This document shows positions 1-64,000 of a DNA stretch of 64,000 nucleotides, piece by piece. The DNA comes from Setoptus koraiensis. Its lineage: Eukaryota > Animalia > Arthropoda. The notes under the pieces are model-generated. The model saw only the letters and a program-made list of their open reading frames with translations. It was not told the DNA's origin and searched no databases. The translations under genes and the position numbers were made by a program. Every line of letters begins with the position of its first letter. The stretch's first letter is position 1. The stretch lies in the NCBI GenBank assembly GCA_048013815.1, contig CM106586.1:15128001-15192000 (forward strand), given 5' to 3'.

Positions 1-3000
1 TACAACTTTTGCCATCTTGTGCCCGGCGTCAGCTGTAAGCCGGGCCGATAAGTTAAGTTATAAGTGCCCAACTACACGTTTATACGTTCGTTGAGCCAAC
101 AATAGTTATGAGAGTTGCCAACAGCTGATGAGAGTAGAGCGCTGACGCAATAAGTGAGAAAATGGCAGCAGCATTTCATCATTATTTCAACATTAAACTC
201 TTGTCCTGCCAATAATACGGCCAACAGCCACGGCTTTGGCGTGAGTGTTGCCCATGGTTTTAGTGTCTTGCCAATAAATGGTCATCGACGACGACCACGA
301 CCACGATGATGATGATATGTGATTTTGTGCGGTGTTTGTTGTAGCTGTCGCTGCTGTTGTTGCCGCCGTCGTTGTAGTTGCTGTTGTAGTTGCTGTTGTA
401 GTTGCTGTTGTTGTTGCTGTTGTCGCTGGCCAACAACAACAGCAACAACGAGACAAAGTGCCCCTCTGACGGCCAGCAAAGCGTCGATTCCAATTGGCTT
501 GCCACTAAAGCGACGCTGTGAACTAAATGAATACCATCAACAAGTGGTTGGTCATCGGTTATAGCCCATTGTTGTTGCGAGTGGTCACTCAATAAACAAG
601 CGTCGCCGTGCGAGTTACATAACGATACGCAGCGCGCAACAGAGGAAGACGACGATGGAGAAGAAGATGAAGAGCTTGTTAGCGAGATGGCGTCGCTGCA
701 GTGATGGGCATCGATGCCGAGACAACATTGAATTAGCGACTGTGATGCAATTGTTAACTATGTCATAACAGAGAAACATCATGTCAGCGTCTCATTGTTG
801 TCGCTGTTGGCTCAGCGTTGTCTGCAACGCTGGCTAAGGCCGAGGGATAACACCAACACTAAATCACTTAAACGCTTCTCGTTGTCCAGCGCCGGGCCGG
901 CCGACGAGCGGCGAAGCCGCCGAGCAGAGAGGACGCCGAGCGGAGAAAAAGGCGACCAGAGAAGAAGAGGCGAAGAAAAGAAGAAAAGAAGGAGAGAAGA
1001 AGAGTCTCATCTAATTCTTTTCTCCTTTATCTCGTTGATTACAATCACTGACAAATTACACACACAGGCAGCTGGCGCCGATCTCTCACATTTAGACAAC
1101 GGCAACAACAACAAATAACTAAAATAGAATTGGCCGCTCAACAAGATTGTAAATCATGTATTATCGTGTTAGAGAGCCAAATTGGCTGCCGCTGCCGCTA
1201 AGATCGAGAGAGTTAAAGTTACAATAATAGGCTATGCAGTTGCAACTTGCAACAATGATAACGGCAAAAGTTGCACTCATCAAGCCAGCCAGAAAACTGG
1301 TGAATGGAGGAGGGCATAGGGCCGCTCGCTGCAATAGCTGGCTGTAAATCTCGCTGCAATAGCTATGGGAACGGACCGAAACTAACCAACAAACACACAA
1401 ACAATACGACAGACAATCAAAGGCGCGGATTTGCAGCGATCGGCCAACTGGCGAGCGACTTTGGGGCCTGAAAAAGAGGAAAGAAAAAGCGTCGAAAAGC
1501 GCCGAAAGTTTCACAGTCGAGAGAGTCAATCGACGCAGTCAATCCAGCAGTGTGGATGAAATAGACTCTGTTTAATAGAGTGACGACGGGCAAAAACAAT
1601 GCGATTGTGAGCGCAAAGAGTGGCAAGCAAACACACACGACAAATTAGATGAGAGAATGCTCGAATTAGAGCGGATGCGCCTCTCAGCGAATCAGATCGA
1701 TTAGAGTGACCGTGAGCCGTCTATAAATAATAGTTGTCCATCTAACGGTGCGCCGTCCATATCCAGCACTGTCCACATCCAGCGCAGTCCGTCCAACAGT
1801 TGGCTGTCGGCTGAAAGTTGGCTGTCAATGGTCGAGAATCTGCTGTCAGTTGAGAATCTGCTGTCAGTCGAGAATCAGTCGGCAGTCGAAAATCAGTCGC
1901 CAGTTGGCTCGCATCACCAACAACCAGTCAGTAGTCACTCTCTCTTGGCGAGCGTTCTCTCGACAGTCTATTGCAGCGGTTGCGAAGTTTCCAACATTCT
2001 AATGCCAGCAGCCGATCCACTGCAACATACAGAGCAAATCGACAGAAAACAGCCAGTTACATAGCAAGCGAGATTGCGCAACAAGCTGGAGCAAAATTCC
2101 GGCAAGTTCATTACAACACCTCACGACAGTCATACAAACAAACGATTAATTGTGATTCAGTTATTGATCGCTGACACAGGCGGAAGGAAGCCCTGGCGGC
2201 GCAGTCAATATTTCCATCAAAACTGTGGCACAATTCGCTCAATTCGCACAATTAGCAGCCAGTTGCGTCGACAGCGACGACGACGACAAATAGCTCTCAA
2301 ATATACACGACAAGCTCACAAATATACACGACAAGCTCTCGAAAATATACGACAAGCTCGCTGAAATATCCGGCGCAATTAAGATTGTAATAGCCGCTAG
2401 ACGGTTGCGTCATACGCACAGCAAAAGACATAAGTTACCTGCGACTATATTCGGCAAACGACAGCAACGGCGACGACGACAACACCGACAGCGACAACAA
2501 CATGATGATGATGAAGTAATCGGCACAGGCGAAGAGAACAGTGTAGCCACTGACGACACACAGCGGACAGGTGGAGCAGATCTGGCGACAACGTTAGCAG
2601 TTGATTGCCTTGTCGATTGAGATACGACAACTCGCATGCAATTGACAGCAGCACTGTGACAGACCGAACACACCGACTGACTTGCGACTGAATGCAAATG
2701 TGATTATGTAATTGAAACGACATACGATAGCGGCATAAGTGGCTGCTGAGCGGTCGCAATCTAATTCCGAGACAATACAAAATAGAGTGACAATTTATCG
2801 CGGCTTCTCTGCAGCGCAGGCAGCAGCCATTGAGCTTGTGTGGCGTGGCTGATATAGCGAGAAAACGGCGAGAAAACGGCGAGAAAACGGCGAGAAAACA
2901 GCGAGAAACAGCGAGAAATAGGGAGAAAATAGCGAGAAATTACAGAGAAAAAATCGTCGTCGTCACCGTCGCCGTTGCTTGTGGCGTCACTGGAGCACAG

Positions 3001-3119
3001 GTAAGAGACTTGCGAGCGGAGTAGAGACTAATGGGATGCCCAATTTGCACTCTTCGAAATCAAATCGCGCCAACAAATCGGCTCGGCTCAACTAGGCTCA
3101 ACTGCACTCAACTACCGCC

Positions 3120-3290
3120 CGCAACAACCGCCCGAACAGCAACAACCGCCCGAACAGCAACAGCAACAACAGCAGCAGCAACGGCAACAACAGCAACAAC
3201 AACAACAGCAGCAGCAGCAGCAGCAGCAACGGCAACAACAGCAGCAACAACAACAACAGTCCGAACAGCAGCAGCAACAACAGCGGCGGC
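3120..3290. repeat. Degenerate (CAA/CAG)n trinucleotide tract
   Basis: Mixed CAA/CAG/CGG/CCG triplets give poly-Q/T/A-type ORF artefacts. Similar tracts occur at about 340-450, 33280-33370, 34725-34840, 38140-38270, 38470-38610 and 42205-42320. Confidence 0.9.
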
Positions 3291-4627
3291 TCGCGAAAAA
3301 CTCAAGTAGCCGCGATCGAGCGCCAGAGAAAACTGATTTTTGCGAAAGGAAAGGCGCCATAAAAAGACAATCGCATTCACATTGACAAAGAGCCGTAAAG
3401 TGCGCATAGTGCCCACGGAGTCGAGTACGAAAAAAGAGCTAACTGATCTAGTTAATAGTGTCGCACGCCGCAAGAGAGCCCACGATCTGGGCGCAATCGC
3501 ATGCAAAGTGTCTGTTGCGTAACAGCCAGCAGGTACTTTTGTTGGGTAGCTTACATTATTTAATATAGCTGGTGGCTGTTGTTCGGCGGCAAGACGACAC
3601 TGCTGCGTCGACGACGGTGTGGCAACGAAACAAAAAACAAAAAAGTCGCCCACTGGTCCGAGTCAACAACAAAAACACAAACACAGTATAAAAACGAGCG
3701 CAAAACAATCTAGTCACACAACTGCAAATCAAATGTTGTTTGCGCCGTGCTGTTGTTGTTGTTGTTCATTATACAATCATTATATAATCGTATAATCACA
3801 TCAGCCAATATCGGCCAATATCGGCCAATATCAACGTTAGTCAGTATTTAGCAGCAGTGGCAACAAGTTTGATTAAATAGGATTTGTCTCAGCTCAGCGA
3901 TCCAATAGGCGACCATAGAGCGCGCGAATGACCAATAGAAAGTGAGCGACAACAAGCGAAGAAGCAAACAGCAAACAGAAAAAACGACAGCTTGTAACCT
4001 TCAATTTCGGCTAGACACCGGCGAACAAAAACAGCAGTTGCAGCAACAAGCAAGCGACATTCAATACAGCAAAACTAATTATGATTACATAATAACGACA
4101 AGCCCAGCCAACAGTTTTGAGTCAATCGCCAGTTTGCGCCGCAACCGATCGCACAAGACCAATCGCGCAACGCAAGATCAGCCAAACAAAATCACCGACG
4201 CATTGACAGATATCGAGCGATACCGAGCGAGTGAAAAACGAACGAAAAACGAGCGAAAAACGAACGAAAAACGAGCGAAAAAAGAAGAATCCATCAAATC
4301 GAAATCGAGTTGCTCGGCGCCCGAAATCGCCCCCTGTCGACGGTCAACAGCGAACAGTCAGTTGCAAAAACAAACAATAGGAATCTCGAGGTAAGTCATA
4401 GTGTCACCTTGTCGTATTGTTCGGACAAAGTTTCACATGCTAGCGGACAAGTTTCGAGTGTCACCTCGAGCCCGAACAGCTCAGATATCAGCGTAACAAT
4501 TGACAACAATTCACTATCTCCCCTCAATATCTCCCATATCCGATCCGCTCATTTGTGCGCTGATTGCTTCACCCGATCATCAGTCGTATCAGTGTGATAG
4601 ACAAGCCGAAATAAACAATTAATCATC

Positions 4628-7006
4628 ATGTTGGGAGCCCGTCGAAACAACAGCCATTTGTGCTCGGCAAGCGAGCAACCATTTGAAACAAATTGCGTTT
4701 ATCCAGCAGAAAACAACAATGCAACCAACGACCATCAATCACGCTCAAACAATGCAAATCATGCAAATCATGCAAGGCCCCCCATCCAGAGACAAACAGC
4801 GATTCTTTCACGAAAACTATTGAAAAACTATTTGCCGCTGCTGGCGCTAGTGGTGGCCGCCATTTGCTGCTTCGGCGCTGTCGCTCAAGCCGATCCGGCC
4901 CGATCCGAAGTGTGGTCAGATATGGAGGGTCTAGAGCTGAAATACACGACCAATCACGACGAGATTCTGTCAAACCGGGGCTCCGATTTGCAACAGAAGA
5001 CACACGAACAGCCCGCAGCGGGCGACCAAGCCTCGGCGTCGCCCGATCAAGCCCAAAAGCAATCGGAGGGCGGCCAGTCTAGAGAGGGCGGCTCGCCGGA
5101 CGCGGCCGGCCCAGCAAACGAAGAGTCATCTGGCGGCGCAAATCAAGAGCAAACAAGCGCCGATGGCGGCGAATCGTCAGACGACAGCCCGAGCGGCGTT
5201 GGCGATTTGTCGGCGCGTGGCGCGGCATCAGCCGACGGGCCCACATCGGCCAACGCACAGGAATCGTCGTCCACTTCCGGTCAGCAAGCGGACAACGGCG
5301 GCAACAGCTCCGACGACGGCGGCAACAACTCGAGCGGCAACAGCAACGAACCGGCAGACGGAGCCGCCGATCAGTCGGCCGATCAAAACGACGACGCGCC
5401 GGGCAGCGGCTCGTCGGAGCAGAGCGCCGACTCGCAAAACCGACCCCAAAAGCAGGTGCCCATCGGCGGCAAGGCAACGCCCGACATGCTGCAAGGCGGG
5501 CCCCACTTGAGGCTGCCAAACAGCGCGTCGGCGCCGCCGTCCATATCGTCGCTGTCGTCGTCGTCCGCCTATTTCGACCACAACGGGCCCAATTCGAACG
5601 ACATGCGAATGAGCATCAACATCAACAACAACAACAACAACGTCGACAACGACGAACAGGACGGGCCGCCCGGCCCGGCCAACGCGCACAAGAACGGTCA
5701 CCACTCTAGTCAGTCGGGCCGGCAGAGCATGATTGATTTCGATCAGATGATGCGAAACAGCAACAACCGGCACCACGCGAAGGCGGCCACGGGCAATCAC
5801 GACGACCACGTCGAGTACTACAACTCTAATCATCACGATATGGCGGCCAAGTCGCCGTTCCCGGCGTCGCAACACGATAGCGACGACGCGGACAGCCGGG
5901 CCCCGCGCACAAGTTCGCGGTCCGCGCCGGACTCGTCGGATCGGTCCCGCGCGAGACCCGCATCACAACAGGTTGACCATGGCCCCGGCTTGGCATCGTA
6001 CAAGTCGTCGGGCTACGATCACCCCAATCTGGCGCTGGCGCACAACGGAAACAGCATGGCCTCGGTGGATGCCGACGACAGCTACGATCCGGCGAGCGGG
6101 CAGTCTGACGATCGCCGGGCCGCCCGTCACCAGTTTGGGCGTGCCGGCGACCGCTGGGCGGCGAGCCCGGCCAGATCGCGGCTCACCGCGGGCGAATCGC
6201 CCGAACAAAACTCGTACCTTCGTCGGCACCACAATACTCAATCGGCGCGGTACGCGCATCAGCGCGGCCACACCGAACAGCAGGTGAACACTGAGGCCAG
6301 CAAAGAGGACGAAAGCGCCCCGTCTAAAGCGGCCAGCAACGCGGACAGCGAACGGGACAACTTTCAATCGCCGGGCCACTTTCCGGGCTCCATGGCTCAC
6401 CTGACACAGGCCGCATCCGAGGCGCTCCGCAAGGAGCTTCCGGCCGCCACCGGAAGCACGCCCAAGTCACCGTCAACTGGTCAGTTTGACCAGTTGACGT
6501 CCGCCAATGCAAACAGCCAGACAAACAGCAGCGCGGTCACGTCGCAAGCCACCGATCTGGCCACAACGGCAACCACAACATCGTCCAAACAAACCGATCA
6601 ACCAGCCGCTGCCCAGTCAATTGACCACGCAAACTCGTTTGTCACAGCGGTCACCACCAGGGCGCCGGCTCTCAATCACGTCAGCTCGGCTACTCGATTC
6701 TCAATTAGCGAGCTAATTAGCAGCAGCGTTACAACGGAGCCCCAAACGACCCCCGAAAGCCAACAGCTGATGCCGCCCATCCTCATGACCACCACAACTG
6801 TGCCGCCGATGATGGCCACGCCAACATCGGCCAGTCAGACAGAGTCAACAACGTCACAAATCGCCAGCAGCGCCACCACAACAAATACTCAGGACCCCAA
6901 CAGCAACAACAGCAACAACCAGCGGGCCACAACTACTTCGGCCAGGCCCACTAACACTATTGTCGAGAGCGCCCTCAAACGGTTCAGATTTAGAAAATAT
7001 CCCTGA
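4628..7006 (+). CDS. Orphan low-complexity protein, 792 aa, single exon; probably secreted or membrane-anchored, with a Ser/Thr-rich C-terminus
   Basis: 2.4-kb uninterrupted ATG-started ORF. It has a hydrophobic signal/anchor-like segment (LPLLALVVAAICCFGAVAQA) at about aa 69-88, then S/G/D/Q-rich, poly-N and T/S-rich mucin-like tracts. No recognisable domain. Confidence 0.6.
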   Translation: MLGARRNNSHLCSASEQPFETNCVYPAENNNATNDHQSRSNNANHANHARPPIQRQTAILSRKLLKNYLPLLALVVAAICCFGAVAQADPARSEVWSDMEGLELKYTTNHDEILSNRGSDLQQKTHEQPAAGDQASASPDQAQKQSEGGQSREGGSPDAAGPANEESSGGANQEQTSADGGESSDDSPSGVGDLSARGAASADGPTSANAQESSSTSGQQADNGGNSSDDGGNNSSGNSNEPADGAADQSADQNDDAPGSGSSEQSADSQNRPQKQVPIGGKATPDMLQGGPHLRLPNSASAPPSISSLSSSSAYFDHNGPNSNDMRMSININNNNNNVDNDEQDGPPGPANAHKNGHHSSQSGRQSMIDFDQMMRNSNNRHHAKAATGNHDDHVEYYNSNHHDMAAKSPFPASQHDSDDADSRAPRTSSRSAPDSSDRSRARPASQQVDHGPGLASYKSSGYDHPNLALAHNGNSMASVDADDSYDPASGQSDDRRAARHQFGRAGDRWAASPARSRLTAGESPEQNSYLRRHHNTQSARYAHQRGHTEQQVNTEASKEDESAPSKAASNADSERDNFQSPGHFPGSMAHLTQAASEALRKELPAATGSTPKSPSTGQFDQLTSANANSQTNSSAVTSQATDLATTATTTSSKQTDQPAAAQSIDHANSFVTAVTTRAPALNHVSSATRFSISELISSSVTTEPQTTPESQQLMPPILMTTTTVPPMMATPTSASQTESTTSQIASSATTTNTQDPNSNNSNNQRATTTSARPTNTIVESALKRFRFRKYP

Positions 7007-8663
7007 TGATGCAATGGCAGCAAACTGCGACAACCTGCAATGATATGATTTACAACAATCCACGGCTAATTCAACAATCACCACACCAAGTCGCTTTTAC
7101 ACACTGGTGGCAAGGTGTGCAACCAACTACCGACTCACTGGATTCACACTACTACCACACACCCATGAGTCACCATGTCTTTTTATTATTTTTATAGTTG
7201 TTACAAACTCAAAAATAAATATATATATATATACTAATTCTATTATATTTAATATTACGTGACACTTGTCAGCGCCGCGACTGTGATGCTGACTGGTCAA
7301 TGAGCGCCCAGAGAGCGATAAACGACCAATAAAGAAATTACAGAAATCATTAATTTATAGAAATTAATTTATATCTGACCATTATGTGTTCGAAGTTCCA
7401 ACTCGGACATGACGTGAGGCCCGTGCCACGACTCCATCTGCGCAGCCTGAGTCAAACGGGACAAACTGACCACAGGGGCCCCATTTTTTCATCCAACACA
7501 CACACACAAATTAAGCTGTTTTTTGCTGCAATTTATTGTATTGTAATTTATCGCACCGTTGAGGCCGATTCTTTGTTCTCTCTTTCGTGCCCGCGATGAT
7601 TTATGTACAGTATAAAATGTTTTTCAGCGACGACAAAGCGGACCTGTCACATATCATAATGAACGGAGAGAGATGGCGATACGATTGGAGCCCCCATTTT
7701 GGGGCACGCATACACTGTTAGAATGGGATCCGAGTTCGGACGATGTATGTTGGCTGGTTGAGTATTTTGAGTATTCCAGGGGCAGATTCGAGGAGTCTGG
7801 CCGTCTTGCCAGTGAGTGTCTAGCCAGTGAGGCCAGGCTGCGCGTCAACCTTTCCGCTCGAAATATTCAATGGTCAGGCACAAGTCTGAACGGATTAGTT
7901 TATCAGCTCGTACTCGGTCTGTAATACAGGCCGGTGAAATTATTATTAAATTAAGCGCATATTATGCATACCGAAACCAAACAAACTACAGTGTGTAGAG
8001 ACCAACAGGATGGTAGCTGCGATACTATTAATAGATCGCGCCACTGCTAGATTCCGGGAGTCACGGATTAATTTTGGGGCCCGTCTCTGGCAGGTTTTGC
8101 AATTTACGATGTCGATGATTAGTGTCGCAAAAGGGTTGCGGATCGAGTTGGTGGCCCTCGAAAAAGCAACAACTCGATCGGATCTAACGCTGACCCAATC
8201 GATGTGCGGTGCGGTGCGGCTCTGTTTCGTTGGGTGGCGCTAGTGTCTCCCCAAGCGAACATAATTTGGCCCCACGATTGGGGCCCCGGAGCATGCGCAA
8301 ACTGGGAGCTAAGGTAAGACGAGAATCAGTGAGCGCTTGTTTACTTTTTGTCGCCACACTCGCGAGCTCACAAGTCTAGTTGTCAGTAGTGATAGTTTAG
8401 AGGCGCACAACGCGCAATTAGCCAAACTAGTATTTACTAGCAGCAATTACTTAATTTAGCCGAGTTTATTTTACAGTGAAAATTGGGCCCCATCGAATCG
8501 ATTAGTCGAGCTGTTAGATTTGCATAAAGTTTAGTTTTGGAATCGATCAGTGTAATTCGTCGATTAGTCCAATTAGTGTTATTTGTGCTCTTAGAAGAAA
8601 TTACCTGGCAGCAAGGGGATTTGTGATCGCAAATGGTCCAGTGTCAGCATCATTTAAAAACTG

Positions 8664-11600
8664 ATGATGATGTTGTTGTTGTCGATAAGTGTCGTCCTAC
8701 TCATACCAATCGGTCGATTGTGGCCAATTGAGTCAGTCAAGTCCGACGGTGAGCTCAGCGATGGTCACTTTATGAGTAGGCCCGAAACAAGTGCCGCAAC
8801 ACCGGCGCCGCCGCCGCCAACAACAGCGGCGCCAGCCATTCGTCGAAACTCCACAATACATTTCGACGGGTTCAGGCGATCGGGCCTCCGGCAAGAATCA
8901 TCGTCGTCGTCGTCGTCTTCAGATCATCATCGGCCCGATCACGCGCCGCCCGGCTTCGTCGGGCCGCCCGCACAACTCGACAGTGATCACGTTCAATCTC
9001 GCGATCAATCAATCGGTAATGGCGTTTCGTCGCCGCTCAATCATGGCGGCGGCGGCGGGGAGCGCCACCGGTACGCAAATTTAGACACTCAAAACAGATA
9101 TCCATTCAAGATTGGTGTGATAGTGCCACGAACTGCCTTTTTATCGCAATACAAATCCTACAAGCAACGCATGAAAGACACCTACAATTCGCTCAACAGC
9201 CGCAGCAAATACACGTTTCCAAATTATTTTAATTTAGTCTCGGAGCTGGTGGATTTGTCGTCCAAATCGAGCATTTCCGACATAACCAACGCACTGTGCT
9301 CAAAATTGATTGAACAAAACGTCTCGGTGATAATATATTTAGAGAAAGACGAACAGTCCGTTGTGAGCGGTGGCAGCTCAAGCTCAACGCCACCGTCGAC
9401 GGCAATGGCGTCGTTGCAGCAGCAATCTGTCAACGGCACCACTAGCGGCTCACAACCGCCCCCGCCGCCGCCGCCAGGTAACGAGCAGTCGTCGCTGGCG
9501 CGAATGGTCGCGGGCCCCACACCGGCCGATGCGGAGCCGGTCAACTTGTCGCCGGAGACTGGCAGTTCCCGGGAACAGAACAAGACCAAGAGAAAATACC
9601 CGATAATCCAACCGGAGGTTGTCGCGTCGGATTTAATGATGGACAGACAGCAGCGCCGGAACAAGCATGTCGGCAGCAGCAGTAACAAACAACAAGATGC
9701 CCCAATATTGAATCCAATTACCGATAATGGGCTTGCACAATATAGATGGCGCGACAGCGCGACTGATTATATTCAGGCCATGTCAAAATCGTCACCGGCA
9801 TCGGCCTCGAAATCGTCACCGGCATCGGCCTCGAAATCGTCACCGGCATCGGCCTCGAGATCGCAAAATGCAAACGCGTCAAACAACGACTCAATAAGCG
9901 CCACCGACTTGCTGGTGCCCGCCAATCAGTTGGCGGCCTCATCGTCGTCGCAAGCGCACTTTTTGATGCACTTAGCCGGCTACTCGGGCATACCCATGAT
10001 AGCCTGGAGTGTTGAGGCCACTTCCGTTCAGCGGGCCAAAAATACGCGCACGTTACATTTGGCGCCCACTGTGGCCCATCAGGCCAAGGCCATGTTCGCC
10101 ATAATGAACCGCTATTCTTGGCATACGTTCTCCGTCATAACAACCACTCTGGCGGGCAATGTTGACTTTATATTGGCCATACGCGAATTGATTGTGCAAA
10201 ACTCCATGAACAGCAAACAACAACGTGAGCCCGTGTCCAGGACCGCGGGCAAGTCACAAGTTAACAATCATCATCATCATCATCATGTGCTCCAACCCGA
10301 CGAAAAAAATCACAGGGCACGTCGCCACGCAATGGCCGACCAAAAGATTCCGTGAGTAGCCCCGAAAAATCTCCAAAAGCTTGCTCTTTTTCGCGCCCAC
10401 CTACCGAAACTCGCGCCGAAAATTGTTTGCTTGATTGAACTGGACAGGAAAAAGGTCGCTCACAACTTCGGTCCAACTTGTGGTTTTTCTCGGAAAAAAT
10501 CGCGATTTTCCCAGCATTTTTCGTCCGAAATTGCTTCTCGTGCAGTCCGAAATCTCGCAATCCGAAATCGCGCCTCGCGAGCGCGCCGCTGGCCACAAAT
10601 CTTGAGTTCGCCCAATTTCTCAATTAGTGCGCCCGATACCATCGAAAATATAGGCACTGTATGAATTATCAACCCGTGCCAGAAGCGACAAAAAAAGCTG
10701 GACATACAGCGTTTGGCGGATCGTAGTGCCCAGTTTCTTGCGGGTTCTCAGTGTCCGCTTCGAGCGGGTTACCTTGGCGCTTCTGATTGAATGAATCCAT
10801 TGTCAAATGATGGGCAATTGTGCGCCATCAGCTGACAAGTGACATCTTGTGAGCTGACACATACGCTGGCACGAGCAGAGATTCCGGTTAGAATAATACC
10901 AATGAAATGGTTTGTTGAGGCGCCTACGCGCGTCACGATACAGTAACGTTACCGATTAGATCGAGCCGATATGAGCCGAGCTCAGGCCGGCTCGGCTGCG
11001 ATCAATGGACCTCTTCAATGGGGCCCACAAGATCAATTTATTCAATTCAAGATGCTGCTACGTGTGAGCCTCACATGAGGCTCGATGGGGGCCAACGCTC
11101 GCCGGGGTATCCGGCACTCAGAGCCTTAGCGCCGTACTCAGAATTGATTGCAAGTAAGTGCGCACCGCAAGTGTGACCCACAAAGTATTCGCTCCAGAGG
11201 CTAATATCTATTACTGGTGAAGCTTTATTGTAGTAATTGGATGTTTATCTCGGTAAACTGTGACCGAAAAACTCGTGTCCAACTCGGTTTATTCGCGTAA
11301 TATCGTTCGCATTGATTTATACGTTTATGGTAGCTTACGCCAACTAAAGTGTTGCACTGCTTAGCTCTTGGTAATTACGCAACACTTGTCCTAAGTTTTG
11401 GCTTTGCACTTTGTTGTGCTTTGCACTGTGTTGTGCACACTACAAGGCAGTTTAGAAATTCAGGGATCCAAGCGCCGAGACAGAAAAAGAGAGAATCTTC
11501 ATTAGACAATTTTGTCTTTCGTCTCAATAATCTCGTAGATCTGGCGCGCTCAGCCTGGTTTGGGGCCTGCTGACTGTATCGCGCCGCAAGATCTGGGCCG

Positions 11601-14600
11601 ACCCATTTTCAAAACAGATTTGCCATGCACACACACATGTTTCAAAACAAAATTGAGGCGCCCTTTGAGTGACTTGTTGTGGCCGCGTTCCAATGAAAAA
11701 ATGTAGCTCCATTTATTTTTCTAGAACTACACTCTGGAGAATTGTGACAACTATCTTTTTTCTTTGACAAATCGCGCGTTTGTATGTAGCCACAACAGAC
11801 AGTATGCCTCACAATGTCTGACTCATAATGTTTCTGCTATCGTTAATCAAAAGCAGGGCTCTCTCATGATTATATAACCATTAACTCGTTGCATCTGTTC
11901 TCATCTACTGAGTTATATCTACTGGAAATATATTATTGTATTGCTGTCCTGCTGTGTGCAAAGAAAAATAATTCCGTGAAAATAATCATAAAATAACAAA
12001 TTGCCTCATGCTGCGCTAAGACCTTGCTCGACTGGTTGCTTGACCTTAATGGTACACAGTTGGATGACGATGAACCAGAATCTCTGGCCTCATATCAGAT
12101 CACCTAATGGCGAGACGCGTAATGGGTCCATCAAATCAACATCATCAGCATATTTGAGCGTGGGCCACATCTCTTTAGATTTTTTTTTTCGTCTTATACA
12201 AAATGCAGTCGCATCATGCAAAATATAGACCGACGTTGCAGATCAGTGTTGCCAGTGTTCATTGGCTCGTGTTGTGATTTTCGCTTCGACTGTTAAATTA
12301 AATCAGAGAAGCGCCCCGTCAGCTAATCGCTGCAAAACTCGCCGAGATACATATCTTGTTTTAGAGTGGACGCGTTCGGATATCCATGACGGATATCTGC
12401 ATCGTTTGCAGCTGCCGGCCCAGGCCTGATCCTCGCGCGGGTAATCCTTGCCCTGGCGAAAATGCGCGAATCCGTTCGCGGATTGAATCGGGTCTGAACG
12501 CATGTTTATTCTGGAGCCTTTATCATTGCAAACAAGGCACGAGGAAAGTGAATGAAGATTTATTAGAGGCAATAATGGAGGTGCGATTTGCATTGGTTTT
12601 TATTACATTAGCTTTAATTGAATCTGATCTTGCTTATTTTTAGCTCGAGTTAGACTCGATAATTCCTTTCATTGCACTGTAGTGAGGCGAACCGACCAAT
12701 ACCCATGCTACACTAATTGGGTTTTGTTTTTTGTTGCGCTGTCTGGGATTTCCATGAGCCACTATTGTCTGGCAACTTAAGCTAAATATAACATCTATTC
12801 TTATGAATACGCAAGAAACCTTACAATTATGTAAGCAGGTAGCTCGCAAGTAGCCTCTTAGGATGGTTTTGCGAGCCTAATTACTTGTGTCTGCGTTATT
12901 TCTGGACAAACACAGGTTTTCCAGGTCGGTTTCTGGGTAGTGCTTCGATCCTTTCTGGCTAACTCTGGCTAAGATGGAACATTCTCTGCGCTGGCCTCAT
13001 TTTTCTCTTGAATGCTCAAAGAGGCATCACTGAAGAAGCGAAATCTTGCCAGCGAAAGGGCCCCGGTGACTTCACGGTCTCTTGTTACTGGGAAAGTTTT
13101 CGGTCGTATAAAACATGACAGGATTTTGCCGGACAAAAGAAAACTGAAACTGGCGATGCAAGAGGCGATAAAAAAGCGGATGCGTACAATCTCGAAATTC
13201 GAGTGTTCGGTGCAGTATGGGGCCCAAGTCAAAACGAATCATTAGAAGCATTCTTATATCTCGTCGGCGAAAACCGCTCGCCGTTGGCCTCGAAATGTAA
13301 GGGCACCACTATTACATCTCTGAGACAGCTCAGAGAAAATGTCCGGCAACAGCAACAACAACGATTGTTGTCGTTGTTGCTGCTCACCGCTCCGCTCATC
13401 GTACAATGACCAGTGTCAGCAGGAGTAACCGTTGGATTCAATTACTCGAATGGGTTACAGTTGTGCCAACAATGACGAAAGAAGCCACCGTTTCCATCAC
13501 GAATTTCTCTTATTCTTTCTTTACCTCTATCCTGGTTGCATAAAGAATGCACACAATGTGCCACAATTGTCTCTGCCATTCACTATCAGCACCAATCTCG
13601 ATCTTCGTGCACCGACTACACGACTATTTGTGTTAGTCTCCATTGTTAGTCCCCATTGTCAGGTTTGCCGCTGACTGGCCAACGACAAGCGGCCGACAAC
13701 AGCTAACTCCACACATAATTGTTCATGACGTCCAGGATTACGTCACACATAGCGTGGGTGATTAGTGTATGCCCATGCTAATTATGAGGTCCACAGTAGG
13801 CGACATTACGTGACATTCGTAATCTGCTTATCAACACTCTAATGCACAGGCAACTGAATCAAGTCGCATATTAGTTGTATCGAGTGCTATGATAAACATG
13901 ATTCAAATGCGGATGCAATGAGGGGTCGTATCGGACAATCCGGTCGCCTCACTTCCCGTTGAAATCTCTCAGGAACAAGTAGCTAGCTCACGTTACTTGT
14001 AGGGGTAGGCCGTTAAACTGCGAGTGTTATTGTTTGCACAACGAAATATCTCGAACTCTTCAATGAGATTCTCTCTACTTTTGGTTGTTCTAATCACTCG
14101 ATTTCATCTGTTTGTCTCATTTCAACTTTTTTCGGGTCGCCCCATATTTCGCGAGCGTCACGAAGAGTAAACCACGGGGCGCTTGAAGTGATCCAAAAGT
14201 TTCTACTCTTCTCAATGGATGCATCTCAGTATTGCCTGTTACGGGTAAAGATAAATCATGCATGACAGCGATGATTTTATTGTACTCGCTCTTTGAGCAA
14301 CTGCAACCCGTTGGTACAACTTTCTCATCAGAATCTGAAACTACTCAATTTTTTTTTGTATGAGATCAAACTGTACGATGGTTTCCGGTTTTCACCAGTC
14401 TAAATCGTGTGCACGCTCAGATCGGGACACAGCCATTCGTTCGACGTACATTTTTTTGGCATTTTTCGGCACTTTTCGGGATCGTTCAACGTTATTCCTC
14501 GGTGTTTTCGAAATACAAAATTCACAAATCCACGAATGGACGTTGTTCATCGATATCTGGTTAAAACGCTACACGAGAGCAATCAGACCCTGTTTTTGAG

Positions 14601-16153
14601 TTTTCATGACAGAAAAGGTCAAAACTGGGCGTTTTCGGTGCACGAAAACCGGGCTTAAAAGATGTAGGTTTGGGGCCAAATACTGGGCTGCAGAGTTTTG
14701 TCGTCATCGCAAAAACTGCGGTTCACAACCGATTGTGTTGTCAATGGCGAGCATAATTTGATATAGCTTGTCATCTATCTATGAATATGGATCGCTCGTG
14801 GCTTCATTTTGTTTGCAATCGGACATTCGATGACAAAAATGGGCACTAGCTCGCAATGAGCTGCGGTGAAATTTGATAACTTGTCTTGGGCCGCTTCGGC
14901 CATCGCACTCTGATGATCAGAGTACGGAGTCGATGATATTTGAGGCGAGCCAATGTATCGCACGAGCATGTTCGAGGATCCGAAAATCCGGCGCTCGGCT
15001 TTGCCTGCCCGTGACACACTCGCGGAAGCAAATATGACAATGCCGCCATGACAGTTCCATTAATGCTGTCATGATGCTCTTTCTGGTGATCGTGTGAGCC
15101 CGAAGCTTCGGAGAGTGTCAGTGAAAAAGTTGCGTCTTTAAACAACTGCTTTTCGGTTGCTCTTTTGGGCCATTCTGATTCGTTTTCGGGTGTCCTCACA
15201 AATTCCCTTTATCGCCACAAGACTCTTGTGACAAGAGCGAACGCATTCGTCATTGAGACATTGCCCAACGGCTCGCGTGTTTGCATAGCGTGCTGGCTGG
15301 CTGGCCGGCCGGCCGGCCGGCCAGCATCATTGAATATCAATTAATAATGACGCGCTTTCGGGTGAAAAAATGTCAAGGGATGTCCGAGAGGGGGCCGTCA
15401 AGTCACGGCTGGCCACCAAGCGGCCCACTTAGCCGGCCATAAACAATGGTGACGGACATTGTTACGCGCGATTGAGTGCGTCCAGCGTGCATGTTTGACC
15501 GACCGACTTTGTATTGCTAAAGTGCACTAATTCACTGTTAAAGTCGCCCCTATGATGGTTAAATTTGGGGTTCGAATGGGTTGTCGGCGGCGAAGTGGCG
15601 GCGCCCCCGACCAGCGTGCCGACCAATCTATTTATAAGCCAGCGAGCTTACAATAATGTTGTTCTGGTCGGCGGCCCGTTAGCCGGCCAAGTGTCTCCAA
15701 GTGCCAGCTAACGGGCCGGCGAGCTTAATTTGATGGCTCATTTGTTGACACTTTTTTTATCTACTCTACAAGAGGGGCCCCAGTGAGATAAGCCCTTTGT
15801 TGTTTGGGTTGTTAGTGTGGCGTGGTGCCAGTGATAGATGTGCGAATGATATTGAGCCGCGAGTTTATCTAGCGCAATCTCGGCTGCTGTCGTTTGGCTG
15901 GGCCACTTTCGCCGGGTTAGCTAAACGTTAGCACAACATGCAAAGTATCGCTGCAAAGATTTTTATTTTCGCTGGCGCCGCTTATGTGTGCGTGTCGGGC
16001 TCGTTTATGGGGCGCCCGGTGGCTCGTTTGCGGCCGCACTAGTTACAAAACTCAACCGTGAGTCGGGTTTTATTTGCCCAGCTTGACTCAGCTACTTTTT
16101 GCCCGCTGCTTCGGATAAACACTTGACAACTCTCTGCTCAACAAAAAATAGCC

Positions 16154-16188
<35 letters not shown>

Positions 16189-19100
16189 CGAAGATGATTG
16201 AAATGGGGCCAACAGCGTGCCTGACGATGCAATGTTTGTGCTCGTCATGCAGTGTCAGGCTTGCTTTGCAACAAAATGAGGCCCCTCTTGTGCGGAGTAG
16301 AGGGCCGCCAGCTAAATACGGGGCCCGCCAGCCTGCGCGCAATATCTCAAGTGGCTCAATTCATATCTGTGCGCCAGCATCGGCTGTCTGCGCGTCTGGC
16401 TGGCGAGTTTCGGCTCGGGCGAGTTTCGGCTCAGGCGAGTTTCGGCTCGGTCGAGTCTTGGCTCGGGCAAGTTTCCCCTCGAATGGGGCCCCGGCAAGCG
16501 CGAGTGTACTTAGGCATCCGGATTGCAAATAATGATTCCGCCAGATCGAGAGAGTGCCAACAGGCCAACGGAATGGCAACATAAGCGCATTTATGGATAA
16601 TCACCGGCAGTCACTGAACTCGGCGTCGGACAGCCCGGATTTATCGCCATTTTCATGACTCATCACCTTGACGAGCCGCCAGACGAATGTTTGGCATGTT
16701 TGGCATCTTCGGCCAGACCGTTTCACTCGTCAACAACCAACAATAAATAATAAATAATAATTGTCGGCTCGGAGGCTCGCGGCAACGCGCATTTGCAACA
16801 GTGTCCGACAATGTTGGACAGAATAGCAATGTTGCCAGTGCGCGACAATTGCAGCACGCCGATTGCAAACAAACATTAGCATTCCAGCGACAATTCTCGT
16901 CACCTAGCCAGCGCGTGCTGGCCCCACCAGCGGCTTCGAAACGCACCAATGCAAAGCTGCCGCGAATGCCGCCGATGCAAAGGTGCCGCGCGAACGCACT
17001 GGCCGCGAAACAAACGCCGAGTGACAAGCGTGTCTTCGGGGCATAATAAGCCAGCTAACTAAACAGCTGAACAGCTGAACGAGTTAGACGGGCCGATTGG
17101 GGCGCCGCGAAACGACGCTTGTGAAGAAAAACGCCGGCCAGCAGCCACTAAATGGCTACTGCTTGCCAAACATGACATGACACGACGACCGGGCGATCAA
17201 TCTACACGCTTATTAGTAGTTTATTATTATCTAATAATAGCCGCTCTGGCCATCTTAAGTGCATTACATGATTGTGTGTGATTGTTGCACTTGGCCCACT
17301 CAGTAAAGTTGCCCCGTCCAAGTGATATGCCGCTGCCGCTATTGCTGTTGCGTGCTCACGTCCCACTGATACAAACGATCCGAGTTTCTTGCAGGGCAAA
17401 ACTCTCTTCGGGGCCCCACTGGCCCCATTCGCACCCAAATAGCCCAGTGGCACCCAAAGAGCCCAGTGGCGCCCGAAGAGCCCGCTGGCGCCCGAAGAGC
17501 CCGCTGACGCCCGAAAGGGCCCCGATCCGACAATCAGTGTTGCACTGCGCAGTAATCACGTTAGTGTCAGTTCCTGTTCGGGGGCAAACACCGAGCGAGC
17601 GCTCAAAACAGGAAGTGAGACCGGGGCCCAATTAAATTGTATGCGCTGTATGCGCCCAATGTGTGACTGTATGCCCAATATGCAGCTACACTGAGGCTGG
17701 CGGCATCGCAAGCGGCCAAAAAGGACGCCGTTACCCGATTCGCAAAACGTGCCCGGCGACGCGCGAGCTCGCACAATTCATTTGAAAGTGCCACTAGCGA
17801 CATTTCGGGACGTGGCAGTTTGTTGCAAGTTTTGTTTATCTATTGTATCGCGTAATTGTAGCGTAACAACATGTAATGGCAACTGTACAACTGACGGGCC
17901 TCACTTGTCAATTTAACACAGTCAGGTGATGTTGGCCGCCCTGTCAAATTGATCATTTTCTCTTTATTCTATTAGTGCGAGCCCCAAACTGGGGCCCAGT
18001 CACTGGGCCCCAGTGTTCAGTGTGTGACTCGCCATATGACGCATTCTTCAAGAAACACGCACTGACAACTGGTGAGCTGGGGGCGCCACCGGATGCGCAT
18101 TTGCTCCGGTGGCGCCGGCTATCGAGTCGATCGGCAGCTACAATGTGCGCATATTGTATTGGGCATATGTCATAATGGCCAATTAAATGTCTCGCTGAAT
18201 GCCAAACAAATCCAATCATCTAATCGAGCTTCATTCGGGCCGGCCAGCTCGAACCACAGCCCGCCACATCCCGACCCGACCCGACACTGCGCAGCTTTTG
18301 CATCGACGCTAATGTGTAACTATATTTACTTTTACCTGTCGCCGCTCTGCATGCCAGATTCAAATTACTGGATGTGATCATACTGAAGAAGCGCTCTCGG
18401 CACGATCTGGAGCAGGAGTTGCGCCCGCTGACGGCCAGCGAATCGCGCGTCATGCTTCTGTACGCCTCAAAAGGTGAGTAACAACCCCAATTATCTTCCC
18501 ATTTGCCCTGGCCCCGAATCGCCATATCGGCCACATACGGCCCGCGCGATTTCGGCGTGATTAGTTGGGGCGAACCGGCGGCAAATTAATCCATGTTGCG
18601 CGCATGTATTGTCGTCGCGGCTCGTGTAATTACGCGTGCTGCCAACTGTCGACAGGTTGGCGGCGCGCGGCGCCCCAACACACAAAAAACGTAATGATGG
18701 GTTGAGTTCTCAAAAATGCCAATTTCGGTCGCAATCAAAACGCGCTCATCTCATTGAATGGGGCCCCCCGCTCATCTCAGTATCTCGCGTCTTTTCCACC
18801 ATCCCAAACACCAACTACGCAATAATGTCGTTATGCAATAATCAACCCGATACGTGCCCCATGCATCGACAGAGTCGGCAATAGAGATTATGGCGGCGGC
18901 AAAACAGCTGAAGCTAACGAGAAAAACGTACGCCTGGATAGTGGCCCAATCGGTTATTGGCGCCAACGACAACGAGCGAGCGCCCAGCGAATTTCAGCCA
19001 GGAATATTGGGTAAGTTTGTGCCAGCATTTGTGTGACAAATCGACAGGTTGGTGGCTTCCGAAATGGGCACGCACATACGCCTACAATTCGTATGACACA

Positions 19101-22100
19101 ACAGCGACAATGACAAATGTCAGATGTCAGATGAAATTAAAAAGCGCCCCCTCTGACAGCGATATCATCATCAGCGAGTCTATCATTAGACGGTGTAGAT
19201 GCGCGTTGGCAGCCGAAACAAATTCCGACGAATTCCGTGACTTATGGCGCGTGTACGATCGATCGAAAAAACTCACTATGAAAGCGGAAATTTTTGTCAA
19301 AAGCCTCGCAATCAGCACGACTAAACCAGTGGAAATAAATAGCTAACCTTTGCAAATTTCTCTGTCAAATTTTTCCGTCAGGCATTCATTTCAGGTCCAA
19401 TCATGAGCGGCTGCTCGATGAGGTTTCGCGAGCCATAACAATTATTTCGTATGGCTTGGAATTGTTTGTGCGCGACCATTTGGCCATGCAATCGAACAAG
19501 ACGTCGTCGTTATTGGCCACGACAAAACCAATCAATAATGCTAATGAGTCTCTCGACGGCAACACTAATCAGTCGACGGATCAGCAGCATTCCAGCCAGC
19601 AGCAGCAACAGCAACCGTTCAGTTATTTGGAGCAACAGAATTATCCGTGGCCGGCGGCCCATCCGTCGCTGAATTTGAGCGATATCGACATCGGATCGCA
19701 TTCGTCTTGCAAGGGCCCGCTGAGCCAAAAGGCCGTGATCAAGGGAAACACATTGTACGAGTAAGTAATCGGGCAAAGAAACAATTTTTGTCGACCGTGA
19801 GCTGCCGTTGCGCTAGTTAATTACTAGCACAACGCGCCGGCGATATTCGGCTGCGGGCCATTACGATAATGGGCCCCAAATATCTCTGGCGCGCGAGACA
19901 AAGTGGCTCGCTCGGGTATCGATCCATGGCGGGCCACCGGATGCAGCCACGCTGACAAGGGCCATCATTTATCATTGTTATTACTGTCAACATTGGTGTA
20001 CGTAAACGGGGGCGAAATGGGCTGAGAAAAATATTTCGGCTCCACGCCGGCGACAATCGACAACGGCGAACTGTCTGGCCGCCGCTTGTTTGCGACAAAA
20101 CGCGTTACGTGAACGAAATAGTCAATTTCGCCCCCACAATATTGTCATTACGGCTACATATTGTTGTTGTACATATTGTAACGAGCCACGCCGGCCGCCA
20201 GGCGAGAGGGGCCCGATTCTGGCGAGCGCGCCCACCAGAGAAGGGGCCCGATTCTGGTGGCTGGCTGCGGTAATGCATCGCCGGCGATGCCGGTGCGCGC
20301 ATTATCTCGCTGCCATCATCAAGGCCAGATATCCGAGTGCGAAAAAGCCATTTCGGCCCGACCAAACTATAGTTACTGTATAGTTAATGTAGATGCCGCT
20401 GTTGGCGTCGCGACGGGCGCGCCATGATTCGCCGACGCACCCGATTAGGCGCGGGCATTGATTGCTCGGGCCAATTACATCGGCGAGGTGTGTTTTAAAG
20501 GGGCGCGCCCGCAAACGGCCCGTTTTAAGCCAGAGGTATTTATGCCGCGATGATTTATGCGACTGGCAGTCTCAGCCGACCGGCGGCCTCACACTGAGCC
20601 GCTGAAATTGTGAAAAGCGGCGGTGCGTCGCCCACTCGCCGGGTGTCGCGCGCACGACGGGCGATTTTCCAATCTCTCGGATCTTTCGGATCGTCCGGCG
20701 CTGCGAGCGGGCGGCCCGGACAGAGCCGAGCGGGCCGGATAAGGCCGAGCGCGCAGTCAGCGGAGTTGTCAGCGGCTCGGGATTATCTATTCAGACATTC
20801 GGACACGTCGCCGAGCCGTGGCCGGCCGCGCCTCCGCACGCCGCGAGTGCGCGGCTTCGCTCAAACGGGCAAAGTGTCCGCAGTGTCCGAAGCGGCCTAA
20901 GTGGCCGAAGTGGCCTAAGTGTCTCGGCGCCGACCAGCCATGATTGATGGGCTGCTCATGTTAATTCGCGCGCCAGTTGCACGTACTGGCCGCTGATCAA
21001 ACGTGTCGCACGAGCGTTATAATTTCTTCGCGCCCACGCGCTCGCTCGGTGGGCCGTTTTGGCAGTTTCGGCACTAGCCAGAAAAGTTGGCACTAGCCAG
21101 AAAAGTTGGCGCCAGCCAGAAAAGTTGACACTCTAATCTTGCTGATATATCTCGTGTTGCTTGCTATCTCTTTGCGTGCGAAAAAACAATGCGGCATGTA
21201 CGCCACAAGTAGATATTTCAGGAAATCTTCGCCGTCTAACCTGTTCGACGCCGACGGATCGTTGCGCGACGTCGAGCTCAACGTGGTCAATCTGGACAAC
21301 GAGCGCCAATGGAAGAGGGTGAGTAACCACAAAACTGTGCCAGATAAGTGCCGGTTGTGTCATTAGTTAATTTCGGCTCCGCCGGCCGGCGATTAGCAAG
21401 ACGACATAACCGCTCACCGAGAACAGTTGTAAATGAATTGTCAATGAAACATTGATCGGTTGGAAAAACGCGTCGCTCATATCGCAATACGAGAGAGATT
21501 GTCGCTGGTTGTTGTTGTTGTGCAGGTTTGCGGGGCCATTGTGCGCGTAACTGGGGCCCCAACTGGACGCCCCAATTGCACAAACACACAACTTGTCTTC
21601 GACTGGCCACTGTGACAACTCTCATATGATCGCGCTCGTGATACACGCAATATCTCATATCTCGTTATTTCATTTCTGTTCGTGTGGCGCTGCAGATTGG
21701 CTACTTCACGGGCACCACGCTCAAAATAGACGACATCACTTGGCCAGAACAAGCGGAGCGCCCCCCAACGGTGAGTATAAGTCTCAACGAGAGATAAATA
21801 ATAATTGTTGAGGCCGGACTGACGGGCCAACGGGCCAACGACAGAGCCAACGGAGCCGACAGAGCCAACAGAGCGAGGCTTAACGGGGCGCCCAAATAAA
21901 TCCAGGGGCCCCGGCCGGCTGAGCGGCCTCACAGACCCAATCATATGGGCGAGACGCAATCATATGGATAATATGAATTGGATGGCACGCCTCATCACTC
22001 GCATTAGCATCTTGGCAGTGGGCAGCAAACGGATCTGCAGGCTGGTAGCTGTCATCGGGCACATATATCACACATCGCTCGATTGGTCGCTCGCCACATG

Positions 22101-25100
22101 CTGTCGGCGTCGGATAACGGTCACATATCCGCGCCACATCTGTACAATTTCATTCAAATATACGTATATAAATACATACATAAGCATTTTCCGTTGCCTA
22201 ACCGCCGCCTATTTGCCCCCGAACGCTTCTAACCTTAATTGACAATGCACTTGTGTGCCGCTGTGTGTCGCAGGGCCTCATGGAAAAGTTTCACCTGAAG
22301 GCCGTGTTCCTCGAGGAGCCCGCCTTCGTGAATTTGGCCGACCCGGACACCGAAACGGGCGAATGCAAAACAAATCGAGCCGTCAGGTGTCGTTATGTCA
22401 AGAAAAAGAAGGCGTCCCCCTCGTCGAGCAAATTATCCAAAATATCCGCTCCGAATGATATTGGCAGAGAGATGGCGCCAATGTCCAATGATAACTTCAC
22501 TATCGCTCGGCGACTCCATGCTGATCAGCTAATGCACAACACCAATAGACAGCGCGCCCTCGACGGCGATGGCAAGACCAACGCGCCGGTTAACGTGGCC
22601 CGATCAATGCGTCCGACACAAAACAATGATGGCTACAATAACCAAAATATTAATAATAATATCAATAATAATCAAAATAACGACAACGACGACGATTACG
22701 AGTACGAATACAAGTGTTGCAGCGGTTTCTGTATCGACCTAATGGAAAAGTTTGCCACAGATCTCAAATTTACCTACGATCTATACAGGTGAGCAGCGTG
22801 CATATTCCATAAAGCACAGCACGTTTAGATCACGTGATCTAGATTATATTATCTCTCGCAAACTGATCCCCAAATTTCTGTTTCCATTTTTCCCTGTTTA
22901 CGACCCACTCAACAGGGTCAAGGACGGCGTTTGGGGAGTTCTCAATGTAAGTTTTTGTAGTCAAATCCCTGGTTGACACTCGTTTTGTTTCGACAAGATA
23001 TAGTATGATTTGTTGCGACGTATCATTCGCGAATCAATGCGTAGATGGTCGTCTTATGAAAAATATCGCTCAGAATGGTTGTCGTTGTGGGACAATTCAT
23101 ATTATACACAATTTGAGCTGAGATTTAGCGCGAATTTCAGAGCATATGCGCGCCCCACAAACTGTTATCCATCAGCGGCGACCGCAGTATTAATGAATCG
23201 ATCAATCCATTGTCAGGTATCGCTTCTCGGCCTTATGGCTAAGATCAAAGTGTAGTATCTGTTCTTCCGTGCTTGACCGCACAGGACGGTACGCATGTCG
23301 TACCTAAGGTCAAAAGCAATCTTTCACGGGGATCACCTGGCTAGCTTGCTACCTGGTGATCACGGATCGCTATCGCATTGCACTAATTGCGACCTGCGGT
23401 CCACCCTTACTTTTTAAAACTAAACTAAACTAAACAAACCGGCGCGCCGGCCCGCGGTGCCCGGTTCGGTCTCCGCTGTCGGTGGCGCCCGAACCGGGTA
23501 ATCTGGGGACGGACCGGTCTGCGGCCCGAAGCGCCCTACCCAATCTATCGACTCAATCTCACACCTACACGCGTCCCCTCTAAACTGGAACGGCACTCAG
23601 AACGGCAAATGGAACGGACTCATAGCCGAGCTGGTGAACAGAAAGGCCGACGTGATCGTTACGTCGGTGAAAATCAATTCCGACCGACAGAAAGCAGTGG
23701 ATTTCACGGTGCCTTTCCTAGACACTGGCATATCGATAATTGTCAATAAGCAAACCGGTGTTATATCCAAGCTGGCCTTTTTAGGTAAGAATTGGCGCCC
23801 GCATGATTCGCATAACCCCCCATATGACTCATATGATATGAGCGCGTAGGCGCAAATCATTGAAATGATGATGGCAAGCCCTCTAAGTGCTGAAGTAATA
23901 CTGAATAATATATCCCCTGGTGAAATATTCTTTTGTTAATGTGCGCGCAAACCTGGGGCCCCCCGATGTCGTGAATAACAAACATCGAATGTCAGAACCG
24001 TTCGATACATTGGCCTGGCTAATGTTCATTGGCGTTGGAATTCCCGTTGCGGCCATCTCAATATTTTTCTTTGAATGGGCCTCACCGTCGGGATTTTACG
24101 CAAATGGAAAGCCGTCTGTAGACAGGAAGTTCTCGTTTTGTCGCACACTGTGGATGGTGATGGCCATTTTGTTTGGCTCGGCGGCGCACATCGACAGTCC
24201 AAAGGGCTACACGGCCCGTTTTATGGTGAGTTGAATAAGGTTGAGTATGATGAATAAATATGAACAAAATATGGCCCCAATATAGGCTCGCTTTCTGGCT
24301 CGCCAGTGAATAATCGCCTAATTCGCTGACGGATCGAGCTGAAAATGTCGCTTTTTTCTGTCACGGCGCGCGCATTAAACTGAACCAACCAATTGATCCA
24401 TTCCGCCACTGTCACACAAGGGCAACATCTGGGCCTCATTTGCGGTGGTATTTTTGGCTGTTTACACGGCCAATTTGGCGGCATTTATGGTGAGTCGACA
24501 CTGTTTCTGATTACCTCTGACGCGATATTATCATATCGAGATATCATCATATCGAGATATTATCATATCGCCCGCGACAAGCAATGCCCATTAACGATTT
24601 CTCCGCTGTTTGGCGTCTGTCTGTCTGGTCTGTTTGGTCTGTTTGGTCTGTCTGGTCTGTTTGGTCTGTCTGGGCTGTTTGGTCAGATAACTCGCGAGGA
24701 GTATCTCGACTTCTCGGGCATTGGCGACCGCCGACTGTACAACAGAAATCTGCCCCTTCGATTCGGAACCATTGCCGGCGGAAACACCGAGGCCGTGCTG
24801 AGCGCCAACAAGCCCAACCTGCACAAATACATGCAGCGATTCAATAAGAGCTCCTCGGAGGAAGGTAAGCGCCTCAATGGTCGCCACGACCACTGTTGGC
24901 CGCAATTATCGGCCACCACTCGCCACGAGCGGCCTTGCCATATTGCGCAATTTGTCTTATACACTGTGACTTAACCGCTGTGACTTTGACCACTTGACCC
25001 GAATTCCCGATGTCTCGTCTAGGTGTGAGCGCGGTGCGACAGGGCGCACTGGACGCCTTCATATACGACGCCGTCGTGCTGGACTATCTGGCCGGCCAAG

Positions 25101-26529
25101 ATCCCGATTGCAAACTCATCAATGTGGGCGCCTGGTATTCCATGACCGGCTACGCGTTGGCCTTTCCCAGAAATTCGCGATATTTTGAAAAATTCAATAT
25201 GAAAATGTTAGAGTATAGGAAAAATGGCGAATTGGACCGGCTCAGGCGATTCTGGTTGCAGGGATTGTGCAAGCCGGGCCAGAATAGACACAGCATCAGT
25301 AAACCGTTGGATCTGAGCCAATTTATGTCGGCGTTTTTGCTGCTGGGCGCGGGCATCCTTGTGTCCGTTTTAATATTTGCCCTGGAGCATTTGTACATTA
25401 TGTATCTTCGCGACAGACTCATCAGGAACAAGACGCGCAGACAACTGTTGGTCGAGTGGATCAGGCCCATCAGTCTAGTAAGTATCTAGCCTTGTCACAT
25501 GCCAATGATGTCAAACATATTTGGCCGTTTTTGGGTGCTAGTCGCAATCCGAAATGCGTGTCCAGCCACAAAGTGGCCCCAATTCACGCGAGCAACAATA
25601 ATACGAATCGTAATAATTTCGCCCACTGTGATTTCTAGCATGCATAGACTGATGTATTAACTGATTTTATATTTATTTATGTTTTCTGGCCCCACTTTCG
25701 TCGCCGCGGACAGAGCCTCGCCGACACACTGCGCGAACCGAGTCGCAGGAGCGCCGTGGAATTTTCCGAAGACGAGGACGCCGAATGTTGCGGCTGCTCA
25801 AGTTGCAACGAGCGATTCCGTGATTTAGTTGAGAAATTATCCAAGGCCAAAAGATGCATCAATGACCTGAAGAGTCAGATGCGCAAAAAGTCGCTTCCGC
25901 TCACCGTCAATCACTCTTCGACAAACTTAAACTATAATTGTGAACTCATGAACGACACTCGGTCGCAAGTTCAACTGACCCAATGCAAAAAACAAACAGT
26001 GCCCAAGAGATGCCACCAAGAAATGCAGGCGAAATCGGGCCCCGCCGCCATGGACGATTTGAGCGATGCTGATATTGAGCTCAATTCAACTACAAATCAG
26101 CGACAATTTATTGAGTGGTCCGACAAGGATTGTAAACCGGTGCAGTCTATTAAATATTATCCCACTTGCTCCTCAAATGTTACCAGTCCATATACAAATA
26201 ACCAAATCGATTGCGTCCGCAGAACACGGGACAAAAACCAGGAACAGTTGGTTATGAGAACATTTTGTCCGCATTCCTCCACGAAAACCAGTAAGGAACG
26301 AATTGATCAAAATGACAATTGGCATCTCTATGGTCTGGCCGAGTGTCCCAATTCCTGCCGTGCTGAACTCAGCGATAGTGTAACAACCATACGGGCAGTT
26401 TGTCACACTGACAGAGCTCATCATAAAACTTGCTCGGATATCTCTGACAGACCAGACAAGAAAATCGACGAACCGTTGGAACGGATCAATCGAGATGGCA
26501 GCGATCATGGCCCGGAAACTTTGTTGTGA
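8664..26529 (+). CDS. Nmdar2: NMDA-type ionotropic glutamate receptor NR2 (GluN2-like) subunit, 14 exons, about 1659 aa
   Basis: Exons: 8664-10351, 18358-18473, 18873-19010, 19382-19760, 21213-21318, 21696-21770, 22274-22788, 22916-22946, 23601-23784, 23996-24225, 24421-24489, 24687-24864, 25023-25477, 25714-26529. All introns are GT-AG and all phases are compatible. Motifs match arthropod Nmdar2: [105 protein letters not shown], and a C-terminal ETLL PDZ-type ligand. Confidence 0.95.
9786..9859 (+). repeat. 24-bp coding tandem repeat x3 (SKSSPASA) in Nmdar2 exon 1
   Basis: The unit AAATCGTCACCGGCATCGGCCTCG occurs three times in frame. Confidence 0.85.
23219..23406 (+). ncRNA. U2: U2 spliceosomal snRNA (divergent 3' half), nested in Nmdar2 intron 8
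   Basis: The 5' 48 nt, ATCGCTTCTCGGCCTTATGGCTAAGATCAAAGTGTAGTATCTGTTCTT, match the conserved U2 5' end, including the branch-point recognition sequence GTAGTA (23252-23257). Stems IIa, IIb, III and IV can be folded, and loop IV contains ATTGCAC. Length is about 188 nt, followed by a T-run. Confidence 0.93.
24617..24686. repeat. 9-bp tandem repeat (GTCTGTTTG/GTCTGTCTG) forming the acceptor tract of Nmdar2 exon 12
   Basis: About 7 degenerate copies end at the CAG acceptor at 24686. Confidence 0.8.
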
Positions 26530-26562
26530 CTTTGTTAGTTAAATTTTGCATTCTGTTGGAAA

Positions 26563-26568
26563 AATAAA
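26563..26568 (+). terminator. Putative polyadenylation signal of Nmdar2
   Basis: AATAAA lies 33 nt after the TGA at 26529. Confidence 0.4.
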
Positions 26569-26976
26569 TTTCACTGTGAATATCATGCAAGTTTCTCAGT
26601 CCGAAAATGACTTTGTTTCCTTCTTTTTCTGTTGAGTTATACAATCCGATGAGTTATACAATCCATTGAGTTATACAATCCGTTGAGTTGTAGAATAGCT
26701 TGCATCGCCCCGTTGAACATGTCGAAAACCGATGCGAAAACCGATGTGAAAACCAATTTGAAAAGCGATGTGAAAAGCGAGCTTTGTTCGGTGATTCGGT
26801 AGACCGGTCACGATGTGGTGTTTACTGGACTCGATCGAAATGGAGTTTTCAGTTTTCGACCGGCCTCACAAGCATCAAAATTTTATTCTCTGGAACCCAT
26901 AGTGTATCTCAATCTACTGACATTACCACTCAATCGTTCATTGAGAAAAATCCCTCGATTTTCGTAATCCTATGAC

Positions 26977-27922
26977 TAGGGCAAATCGGTTCCGAGCCGA
27001 ATCCAGTAATGAAGGATTTTGTTCCTGATTTTTATAATTGACCAAAAATTACTTCAACGTTCAAAGATATGGAACAATTACTAAATGATTACAGAATTAT
27101 GGACGACCAATTAGCTTATCTGGATATTCTATAATTACAACCAGAGTTTAATATACAAGAAGTATGGTCATTTGTGCCTGCCGAAACGAATCAATCGCAA
27201 AATTCTCTATATCCCATGGTCGATCCTAATGAAGTTTGTCCAATGCCGCCAATTACAGACGAGGTTTGTTCGCCAAAGGCGCGACCTAGCTCCTATAAAA
27301 TGGAGGTAAAGCATAGTGCTCGCCACTGTCAACAAAAACAGGGGATATCCAGCAGCAAAAAATTGACAGTTCGCGAGAGACAAGTCGAACTTCAAAGACA
27401 AGAAGCTCATCAATTGCAGTTGCGTGATTACTGGTGCATGGCAAAAACCCTAAGAATTTTCTGGCGAGTAATTCTTATCATAAGGATGATTTTGAGACGT
27501 ATTTGTAGTCACCGAAAAACCGGAATTCAACCATATTTTTCCCCATAATCACCGATTTTCACCAACTTGCACATAAGGACCGAAGTACGGGTGGTTTTCA
27601 TGAAAAAGAGTAGAAATTTAGCCCAAATTATAAAGAAAAGCTGCCCTGTCGGGGTTTCCGAGAGTCGGTTGCTGGGCACTTGATCAATGATTACTCGTGA
27701 TATTTTTTGACTTCGGTCAGCCGAACAAAGTCGCGCTGATATCATTCTCTCTGTCGGAAAACGCAACAAAACCATCGATTCTCGAAGCACCCTGCACTTA
27801 CTGTATATGGTGTTTCAAAAGTATCGAGACCCCAAAAAAACGAAAAAAACCGAGAAAATACTATATTTCCTCCCATAAGAACCGATTTTGGTTGATTTTA
27901 GTGAGTGATTTGCCCTACCCTA
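26977..27922. mobile_element. Non-autonomous hAT-like DNA transposon, about 946 bp
   Basis: TIR TAGGGCAAATC (26977-26987) pairs with GATTTGCCCTA (27907-27917), followed by an extra CCCTA to 27922. An identical 8-bp direct repeat, CCTATGAC, flanks it at 26969-26976 and 27923-27930. ACCGA/AAACCG subterminal motifs are present. Confidence 0.75.
27009..27548 (+). pseudogene. Decayed reading frame inside the hAT-like element
   Basis: One frame runs from ATG 27009 (MKDFVPDFYN*PKITSTFKDMEQLLNDYRIMDDQLAYLDIL*LQPEFNIQEVWSFVPAET...) into ORF 27174-27548, with two premature stops. No family recognised. Confidence 0.4.
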
Positions 27923-29686
27923 CCTATGACAAATTAGGGCGCAAATTTCAATAGAAACGAGCGAAACCTGCTGCAATCCGTGGACAAAAATGCTCCCCAA
28001 ACGACGTGCGGATCTATCAAAAAAAAAGTTTTTAACCGGCTAAAACTGAACCGATCCAGTCGACGCTACTGATCGGCTTTGATTGGCCTTTTTTCTTAAC
28101 TTTAACTTAAATTTAGACTCACGCCTCTATTATGAAAGCCCAAAAGCCACGTAGCCTCAAAGATGCCCGGAAATGCCCGCTTTCAGGCTGAGAATGTTCG
28201 TCTGTGAACTGAGTGTGATGTTTTTTAATTGTTTTTGCTTCAAATTGAGTTCATAAATAATAATTTCAAGTTCGAAAATAATAAGTTCTGTCTGGATCGT
28301 GTTGATGAAATATTCCAGTGAAATATTTTCATCATAACTAACGTGCTTTGAGCAGACGCGCAAGTGCTTCTTCAGCTCAATGAATTTTCTTTTTTTTTTG
28401 AACCAATTGTACACTTCTCGGCTCGCCTTCGTGGCCAAATGGCTGAATATAGCGGCATATGTCGATGTTATTTGTTTTCGTTGCGTGCTTTGCAACTATG
28501 TAGCGAGACACTCTCGAAGAATTATGATACTGGATGTGCAATAGTGAAAGCTTTACTGTTGTATTGCATGTCGAGCATTTGCATATACAAGTCAGAATTT
28601 CGGTTGTAGTGACTTCATTTTGAGCCAATTAGAGCACTGAATTGAATTTTTCGTCATAGTCAGCGGAGGATAGAAATGATCGCCTCCACTGCATAGATAA
28701 TCTAAGATGAAAGAAACGAGAACCATTCGCTATCATGGCGGGTTAAAGGTGAATTTATATTCGAGCACGTACGGAACTTGGCATCACCAGTACTGTGCAA
28801 AGGATGAATTGCACTCGGGAATCGGTTCGTGAAGTTTGGCAAATCAATTGCAATTTCACCTGCACATGAACGCAGCCAAATGAATTATTCGTGTATAAAA
28901 CGCAATGATTATCATATCCATAAACACGCACAATTCATAAGTCCCTTCCCGAAATTCAAAAGCATTCTAGTTGAAATGATATAATGTCGTTTGGGGGTTC
29001 ATTAACTGCATAGCTCATTTACATGAATAACGACATGTTTTTTTTACTGACAGAGCGCGTGTCGCATTCAATCGATTCATATCGACGGATTGAGCTCTGT
29101 TTTTCGGATCTATCAGACTGAGCGTCTGATAGATCCGAAAAACAGGGAGAGCTGCTAAACTAGCAGCTCTAGCAGCTCGAAAGATAGTGCGACGGTGACC
29201 TGGGTGCTCAGCCAAATTTATTATCGTGAAAACAAATAGTAATTTTTCGCTTTATTTGTACACGCGACGTGTCATGTAGTAGATACATGTGAGTACAATA
29301 CTTGTAACTGTTGCAAGATAAAAACAATTGTAATTGCATAACTACGAACGAGGAAATTGGCCCACTTGAGAGGATCAAATCGGATTGCTGTTGCCGTGGC
29401 TGTGAAGACGAAAAATAATGTAGTGTCAAGTTTGCTCGACAATGCAAGCAAATTGCGAAAAATTTCCAAAAAATATCTCAATTGGGGCCAAAAGTAACTC
29501 GAGCTCTTGTTTTGCTCAACCAACATTCGAGATCAAGTAAAGCATTTATGCTCACCGATCGCATTGTCGAATCAATGAATTCGCTTTCGAAATCAGCTAA
29601 TGAGCGAAAACATTGAAAAACCCATTGGCCAATGTCACAAACTGATACGTGAGTGAACTACAATTGCTGACTGTAATTGCACAGCC

Positions 29687-30837
29687 ATGGCTGAGGCGGA
29701 TAACTCAATCCCTTTGCGACAGGTGTCACTGGCGCAGGTAACATTCTCACAACATGAGACATCATCGGGCAATCAACAAATCAGTAGCAAACAAACTAGT
29801 AGTGGTATAGACATTATAGCCAATGTGGCACACAAACAAACATTGGCTCATAGAAAGAGGAAGGTCGAAAAAATTCTGAGATCCATCAAGGAAGAGGCGA
29901 ATGCTATAAACAAACAATTCAACTTAGACGCGACAGGTGAGTGGAATATTGTTGTTTGTGTCAATCCATATCTGCAGCCAACATCTAGTTAAAAGCCGGT
30001 GATTGCCGGCTTCTGACTGAATTCTGTATGTGTGTGTGTGTGTGTAACTCGTTAATTTGTCGTGATCACACAAGCTAATGAGCTTTTTTGCCTTTGGAAA
30101 GCATGAAAATTGTCCCGATAGCAATAATACATATTTGACAACTTCACCTAAATTGTGCACATATTTATCGCTGCCGATAACTAGTTGTGCTGCTTTTACG
30201 ACAGGTAGCGGTAGTTATGCAACACTATGCCATAACTTTGATATTGCTTGCTGTGTCGAAAGAGCCGCTTTCTTGCACTTTCAGTTAGACTGTCAGTTAT
30301 CGCCACTGTCACACTGTCACTTGTTGTTCATCGAAGCGCGAACAGATCGCCGATCGTTCCTAAATTTAAACTGTCGACAAAATGAAATCACAACAAATTG
30401 TGTTCACACAAGATAAGGATACATTTACGACATCTGCATATATCCGCGTATATCTGCGTATATCTGCGTATATTTGCGTAAATCTGCGTATATCTGCGTA
30501 TATCTGCGTATATCTGCGTATATCTGTTTATATCTGTGTGCAATAGTGAGTATATGGAAAACGGTTTAATTCGTGTATCACATTCGTCAGCTCACTGATC
30601 CAATTTAACTGGACGCGTGATATCATCGTCTCAGGCGCCTTGTGGCGATTTGCATACGGTATTATATTGCGTAATCTTTTGCTGTTTTTCACAGGTGGAG
30701 CCTCTTTTCGGTTCGAACTTGCAACAGCTTGTAAGTCGATCGGCCTTGATGTGGTGGCTTTCGATTCGAGAATCGGGCTCGCACCACGACAAGGAAGAAC
30801 AGAGAACAATCGATCATTCAAGAACATACAACAATAG
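29687..30837 (+). CDS. Candidate small orphan gene (two exons, about 131 aa)
   Basis: ATG 29687 is in good context (GCCATGG). The frame is open to donor G|GTGAGT at 29936. A strong acceptor, TTTTGCTGTTTTTCACAG, ends at 30694 and gives an in-phase exon 30695-30837. An alternative in-phase acceptor exists near 30204. No homology recognised. Confidence 0.3.
30440..30535. repeat. 10-bp tandem repeat (TATCTGCGTA)n
   Basis: About 9 near-identical copies. Confidence 0.85.
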
Positions 30838-33800
30838 ATGGAATGCAAAGAGTTAAATCTCTCTATTGGTGCAACAACTGTCCGGGATGAGATTACCAAT
30901 CTCGAGACAAGCCCGAAACAAGCATAAGTAATAATAGAAAAGTGTGCAAGATATCTCTCACAACTTATTTATTGTCAACTTTATTATTAGCTAATTGTAT
31001 GCGCAATTGGGCACACAATAGAAGCCTTACATGTTGCCGTTTTTAACCAAAACAGGCTTGATTGGATTGACATTGATTACGTATGTTGTACACACAATTA
31101 TTTTACCTAAATTACCTTCTTGTTCAAAGCACCGACACAAACAATAGCAACAACAGCTACATTGACAGCACCCACAAAACAGAGACACATCTGATGTGTC
31201 AAACCAATGATTTATTATAACCAATGTCTGCGGTTTGTTATTGTGTTGTTGTCAGCACAATTTCCACACTTATACATCTATCTTATGTCTTCTGTACTGC
31301 CGATGACTCATCTCTAGTTTCATATATATCGACAACTCATTTTTGAAACTTCTTTTTCACTAACTAATTAGTTGGTGTCAGTATAAATCCCTGTCAATTA
31401 GCATTCATTAGCATGCTGACACGTCTGGTTGCATAACACTCACGCAAATGAAAGATGTTAAGCTGATTACTGGGATGAACAATATCATATATACGTTGTT
31501 TGTATTTCCTCGACATATAACGAGGCTCGTCGAAAGTTAATTTTTGTTTGTTTGTACTCAGACAAACGTCCTGTTGTCATCAGAGATCATCGCCGATACG
31601 TTTCAAAATCTCCGACTGGAATTTTCCGTCGAGAAACACTCAACCTCGTGATGCAATCTTGTTTTTTTTTTCTTCTAATTATCGCATGATCACAGTAGTG
31701 TGTAGAGTAGTGATCCGTCAATCGTCATGATTTGAGTAGTGAGGCTGCATAGAAATGAAACTACGGCAATCATGAAACTAAATTTGTTTGTCGGCAATTT
31801 TAATTTTGTTTGCCCAAGCAACTTAACATCTCCGAAAAAAGCAGGCTACCGATACGTTTATATTCATGAGATTACATGATAGATTCGCAGAGATAGATTT
31901 ACAAATCTAAGCGATAATTCGATTCTAATTAATCATCAATGCAATTTACAATAATCACAATATAGCTATCATACATGTAATGATACTACGCCTATCTCAG
32001 CGAGACCATCTTGAAGTGGTAACACTCCCACGCGAAAACTAACCACGATCACGTTGTAACAACAATCGGCTCTTTTTTTCATATATATAAATGGTGAAAG
32101 TGTGAAAAAAAGAAGCCAGCAAATTTCGCCCGTATTGGCGGCAGTCACGCCAATTTATAGAGCCGTGATAAATAACGAATTACACCAAGGTATTTGCACG
32201 AAATAAGATTCCTCTTCTCGGGCATGCCCAATGCGATCTACATGTCTAATATTTCTGCCAAGATGGACACTTTGTTTGCTTGTGTTGTATTTAGTGGTTA
32301 CCTTGCAATCCTTAGCGATCGCTAATCTCTCCATCTGAGTGTGGCTAATCGCGTATTCTCGAATCAATCTCAATTTTGGTCTGGCGATGAGACTTAAATG
32401 AATTGGCCTACTGTTTGGTCTTGAATTTTTCAATGTTACAACACGCGAATGTATGTATCGAGATGAACGAGGCAACTGATGAGTTTGGCTCGCTTTAATC
32501 CGGTTCCATCAGCAACAAACTCGATTCGGAATGACAGCGCGCTCACAATACCAGTGCTCAGAATAACAGTGGGACGAGAAGCTATTCCATTAAAATATCG
32601 ATGATCTGAGAGGCCAATGGCGAGCGAAATTACTGCATGCCATTGAATTCTTTTCATCTCGAATTACTTATATGATATGAGTTATATCGGCACTATTTAT
32701 GCTGAGCACTCGTCCGAATTGCATTTAGGATCTTGGCAGCGCGACAGAGGGCGCGTAACTGTTGGGCTGTTTGTTTTGTCAGTTGACTTTCATCGATCCC
32801 TACGAATTCATTTATCCCTGAAAATTCATCGATCCCCGAAAATCTATCGATCCCTGAAAATTCATCTATCGCATGAGGAGTAGAGAGGATTCATGGGAAG
32901 CGAGGTTTCTCGGAGGAAGCCGTTCATCGAGTCGACGAGATACCATTTCGGCTGGACATTCCTGTTCGGCTAGACACTCCTGTCGAAGCGCATGCCGACT
33001 GCAATTGAGGCAAATCGTACAGAGACTATGCAAAAATGTGCAACTGTCACTTGGCATTATTTACCGGTAAATTTGCCAACGCAGTCCAATCGTGACTGGA
33101 CCACCTTTGCTGCAGGTGACGGTAGTGACGTAATGCATTCCTGCTCATTATTGTGTAACTGTTTGTACACTTGCTGTTGTGTCTGTCGTATGTTGTTGTT
33201 GTTGTTGCCTTACAACTTAGGCTGGCCTGCTCATTGTTCGGCTGGTTTGTTTATTGAAGCGCAAACGTATGTTTGTCGTTGTTGTTGTCGTTGTTGTTGT
33301 CGTTGTTGTCGTTGTTGTTGTCGTTGTTGTCGTTGTTGTTGTCGTTGTTGTCGTTGTTGTTGTCGTTGTTGTGAATAAGTCTGTCGTTGTTTCTATAATT
33401 AAACCGTTATTATTAATATGCCGAGCACAGCTGATAAATGCAATCAGTGGGCGATTCGTTTCGTCGCGATGGTCGCCCGGTGCGCATAAAATACAGACTG
33501 TATTATACAGTGCTAATGATCAAACAGTCAAATAGTGTGGCCAGACATTGAATTACGTAATGAGCAGTAGTGTGTCGTTTTCCTATCTCGCTGACAATAA
33601 CATGACAATAACAAGTGTACATTGTCAGTCGGTTAGCTTGCCTTGATTTTGGCTGGAGATAATTGAAAAGATGAAGAATAGGAAACAGCGCCAACAACAA
33701 CAACAATCTATTCTTGGTACAACAACAATAACTGGCTTGCCTGACAAGTGTTCGTTTATGTTGTGCGACAACAACGACAGCGACAACAACGACAGCGACA

Positions 33801-36800
33801 ACAGCGACAGCGACAACAACGACAGCGACGACTGCGACAACAGCGACATCGACAACAAGGAATTGGCAACAATGGGGAATAGATCGAGGGTTACAGTGCG
33901 AAGAAGTGAGAAGAGGTGAGAAGAAGCGGCCCAAATTAGCAGCAGATGTTACGCAATCTATTATTAACTTGGCTGCGCTCTCATCAGCGCCTCGCATTAA
34001 ATACAATGGGCACCTGTTGCTGGTTTTGTGTGTGTGTGTGTGTGTGTTAACACGATAGGGTGGCCTCCATCAGTTGACATTGATAGCCTGGCAAAGTTAA
34101 GCTGACAGCCGCGGACAAAAAGAGTAACTAATGATTTAGTGTCATTGTCTTGTTGCACACTCTGGCTGTCAGTGTCAGCGCGCTTTGTTTGCCCATTCAT
34201 CGCCGGCTACTATTATTACTATTATTATTATAATTATTTTTATCGCGTAATGCAAGACACTGTGTTATTATTGTTGCATGTGTACGCTCATTACGTAAGT
34301 TGTGAGTGATTTAAATTGCAGCACAATCTCTGGCCATCGCCATGGCCCAATACTATTGAGCCAATAGGCAGTGTTTGCGCGATTTCTGTATCGCGCTCTC
34401 GTATAACCGGCCATCGGTTGTCTAACCGGCGATCGGTTGGCAATTGCCAATTGATCAAACAGCAAACATTGGCTCAAACTCGAACGGATTATAGACTCGG
34501 ATAACGGGGCCGTTTACGCGATCATAAATTGATAAATCGTGTTTGCGCCAGCCAACTTTTAATCAGACCGTTTTACTATTTTAACTATTTCAATCGGAGC
34601 CCATTGAGCTGACAAACGAAGGCGAGCGTTGCAGCCGATGCGAGCTGGCCGCGTTCGGACCGGCCGGCGCTCGCGTATTCGATGGCGATTGATTATTTTA
34701 TGGTGGTGATTTTCGAGAGACACAACAACAGCAACAGCAACGACAACAGCAACAACAACAGCGGCAACAACAACGGCAACAACAACGGCAACAACAACAG
34801 CGGCAACAACAGCAACAGCGACAACAACAGCGGCAACAACAATATCTTTCCATCTCGTTTATGCAATGCAGCCACAAGTGCAGCCAGATGAGCGACTATG
34901 GACAGTGGATAGTTAAAGCGTTCACAATTTATAGTTGCGCAATACACATACTAATTACCTGTTTGATGATTACACTTTTACGTCAGTTGGTAATCATAAC
35001 GGTGTAACGTTATGAGAGATTGACGTATTGAATTGACGCAATGGGCAAGCCATTGGCAGTGGCCAACGTGCATGGCATGGCACGGCATTAGTCTAATTGA
35101 TTACGACAGTAGTATTGTTGTAATGGCCAGATTTAGTGCCGAGCCGCCTTTTGTTGGCCGTAGCTCGTTGCTGGTCGCTCGTTGCCCGTCGCCCGTCGAG
35201 CCAACAGCGTGTCGGTCGTTCGGCCACCGGCGACACCGTTAGCCTCATGCCTATTAACTGCCTCTAGGCCGTTTGCTATTACATAATAATAATAATAATA
35301 ACTGTGATATTTTATTGTTGTTGTTGTTGTTGTTCCTCGCAGTCTTGTCTTGTCTCTCAGTCTGCGCAGTCTGCGCGGTCTGTCCAACGGCCGGCCAGCC
35401 ACACACAGAAGGGTTCGTTATGCCACCTTGAGATTTGCCAAGCCGAGATTTGCCGAGCTGAGATTTGCCGAGCCGAGATTTGCCGAGCTCGCTGGCTGGC
35501 TCAGCGAGCTCGCGGGCTTGCGATTCAACAATCGACTCAGGCGGCCGCCAATGCGACAGCGCCAAGCAACAAGCCGCCGATAGTCGCTTATTTAAGACTT
35601 TTTATTTAAGGCTTTTTATCCGTTGAGCGCCAGCTTGGCCAGCCAGTTTTATCTGGCCCATTAAAAGCCAGCCAGGGATAACGCAGTCGCGTATCATATT
35701 CGCGCTCACTTGGCTGGCTGGCCATTTTGGCGCGCCCCGAGCCCACAAAATAAAGCCCATAAAGTGTCGGAAATGGAAGCAACACGAACGGCTGGCTGGC
35801 GCTGCTGCATGCAAATCTCCTCGCGCCACAACTGCCGCCAGAAATACCTCGATATACCTGTTGTTGCCGTTGTGGTGGTTATTGTTGTTGTTGGCGGCGC
35901 TGCTGTCGCTGCTGTCGGTGTGGTTGTTGCGGTTGCCGCTGTCGGTGGTGCAAGCCAGCGGCGTGTCTAATTTAGGATATTCTCAAATTGAGACATTCGC
36001 AAATTGAGATATTATCCCAAGACTGATGGCACTACAGCGACGTGAGCGATAGTGAGCCGATACGCGAGAGCCCGCTCAGGCGCGCGCAGACCCGCGGAGA
36101 GAGCCGCCAAGAGTGGCGACGGAAAACAATGAATTGCTGGCAAGCGCCTCTTTCAATGTCAATCATCTCGCATTGTTCAATAAAATAAGAGTTAAAATAA
36201 AATTGATAAAATAAGATAATCATCGCCATTATTCACTAGATTATAATGCTCGCATGTGGCCGAAAAGCATTGCCTAGCCGCACGGCGAGCGAACGAGCCG
36301 GCGCGCCGGCGCGCCGAAACGACAAACAACCAAAGTGGGCCCCAGCGTGCTCGCTAATCGAACGCACATTCCCGCATATTTCGCTAATCGAACGCATATA
36401 TTTCGCTAATTCCATATTTCGCGTTGTGCCATGCGCGCAGGTAATATCCGTTTCGTCACTCACAGTTGTCAGTCGGCCGTCACATGCCGTCAGTGTGCGG
36501 CGGCGAGGCCAGATAATTGAATTTGTTTCGGCGCCATGACTCATCGCGGCTGGCGTTTTTGGCGCCGATTGCCAGCGAGCCACAGCCACCATTTCGAGGC
36601 CGACACGCCAGCCAAAAGAAGCCAAAGTCACCTGTGAATGATATGTGATAATTTCCAGTTTGCACATCATCTTTTCGCACAAGATGTAATATCTTTTTCT
36701 TTTTCTCTCGTCTGCATGCTATCGCGTCTAGACTGCAATGGGCTTTTTTGCGAGCGTTATCGGCACTCGCGAGCAGCAGCATGCATTTTGCGTTTGGCCG

Positions 36801-39800
36801 GCTCGCTAATTATTCAGTTGCGCTGTCGCGAAAATGAATCAACATTTGTCTTGTTGTTTTCATCGACTTTCCGAACAGAATTGGCAGCGCCACAAACCGA
36901 CTAATCAATTATACAAGCTTGCTCGTTATCCATGCTGATTAATAATGTTGATAGGCGCAAAAGCCGATAACCGACAGCGCTTAGTGAACTTGAATCCTTG
37001 CAGTGGGAATCGTTCCAAAGGGAATCGTTCCAAAGGGAATCGTTCCAAGAGAAATCGTTCGCCTGTCGCCCGTTGTGACTCACCTGTTTTCAATTTGGAT
37101 TCTGGTGGCGCTCGAGACGGCCGATCAATGGCGATGGGAGCCATAAATAACAACAATTTCTCCTCTTTCAACTCTCCGTCTCGCAGTCGGCAGACAAGTG
37201 GCTGCCTGAAAGATTTACCTGTCGTTGTTGTTGTTGTTGTCGCTGTCGTTGTTGTTGTCGTTGTTTCTGCGATGACTCATTGCGTTTTATTGTTGTTGTT
37301 GTTGTGGGACGACACACTCGACAACGACACACACACACACAGGCAATTAATGACCGATACTGTGTCGTCATGGAGACGCCGATAAAAGTAATCGGAATAG
37401 AGATAAAAATGCACGCCACCGAGAGATATTATGCCAGCCGACGGCGTAATAATTAGATGCAACAGCCAGCCGGTCATGTAATCAAGATGCCTATTGATCT
37501 ACTCGTGAACAATGGAGCTTTTCTTGCAAAATCACTGCAATCGCGCGCTCGCGACAACGGGCGCCGGGACCTTGAAATTGTTAATTGAACCACAACAGAG
37601 CTCGCACTCACGCACACACGTAAAGCCAACTAGCGATGATGACGAGCTACAAAAAAGCCAATTCTGTTTGTCGTTGTCGTTGTTGTCGTTGCTGGTGTTG
37701 TCGTTGTTGTCGTTGCTGGTGTTGTCGTTGTTGCTGTTGCGACGACGGCGACGACGACGACGTTGACAAGATTCAATAAAATGGAAGCTCGAAATAACTG
37801 TTGCGCTTGTTGCAGCGCTCAACGTCGTTGCCTAGACCTTTGATTTTAGATTTGCGACAGGTAATCGGTGCTTGCACAGCCGCTCGCCAGAAGTAATTTT
37901 TGTCTCTCTGTTTGTTTGTTGGTTTTGGCTCGGTGGTTGCGACAGTGAGCGAGCAAAGTCAACAATGCTCATCTACTGCTCACAAGATTGTCAGTTGTCA
38001 GTTGCCAGTTGCCAGTTGGCTTAGCCAGCAAATTGAATGACTCCAATAATGGCAGGCAATCAGCACAGTCATTAGTGTATCACTAAATTTGTCCCTTGTC
38101 TTGTCTTGTTTATTTACGCCGGCAGCACTAAAAACAACACGGCAACAACAACGACACCAACAGCAACGACAACAACATCAACAACATCAACAACATCAAC
38201 AACGACAACGACAGCAACAACAACAACGACAGCAACAACGACAGCAACAGCGACGACAACAGCAGCTAACAATAGATCGCCGGCAAAAGTCAATGGGCGC
38301 GTCATTGACTTTCTAATCGACTCTCTCTAATCGAGCGCCTTCTTTCCGAATGGCAGCGCCAATATCGCACACACTTAATTCAATATAACAATTCGGTCTA
38401 GCCAACGGCGACTATTAGTCGCTGCTGGTAAACTGTTACTGTGGTTGACTTCCTATTTCGGTCAACCTTGCCTTGTCGTTGTTGCTGTCGTTGTTGTTGC
38501 TGTCGTTGTTGTTGCTGTTGTCGTTGTTGTTGCTGTTGTTGTTGTCGTTGTTGTTGCGGTTGTTGTTGTTGTCGTTGTTGCTGTTGTTGCTGTTGTTGCT
38601 GTTGCCGTGGTTGCTGTGGATAAACAGCGTGAGCCATGAATCAAGGCTCGCTAATAAGCGATTCAGCCGAGTTCCTTGTTCCTTATCTATCATGCATTGA
38701 GTGCATGCTCTTGATATTGTTGCTGTAAACACATTACACCTGTCGCTCGCTGCTGATAATCTCGTCCGCTCGCCTGTTGATGCCGACGAAGTATTGGCAC
38801 TGACAGCAACAACAACAACAACAAAAACAACAAAAACAACATCAACAGCAACAACATATGGCCAGCCTCATAAACAAGTCACTCACCATGAATTTCAGCC
38901 CATTATAGACCAGCTCTAACTCATCATCATCATCATCGTCATTATAGTTGCAACCAATGGCATCTTACGTCACACTGTCGCTGCTTCTCGGCGAAATTGA
39001 AATTGTTGTGAGTGAAATTGTTCGTCTGCCTGCCCAATGTTAAAACAAAAATCTATGTCAACACACTTACGCAGACAGTGAAATAGATAAACTGACTTGA
39101 TCACGATAAACGGCAGATGATTAACGCGCATTAATTGTTAATTATTTATCTTTAGCTGAATCTCGATTTCTAAATGCAATTCGCCGAGCGAATTGATTGT
39201 GGCTCGACACAATTTGCGAGCTGCCGGCCACTTCCTGCAGACGATGCTGGCCGCTGGCTCGATTCGCCGTGCCGCCGTCATGCTGCGAATGCCGTTTGCC
39301 AATTCAATCAATTAGCCGCCGCTCGGACGGCCGCTCGGTCGCTCGGTCGGCGGAACATGAGCTCGAATAGATACTCGAACAGTATGAGAATACAAAATAT
39401 CGCCTGATCCGTTATCCGTTCGATTGGATTGATTGTTGCGACTGCGATTGGCGCCATTGCGACGAGCGCCTCGCTGTGACGAGCGTCTGATTGCGACGAG
39501 CGCCTCGTTGTGACAGGCGTAATCCGACGATAATTGTCGCAATGGCTCCGGTCCGATCGCGTCCGATCACAAGATCAGTCGCCCGTCCAACTGCGATCGC
39601 CCGATCAATCGCGATCAATCGCGACCAATTAGCAAGCGCCTGTCCGACGCGCCCGAGACAAATCGACACTGACACTCGGGCCGGCCAGCCGCCGGCCAGC
39701 GGCCCTTCGGCCGGCCAATATCCAAAAAGCCAAATGGGGACCCGCTCGTCACAAGCGAACGCGATGGCCGGCTCAACAATTGCGTGTCTCGCGATAGTTA

Positions 39801-40990
39801 GCGGCGCAACAATAATATCATCTCGCCATTAGCTGGTCACTGGGCAAAACTAATTGCCGGACCGACTGTCGCTGAGACCGGCCATTGTTGTCGGTTGTGC
39901 GGCGGCCGCTGTCGGTGTTACGGCGGCCGCTGTCGGTGTTACGGCGGCCGCTGTCGGTATTATCGCGGCCGGACTTGTTTATTATTTGTCTTTATCTCGT
40001 CCAACTGCAGACCGAACGGATAAATGGTATCTGTCTGTCCGTGTATCTGGCCAGCGATCAATCGTAAAACGGCCGCCTGAAACAACGACAGCCGGCTAAC
40101 TGAGCTCTAACTGGTCCATCTGCACCTCTGCACATCATGTATTATGTATTCTTTTTGGCTTCTTTTATTCGGTTCGTTCGCGTTCAAATCGCATATTCGC
40201 ATACATATTCTCATGTCTATTCGCATGTCTATTCGCATATATGAAGCCCGTTGTGTTTGCCGTAAACAGAGAGCGAGCGCTTGCCATTTCCATTGATGAT
40301 CTTTTCTTTTCTTCTCTTTTTATACAAGTTTGTATATGTAATTATTTGGTTAGCCAAGGTACGGCGCTCGGGTACTGGCCATACGGCGGCCGTCGATGCC
40401 AGTGGCTCATTTTGCGCGTTGTTATCATTGCCATTATAAACTATATAAACTGGCCAGTATGACGGCTAATGGTCGCTGTAATGGTCAGTTTGATGCCCGT
40501 CGGTCGGTTTGCACGTCTTCTCGTTCGTCTTCTTCTCCTTTCGACGCGCTCGCTCTCACTGCCCGGCTCTCACTGCCCGGCTCTCAATGCCCGACTCGCA
40601 ACGGCCGACTCGCAACGGCCGACTCGCAACGGCCGACTCGCAATGGCCGACACAGTCGCAACGCTGTAAACTATTTGTAGGCCAGTTTGGCCAGTTAGTG
40701 GTCATTTTGCCATTCAACGACCGCCGGCCACTTGTCTGGCCTCGGCCAGACAACAAGTGCTAGTAGGTGGCTAGACAAGTGCAAATTGATCCGCACTTTG
40801 GCCAATTGCGTAACAGTGGCCGCTGTAACCAGTTTGAAAGGGCAACAGACAGCCAGCGACAGTGATACAAAGCCAACAACAGCAACAACAACGCCAACCA
40901 CCACGACGCCAGCGCCAGCGACGGGCTCAGCCGGATCAAGTTTGAAGCGAAAGTTGTTATCTCGGCCCGCTCGGCTCATCCCGCCGCCTC

Positions 40991-41152
40991 GATTCGCGGC
41001 CCGATTCTCGGGCAGATTCGCGGCCCGATTCTCGGGCAGATTCGCGGCCCGATTCTCGGGCAGATTCGCGGCCCGATTCTCGGGCAGATTCGCGGCCCGA
41101 TTCTCGGGCAGATTCGCGGCCCGATTCTCGGGCGGATTCGCGGCTCGATTTT
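40991..41152. repeat. 24-bp minisatellite (GATTCGCGGCCCGATTCTCGGGCA) x6 plus a partial copy
   Basis: Five identical units, a sixth with one change, then a degenerate partial unit. No spacers. Confidence 0.92.
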
Positions 41153-44100
41153 TGGAAGAATTCACGGCTCCGCCGCGCTCATGACTTATACTGTATAGGA
41201 CTGTACAAGGTATACATGTGACTCATGACAAAGTGGGCGCCGTTTTGTCTGACCGACGCACGGTACGGTACACGCCGGTACGCTGGTCGTATGTGTATTC
41301 ACTCATGAATACTCATGTATATCCGATACATGGTCAACATGTACCCGATACTGTCAGTATGTACTCGATATACCGACAGTCGGCCGTGCATATACTATAT
41401 GGAATATAGTCGGCCAAGAGTCGCAAGCATTATGCTAACCTGATATGATTCAATTGAATTCTCATTTCGCGACTGCCGCTCGCCGGCCGGACTATCCGTC
41501 GGAGAACCAGTTAGCGGTCTCGCCCTCGAGCATGACTTGCATTAGTTAGCGAGGATGCTGTCGGTGTCGCTGTTGTTGTTGCTTTTGCTGGCGTCGTTGG
41601 CGTTGTTGTTGGTGTCGTCGTTGTCGCTGTTGCCGTGGTCGTCGTCGTTGTTGTTGTCGTTGTTGTCGTTGTTGGCGCTGTTGTTGTTGTTGGCTGGCCG
41701 GCCGGCCGGCCGCCGACGAACAGCGAGCTGCAAAGCTCAGCGAAACACGCCAGCGTTCGCTAGCAGCCCACAGCGACAACAACCACAACAGGCGCCGTTG
41801 TTCTAATCGGCGTAGGACCATTGTCGCTGTTGTTGTTGTTGTCGACACAAAAGATAATTGGCATCTTGGCCAGACCGGCCTGCCAGTGTGCAAGTGTGCG
41901 AGCCTATGCGACGGCGCTCATTGCCCAAGCGGCGCCGCTAATATTAGTTATTATTATTATTTAACTAAAGTTTGTTAATTTGTTCTTCGCCGTCGCCGTC
42001 GTCGTCGTCGTCGCTGTTGAGAAACAACGACACGACACACAGGCAACACCGACAACAGCGCCGACAACAAGAGTAAGCGGCAAAGTGGGCAAGTGAAGAA
42101 GGTGCGATCACTTGAAAAGAAGGCGAAGGTTGACTCTTGTTGGCTCACTCTTGATACCAACAAATATCCAATATCTAATCTTTCGCTCGCCTTAACTTTC
42201 GCTTGTGTCGCTGTTGTCGTTGCCGTCGCCGTCGCTGTTGTTGCTGTTGTCGGTGCTAATGTTGCTGTTGTTGCTGTTGTTGCTGTTGCTGTTGTTGCTG
42301 TTGTTGCTGTTGTTGCTGTTGTTGCACTTCTCTGGCTCGCTCTGGCTGCTGTCGCACTTCCATGGCTCGCTCTGCTGTTGGCTTTGTTGCTCAAGAGTAA
42401 TATCCAATATTGCCAATGCAATCAAAATTCCAACTATCCAATCAAGTAAACAAGGTGAGCTAGCTTAGCGTCGGCCAGCCAGCCAGTGGGTCTGTCAGTC
42501 GAGCTGCTCGGCTGCTCGGCTTGTCGGCCGCTCGCTCGGCTCGGCTGGCTCGGCCGGCGTGCGTTTCGCAAGACCCGCCCTGCCGTCGGTCCGTTTAGCT
42601 CGGCTCACCCGTCTGAGCCAGCGGCGAGCCGTGTCTATTTCATCGTTGTCGGTTGTCGGCTGAGACGCTGTTGGCTGAGATTTTGTTTGCTGAGACGCTG
42701 TTGCTGTAGCCTTAGATGTTGTTGTTGTTGTTGCCTTAGATGTTGTTGTTGTTGGCTGAGATGTTGTTGCCGTAGATGTTGCTGGCTGCGATGGCCCGCC
42801 AGCGCCAGCAACAAACCGGCGGGAGTGAACAATTCGGGCTGCTTTGATATTCATAGGTGGATAGCAGCGGCGACAGCCAGCAATGGATTGCGATTTGCTT
42901 TCGAATGGTTCGCAAGGGTTCGCAGGGTTCGCAGGGCTCGCAACGTTCGCAATGGCTCGCAATGTTCGCAATATTCGCAATGGTTCGCAATGGAACCAAT
43001 TTAACGCTGACAATATCGAGAGCGAGACACGTACAACAGCAACAACAGCAACAACAACAACAACGGCAACAGGTTGTACGAGCGACTTTGTTTATTGGCG
43101 CTCGGCTAGCTCGCCGTCGGCCGTCCAATCTGCGCAAGCTGCACACTCAACCGACTGCACAAACACTGAGCCAGCCAACCATTGGCAAGCTAGTTAGCTA
43201 GACAGCGAGTGCCTTCCTTCCTTTGTTGTTACCCCCGCTCGCTCGTCTAGCGACCCCTAACTCGCTTGATCACCTTGATGTCTCTCACTTTCGCTGGCTG
43301 ACTGGCTGGCTGGCTGGCTCCGTCTCTCTGTTTCTCTGTTTATCTCGGTCTGTAATGCACACCAGAGATCGCTAGTAGTATCATGTGTCGTCGTATTATT
43401 TCATCAACGTGCCACTGATGATCCGTTCCACTCATGATACGCGCGCCACATCCACGCAACGACACACACACACACTCACACAAAGGGAGACACCAAGACA
43501 CGAAGGGGAGCGAAAGGGAGACTCGCAAGCTGTGATCAAGATGCCAGCGAGCATCACCATGTATTGTCGCACAACATTGACGCAACAACAGCAACCACAA
43601 CAACGACAACACCAACAACAACAGCAACAGCAACCACAATCTTACACGTAGTCAATAGTAATTACATCAGTCGGCAACGCGCGCTGGCATCATATCATTA
43701 GCGGCCTGTTGCGCCATCGCGTCGACTGCGCAAGCCAATAGCTAGCAAATTCATCGATAAATACTAGCCAAGTTCATCAATAAATGCCAAGTTATCATTG
43801 TTGGTCGTGTCAGTCGTGCTCACATCGTGCATCGGTTATCTAGTTAAATTATTATTATTATTATTGTCGCCTCGAAACAACGATCGTGCTCCAATGCGTG
43901 CCATGCAATATGCAAATCATATTTTGAGTCGTCAGTTCGCAGCCCGTGCTCAGTCCGGCCAGTCGCGCCAGCAGTGAAATAGTGCGAACACAGCAGCAGA
44001 CGCAACCACAACAACAGCAACGACAACAACAGCGAAAACAAATACAACAACAACAACAACAGAAACAACAACAAATCCAACGACAACAACAACAACAACA

Positions 44101-44185
44101 AGTACAACGACAACAAATCACAGGTTGTTAGCAAGTGGTGCACACATCATCGACAATCAGCGACAGAGCCAACTCGTCGGCCATC

Positions 44186-47100
44186 ATGTCCTACAATCCG
44201 GCGTTCGTCTTCGACGAATCGCCACTGGCCATGACAAATGGCGAACAAGGGGCCAACATCAGATTGACGTCGTTCAAAATATTTGAACAAAACAAAAACT
44301 CCCTCTTGCCCGATCAAATCAACCAAAAGGACGCCAGCCAGCATCAGCATGTTATGGTCAGCGCATCGAGATCGCCCACAAGCGACGAAGACGAACGAGA
44401 CCAACAACAGGTGGATAATAGCAGCAACAATGGCAGTGATAGTGTTAATTCGTTAAATAATTTATCTTCCTCCACATCGGTACATTCAACGAATGCCATT
44501 CTAAAACGTGATAATGAAGATCAACCTGCTGCTTCCGGGCATCATCAGCAGCCGCAGCAGCAGCACCACCACCACCACCAAATGGTCAACAATGGTGGAA
44601 AAAATCACTTGATGAATAGTAAAAATGATCAAAAAATAACAACCACAGCAAAGGGTACGAGAAAGAAAAAGAAATTAGTTAATTCTAACAAACATTACAT
44701 GCACCCTGAACAAAACAACGCCATCACGCCATCAACAAATAATTACAATCATCATAACTTAAATCATCATCACCTAGATGCTCAACAACAACAACAACAA
44801 CAACAGTATCAGCGTCAGCCCCAAAATCATAGTCCGACATCGCAGACTAGCCTTCTGACTAGCGCCAATACAAATGTCAACAGCGACACAGAGGCCGCTA
44901 GCACTCATGAAGCCAACAATGGCGATAGTAATAATTTAACAAATAATATTGTGTCGTCGCATCATCGGCATCATTTGTTGAATCCGAGCCACTTGTCGAT
45001 GCTGAAACCGATGCACAATTTAGACGACTTTTTCATTAACAACAATGACAAAACGGGTAAGGCACACAGGCCCAGAGAAACACCAAAGATTTTTTGCTCA
45101 CTCACCTTTTTCTCTCTATTGGGTGGCTTTTTCGCTCACTGAATTGATTAGATTGCACAAAAAATTCAGCCAAATTCGCTCTCTTTGCTCACTTTTTGCA
45201 ACACATCGTGCAATTGAGCCTGTCGATTGTTTGTTGTCTATTTCCGTTTTGTAACAAGTTCTAGAAAAGCGCGACTCATTCGCACTATTTTCTCGACTGT
45301 CATATCAACCGACGATCATCACTGTCACCCGTCAAGTATTTATCCACCTTGAAAATAACCATTTCCCTTCTTCTTCTCTTCTCTTTTCAGATTTATGTGC
45401 AGCAGTCGAGTGTCGCGATATGCGATACGACGTGGGCAGAGGCTCATCTCAAAAAACTATCCTATATAATATAAATGTGACAGTACCGGAAGGCTCAATG
45501 TAAGTTTTGTCACGATGACAATGACGCTCATACATTGCACACCTTTGTGTATTACATATCATATGGCCTCAAGTCGCTCTATATTATATTGTTGGCTATC
45601 TTATATTAACCAACACTGTTTTTGATGCTCCATTTGTCATCTGCAGATATGGACTTCTCGGTCCCAGTGGCTGTGGTAAAACAACAATGCTCAGGTGTGT
45701 CGTTGGACGTATCTTACCCAAGGAAGGTAGTGTGCGAGTTTTTGGCTACAGGCCGAACGATCCCGGTAGCAATATCCCCGGGCCAGCCATAGGTTATATG
45801 CCTCAGGTGAGCTACAATCAGCGATTCGTAAAATGAAACTGTCGTGCGCTTCGACTAGACTCTTATAAATAAGCTTAAATATTCAACGAAACCGAACTAA
45901 CCAATTCATATTTTTGTGTTTGCGACTCGATCAAATCAATAATCAATCAGGAAATATCTGTCTACGAGGACTTCACCATAGACGAGACACTTAAGTATTT
46001 CGGAAAGATTTGCCGAATGAAGAGCGAACTCCTGGAATCTCGTATAGAGTTTCTGGTGGATTTTCTCGATCTACCAGAAAAGACGCGAATGGTTTCTAAT
46101 TTGAGGTAAATTATTGTCTGAACATAATTTCAATTAGTTTTTCGGTAGAAACTCAATGATTTGAGCCACTTTCAATCATCCATTGAGCGGTCGAAACGGT
46201 CCAAACTCTGCATGAATGGGTAGAAACTCCTGACTTTCAGCCAACCTTCAGCCCACTTTCATCCGTTTATACTGTGGACGAATGTGTGTTGTTGGACTTG
46301 GAAGCCGTCGATTGATCACAGTTTACATAATGTATTTGTATGCAATCACAGACAGATGGTCAGAGTCTGAATCTTGTGTGAACCGAAAAAGAGATGAATT
46401 TTCATTGAAAAAAATGTCGCATATTCAGATGGTTTTGATAACAAGTGGCAAGCAAACTAACCAATAATTATCTATTCTTTTTCTTCTTTCAGCGGTGGTC
46501 AGAAAAGAAGAGTATCCCTAGCTGCAGCCTTGGTGCACTCGCCCCCATTGTTGATACTAGACGAGCCTACAGTCGGAGTAGATCCTCTATTGAGACAAAG
46601 GTAAGACAAAGTTGCTGGATGACCGAGCGAGTTTCGATATGTATTTTCAAATTAACTTACCTAATATGAAATTTTGTTTTCTGTAAAACCAATTGTCTCA
46701 GCATATGGAAACATTTAGTGACATTGGCCCAGACAGAGAAAATCAGTGTCATCATAACAACTCATTATATTGAGGAGGCCAGGCAAGCCAATGTGGTTGG
46801 CCTAATGAGACACGGTAAATTATTAGCCGAGGACAGTCCAGATAATCTGATGGAACAGCATGCAATGGACAATTTAGAGGATGTCTTCTTGAAATTGTGT
46901 GTCTCGGATAGCTCTAGGCAAGCGGCAAAATTGGCCGATTTAGGTTTGCCACCAATGAGTATGACGCCAACACCAGAGATTCAGCCTCGTTTTGGTAAAC
47001 AAATCAAAATGTTTAATGAACAACAATTGGCTAGAAATAACATGTTACAGCAATTGGATGCCAATGGTATTCCAATTAAAGTTGCAAACGATGGTCAAAG

Positions 47101-48947
47101 AATGATGGCCAAGAAGCCACGCAGTTTTCCCTCTTTATTCGCCATCACCAATAATGGTAATAATACTGATAATAATATTATTGATAACAATAGTCCTACT
47201 ACAATCGCCATAACGGGTAGCCATAGTAACAATCATCATCAATCAGATTTAAGTAACCATCATAATAATATTAATATTAAGACCATACCCACCTCAAATA
47301 ATGATAGCGATAGCATTAATAAGCAATTAATCGCTACAAATGATATTGCTACTAGACCTACACTAACTATTGGTAGCAACAATGGTCTAGGTGCATTTAA
47401 TCAACATCCATCAGGTTCAACGGGGGAATTAGCCATACACGCACCTGTTGTTAATCATGACGATTATGAATTTGTTGTTAATAAACACAATCTAAAATCA
47501 ATGAAACCAGGACAAAAATATCCACCTAATGAAGGCTCTATACACGAATGGACCAAATCATTAATGGCTGTCATATGGAAAAATTACATCTCTATCAAAC
47601 GTAATCCACCCGTATTACTGTTTGAGTTCGTATTACCGGCCGTTCAGGTGATATTATTTTGTTTGTGCATTGGAGGTGATCCATTTGATGTACCTGTGGC
47701 GCTAGTCAACGAAGATCCATATGGGGCCGCTAGTATAGCGTTCTTAAACTCAATTGATAAGAAAGCCATTAGATTAGTCAATTTTGTAGATACGGATTCT
47801 GCGATACAGTCTGTGCGGAAAGGTGAAAACTGGGGAGTCATATCAATACCGGCAAACTATAGCCGTTTCCTAGGCGATCGCATCTCTATAGATCCATATA
47901 ATTTCAACTCGGAAAATGCCGAATCAAATGTGCTCATCAAGAACGGAACCATCTCAATATATCCGGATCTAACAAGTTAGTATGACACTTCCTAGAGAGT
48001 CGCGTAAAACAAAACAGTCGTTGCATTTCCGGTTCGTGGGTATTAACTTTTTTCCATCTATCGTGTCCATCTAATCAATTGTAGACTTACATCTAGCGCT
48101 CGCTATGGAGAATACTTTTCGAACAGCTTTCACCAATTTCGCTCATGACTCTCTGGTCACTCTAGGCCTTGATCCAGCGTTAGCGGAATTGCCTGTCAAG
48201 GTAGGTGGAATAACTATGAAGGTTATCAAGCATTAAAAAAAAATGATTTTCGAGAAAAAAAGACAACTAACGATCATTATCAAACTGTTTATTCACCCAA
48301 TACAGGTGGAAGAGCCTATCTATGGCACCCTCAAACGGAACGGCTACCTGGAGTTCATGGCCCCCGGAGTTGTCATAAGTATCACCTATGTGATGGCGAC
48401 AGGTCTGACCGCTCTCGCTTTCATATTGGAAAAGCGAGGCGGTATGCTGGAACGTAGCCTGATAGCTGGTGTTTCAACGAGCCAGATATTATTGGCTCAT
48501 GCCACTGTACAAGTTTTTGTTATGACGATCCAGATAGCTTTGGTATTGGCGTTTACATTTTTCGTCTTTGAGATACCATCAAATGGTCCATTTATTTGGG
48601 TGATATTGCTTATTCTCTTGCAAGGTTGCACCGGAATGGCATTCGGATTATTGGTATCAGCGATTTGTAATGAAGAAAATACTGCTGTTATGATGTTGGT
48701 TGGTACCTTCTACACTAATTTAATTCTAGCCGGTATTGTGTGGCCCATAGAGGCTATGCCCCATTATCTCAGATGGTTAAGTTATATGCAACCACAGACA
48801 TTGCCTACCGAAACGCTGAGGAATATATTATCGCGCGGTTGGGGAATCAGCGAATTTGGTGTTCAAATTGGTTTTGCTATAACAATCGGCTGGTTAGTCG
48901 TATTCTTGATGGCAGCCGGCTTTGTAATGCAATATTTTAGAAGTTAA
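44186..48947 (+). CDS. ABCH: ABC transporter, arthropod H subfamily (often annotated ABCG20/23-like) half-transporter, 8 exons, about 1144 aa
   Basis: Exons: 44186-45056, 45391-45499, 45647-45806, 45951-46105, 46493-46600, 46702-47975, 48085-48200, 48306-48947, with consistent phases. Walker A is GPSGCGKT, Q-loop GYMPQ, signature LSGGQ, Walker B LILDEP, H-loop TTHY. The NBD precedes the TMD, which has ABC2-type motifs ([14 protein letters not shown]). The start codon is uncertain. Confidence 0.92.
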
Positions 48948-49086
48948 TTGTTAGGATTTTTTGGAAGACCCCAGCTCATCATGAGTTGCGAATTAGTTAT
49001 TCAACTTAACTTATAAGTGGCTAGTACATGACAAAATTAAACACAGAAAAAGTACTTTATTTAACACACGGTCAATAACGCGATAT

Positions 49087-49629
49087 TTAGTCCAGGACGT
49101 TCGTTGCCTCGCCTCTCTTGTACTTGTTGATTTGTTCCAATGTTTCCTTCTTCTGTTTCTGTCTTTTCCTTAGCACCTCTTCTTGAATCTTTTTGCCCAT
49201 CTTTTTGAGGTCTCTTAATTTACGAGCTTTCTCTGATCTCTCAATGGCATCGCGTTTGTCTTTCAATTTGTCGGTGACTCGCTTCATCTGACGATCGTCT
49301 TTGAGCCTCTCCGCTCTAAAATCATCAGGCACTTGAGTGGGGATCTTGAGTGATTTGAGTCTGGCAAGAACTTGTGTAGCACCGATTTCGGCTTGTTTCA
49401 TGAAAGCCATTTCCCTGCGAAAATCATGTTGGGCACTGGCAACATCTAGGGGTGCCGTTGTAACGAAGGCATATTCATATTCTGCTTGTTCTTGGCGTCT
49501 TTTCTTCAACAACATGGATAAAAATAAATCTGCGTCTAGCGGAGGAATTACTTTGTGTATCTTTTCTTTCTTGAGGTTTTCCTTTTTTGGATTTCCTTTT
49601 TTGGGCTTTCCCTTGTTCGCGCGACCCAT
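49087..49629 (-). CDS. EBP2: rRNA-processing protein EBP2 (shortened, about 180 aa), intronless
   Basis: Contains the Ebp2-domain core DFRREMAFMKQA...LKIPTQVPDDFRAE...SEKARKLRDLKKMGKKIQEEVL...YKRG. The likely start is MGRANKG at 49629; the ORF track extends to 49692. Confidence 0.88.
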   Translation of the reverse strand: MGRANKGKPKKGNPKKENLKKEKIHKVIPPLDADLFLSMLLKKRRQEQAEYEYAFVTTAPLDVASAQHDFRREMAFMKQAEIGATQVLARLKSLKIPTQVPDDFRAERLKDDRQMKRVTDKLKDKRDAIERSEKARKLRDLKKMGKKIQEEVLRKRQKQKKETLEQINKYKRGEATNVLD

Positions 49630-50429
49630 CGCTTTTAGTTGATCGAGAGAGAGAGGGGGGGGGATAGAGAAACAGGTCTCGATGTGATGCAATTGAATAG
49701 CCAGTAAGGGTACCGGTTACTGGTGTAAATACGTATAAATGTGATAATTGTGACAGATATTTAATCTAACCATGCCGTCGAGAATGAGAGATCGCCAGTA
49801 TCGAACCAACACATGGCTTGTGTTTATACTGTGCGTGGGCGCTTCTGCGCACAACAACAGCGTGTACTGGCAGCATTCTTTCGCAAGGTGCGATTCCCGA
49901 ACTGAACAAAACAACGCGCAGCGCACAGAACGTTCTTCTGTTCTGTGTGTGCTACTTGTGCTGAGGATCTGACGAGCGTATTGTCTGTGCGATCAATTTG
50001 TTTAGCGTGTCCGGTGTAGAATGTTCTCAGGTACGATATGTGCTGCGTAGTATTTAAAAATGCACTGTGCAAAGGCAGCGTAGCGTTCGCAGGGCCAATC
50101 CGCATTACTGTGTTATACTGAACCACCTATAGTAGCCATAGTGCAGTTTCAGTGGGCGCTCGATTTAAAAATGTGCCTCAAAATGCATCTATTCATGAAT
50201 ATAAAATCAATATTCACGATCACCAATGACTGCTCTTGCCATACGTTCAAAACATATGAGTTGAAAATGATCAAATCCTCGCGTCTAACGTATTCTCGCG
50301 TTAGTGGCCACTCTATTCTAACACATCCAAACAAATTGATTTAGGGTCACTAGATTTTAGGTCCTCTATTAATATCCAATCAACTTCGTATATCACCCAA
50401 GTGAAATCATCAAATCAAATCACATCGTC

Positions 50430-51082
50430 ATGATATTAAATAGGCCTGGCTCCAACCCATCGGGTAGCGTAGTTGTACCTAGAAATTTTAGATTACTAGA
50501 GGAATTAGAACAGGGTCAAAAAGGAGTCAGTGATGGCACTATTAGTTGGGGCCTAGAAGATGACAGTGATATGACACTCAGTTACTGGACCGGCATGATC
50601 ATTGGTCCACCTAGGGTAAGTGTGAAAATATCAACATGTACTCAATGTTCTACATGCCTGGCATTGATACCAGCCTCGGCCAAAATCACCTCTTAAAGCT
50701 TTTTAGGCATTCTGTTTGTCAATATTGCTAATACATACAACACCACTTGTGATTTTTACATCTTGATATACTATACATGTTTATATATTATGTTTGTCAT
50801 CAACACCATTTATAGACACCATATGAAAATAGAATGTTCTCGCTTAAGATCGAATGTGGGCCCAATTATCCTGATGAACCTCCAAAAGTCAAATTTATTT
50901 CCAAGATCAAGATGACTGGCATTTTAGACACAACTGGCGTTGTAGATCGTAGACAAGTACCCGTATTAGCCAGATGGCAGAGGAATTTTTCTATCAAAAC
51001 AGTTCTCCAAGAACTCAGGAAGGCTATGACCGTCAAAGAAAATCTAAAATTTGCCCAGCCTCCGGAGGGAACAACATTTTAA
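50430..51082 (+). CDS. UBE2V: Ubiquitin-conjugating enzyme E2 variant (UEV1/MMS2)
   Basis: Exons 50430-50615 and 50816-51082. Motifs [24 protein letters not shown]|[25 protein letters not shown]. No catalytic Cys. The 5' start is uncertain. Confidence 0.95.
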
Positions 51083-51506
51083 TCATTACAACAAGTTTTC
51101 ATTTCATGTACACGGTATTGTTACAAACATAATATATAAAGCGCCCCCAAATGGGATTTTTAGAACTGATTTCAACCATTCATTATTCATCAGCATACCT
51201 AGCACAGTGATGAGTTGTTCTTTTTTTAACGCGCCAAACGTCTCTTTGTTGTTGTGGTTTTCCAGGTTACTGCACATATCTCCCCTACAAGCAAACATTT
51301 AATCCAAAACTAATTTTTTATGCTAAACTAATATTATCATAACATGTTCTCATATACAGTAGTAATTTATTATATTCATGTCCACCACAAACCACTATTT
51401 AATCCTATCACAACATCAGCAAATTAAAAACATATCCTGGACAGGAATTTAATTCAAATAAGTCCAGTAATATTAGTAGTTGATAAATACTTATACCATT
51501 AAAAAT

Positions 51507-52433
51507 ATGGCATTTAAAATGCTGGAAAAGATTGACGACAACTTCACTAAACTAGAGAAAATAGGGCAAGGTGCCTACGGAGTTGTTTTCAAAGCCAGAA
51601 GTAAGGACAATCAACAATGTGTGGCATTGAAGAAAGTCAAATTAAGTAGTGAAGTCACAGATGAGGAAGGAGTGCCTAGCAGTAGTCTCAGAGAAATCGG
51701 TCTTCTCAAGGATTTGAATCATCCGAATGTTCTCAAATTATTAGACGTTGTCTGTTGTGATTCTAACTTATATCTCGTATTCGAATATCTAGATATTGAT
51801 CTTAAAAAGTTACTAGATAAAACGCAATCGGGCCTACCCAAACCATTGGCTAAAAGTTTTCTTTGGCAACTGTTGCAAGGTATCGCTCATTGCCACGCTC
51901 ACCGAGTTCTACACAGAGATCTCAAACTACAGAATCTTCTTGTTGACAGGCACGGCAATATAAAATTGGCAGATTTTGGACTAGCCCGGTCTATGGGCAT
52001 ACCGATTAGGACTTACACTCATGAAGTGGTCACTCTATGGTATAGGGCACCGGAAATCTTGCTGAGGTCTCCTCATTATGGACCATCAGTGGACTTATGG
52101 AGCTTGGGCTGTATATTCGCTGAGATTCTCACCAAGAAAGTATTGTTTCCGGGAGAGTCTGAGATAGATCAGATTTATCGTATATTTCGAACCTTGGGTA
52201 CCCCTGACGATCTTCAGTGGCCAGGATTTAGTCAATTACCAGACTACAGAGAATTTCCCAAGTTTAATAACCGTGGATTGGATAACTACGTCGAAGATGA
52301 TGACGATGCGATAGATCTACTCACCAAGATGCTGGAGTATGACCCAGCCACAAGGATATCAGCCAGGATTGCACTGAGACATAGATACTTCATTAATGTC
52401 AAAATAGAACGCCCTACATTCTATGAGTTCTGA
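51507..52433 (+). CDS. CDK2: Cyclin-dependent kinase, CDK1/2/3-type but divergent, intronless, 308 aa
   Basis: Complete kinase domain: [59 protein letters not shown]. The first ATG is at 51507; the ORF track starts at an upstream TTG. Exact orthology is uncertain. Confidence 0.85.
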
Positions 52434-52823
52434 ACTGTCTTTGAAAGACTGCTGACGACTCGATTAAAAACTTCGCCTACATTCTGACAGAATTCTGCGT
52501 CTACTTAGAGATTATTATTATATATATTGTGTATATAATCACTACTATACAATTACAATTTGTAAGAATGTGAAGAATATCCTGATACTAAAGCTAAAGA
52601 CCTCCAATTGCAAGTTGAGATAATCGAGCTAAACAGTTGGCCGTGTTATTAGACGCATTCGTCAGTCCATCACCAGTTGGGCTCGATCTAAAACTTGCCA
52701 ACGAAACCTGAAACGAGTGTGAGATTCCATTAGAAAGTGTCTCGCATCAACTATATCATGAATTACAACATGAAGTAGACTCGGCTTGATGTTTGGCGGA
52801 TAGGCGCGAGTATTCTCCGTGAT

Positions 52824-53965
52824 CTACTTGTCTTTCTTATTTCCTTTGCTCAGTTCTTGTAAGCACAGGCTATTCACGATATTCTCCTGTAAATTTTGAT
52901 GTGAAAGAAAAGTGCATTAGGTTATTAATTGTTCGGTAGAACAAAAAGGGAGGTTGCTTATCCACAATACTTGTAGGTACTTACATAGGACAGTGAAAAT
53001 GGAATGACTCTACCTCTGGCATCGAAGGATGGTCGCCTCGATTGCACTTGTCCGCCAGTGAAGACAATGAGTGTAGGTAATTCTTGACGAGCAGTAACAC
53101 CTGTATTGATACGATATTTCTCTGCCAATTTAGGACATCGAGAAATGTCGATTTTTCCAAATCTGAGCTCTTTTGTCGCAAATCTAAAGACATTATAACA
53201 AAAACAGACAGACACTATACCACGTTAGATTCAGCTAGAGAGTCAGTTTTTAGTTGAGCGTGAATATTTTCGACATACTTTGCAGATAATTCGCTGAATA
53301 ATCCTGCAAACTCATTACAGAGTGGATTCCAACTAGCATAAAATTCTATGATCCATGAGCATTTACTTTGTGACAATTCTTTCTCAAGATCATCCCCAAA
53401 AAAGTAGGTTATGTTCTCAGGTCCCTTGTATTTTGGCTTTGGGAGCAATAAGAAATGGGCTGTAATGATGTCGTGAGAAGAAATGAACCATTAATATTGA
53501 TCAGCCGCAAATTTTTTTGCTGAGAGTCCATGACATCAATTTAGAGAGGAACTTACCTATCAACACTAAGGTATATACAAATCCGTAGAGTGAATTAGTG
53601 AAAAAAAATAGAATAAAGTTTCCTAGTTTTGCTACAGTACAAACGGTACTTAAATATGGCAGAAAATTAACATTGCCCCAGCGTCTTGCCTTGAAAAAAG
53701 ACACTACGAAAGTCAGTACAAGGACCTGGTTCTCAACCTGGATTGAAAGTGTGAAGCCAATGTGATGAGTATTATCTTTGAAGATTTTCAAAAGTGGCAA
53801 TATTTTTCGAATAATACTTACTGCTGTGAATTCCTGAATCTCGAATAGATATCTTGATGTGAAGGAGCAACTCTTCAATAATATAAATGATAGTGCTAAA
53901 ATAAGTTCCACGATATAATGTAATTTCATCAACTGGCGAAGCTCCCTCAGGCTGACGAGAGCCAT
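52824..53965 (-). CDS. TMX2: Thioredoxin-related transmembrane protein 2, 5 exons, 255 aa
   Basis: Minus-strand exons: 53965-53822, 53737-53557, 53459-53279, 53183-52985, 52886-52824. Motifs PKYKGPENITYF, WIIEFYASWNPLC, FGKIDISR, LPTLIVF, and a C-terminal NKKDK di-lysine ER motif. Confidence 0.92.
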
Positions 53966-54667
53966 GATGAATGACTAATTGTTAAATAGATTTGATAACG
54001 AAATCTCTATGATCCTCTATAATGACAGTTCAGAAAGGGATATATCATGGTGGCCCGAGATAGATGATATTTTAATTGGGTGAATGAGAATTTTGTCGGA
54101 ATGGACGATTGCTGTTGGGAACTAAGATCGCGCACAAGCGTCGCTTTCGTGTTGCTTCAGATATGAAGCAATGCGCTTCTTCTTGAGGCAACGAGGCTGC
54201 GTTAACAATCCTCTTTGTTGTAACCATGTGGCGGTGTCTATTGGCAACATAATCAATTCTCTTCAGTTTGAATGAGGGTGCTGCCGCTGTGTCTCTATCT
54301 TATTGAATCTGACTAGCCATCTACATCTATATTCTTGGTGTTGTTTGAAAAGAAGAGATTGTGCGAGACAGGAATTTGTGAATTTGCAGATTCAGCTTCA
54401 GAACGTGATCATTGACTACAGATCAACATATTATTAGTGGATAGTCAAACAGAGTGTGAATCCAAGTAGATGTATATCCGAGCAGTTGTTTCAAGCTCGT
54501 ACTTTTGTATCGAGATATAATTTTTTTTTTTTGATCAACAATAGTATATTAGGGTTAACAGTTTGTGACTATAAACACTACTCTCAACCATCTGAAGATG
54601 ATTGCTTTATTAATCTCTAGCTAGACAGGTGTGAAATCTTGAGGTTTCAACTCTTGCTCATAGAAGT

Positions 54668-55105
54668 CTACCAATGATACTTGTGCAGTCTGTGTTTTTT
54701 AAGGTATGGTATCATTGTGAGCATGGTGAGAAACGACACAGCACTCATAAATTGAACAAATGCCGGGATCGCACTTCCATAACGTGTATGCATCCATTTG
54801 TATTGCCACTTGAAGAAGGCTCTGCTGGTTGCGGCTATGGCAGCTTGGGGCGTCTTGTTGCGTCGCATAAGCCAAGCTTGAAGCTCACCCAATTTCACAT
54901 CTTTCAGTGGAGTATCCTCTGGGGTGATAGGAAAGAGAGAAAAGTATTATTTTACAAGAAAGGATAAAAATCAAAGCAAGAGGGACGTTGTCAATAGAGC
55001 TCGCTTAAACTTACTCTTGGCACTGTAGTTGACCCAAGGGTAAAATGGTCCATGAACGGCACGATTGTATTCCTTTGGGTAGTTACCAAATGCTGGGCAG
55101 ACCAT
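54668..55105 (-). CDS. ATP5MF: Mitochondrial ATP synthase subunit f, 2 exons, 113 aa
   Basis: Minus-strand exons 55105-55015 and 54918-54668. Motifs FGNYPKEYNRAVHGP, VKLGELQAWLMRRNKTP, SRAFFKWQYKW, KHRLHKYHW. Confidence 0.93.
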
Positions 55106-58100
55106 GTTGGTCAAGATCAATGGATTCAATTGCTGCTTTGTTAGATAGACAGTTAAATGTTTAACAATAAAATTTCAGTCAAATGTCCGACTGATGATGT
55201 ATTTTTTTAGTAATACGAGGCTGCATGAATGACATTGAACTGCCGCAGTAATAACAACACGATACAGTACAAACAATTTTTCTATACTTCACATGAGTTC
55301 CACAACAAGATTGCGCCAATTTTAAACGTCATATGGACGCATTAATATATGCAAAGCGATGCTCAGCACACAGACGAACAGGTAGTCCCCATCTGAAGGA
55401 TGCTAGCAAATAGTTTTTTCAACTTTGGCTTCATCAGTGTAGTTTCTAACAACTTGTAAGTGGTGGATTTCGACTTTCTTTGACATTTTGTTTGATTACT
55501 CACCGAAGACAAGGCAGACAGAAAGTAAAGAACAGTGCTAGCCCACAAAGGAATCCACATTTTCAACCTCTCCTCCTTACAACATGTAGTGATAATGCTA
55601 AAAATTTAATCATCTAGCATATTATTTGATTGCATGATTAATCACGTGTCCTCGTGTCCATTTGGTGCACGAGTAAATGTCATTTTAGAGAACAATACAC
55701 TGCGCCCTGCTCTCACTTACGAGATTAAGGTGACCGGCACTTGGGTCTTGTGCTCTCAAGAGATTATTGAGCTTACTGAATTTTAGGAGACTACCACAAA
55801 TCTACATCGTATTATCACCTGCTCATTTATCACGCCACATTATCACCCATTGTATTTTGGTATTTATTGCAAAGCTGTGAGAAACATAAATCGATCAGGA
55901 TATCACTGCTGAACAAACCACACGCTCTAAACATTTGTCACTTATTATAAGACGTCTAGTGCACGATATTTACGCAAAACATACTCGAAGAATCCTACCG
56001 CTTCCGAAGAGAAAACGCCTAACTGGTCAACCAGCTAACTGAGAGTGTGCGATGACTATGGCAACACAGTTAATCCGTTCTCAAAATGATTGTGAATGGA
56101 GATATTGCCGTTGTGCCTAACTGTGAACCCGTCTAGTCGCCGCTTGAGCAACTCCACCAATCATGTGATTGTATACTTGTTGGTAACCATTCTAGAATAT
56201 TATACCATCAGATGACTTCAAATAATAATAATGATAATATCCTTGTTGTGCATTTCCTAAAGATTATTATTATACAATATCAATGGCATACTACGTAATG
56301 TGCAATGTCTAACAATAACGTTTACTGTTCAACATGATAACACACCATAATCATCCGATTCAGATCATTTACTAGCATAGAGCATATATAAATTTATATA
56401 GAGAGAGACTCATAATGTCAGTTTATTTGCCTCAGTCAACAAAGACAACACTGGACGAGTGAGTATCGGTAAATGCTGCCGTTGCTGATGTTGCTTGGTC
56501 AACATCTATTTCATGATATGAATACTATATTGAGTATTGTGGTGTACAGATAACATAAGATAGCAAGCTGCAACATTAAACTACCACAACCAACCTGGTC
56601 AACTGTAGACACATGAGAGACGCTCAAGTTTAATGATTATTTGATAAGCATAACACTACCAGTCATTCTGTCGTTAGTTGTTAATAACTTACGGCTTGAA
56701 TAACACAACTTAATGTCGATGCCCTCAGTATTCCTCATCATCTCTTTCTCTCTCTCTCTCAATGCCTGTCGCACATCTATTTATTCGATGATAAAAAAAA
56801 GACTCGGCAATTGTCACTAATAGTCCAACGTACACACACACGCAGAGTCAGTTTAAGACATCTTATCTGATCTTACTAATAACCTTGAGTTAACTGTTGA
56901 CCTCGACTCAACTGATTCTACAACAATATATTGACAAAAAGGCTAACACGCCAAGCTACTCGGATCAGATGCAAGTAGTAGCGCAAAAATCAATAATAAT
57001 GAGACGATAATATTAATCATACATGTCTCTCTTGTTGAGCATGGAAGCAGTTTTTTCAAGAGTATAAGCCCACTACAGTAAGACAAATACACCCAACAGA
57101 TTGTCTGTTTTTACTATACAAACAACAGCTCAAAAGGAACAAACAGCAACAGCGAACGCCACCAAGGCCCAAGTAGACTGTCCTCAAGTTGCACACACCA
57201 CTAGCATTCTGATCTTTATTTATCTCAAATCAGAAAAATTATTATAGAAAAAAAACAAATCAAAACATGTTCACGGGATAAAAGATTTTCACTGGCTCGC
57301 CTCCAATCAGAGCCAACTAGTCTACTCAATTCTAAATTTTTCTACATTGGACGAAAGTTCTCATCGTGTGAAATGATCGACGCAAAACTAATCACTGCAT
57401 ATTATACTAAATCTACAGAACTCTAGGTTTATCGGGCGAACAAAGAATTAATTATATAAACTATCAGAACGATTAGTCTCTCTATTGTTCGACAAAGGAA
57501 CTCACAGACAAATATAAACAGCTGGAAAGGGAACATAATTATTGTAGTTTATCGAGTAACATTCATGGTGAGTTATTACTATTGAACACACTTCATTAGG
57601 CCACAAAACTAACGCTCGATCAACCGATATTATTTAGACTATTTTGCGTCAGTCGTCCTCATGTGTGCCATCAGTGCTTACTATTTTGTTGGGCGAATTT
57701 GCACGCGCACTCGACAAAATCTCGTTTAGACAAGTTGTTTGCGAAAGCCATCCTTAGAATGCGAGCTCATCTTTGCATAAGTCACTCTTTTATCTTGATC
57801 GCGATGGCAACTGAGAGTTGACGTATAAAAGTTATTTTCTTCTAATAAATCATATTATTTCTAGTAGTTATTGGTAATTAAGATGCTCAAAAACTTGAAC
57901 TGACTCAAGAATGCGGCAGCTATCCACCTAGAAGATTCGTCTCGTAGTAGGTGGAACCTTCTGCGAGTATTAACCAATACATTTCTTGCTTTCAACTAGC
58001 ACGGCATGATATTTCAGACTAACCGATAACACAAACAACTTGTGAGCTTTCAATGTACATCAAACTATTCCTCCATTGGATAGAATGTGCACTTTCTTTA

Positions 58101-58625
58101 TTATGAAAACTCTGGAAGTTAGCAAACAACACCTAAGTGTCGGTTAATCACTCGATGAATCTACCTGTGATAGTGGAAATAACTTGTTGACGTCGCATGA
58201 CATTCTCTCACTTTACATTCAGCCTCTTAGATAGATAATAGAATGTTGTGCATATCCAATGGACAAAAAATTACCTCTGGACATAATGTCTCACTTTCTA
58301 TGATTTACTTATCAGTCGAATTGTTAACAATAGAACACCATATTCTTCTTTATTCATTCAAAATATCTAGTAGTAATTATATTAACTCCTAAGGAACTAA
58401 CAGTTGTCCAGATGCCATTGAATCAAACCTTTCTCAGATAAACAACGACGATCAATTATTGAGGCTACAGTCTGTAGATCAAATCAATTCAAGCGAAGAA
58501 ACAAAGGGAATTATAACCAAAAATTTAGGTTAAAACAATCTTATTGACGAAGACCTGTAGTGACAATTATCATTGGCCTCACTGGAAATTATTAAAAAAT
58601 AAAAAGCAATAATATCATATCAATA

Positions 58626-59440
58626 ATGGCGAATACAACTCTGGAATGTGGAACCGCGAATAATATAAAAAACATGAGCGCCACAGCTTCCTCCAATGGA
58701 GACTTAAACGCTTACTTTGACATCGAGCTTGCTAGTAGAAGTTTTGAAAGTTCCATGATGGACAAAAATGCCATATCACTGCACCACTACTTATTGGGTT
58801 TCAAAGAGCTCATGAAGTAAGCATCCCCTCCTACTTTTTTAATCATTAACCAGCACTTGTTTGTGATATCAACCAAATCTTCTGTTTCGTCCCGATATGT
58901 AATAGATTTTTCCACAGTCTTGGAACAATATTTCTGTTTGTCACCACCGATCTGGAGACCAAAATCGGAATCTTGGAGGGATACAGACGCGCAGATGAGG
59001 GTGGATGCAATCCTGCTTATTTGACGATCCAATCTGCGATAGATTATGAGACTAAAGAAAATCTTTTGCGTGATAGCAAACGTCAATCGGCAGCTCGGAC
59101 AATACTCAGATTACATCGTGCATTGGAATTTGTATCGACATTCATGCTGAGTCTAGGCAAACTGGAGGATGATTCCGAGGCGGCTCCGGCGGCGCGTGAA
59201 GCCTATTCTAATACATTGGCAAAACATCATTCTTGGGGAATAAGAACCATTGCCTCTTTAGCCATGAGAACCTTACCTAAGAAGAAAGCATTAATGGAAA
59301 GCTCTTTAGGTAAAACACTAGATACAAACGAAACTATTACTATGAATGAAAGGGTGCTTCGGCTGGCTAAAGTTTCGGATACTTTGTTTAATCTAGTTGA
59401 CAAGTATTATGAAGAAAATCAACTGCAGGATTTACCGTGA
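58626..59440 (+). CDS. CPTP: Ceramide-1-phosphate transfer protein (GLTP fold), 2 exons, about 241 aa
   Basis: Exons 58626-58816 and 58906-59440. Motifs DLETKIGIL, SAARTILRLHRAL, YSNTLAKHHSW match the GLTPD1/CPTP branch of the GLTP family. Confidence 0.87.
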
Positions 59441-60453
59441 CACTACTAGTCAGCAATCGATATTAGCAACAAAACACTAGCGAAAATTACAACTGGCAAT
59501 TGAAAAAGAAAAAGAACTGATACAAACTATACTGGAATGCTGTTCCACGTATCGGCAATACACTAATAATTTAGAGATTTATACTTAAAACTGTAACTTA
59601 AGATAACTACAAAACAAACAAAAAACTCATATGCAAATTGAACAAATTGTAAGAAAAAATTTTCTAGATGCGTTTCTTAAGTATGTCTGTAGTAGATACT
59701 TATGTATGCCTGTCTTGTACATACATTCTCTATATATCTTAGTATTTGTGTTCTTATCATACTAATGAATAAAATATATATTTACCACTCAGCTACTTCA
59801 GAACGAGGCGCTAATGTGAATGGAGTGATGTAAAGGCATGTGCTGTCAATTGTCAGACGATAGTGCACCAGTCTGTGTGCCACATATCAACAATCAATCA
59901 GCAATTACGAAACCGTCTTGTATCAATGATATACGCTATGTAAATGATGCAAATCGAACGCTAAGGTATGAATTGGACGCGATCTAAAGTAGCCGCTATG
60001 TTTAATGTAATCGGTCACATTTTGACAATGAAACAAACGTGACGAGATATTGATTGAATGTTAAACTACTACCTCGAATTGTAGCAATGAGTAACTGCAG
60101 TCTAGTTTAGCAAAGTAAAAAAATAAATTGCGTCAGAGAGACTAAATTTTTATTTTAAGCTCGCTCGCGCGGAACCAAAGATCGACGTGTAGATTGCATA
60201 ACAATCAGACTGTACTAGTCCATATGATATAAAGGTAGAATCAGCTGTGAGACCGCATCATGTCACATGATTGGTGCGCCATATGTTCAATAGAGTAAAA
60301 CGTGAATCACTACTTTTTCAAAAATTTTAACTCATAGCGACAAGGTTTATCGTCATCAAAACTTGCCTGTTAACTTGCCATCCAAAGTTTAGATTGCAAC
60401 AAGCCGGAAATACTATATATGTATTAATCGATCCGCTAACAGAGATCCAATAA

Positions 60454-61317
60454 ATGTCTAAAAGCCTTTGCGGGCGAGTACTCCATTGGGGCCCTCTGGG
60501 TGCCATGGCCATCACAGCTTCTGTTACACATTCTACTCTTCAATTGTCATCGCCGTGGCTCACCAAAAACAACAGTTCCCCACTTGGGATCACAATCATA
60601 TTTTTATTTCTTATGACTGCTTGTTATACATTGTTTAATTTATGGTGTTGCATGCTAATAGGGCCAGGCTACCTACCACTGGAGTGGGGTAATTCAACCA
60701 AGGACAACAAAAAGCGTATAAGAATTAGATTGGCCAATTTTTGGTCTTGTTTTGGTTTGACAGACGAAACCAGCCTTATTAAATTATATGAAGAGAAAAA
60801 CCTGAGCGAAGAAGAAAAATCTGGAATAGAGCTTTGTAAGTCTTGTCGAGGTTACAAAGCTCATAGAGCCCATCATTGTCGTAAATGTGATAGGTGCGTG
60901 ATCAAAATGGATCACCATTGTCCTTGGATAAACAATTGTGTCGGAGAGATGAATCATGTATATTTTATAAAATTTCTTATCTTTGCAATTCTAACCACAA
61001 TGCAATCATCTGGTATTCTCGGAACTGGACTCTATCGTGCCTTCTATATTAGATACTATTACTTGCGTAACGATGATCCTCATACGTTGGTATTCCTTGA
61101 TACTACTCGTTTCTTTTTTACGGTATTCAACCTTGGCCTGTCCTTTGGTGTTGTGGTATCAGTTAGTGGCCTACTTTATCAACAATTACGAGCTTATAAC
61201 AGAGACATAACAATGATTGAATCGCTCAAGAAGGTCGCTGGTAAAGATAGTAAAGACGCCAAACAGAGTGAAAACGAAGTTTCTGGCCAAAAAGTGAAAG
61301 AAAATCACTTGGACTAG
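60454..61317 (+). CDS. ZDHHC6: DHHC palmitoyltransferase, ZDHHC6-like, intronless, 287 aa
   Basis: N-terminal HWGP and GPGYLP motifs typical of ZDHHC6, plus the cysteine-rich domain CKSCRGYKAHRAHHCRKCDRCVIKMDHHCPWINNC and four TM segments. Confidence 0.88.
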   Translation: MSKSLCGRVLHWGPLGAMAITASVTHSTLQLSSPWLTKNNSSPLGITIIFLFLMTACYTLFNLWCCMLIGPGYLPLEWGNSTKDNKKRIRIRLANFWSCFGLTDETSLIKLYEEKNLSEEEKSGIELCKSCRGYKAHRAHHCRKCDRCVIKMDHHCPWINNCVGEMNHVYFIKFLIFAILTTMQSSGILGTGLYRAFYIRYYYLRNDDPHTLVFLDTTRFFFTVFNLGLSFGVVVSVSGLLYQQLRAYNRDITMIESLKKVAGKDSKDAKQSENEVSGQKVKENHLD

Positions 61318-61431
61318 TTTGAACTCCAAGCATTATTATAGTTATATATTTTGAATAAATCTATGTGAGATGTTATTTACACTACATTCTTTTTACGAGT
61401 CAATGTAAGAACTCCAGGAAAAATCAGTCAT

Positions 61432-62729
61432 CTAAAGAACATCAGGATCTGACGTATGATCGATCACTATTTTACCTTGTGTCATTCCGGTCTCTGAATG
61501 GTTGTATGCCTTTGGTAGATCTCTGAATTTGAATACTTGATTATGTACAACTGGCTTGATAACATTTGTCTCTATCATGCTTGTTATCTGACTCAATGCA
61601 TATCTATTGGGAACAAAGAAGGCCCATCTAACGCTTCTTAGATTACCAAGTCCTCTCAAGGTGTCACTCAAAGCTTCAAGCCCAGATTTTGCGGCACCAA
61701 ATATCACACCATATTTGTCAGTGTTATCCAAGACTGGAGGAGAAAGTGTAACATAGATCGACCCTTTGAAAGGTTTAAGGTATTCTGTTGACATTCCGAT
61801 GATTTGATCCCGTGACTGGTGTGCTTGGTTGTATCTTCCGGCATCCAGAATAAAATCAAAGCTATTCTTGAGATCCTGTAACTCGATAACATCATCATAA
61901 CAGATAACATGATCCACCATTAAAGTTGATTCAAGCCATTGCATATTTTCTTCAGAACATGTGGCGGTGACATGTGCACCCCATGCTTTTAGTAGTTGTA
62001 TTGAGAATGATCCCACTCCTCCTGAACCTCCCTGAATGAGAACTCTTTTACCCTGACAATTATCAGGATTCAATTGTCCAAAAGTACATAGAGCCGACCA
62101 GGCAGTCAGTGCAGCATAGGGAACGGAGGCAGCCTCAATGTGACTTAGATTGCTTGGTTTGGAGTATAGCTGTTGAAGATAAGATATAGTTTGTTAGTTA
62201 TTCCATTATTTGAGTTATGATTGAAGAAGACATTGAACTCTACTTGAGTACTTACACAATATTGAGGCGATATCACGTATTGAGCATGAGATCCTTGCTT
62301 ATGAGGCTCAACAACACCATAAACTGAATCCCCTACTTTGATATTAGTTGAGCTGTTACCAACAGCGACGACCTCACCAGAGAAATCTCTACCCAATAAT
62401 AGGGGATGGCGATCACAAGTAACTTTCGGACTAAAGTCTCCCATCCAATACATCCAGTCAAGAACTTTACGACCATAACCGTGACACATCTTCAAATCTA
62501 TCGGATTGACGCTACTGGCGTGGACTTTGACAAGTACATCTCCGGCACAAGCAATGGTGGGTATCCTGCAATCTTGTAGGTCAAGTTTCGTGTCATATTG
62601 GTTCATATGCGAACCATAATTGCCTGGATCATCGGGCACAGATGTGAGCTCTGTTACTTTCCAGGCTTGCATCATCATGCTTCTACATCCCGTCGAAGGG
62701 ATTGATCGTCGAACTAAGGCTGTCAACAT
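61432..62729 (-). CDS. RTN4IP1: Reticulon-4-interacting protein 1, mitochondrial (MDR-family NADPH oxidoreductase), 2 exons, 403 aa
   Basis: Minus-strand exons 62729-62256 and 62169-61432. Motifs VLVKVHASSVNPID, LGRDFSGEV, EAASVPYAALTAWSAL, GGSGGVG, GKIVI, with an N-terminal mitochondrial presequence-like peptide. Confidence 0.92.
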
Positions 62730-62955
62730 GATGGTGCATGAATAAATTAATTTTACTTTTGATCGATAACAGTACTTATTTAAATGAAAAAATTGTATCG
62801 AATGATACTTAATTGATATATGCGAATGGCGCCCATATATGCGATACTAACGAATCTGCAAAACGATTGAATCACATGTTCAACAATAGTTCACAAGTAA
62901 ATGTTTGTTATTTACTAACTGTTCACGACGTGAATATCCATACACACACAAAAAA

Positions 62956-63455
62956 NNNNNNNNNNNNNNNNNNNNNNNNNNNNNNNNNNNNNNNNNNNNN
63001 NNNNNNNNNNNNNNNNNNNNNNNNNNNNNNNNNNNNNNNNNNNNNNNNNNNNNNNNNNNNNNNNNNNNNNNNNNNNNNNNNNNNNNNNNNNNNNNNNNNN
63101 NNNNNNNNNNNNNNNNNNNNNNNNNNNNNNNNNNNNNNNNNNNNNNNNNNNNNNNNNNNNNNNNNNNNNNNNNNNNNNNNNNNNNNNNNNNNNNNNNNNN
63201 NNNNNNNNNNNNNNNNNNNNNNNNNNNNNNNNNNNNNNNNNNNNNNNNNNNNNNNNNNNNNNNNNNNNNNNNNNNNNNNNNNNNNNNNNNNNNNNNNNNN
63301 NNNNNNNNNNNNNNNNNNNNNNNNNNNNNNNNNNNNNNNNNNNNNNNNNNNNNNNNNNNNNNNNNNNNNNNNNNNNNNNNNNNNNNNNNNNNNNNNNNNN
63401 NNNNNNNNNNNNNNNNNNNNNNNNNNNNNNNNNNNNNNNNNNNNNNNNNNNNNNN
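62956..63455. other. Assembly gap (500 N)
   Basis: Run of N characters. Confidence 1.
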
Positions 63456-63999
63456 TTCTAACTACCCTTGAGACATATTGCCTACAGATGGGACATTCAC
63501 TAAGCTGTCTACCGCATTGTACACATGTGAAATAGTGGCCACATTCTAGTAAAACACAGTCCATTTCCCTTTCCATACAAATCTTACAAATCTGATCGTA
63601 TTCAGGGTCCTTCGAGTCATCGATTGAAGTTTTAGGTCTACTTTGATTATGATCAATCCAAAGTTGAGTAACTTTCTCATGCAACATTTCTTTTTCTATT
63701 ATACCCTTGTAGTCAACACAGTTTCTATCTAGTAATATCTTCAAATTACGAACTGATAGTTTCTTAATATCTTCAGGATCTTTGAGATCATCGATAACAA
63801 TGATTTTTTCTTCGGTTTGTTTTTTGTCGCGAGTCGACATGGTTTCGGTGGTACCACTTGTGTCCTGATGAGTAGTATTTGTGTTTATTCTTTCATCAGT
63901 TCGATGAGCCGTTGATTGGTTGGCGTTAAGCCTCTGTTGACTTTGACTTGAATGTGGTTGCGGTTGTTGCCGCTGTTGGCTGGATGAACTGGACGTAGT
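63456..63999 (-). CDS. RNF34: E3 ubiquitin ligase RNF34/RFFL (CARP family), partial; C-terminal SAP-like helices and RING
   Basis: The frame is open from the window edge to the gap. Motifs LSVRNLKILLDRNCVDYKGIIEKEML and CKICMEREMDCVLLECGHYFTCVQCGRQLSECPICRQYVSRVVR. The last codons are lost in the gap and the 5' part lies outside the window. Confidence 0.88.
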
Positions 64000-64000
64000 G

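Follow-up and report, generated by a model that had tools for sequence, protein, structure and literature searches.

Two U2 snRNA genes in a very small mite genome: compensated changes in stems IIa and IIc of a copy lying in an NMDA receptor intron

Results

The U2 locus and its host gene

The stretch of DNA analysed here (the window; 64,000 nt of Setoptus koraiensis) yielded only one RNA family match in an Rfam scan, U2 snRNA. The match covers 191 nt of the forward strand and positions 1-192 of model RF00004, with a score of 116.3 bits (gathering score, 46; E = 7.6e-23), and its fold beat those of 200 of 200 shuffled sequences (z = -3.4). The first-pass annotation had placed the gene at 23219-23406; the start stands, but cmscan puts the end 3 nt later, at 23409. 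This intronic copy is designated U2a, and its features, together with those of the surrounding gene, are compiled in Table 1.

Table 1. Features of the U2a locus and its host gene (window coordinates; upstream positions also relative to the U2a start)
Feature	Position	Strand	Sequence or remark	Basis
Microexon, NR2-type NMDA receptor gene	22916..22946	+	31 nt; cag acceptor, gtaagt donor; frame continues	by eye
Host intron	22947..23600	+	654 nt; holds whole U2 transcription unit	by eye
PSE	23156..23172 (-63..-47)	+	CACAAACTGTTATCCAT	upstream comparison, positions counted by eye
TATA-like / PSEB-like box	23188..23195 (-31)	+	TATTAATG	comparison with other snRNA genes
U2 snRNA coding region	23219..23409	+		cmscan, fold z-score
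Branch-point recognition sequence	23252..23257	+	GUAGUA, within block GTGTAGTATCTGTTCTT	
Stem-loop IIa	23267..23285	+	CCGUGC / UUGACC / GCAC(A)GG	paired in cmscan, RNAalifold
IIa inner stem and loop	23269-72 / 23279-82; loop 23273-78	+	GUGC / GCAC; loop UUGACC	sequence read
Stem-loop IIb	23288..23304 (strands 23288-93 / 23299-304)	+	GGUACG / CAUGU / CGUACC	identical in U2b
IIc 3' strand	23308..23313	+	GGUCAA, exact IIa-loop complement	directly after IIb
Sm site, deviant	23318..23326	+	AAUCUUUCA	aligned to model AUUUUUgg (cmscan)
Stem-loop III	23331..23361 (strands 23331-37 / 23355-61)	+	GAUCACC / GGUGAUC	cmscan, RNAalifold
Stem-loop IV	23364..23402 (strands 23364-70 / 23396-402)	+	GGAUCGC / GCGGUCC	cmscan, RNAalifold
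A-rich tract, candidate 3' box	23416..23439	+	AAAACTAAACTAAACTAAACAAAC	after RNA end
Next host exon	23601..23785	+	ligand-binding S1 segment	homologue search

U2a had been described as a sense-oriented gene within an NR2-type NMDA receptor intron, immediately 3' of a microexon, and this is borne out by the splice sites, as read, and by the homologues of the exon that follows. The exon upstream of the microexon ends at 22789 (by eye), and the U2 transcription unit takes up almost half of the host intron. The exon downstream of the intron, with host exons searched separately rather than as a joined model, matched 21 homologous fragments with the ligand-binding domain PF10613, most of them also with PF00497, under source names reading "ionotropic glutamate receptor NMDA 2B". 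A spider NMDA 2B was 64% identical, and the close fragment homologues (ENA, Logan assemblies) were 98%, 82%, 80%, and 74% identical. By these matches, the genome falls among chelicerate-like animals. A repeat or mobile element as the origin of the flanks of U2a was ruled out, both flanks being unique in the genome. The open stretch crossing the gene in antisense codes for 36 amino acids, too few to trace U2 loci in other arthropods by it.

A second U2 gene with the same stem II

The assembly searched (48.76 Mb, two contigs) contains exactly two U2 loci according to the covariance model, U2a and a second copy, U2b (C2:10553329-10553520, minus strand), which scored 114.8 bits. Likewise, the 19-mer AAGTGTAGTATCTGTTCTT, allowing up to two mismatches, occurs exactly twice. 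The first 86 nt of the two copies are identical, including stems IIa and IIb, and the GGUCAA complement is also common to both; this 5' identity could be due in part to gene conversion, besides selection. The 3' halves differ at ∼28% of positions. All 50 pairs that RNAalifold predicts for the two copies jointly remain intact, with both bases different in two of them and a single base in four; in stem III, two double-sided and three single-sided changes leave the pairing intact throughout. Except for promoter motifs, the flanks of U2a and U2b are unrelated. The comparison of all U2 copies in the genome, which had been proposed as a check, thus came down to a single further copy, and that copy is non-canonical. 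Because U2b carries the same variant stem II as U2a, canonical U2 is absent from the assembly.

U2b lies ∼400 bp from a coiled-coil ORF (neighboring ORFs at its locus, L002, are 2767-3132 on the minus and 2070-2627 on the plus strand) and ∼1.1 kb from an ORF resembling the CBS-domain end of a ClC chloride channel. An antisense stretch of 50 amino acids at U2b had no words in common with any database protein.

Promoter and 3' flank

The flanks of U2a and U2b were compared with those of U1 (L003), U4 (L004), U5 (L005), U6a (L006), and U6b (L007), all located in the same genome. An upstream PSE motif with the consensus CRCAAACNGTNWTYCAT lies at exactly the same position (-63 to -47) in U2a, U2b, and U1, and in U4 it is displaced upstream by 1 nt. 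The U6a motif lies at -68 to -52, which is 5 bp further upstream than in U1 and U2, and U6b matches it partially in that same register; upstream of U5, the PSE motif was not recognized. The U6 genes contain a TATATAA box and terminate in a T-run. In arthropod snRNA promoters, such as those of Drosophila, Pol II and Pol III genes differ in how far the PSE lies from the downstream box, and the spacing found here appears to match that rule by analogy. A conserved upstream PSE, the lack of which the first-pass annotation had named as an argument against U2a, is therefore present and common to U1 and U2b.

The PSE motif was rejected as a genome-wide marker of snRNA genes: its 15-nt core had 15 matches in the assembly, no more than the reversed-pattern control with 12. 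Of the 15, four belong to the upstream regions of snRNA genes, and no Rfam RNA was found near any of the remaining 11. Because matches are about as frequent as in the control, it is only their position relative to snRNA genes that is informative.

A TATA-like box comparable to that of U2a was located by script at -29 in U2b, -33 in U1, -31 in U4, and -29 in U6b, and by eye at approximately -30 in U5 (GTATATAAT) and U6a (CTATATAATG). Downstream, an A-rich tract starts 7 nt past the end of U2a and 10-27 nt past the ends of U1, U4, U5, and U2b; it was found in all five Pol II-type snRNA genes and in neither of the two U6 genes. The PSE, the TATA-like box, and the A-rich tract together argue that U2a is an independent transcription unit and not an RNA processed from the intron. 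Full length, the PSE, compensated substitutions, and a 3' end without an immediate poly-A also ruled out a retro-pseudogene of an snRNA.

Beginning 28 nt past the end of U2a, the region 23437-23500 is very G+C-rich and unique in the genome. Within it, AACCGGCGCGCCGGCCCGCGGUGCCCGGUU is predicted to fold into a strong hairpin (-20.6 kcal/mol), and CCCGGTTCGG...CCGAACCGGG form another inverted repeat. A hairpin is also found downstream of U2b (CTGGTCCA...TGGACCAG, ∼50-80 nt away), and others follow U1 and U4 at +58 and +78. Such downstream hairpins could have a role in forming the 3' end or in termination.

The 5' domain and the stems of U2a

The first 48 nt of U2a, which contain the U6-pairing region and the branch-point recognition sequence, are canonical: they equal the Rfam consensus except for an inserted A and one loop base (cmscan), and the AAAG-type animal U2s recovered differ from them at a single loop position. 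The block GTGTAGTATCTGTTCTT is invariant in the MAFFT alignment A3, an invariance that is built in across the fetched sequences, which had been retrieved with a pattern containing this block. Stems I, IIa, IIb, III, and IV are all paired in cmscan and RNAalifold, and every element that had been read from the sequence alone (stems IIa, IIb, III, and IV, the IIa loop, and GGUCAA) was recovered in its place. In the minimum free energy fold of the whole RNA, GGCCUUA of stem I (23229-23235) pairs with UAAGGUC (23305-23311), which overlaps the IIc strand. U2b has CACGGUC at this place and cannot form this pairing, which is therefore probably fortuitous.

Compensated changes in stem IIa and its IIc partner

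Where the Rfam consensus for stem IIa has uauCAG...CUGaua, U2a has UCCGUG...CAC(a)GGA: at four pairs, both bases differ from the consensus yet still pair, and a C-G pair has been added at the loop (cmscan). The loop itself, UUUAAuAu in the consensus, reads CUUGACCG, and the stretch following IIb, auaUUAaa in the consensus, reads AGGUCAAA. Loop and complement fall on the same model columns as their consensus counterparts (cmscan). Three pairs of IIc are thus changed on both sides (A-U to G-C, u-a to C-G, and A-u to C-G), the result being the 6-bp helix UUGACC/GGUCAA; with CGGUCAA as the complement, U2b has 7 bp. The proposal that the IIa loop and its IIc partner had changed together is upheld by these doubly changed pairs at homologous columns, and "rewired and compensated" is a fair label for stem II of U2a.

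The two alternative forms were compared by means of predicted energies (ViennaRNA), as the best fold with the IIc strand blocked versus the best fold with IIc enforced. By this crude, protein-free measure, the IIc form minus the IIa form amounted to +2.6 kcal/mol for U2a and +1.2 for U2b, compared with a mean of -0.7 (SD 1.7; range, -4.3 to +2.9) for 34 other U2s. The bare IIc duplex was predicted at -6.4 kcal/mol in U2a and -8.8 in U2b (mean of the 34 others, -2.4), and the IIa hairpin at -5.7 kcal/mol in both (mean of the others, -4.6). Both IIa and IIc are more G+C-rich here, and the balance between them is predicted to stay within the normal range, with U2a at the end favoring IIa.

Comparison with other U2 snRNAs

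Column-wise counting of pairs on the MAFFT alignment was dropped, because the alignment put the mite's bulged IIa residue (A) in the wrong place and, in several rows, set the IIc register off by a column. Instead, a register-free script was applied to 36 sequences (U2a, U2b, and the 34 others), which compares the 8-nt loop with the longest complement after IIb. Most of the other U2s and both mite copies have a complement of 6-8 bp beginning ∼20 nt into the post-IIb region; five of seven environmental U2s have only four to five contiguous pairs, with one internal mismatch or bulge. The IIc complement lies directly after IIb in U2a, in U2b, and in all 34 others. Six loop classes were encountered, each with its own partner: AAUAU, AAUAC, AAUCU, AAUUU, GUGACAA, and UUGACC(G). 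Among these 34 U2s, it is the rule and not the exception that the IIa loop and its partner change in a compensated manner.

The sequences compared came from two kinds of source. Scanning metagenomes for the conserved block with a UUGACC loop at the same offset retrieved 13 contigs (L008-L020), all of them genuine U2 by Rfam (90-122 bits), with 5' ends that are not animal-like. Bacterial and archaeal genome contigs, scanned for the conserved U2 block, contained 51 such stretches (L021-L071), which reduce to 32 distinct U2 5' domains of animal or plant type, none of them human by appearance; these are eukaryotic contamination, that is, host DNA binned into public MAGs. In viral contigs, the conserved U2 5' motif was not found.

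Several of the MAG-borne U2 genes stand in tandem arrays (GTDB), for example with repeats of 1378 bp in a Hormoscilla MAG, 2081 bp in an Anaerolineae MAG, and 1410 bp in a Metamycoplasmataceae MAG. Another MAG contaminant, L031:43-162, has a normal 5' end of 48 nt followed by a very different stem II region, and L026:5830-5949, probably a pseudogene, has lost an internal segment running from the 3' strand of IIa to the Sm site.

Sm sites

The Sm site of U2a (AAUCUUUCA) lies at the expected place, but has a C inside the U run and lacks the final G, and that of U2b (AAUAUUUGU) is nearer the consensus. As AAUCUUUGG occurs in the U2 of other animals (L027, L062, and L068), the internal C is tolerated elsewhere. 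The missing final G is unusual. The Sm site of U5 in the same genome (AAUUUUUCC) is also without it, and Sm sites of this genome may be relaxed in general.

Discussion

U2a is very probably one of two functional U2 genes of this mite and an independent Pol II snRNA unit within an intron of an NR2-type receptor gene. That U2a looks functional, and is not a pseudogene, had been argued from its compensated changes, and the full-length model match and the promoter point the same way. From these features, we infer that U2a is expressed, and an Sm core would presumably assemble on it despite its deviant site. Transcription by Pol II would start from its own PSE/TATA-like promoter and involve the A-rich 3' element, and the unit would merely happen to sit, in sense orientation, in the NMDA receptor intron. 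Stem IIa and the pairing of its loop with the IIc strand would have drifted from the usual animal sequence via compensated substitutions, so that the splicing-cycle toggle between the mutually exclusive IIa and IIc would have been kept in a more G+C-rich form. By analogy with yeast, this toggle would be expected to work in the mite as well.

One may ask whether U2a is instead a decaying or low-activity variant, with U2b as the real working U2 and the compensated IIa/IIc changes merely inherited. Its Sm site is indeed further from AUUUUUG than that of U2b, and its IIc helix is 1 bp shorter (6 versus 7 bp). However, U2a matches the model over its full length with a score slightly above that of U2b; its PSE occupies the position seen in U1 and U2b and is accompanied by the TATA-like box and the A-rich 3' tract; and all of its differences from U2b in the stems preserve pairing. 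A dead copy with an intact promoter would also be unexpected in a genome with only two U2 loci, and we consider a failing U2a rather unlikely. Far less credible is a fortuitous, roleless complementarity between the IIa loop and GGUCAA, with only stem IIa mattering in this lineage. A 6-bp Watson-Crick match did arise somewhere in the shuffled 55-nt downstream stretch in 227 of 5,000 trials (4.5%), a control that ignores both the homologous position of the match and its retention in U2b. The actual match sits on the homologous columns of the Rfam model, has been kept and even lengthened in U2b despite divergence immediately beyond it, and has its counterpart in a matching complement at the same position in all six loop classes sampled; chance is thus a highly improbable explanation.

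A more far-reaching idea starts from the tiny, intron-poor genomes of gall and rust mites. Their U2 toggle might have been rebuilt as G+C-rich helices, through coevolution with proteins that recognize or remodel stem II, or through altered toggle kinetics. All four inner pairs of IIa are swapped and IIc has three G-C pairs, compared with only A-U pairs in most eukaryotes; the weakened Sm site of U2a also counts among the features to which this idea appeals. We regard such a rebuilding as unlikely; if it were true, the lineage would be a natural experiment on the degree of stability that the IIa/IIc switch tolerates.

The IIa/IIc compensation in U2a is real, yet it adds a further case to a familiar pattern, and its novelty is small. 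Covariation is the route by which the alternative pairing of IIa and IIc was first recognized, and because it is also documented statistically already, no new question is opened here. The two are regarded as competing helices, both with covariation support (PMC7657543). To that support, the mite adds one more independent compensated set, of seven pairs. For a very small arachnid genome, the analysis also provides a clean annotation consisting of two U2 genes, a PSE consensus, the Pol II/Pol III spacing, and a likely 3' element. A literature search for mite or eriophyoid snRNAs found nothing; the Aculops genome paper mentions the spliceosome only with regard to one U12 intron.

Compared with canonical animal U2 (the RF00004 consensus and, from contaminated MAGs, L023, L056, and L024), U2a shares the 5' 48 nt save for a single stem I loop base, the branch-point recognition sequence, the order of stems I, IIa, IIb, III, and IV, and a length of ∼190 nt; in both, the complement of the IIa loop directly follows IIb. 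What sets U2a apart is stem IIa (CCGUGC/GCAC(A)GG versus AUCAG/CUGAU), its loop (UUGACC versus UUAAUAU), the IIc partner (GGUCAA versus AUAUUAA), and the Sm site. With the yeast toggle (Ares and Igel, 1990; Hilliker, 2007; Perriman and Ares, 2007; summarized in PMC4712673), U2a has in common two mutually exclusive pairings on the IIa loop region, stem IIb in both forms, and close predicted energies, whereas the sequences are unrelated outside the pairing logic and the toggle of U2a is a predicted one.

The loop itself recurs in the environmental, non-animal U2s (L008-L020), whose IIa loop, UUGACCG, is identical to that of the mite and stands at the same offset after GUUCUU. Its partner is CGGUUAA in L008, L017, and L012 (six Watson-Crick pairs and one G-U), CG(A/U)UCAA in most others, and a looser GGUUCA in L011 and L019. 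Unlike the mite, these U2s keep the usual stem IIa (UCAG/CUGA or UAG/CUA), and neither their 5' ends nor their 3' domains are animal-like. The shared UUGACCG loop is therefore convergent or very ancient rather than a sign of kinship.
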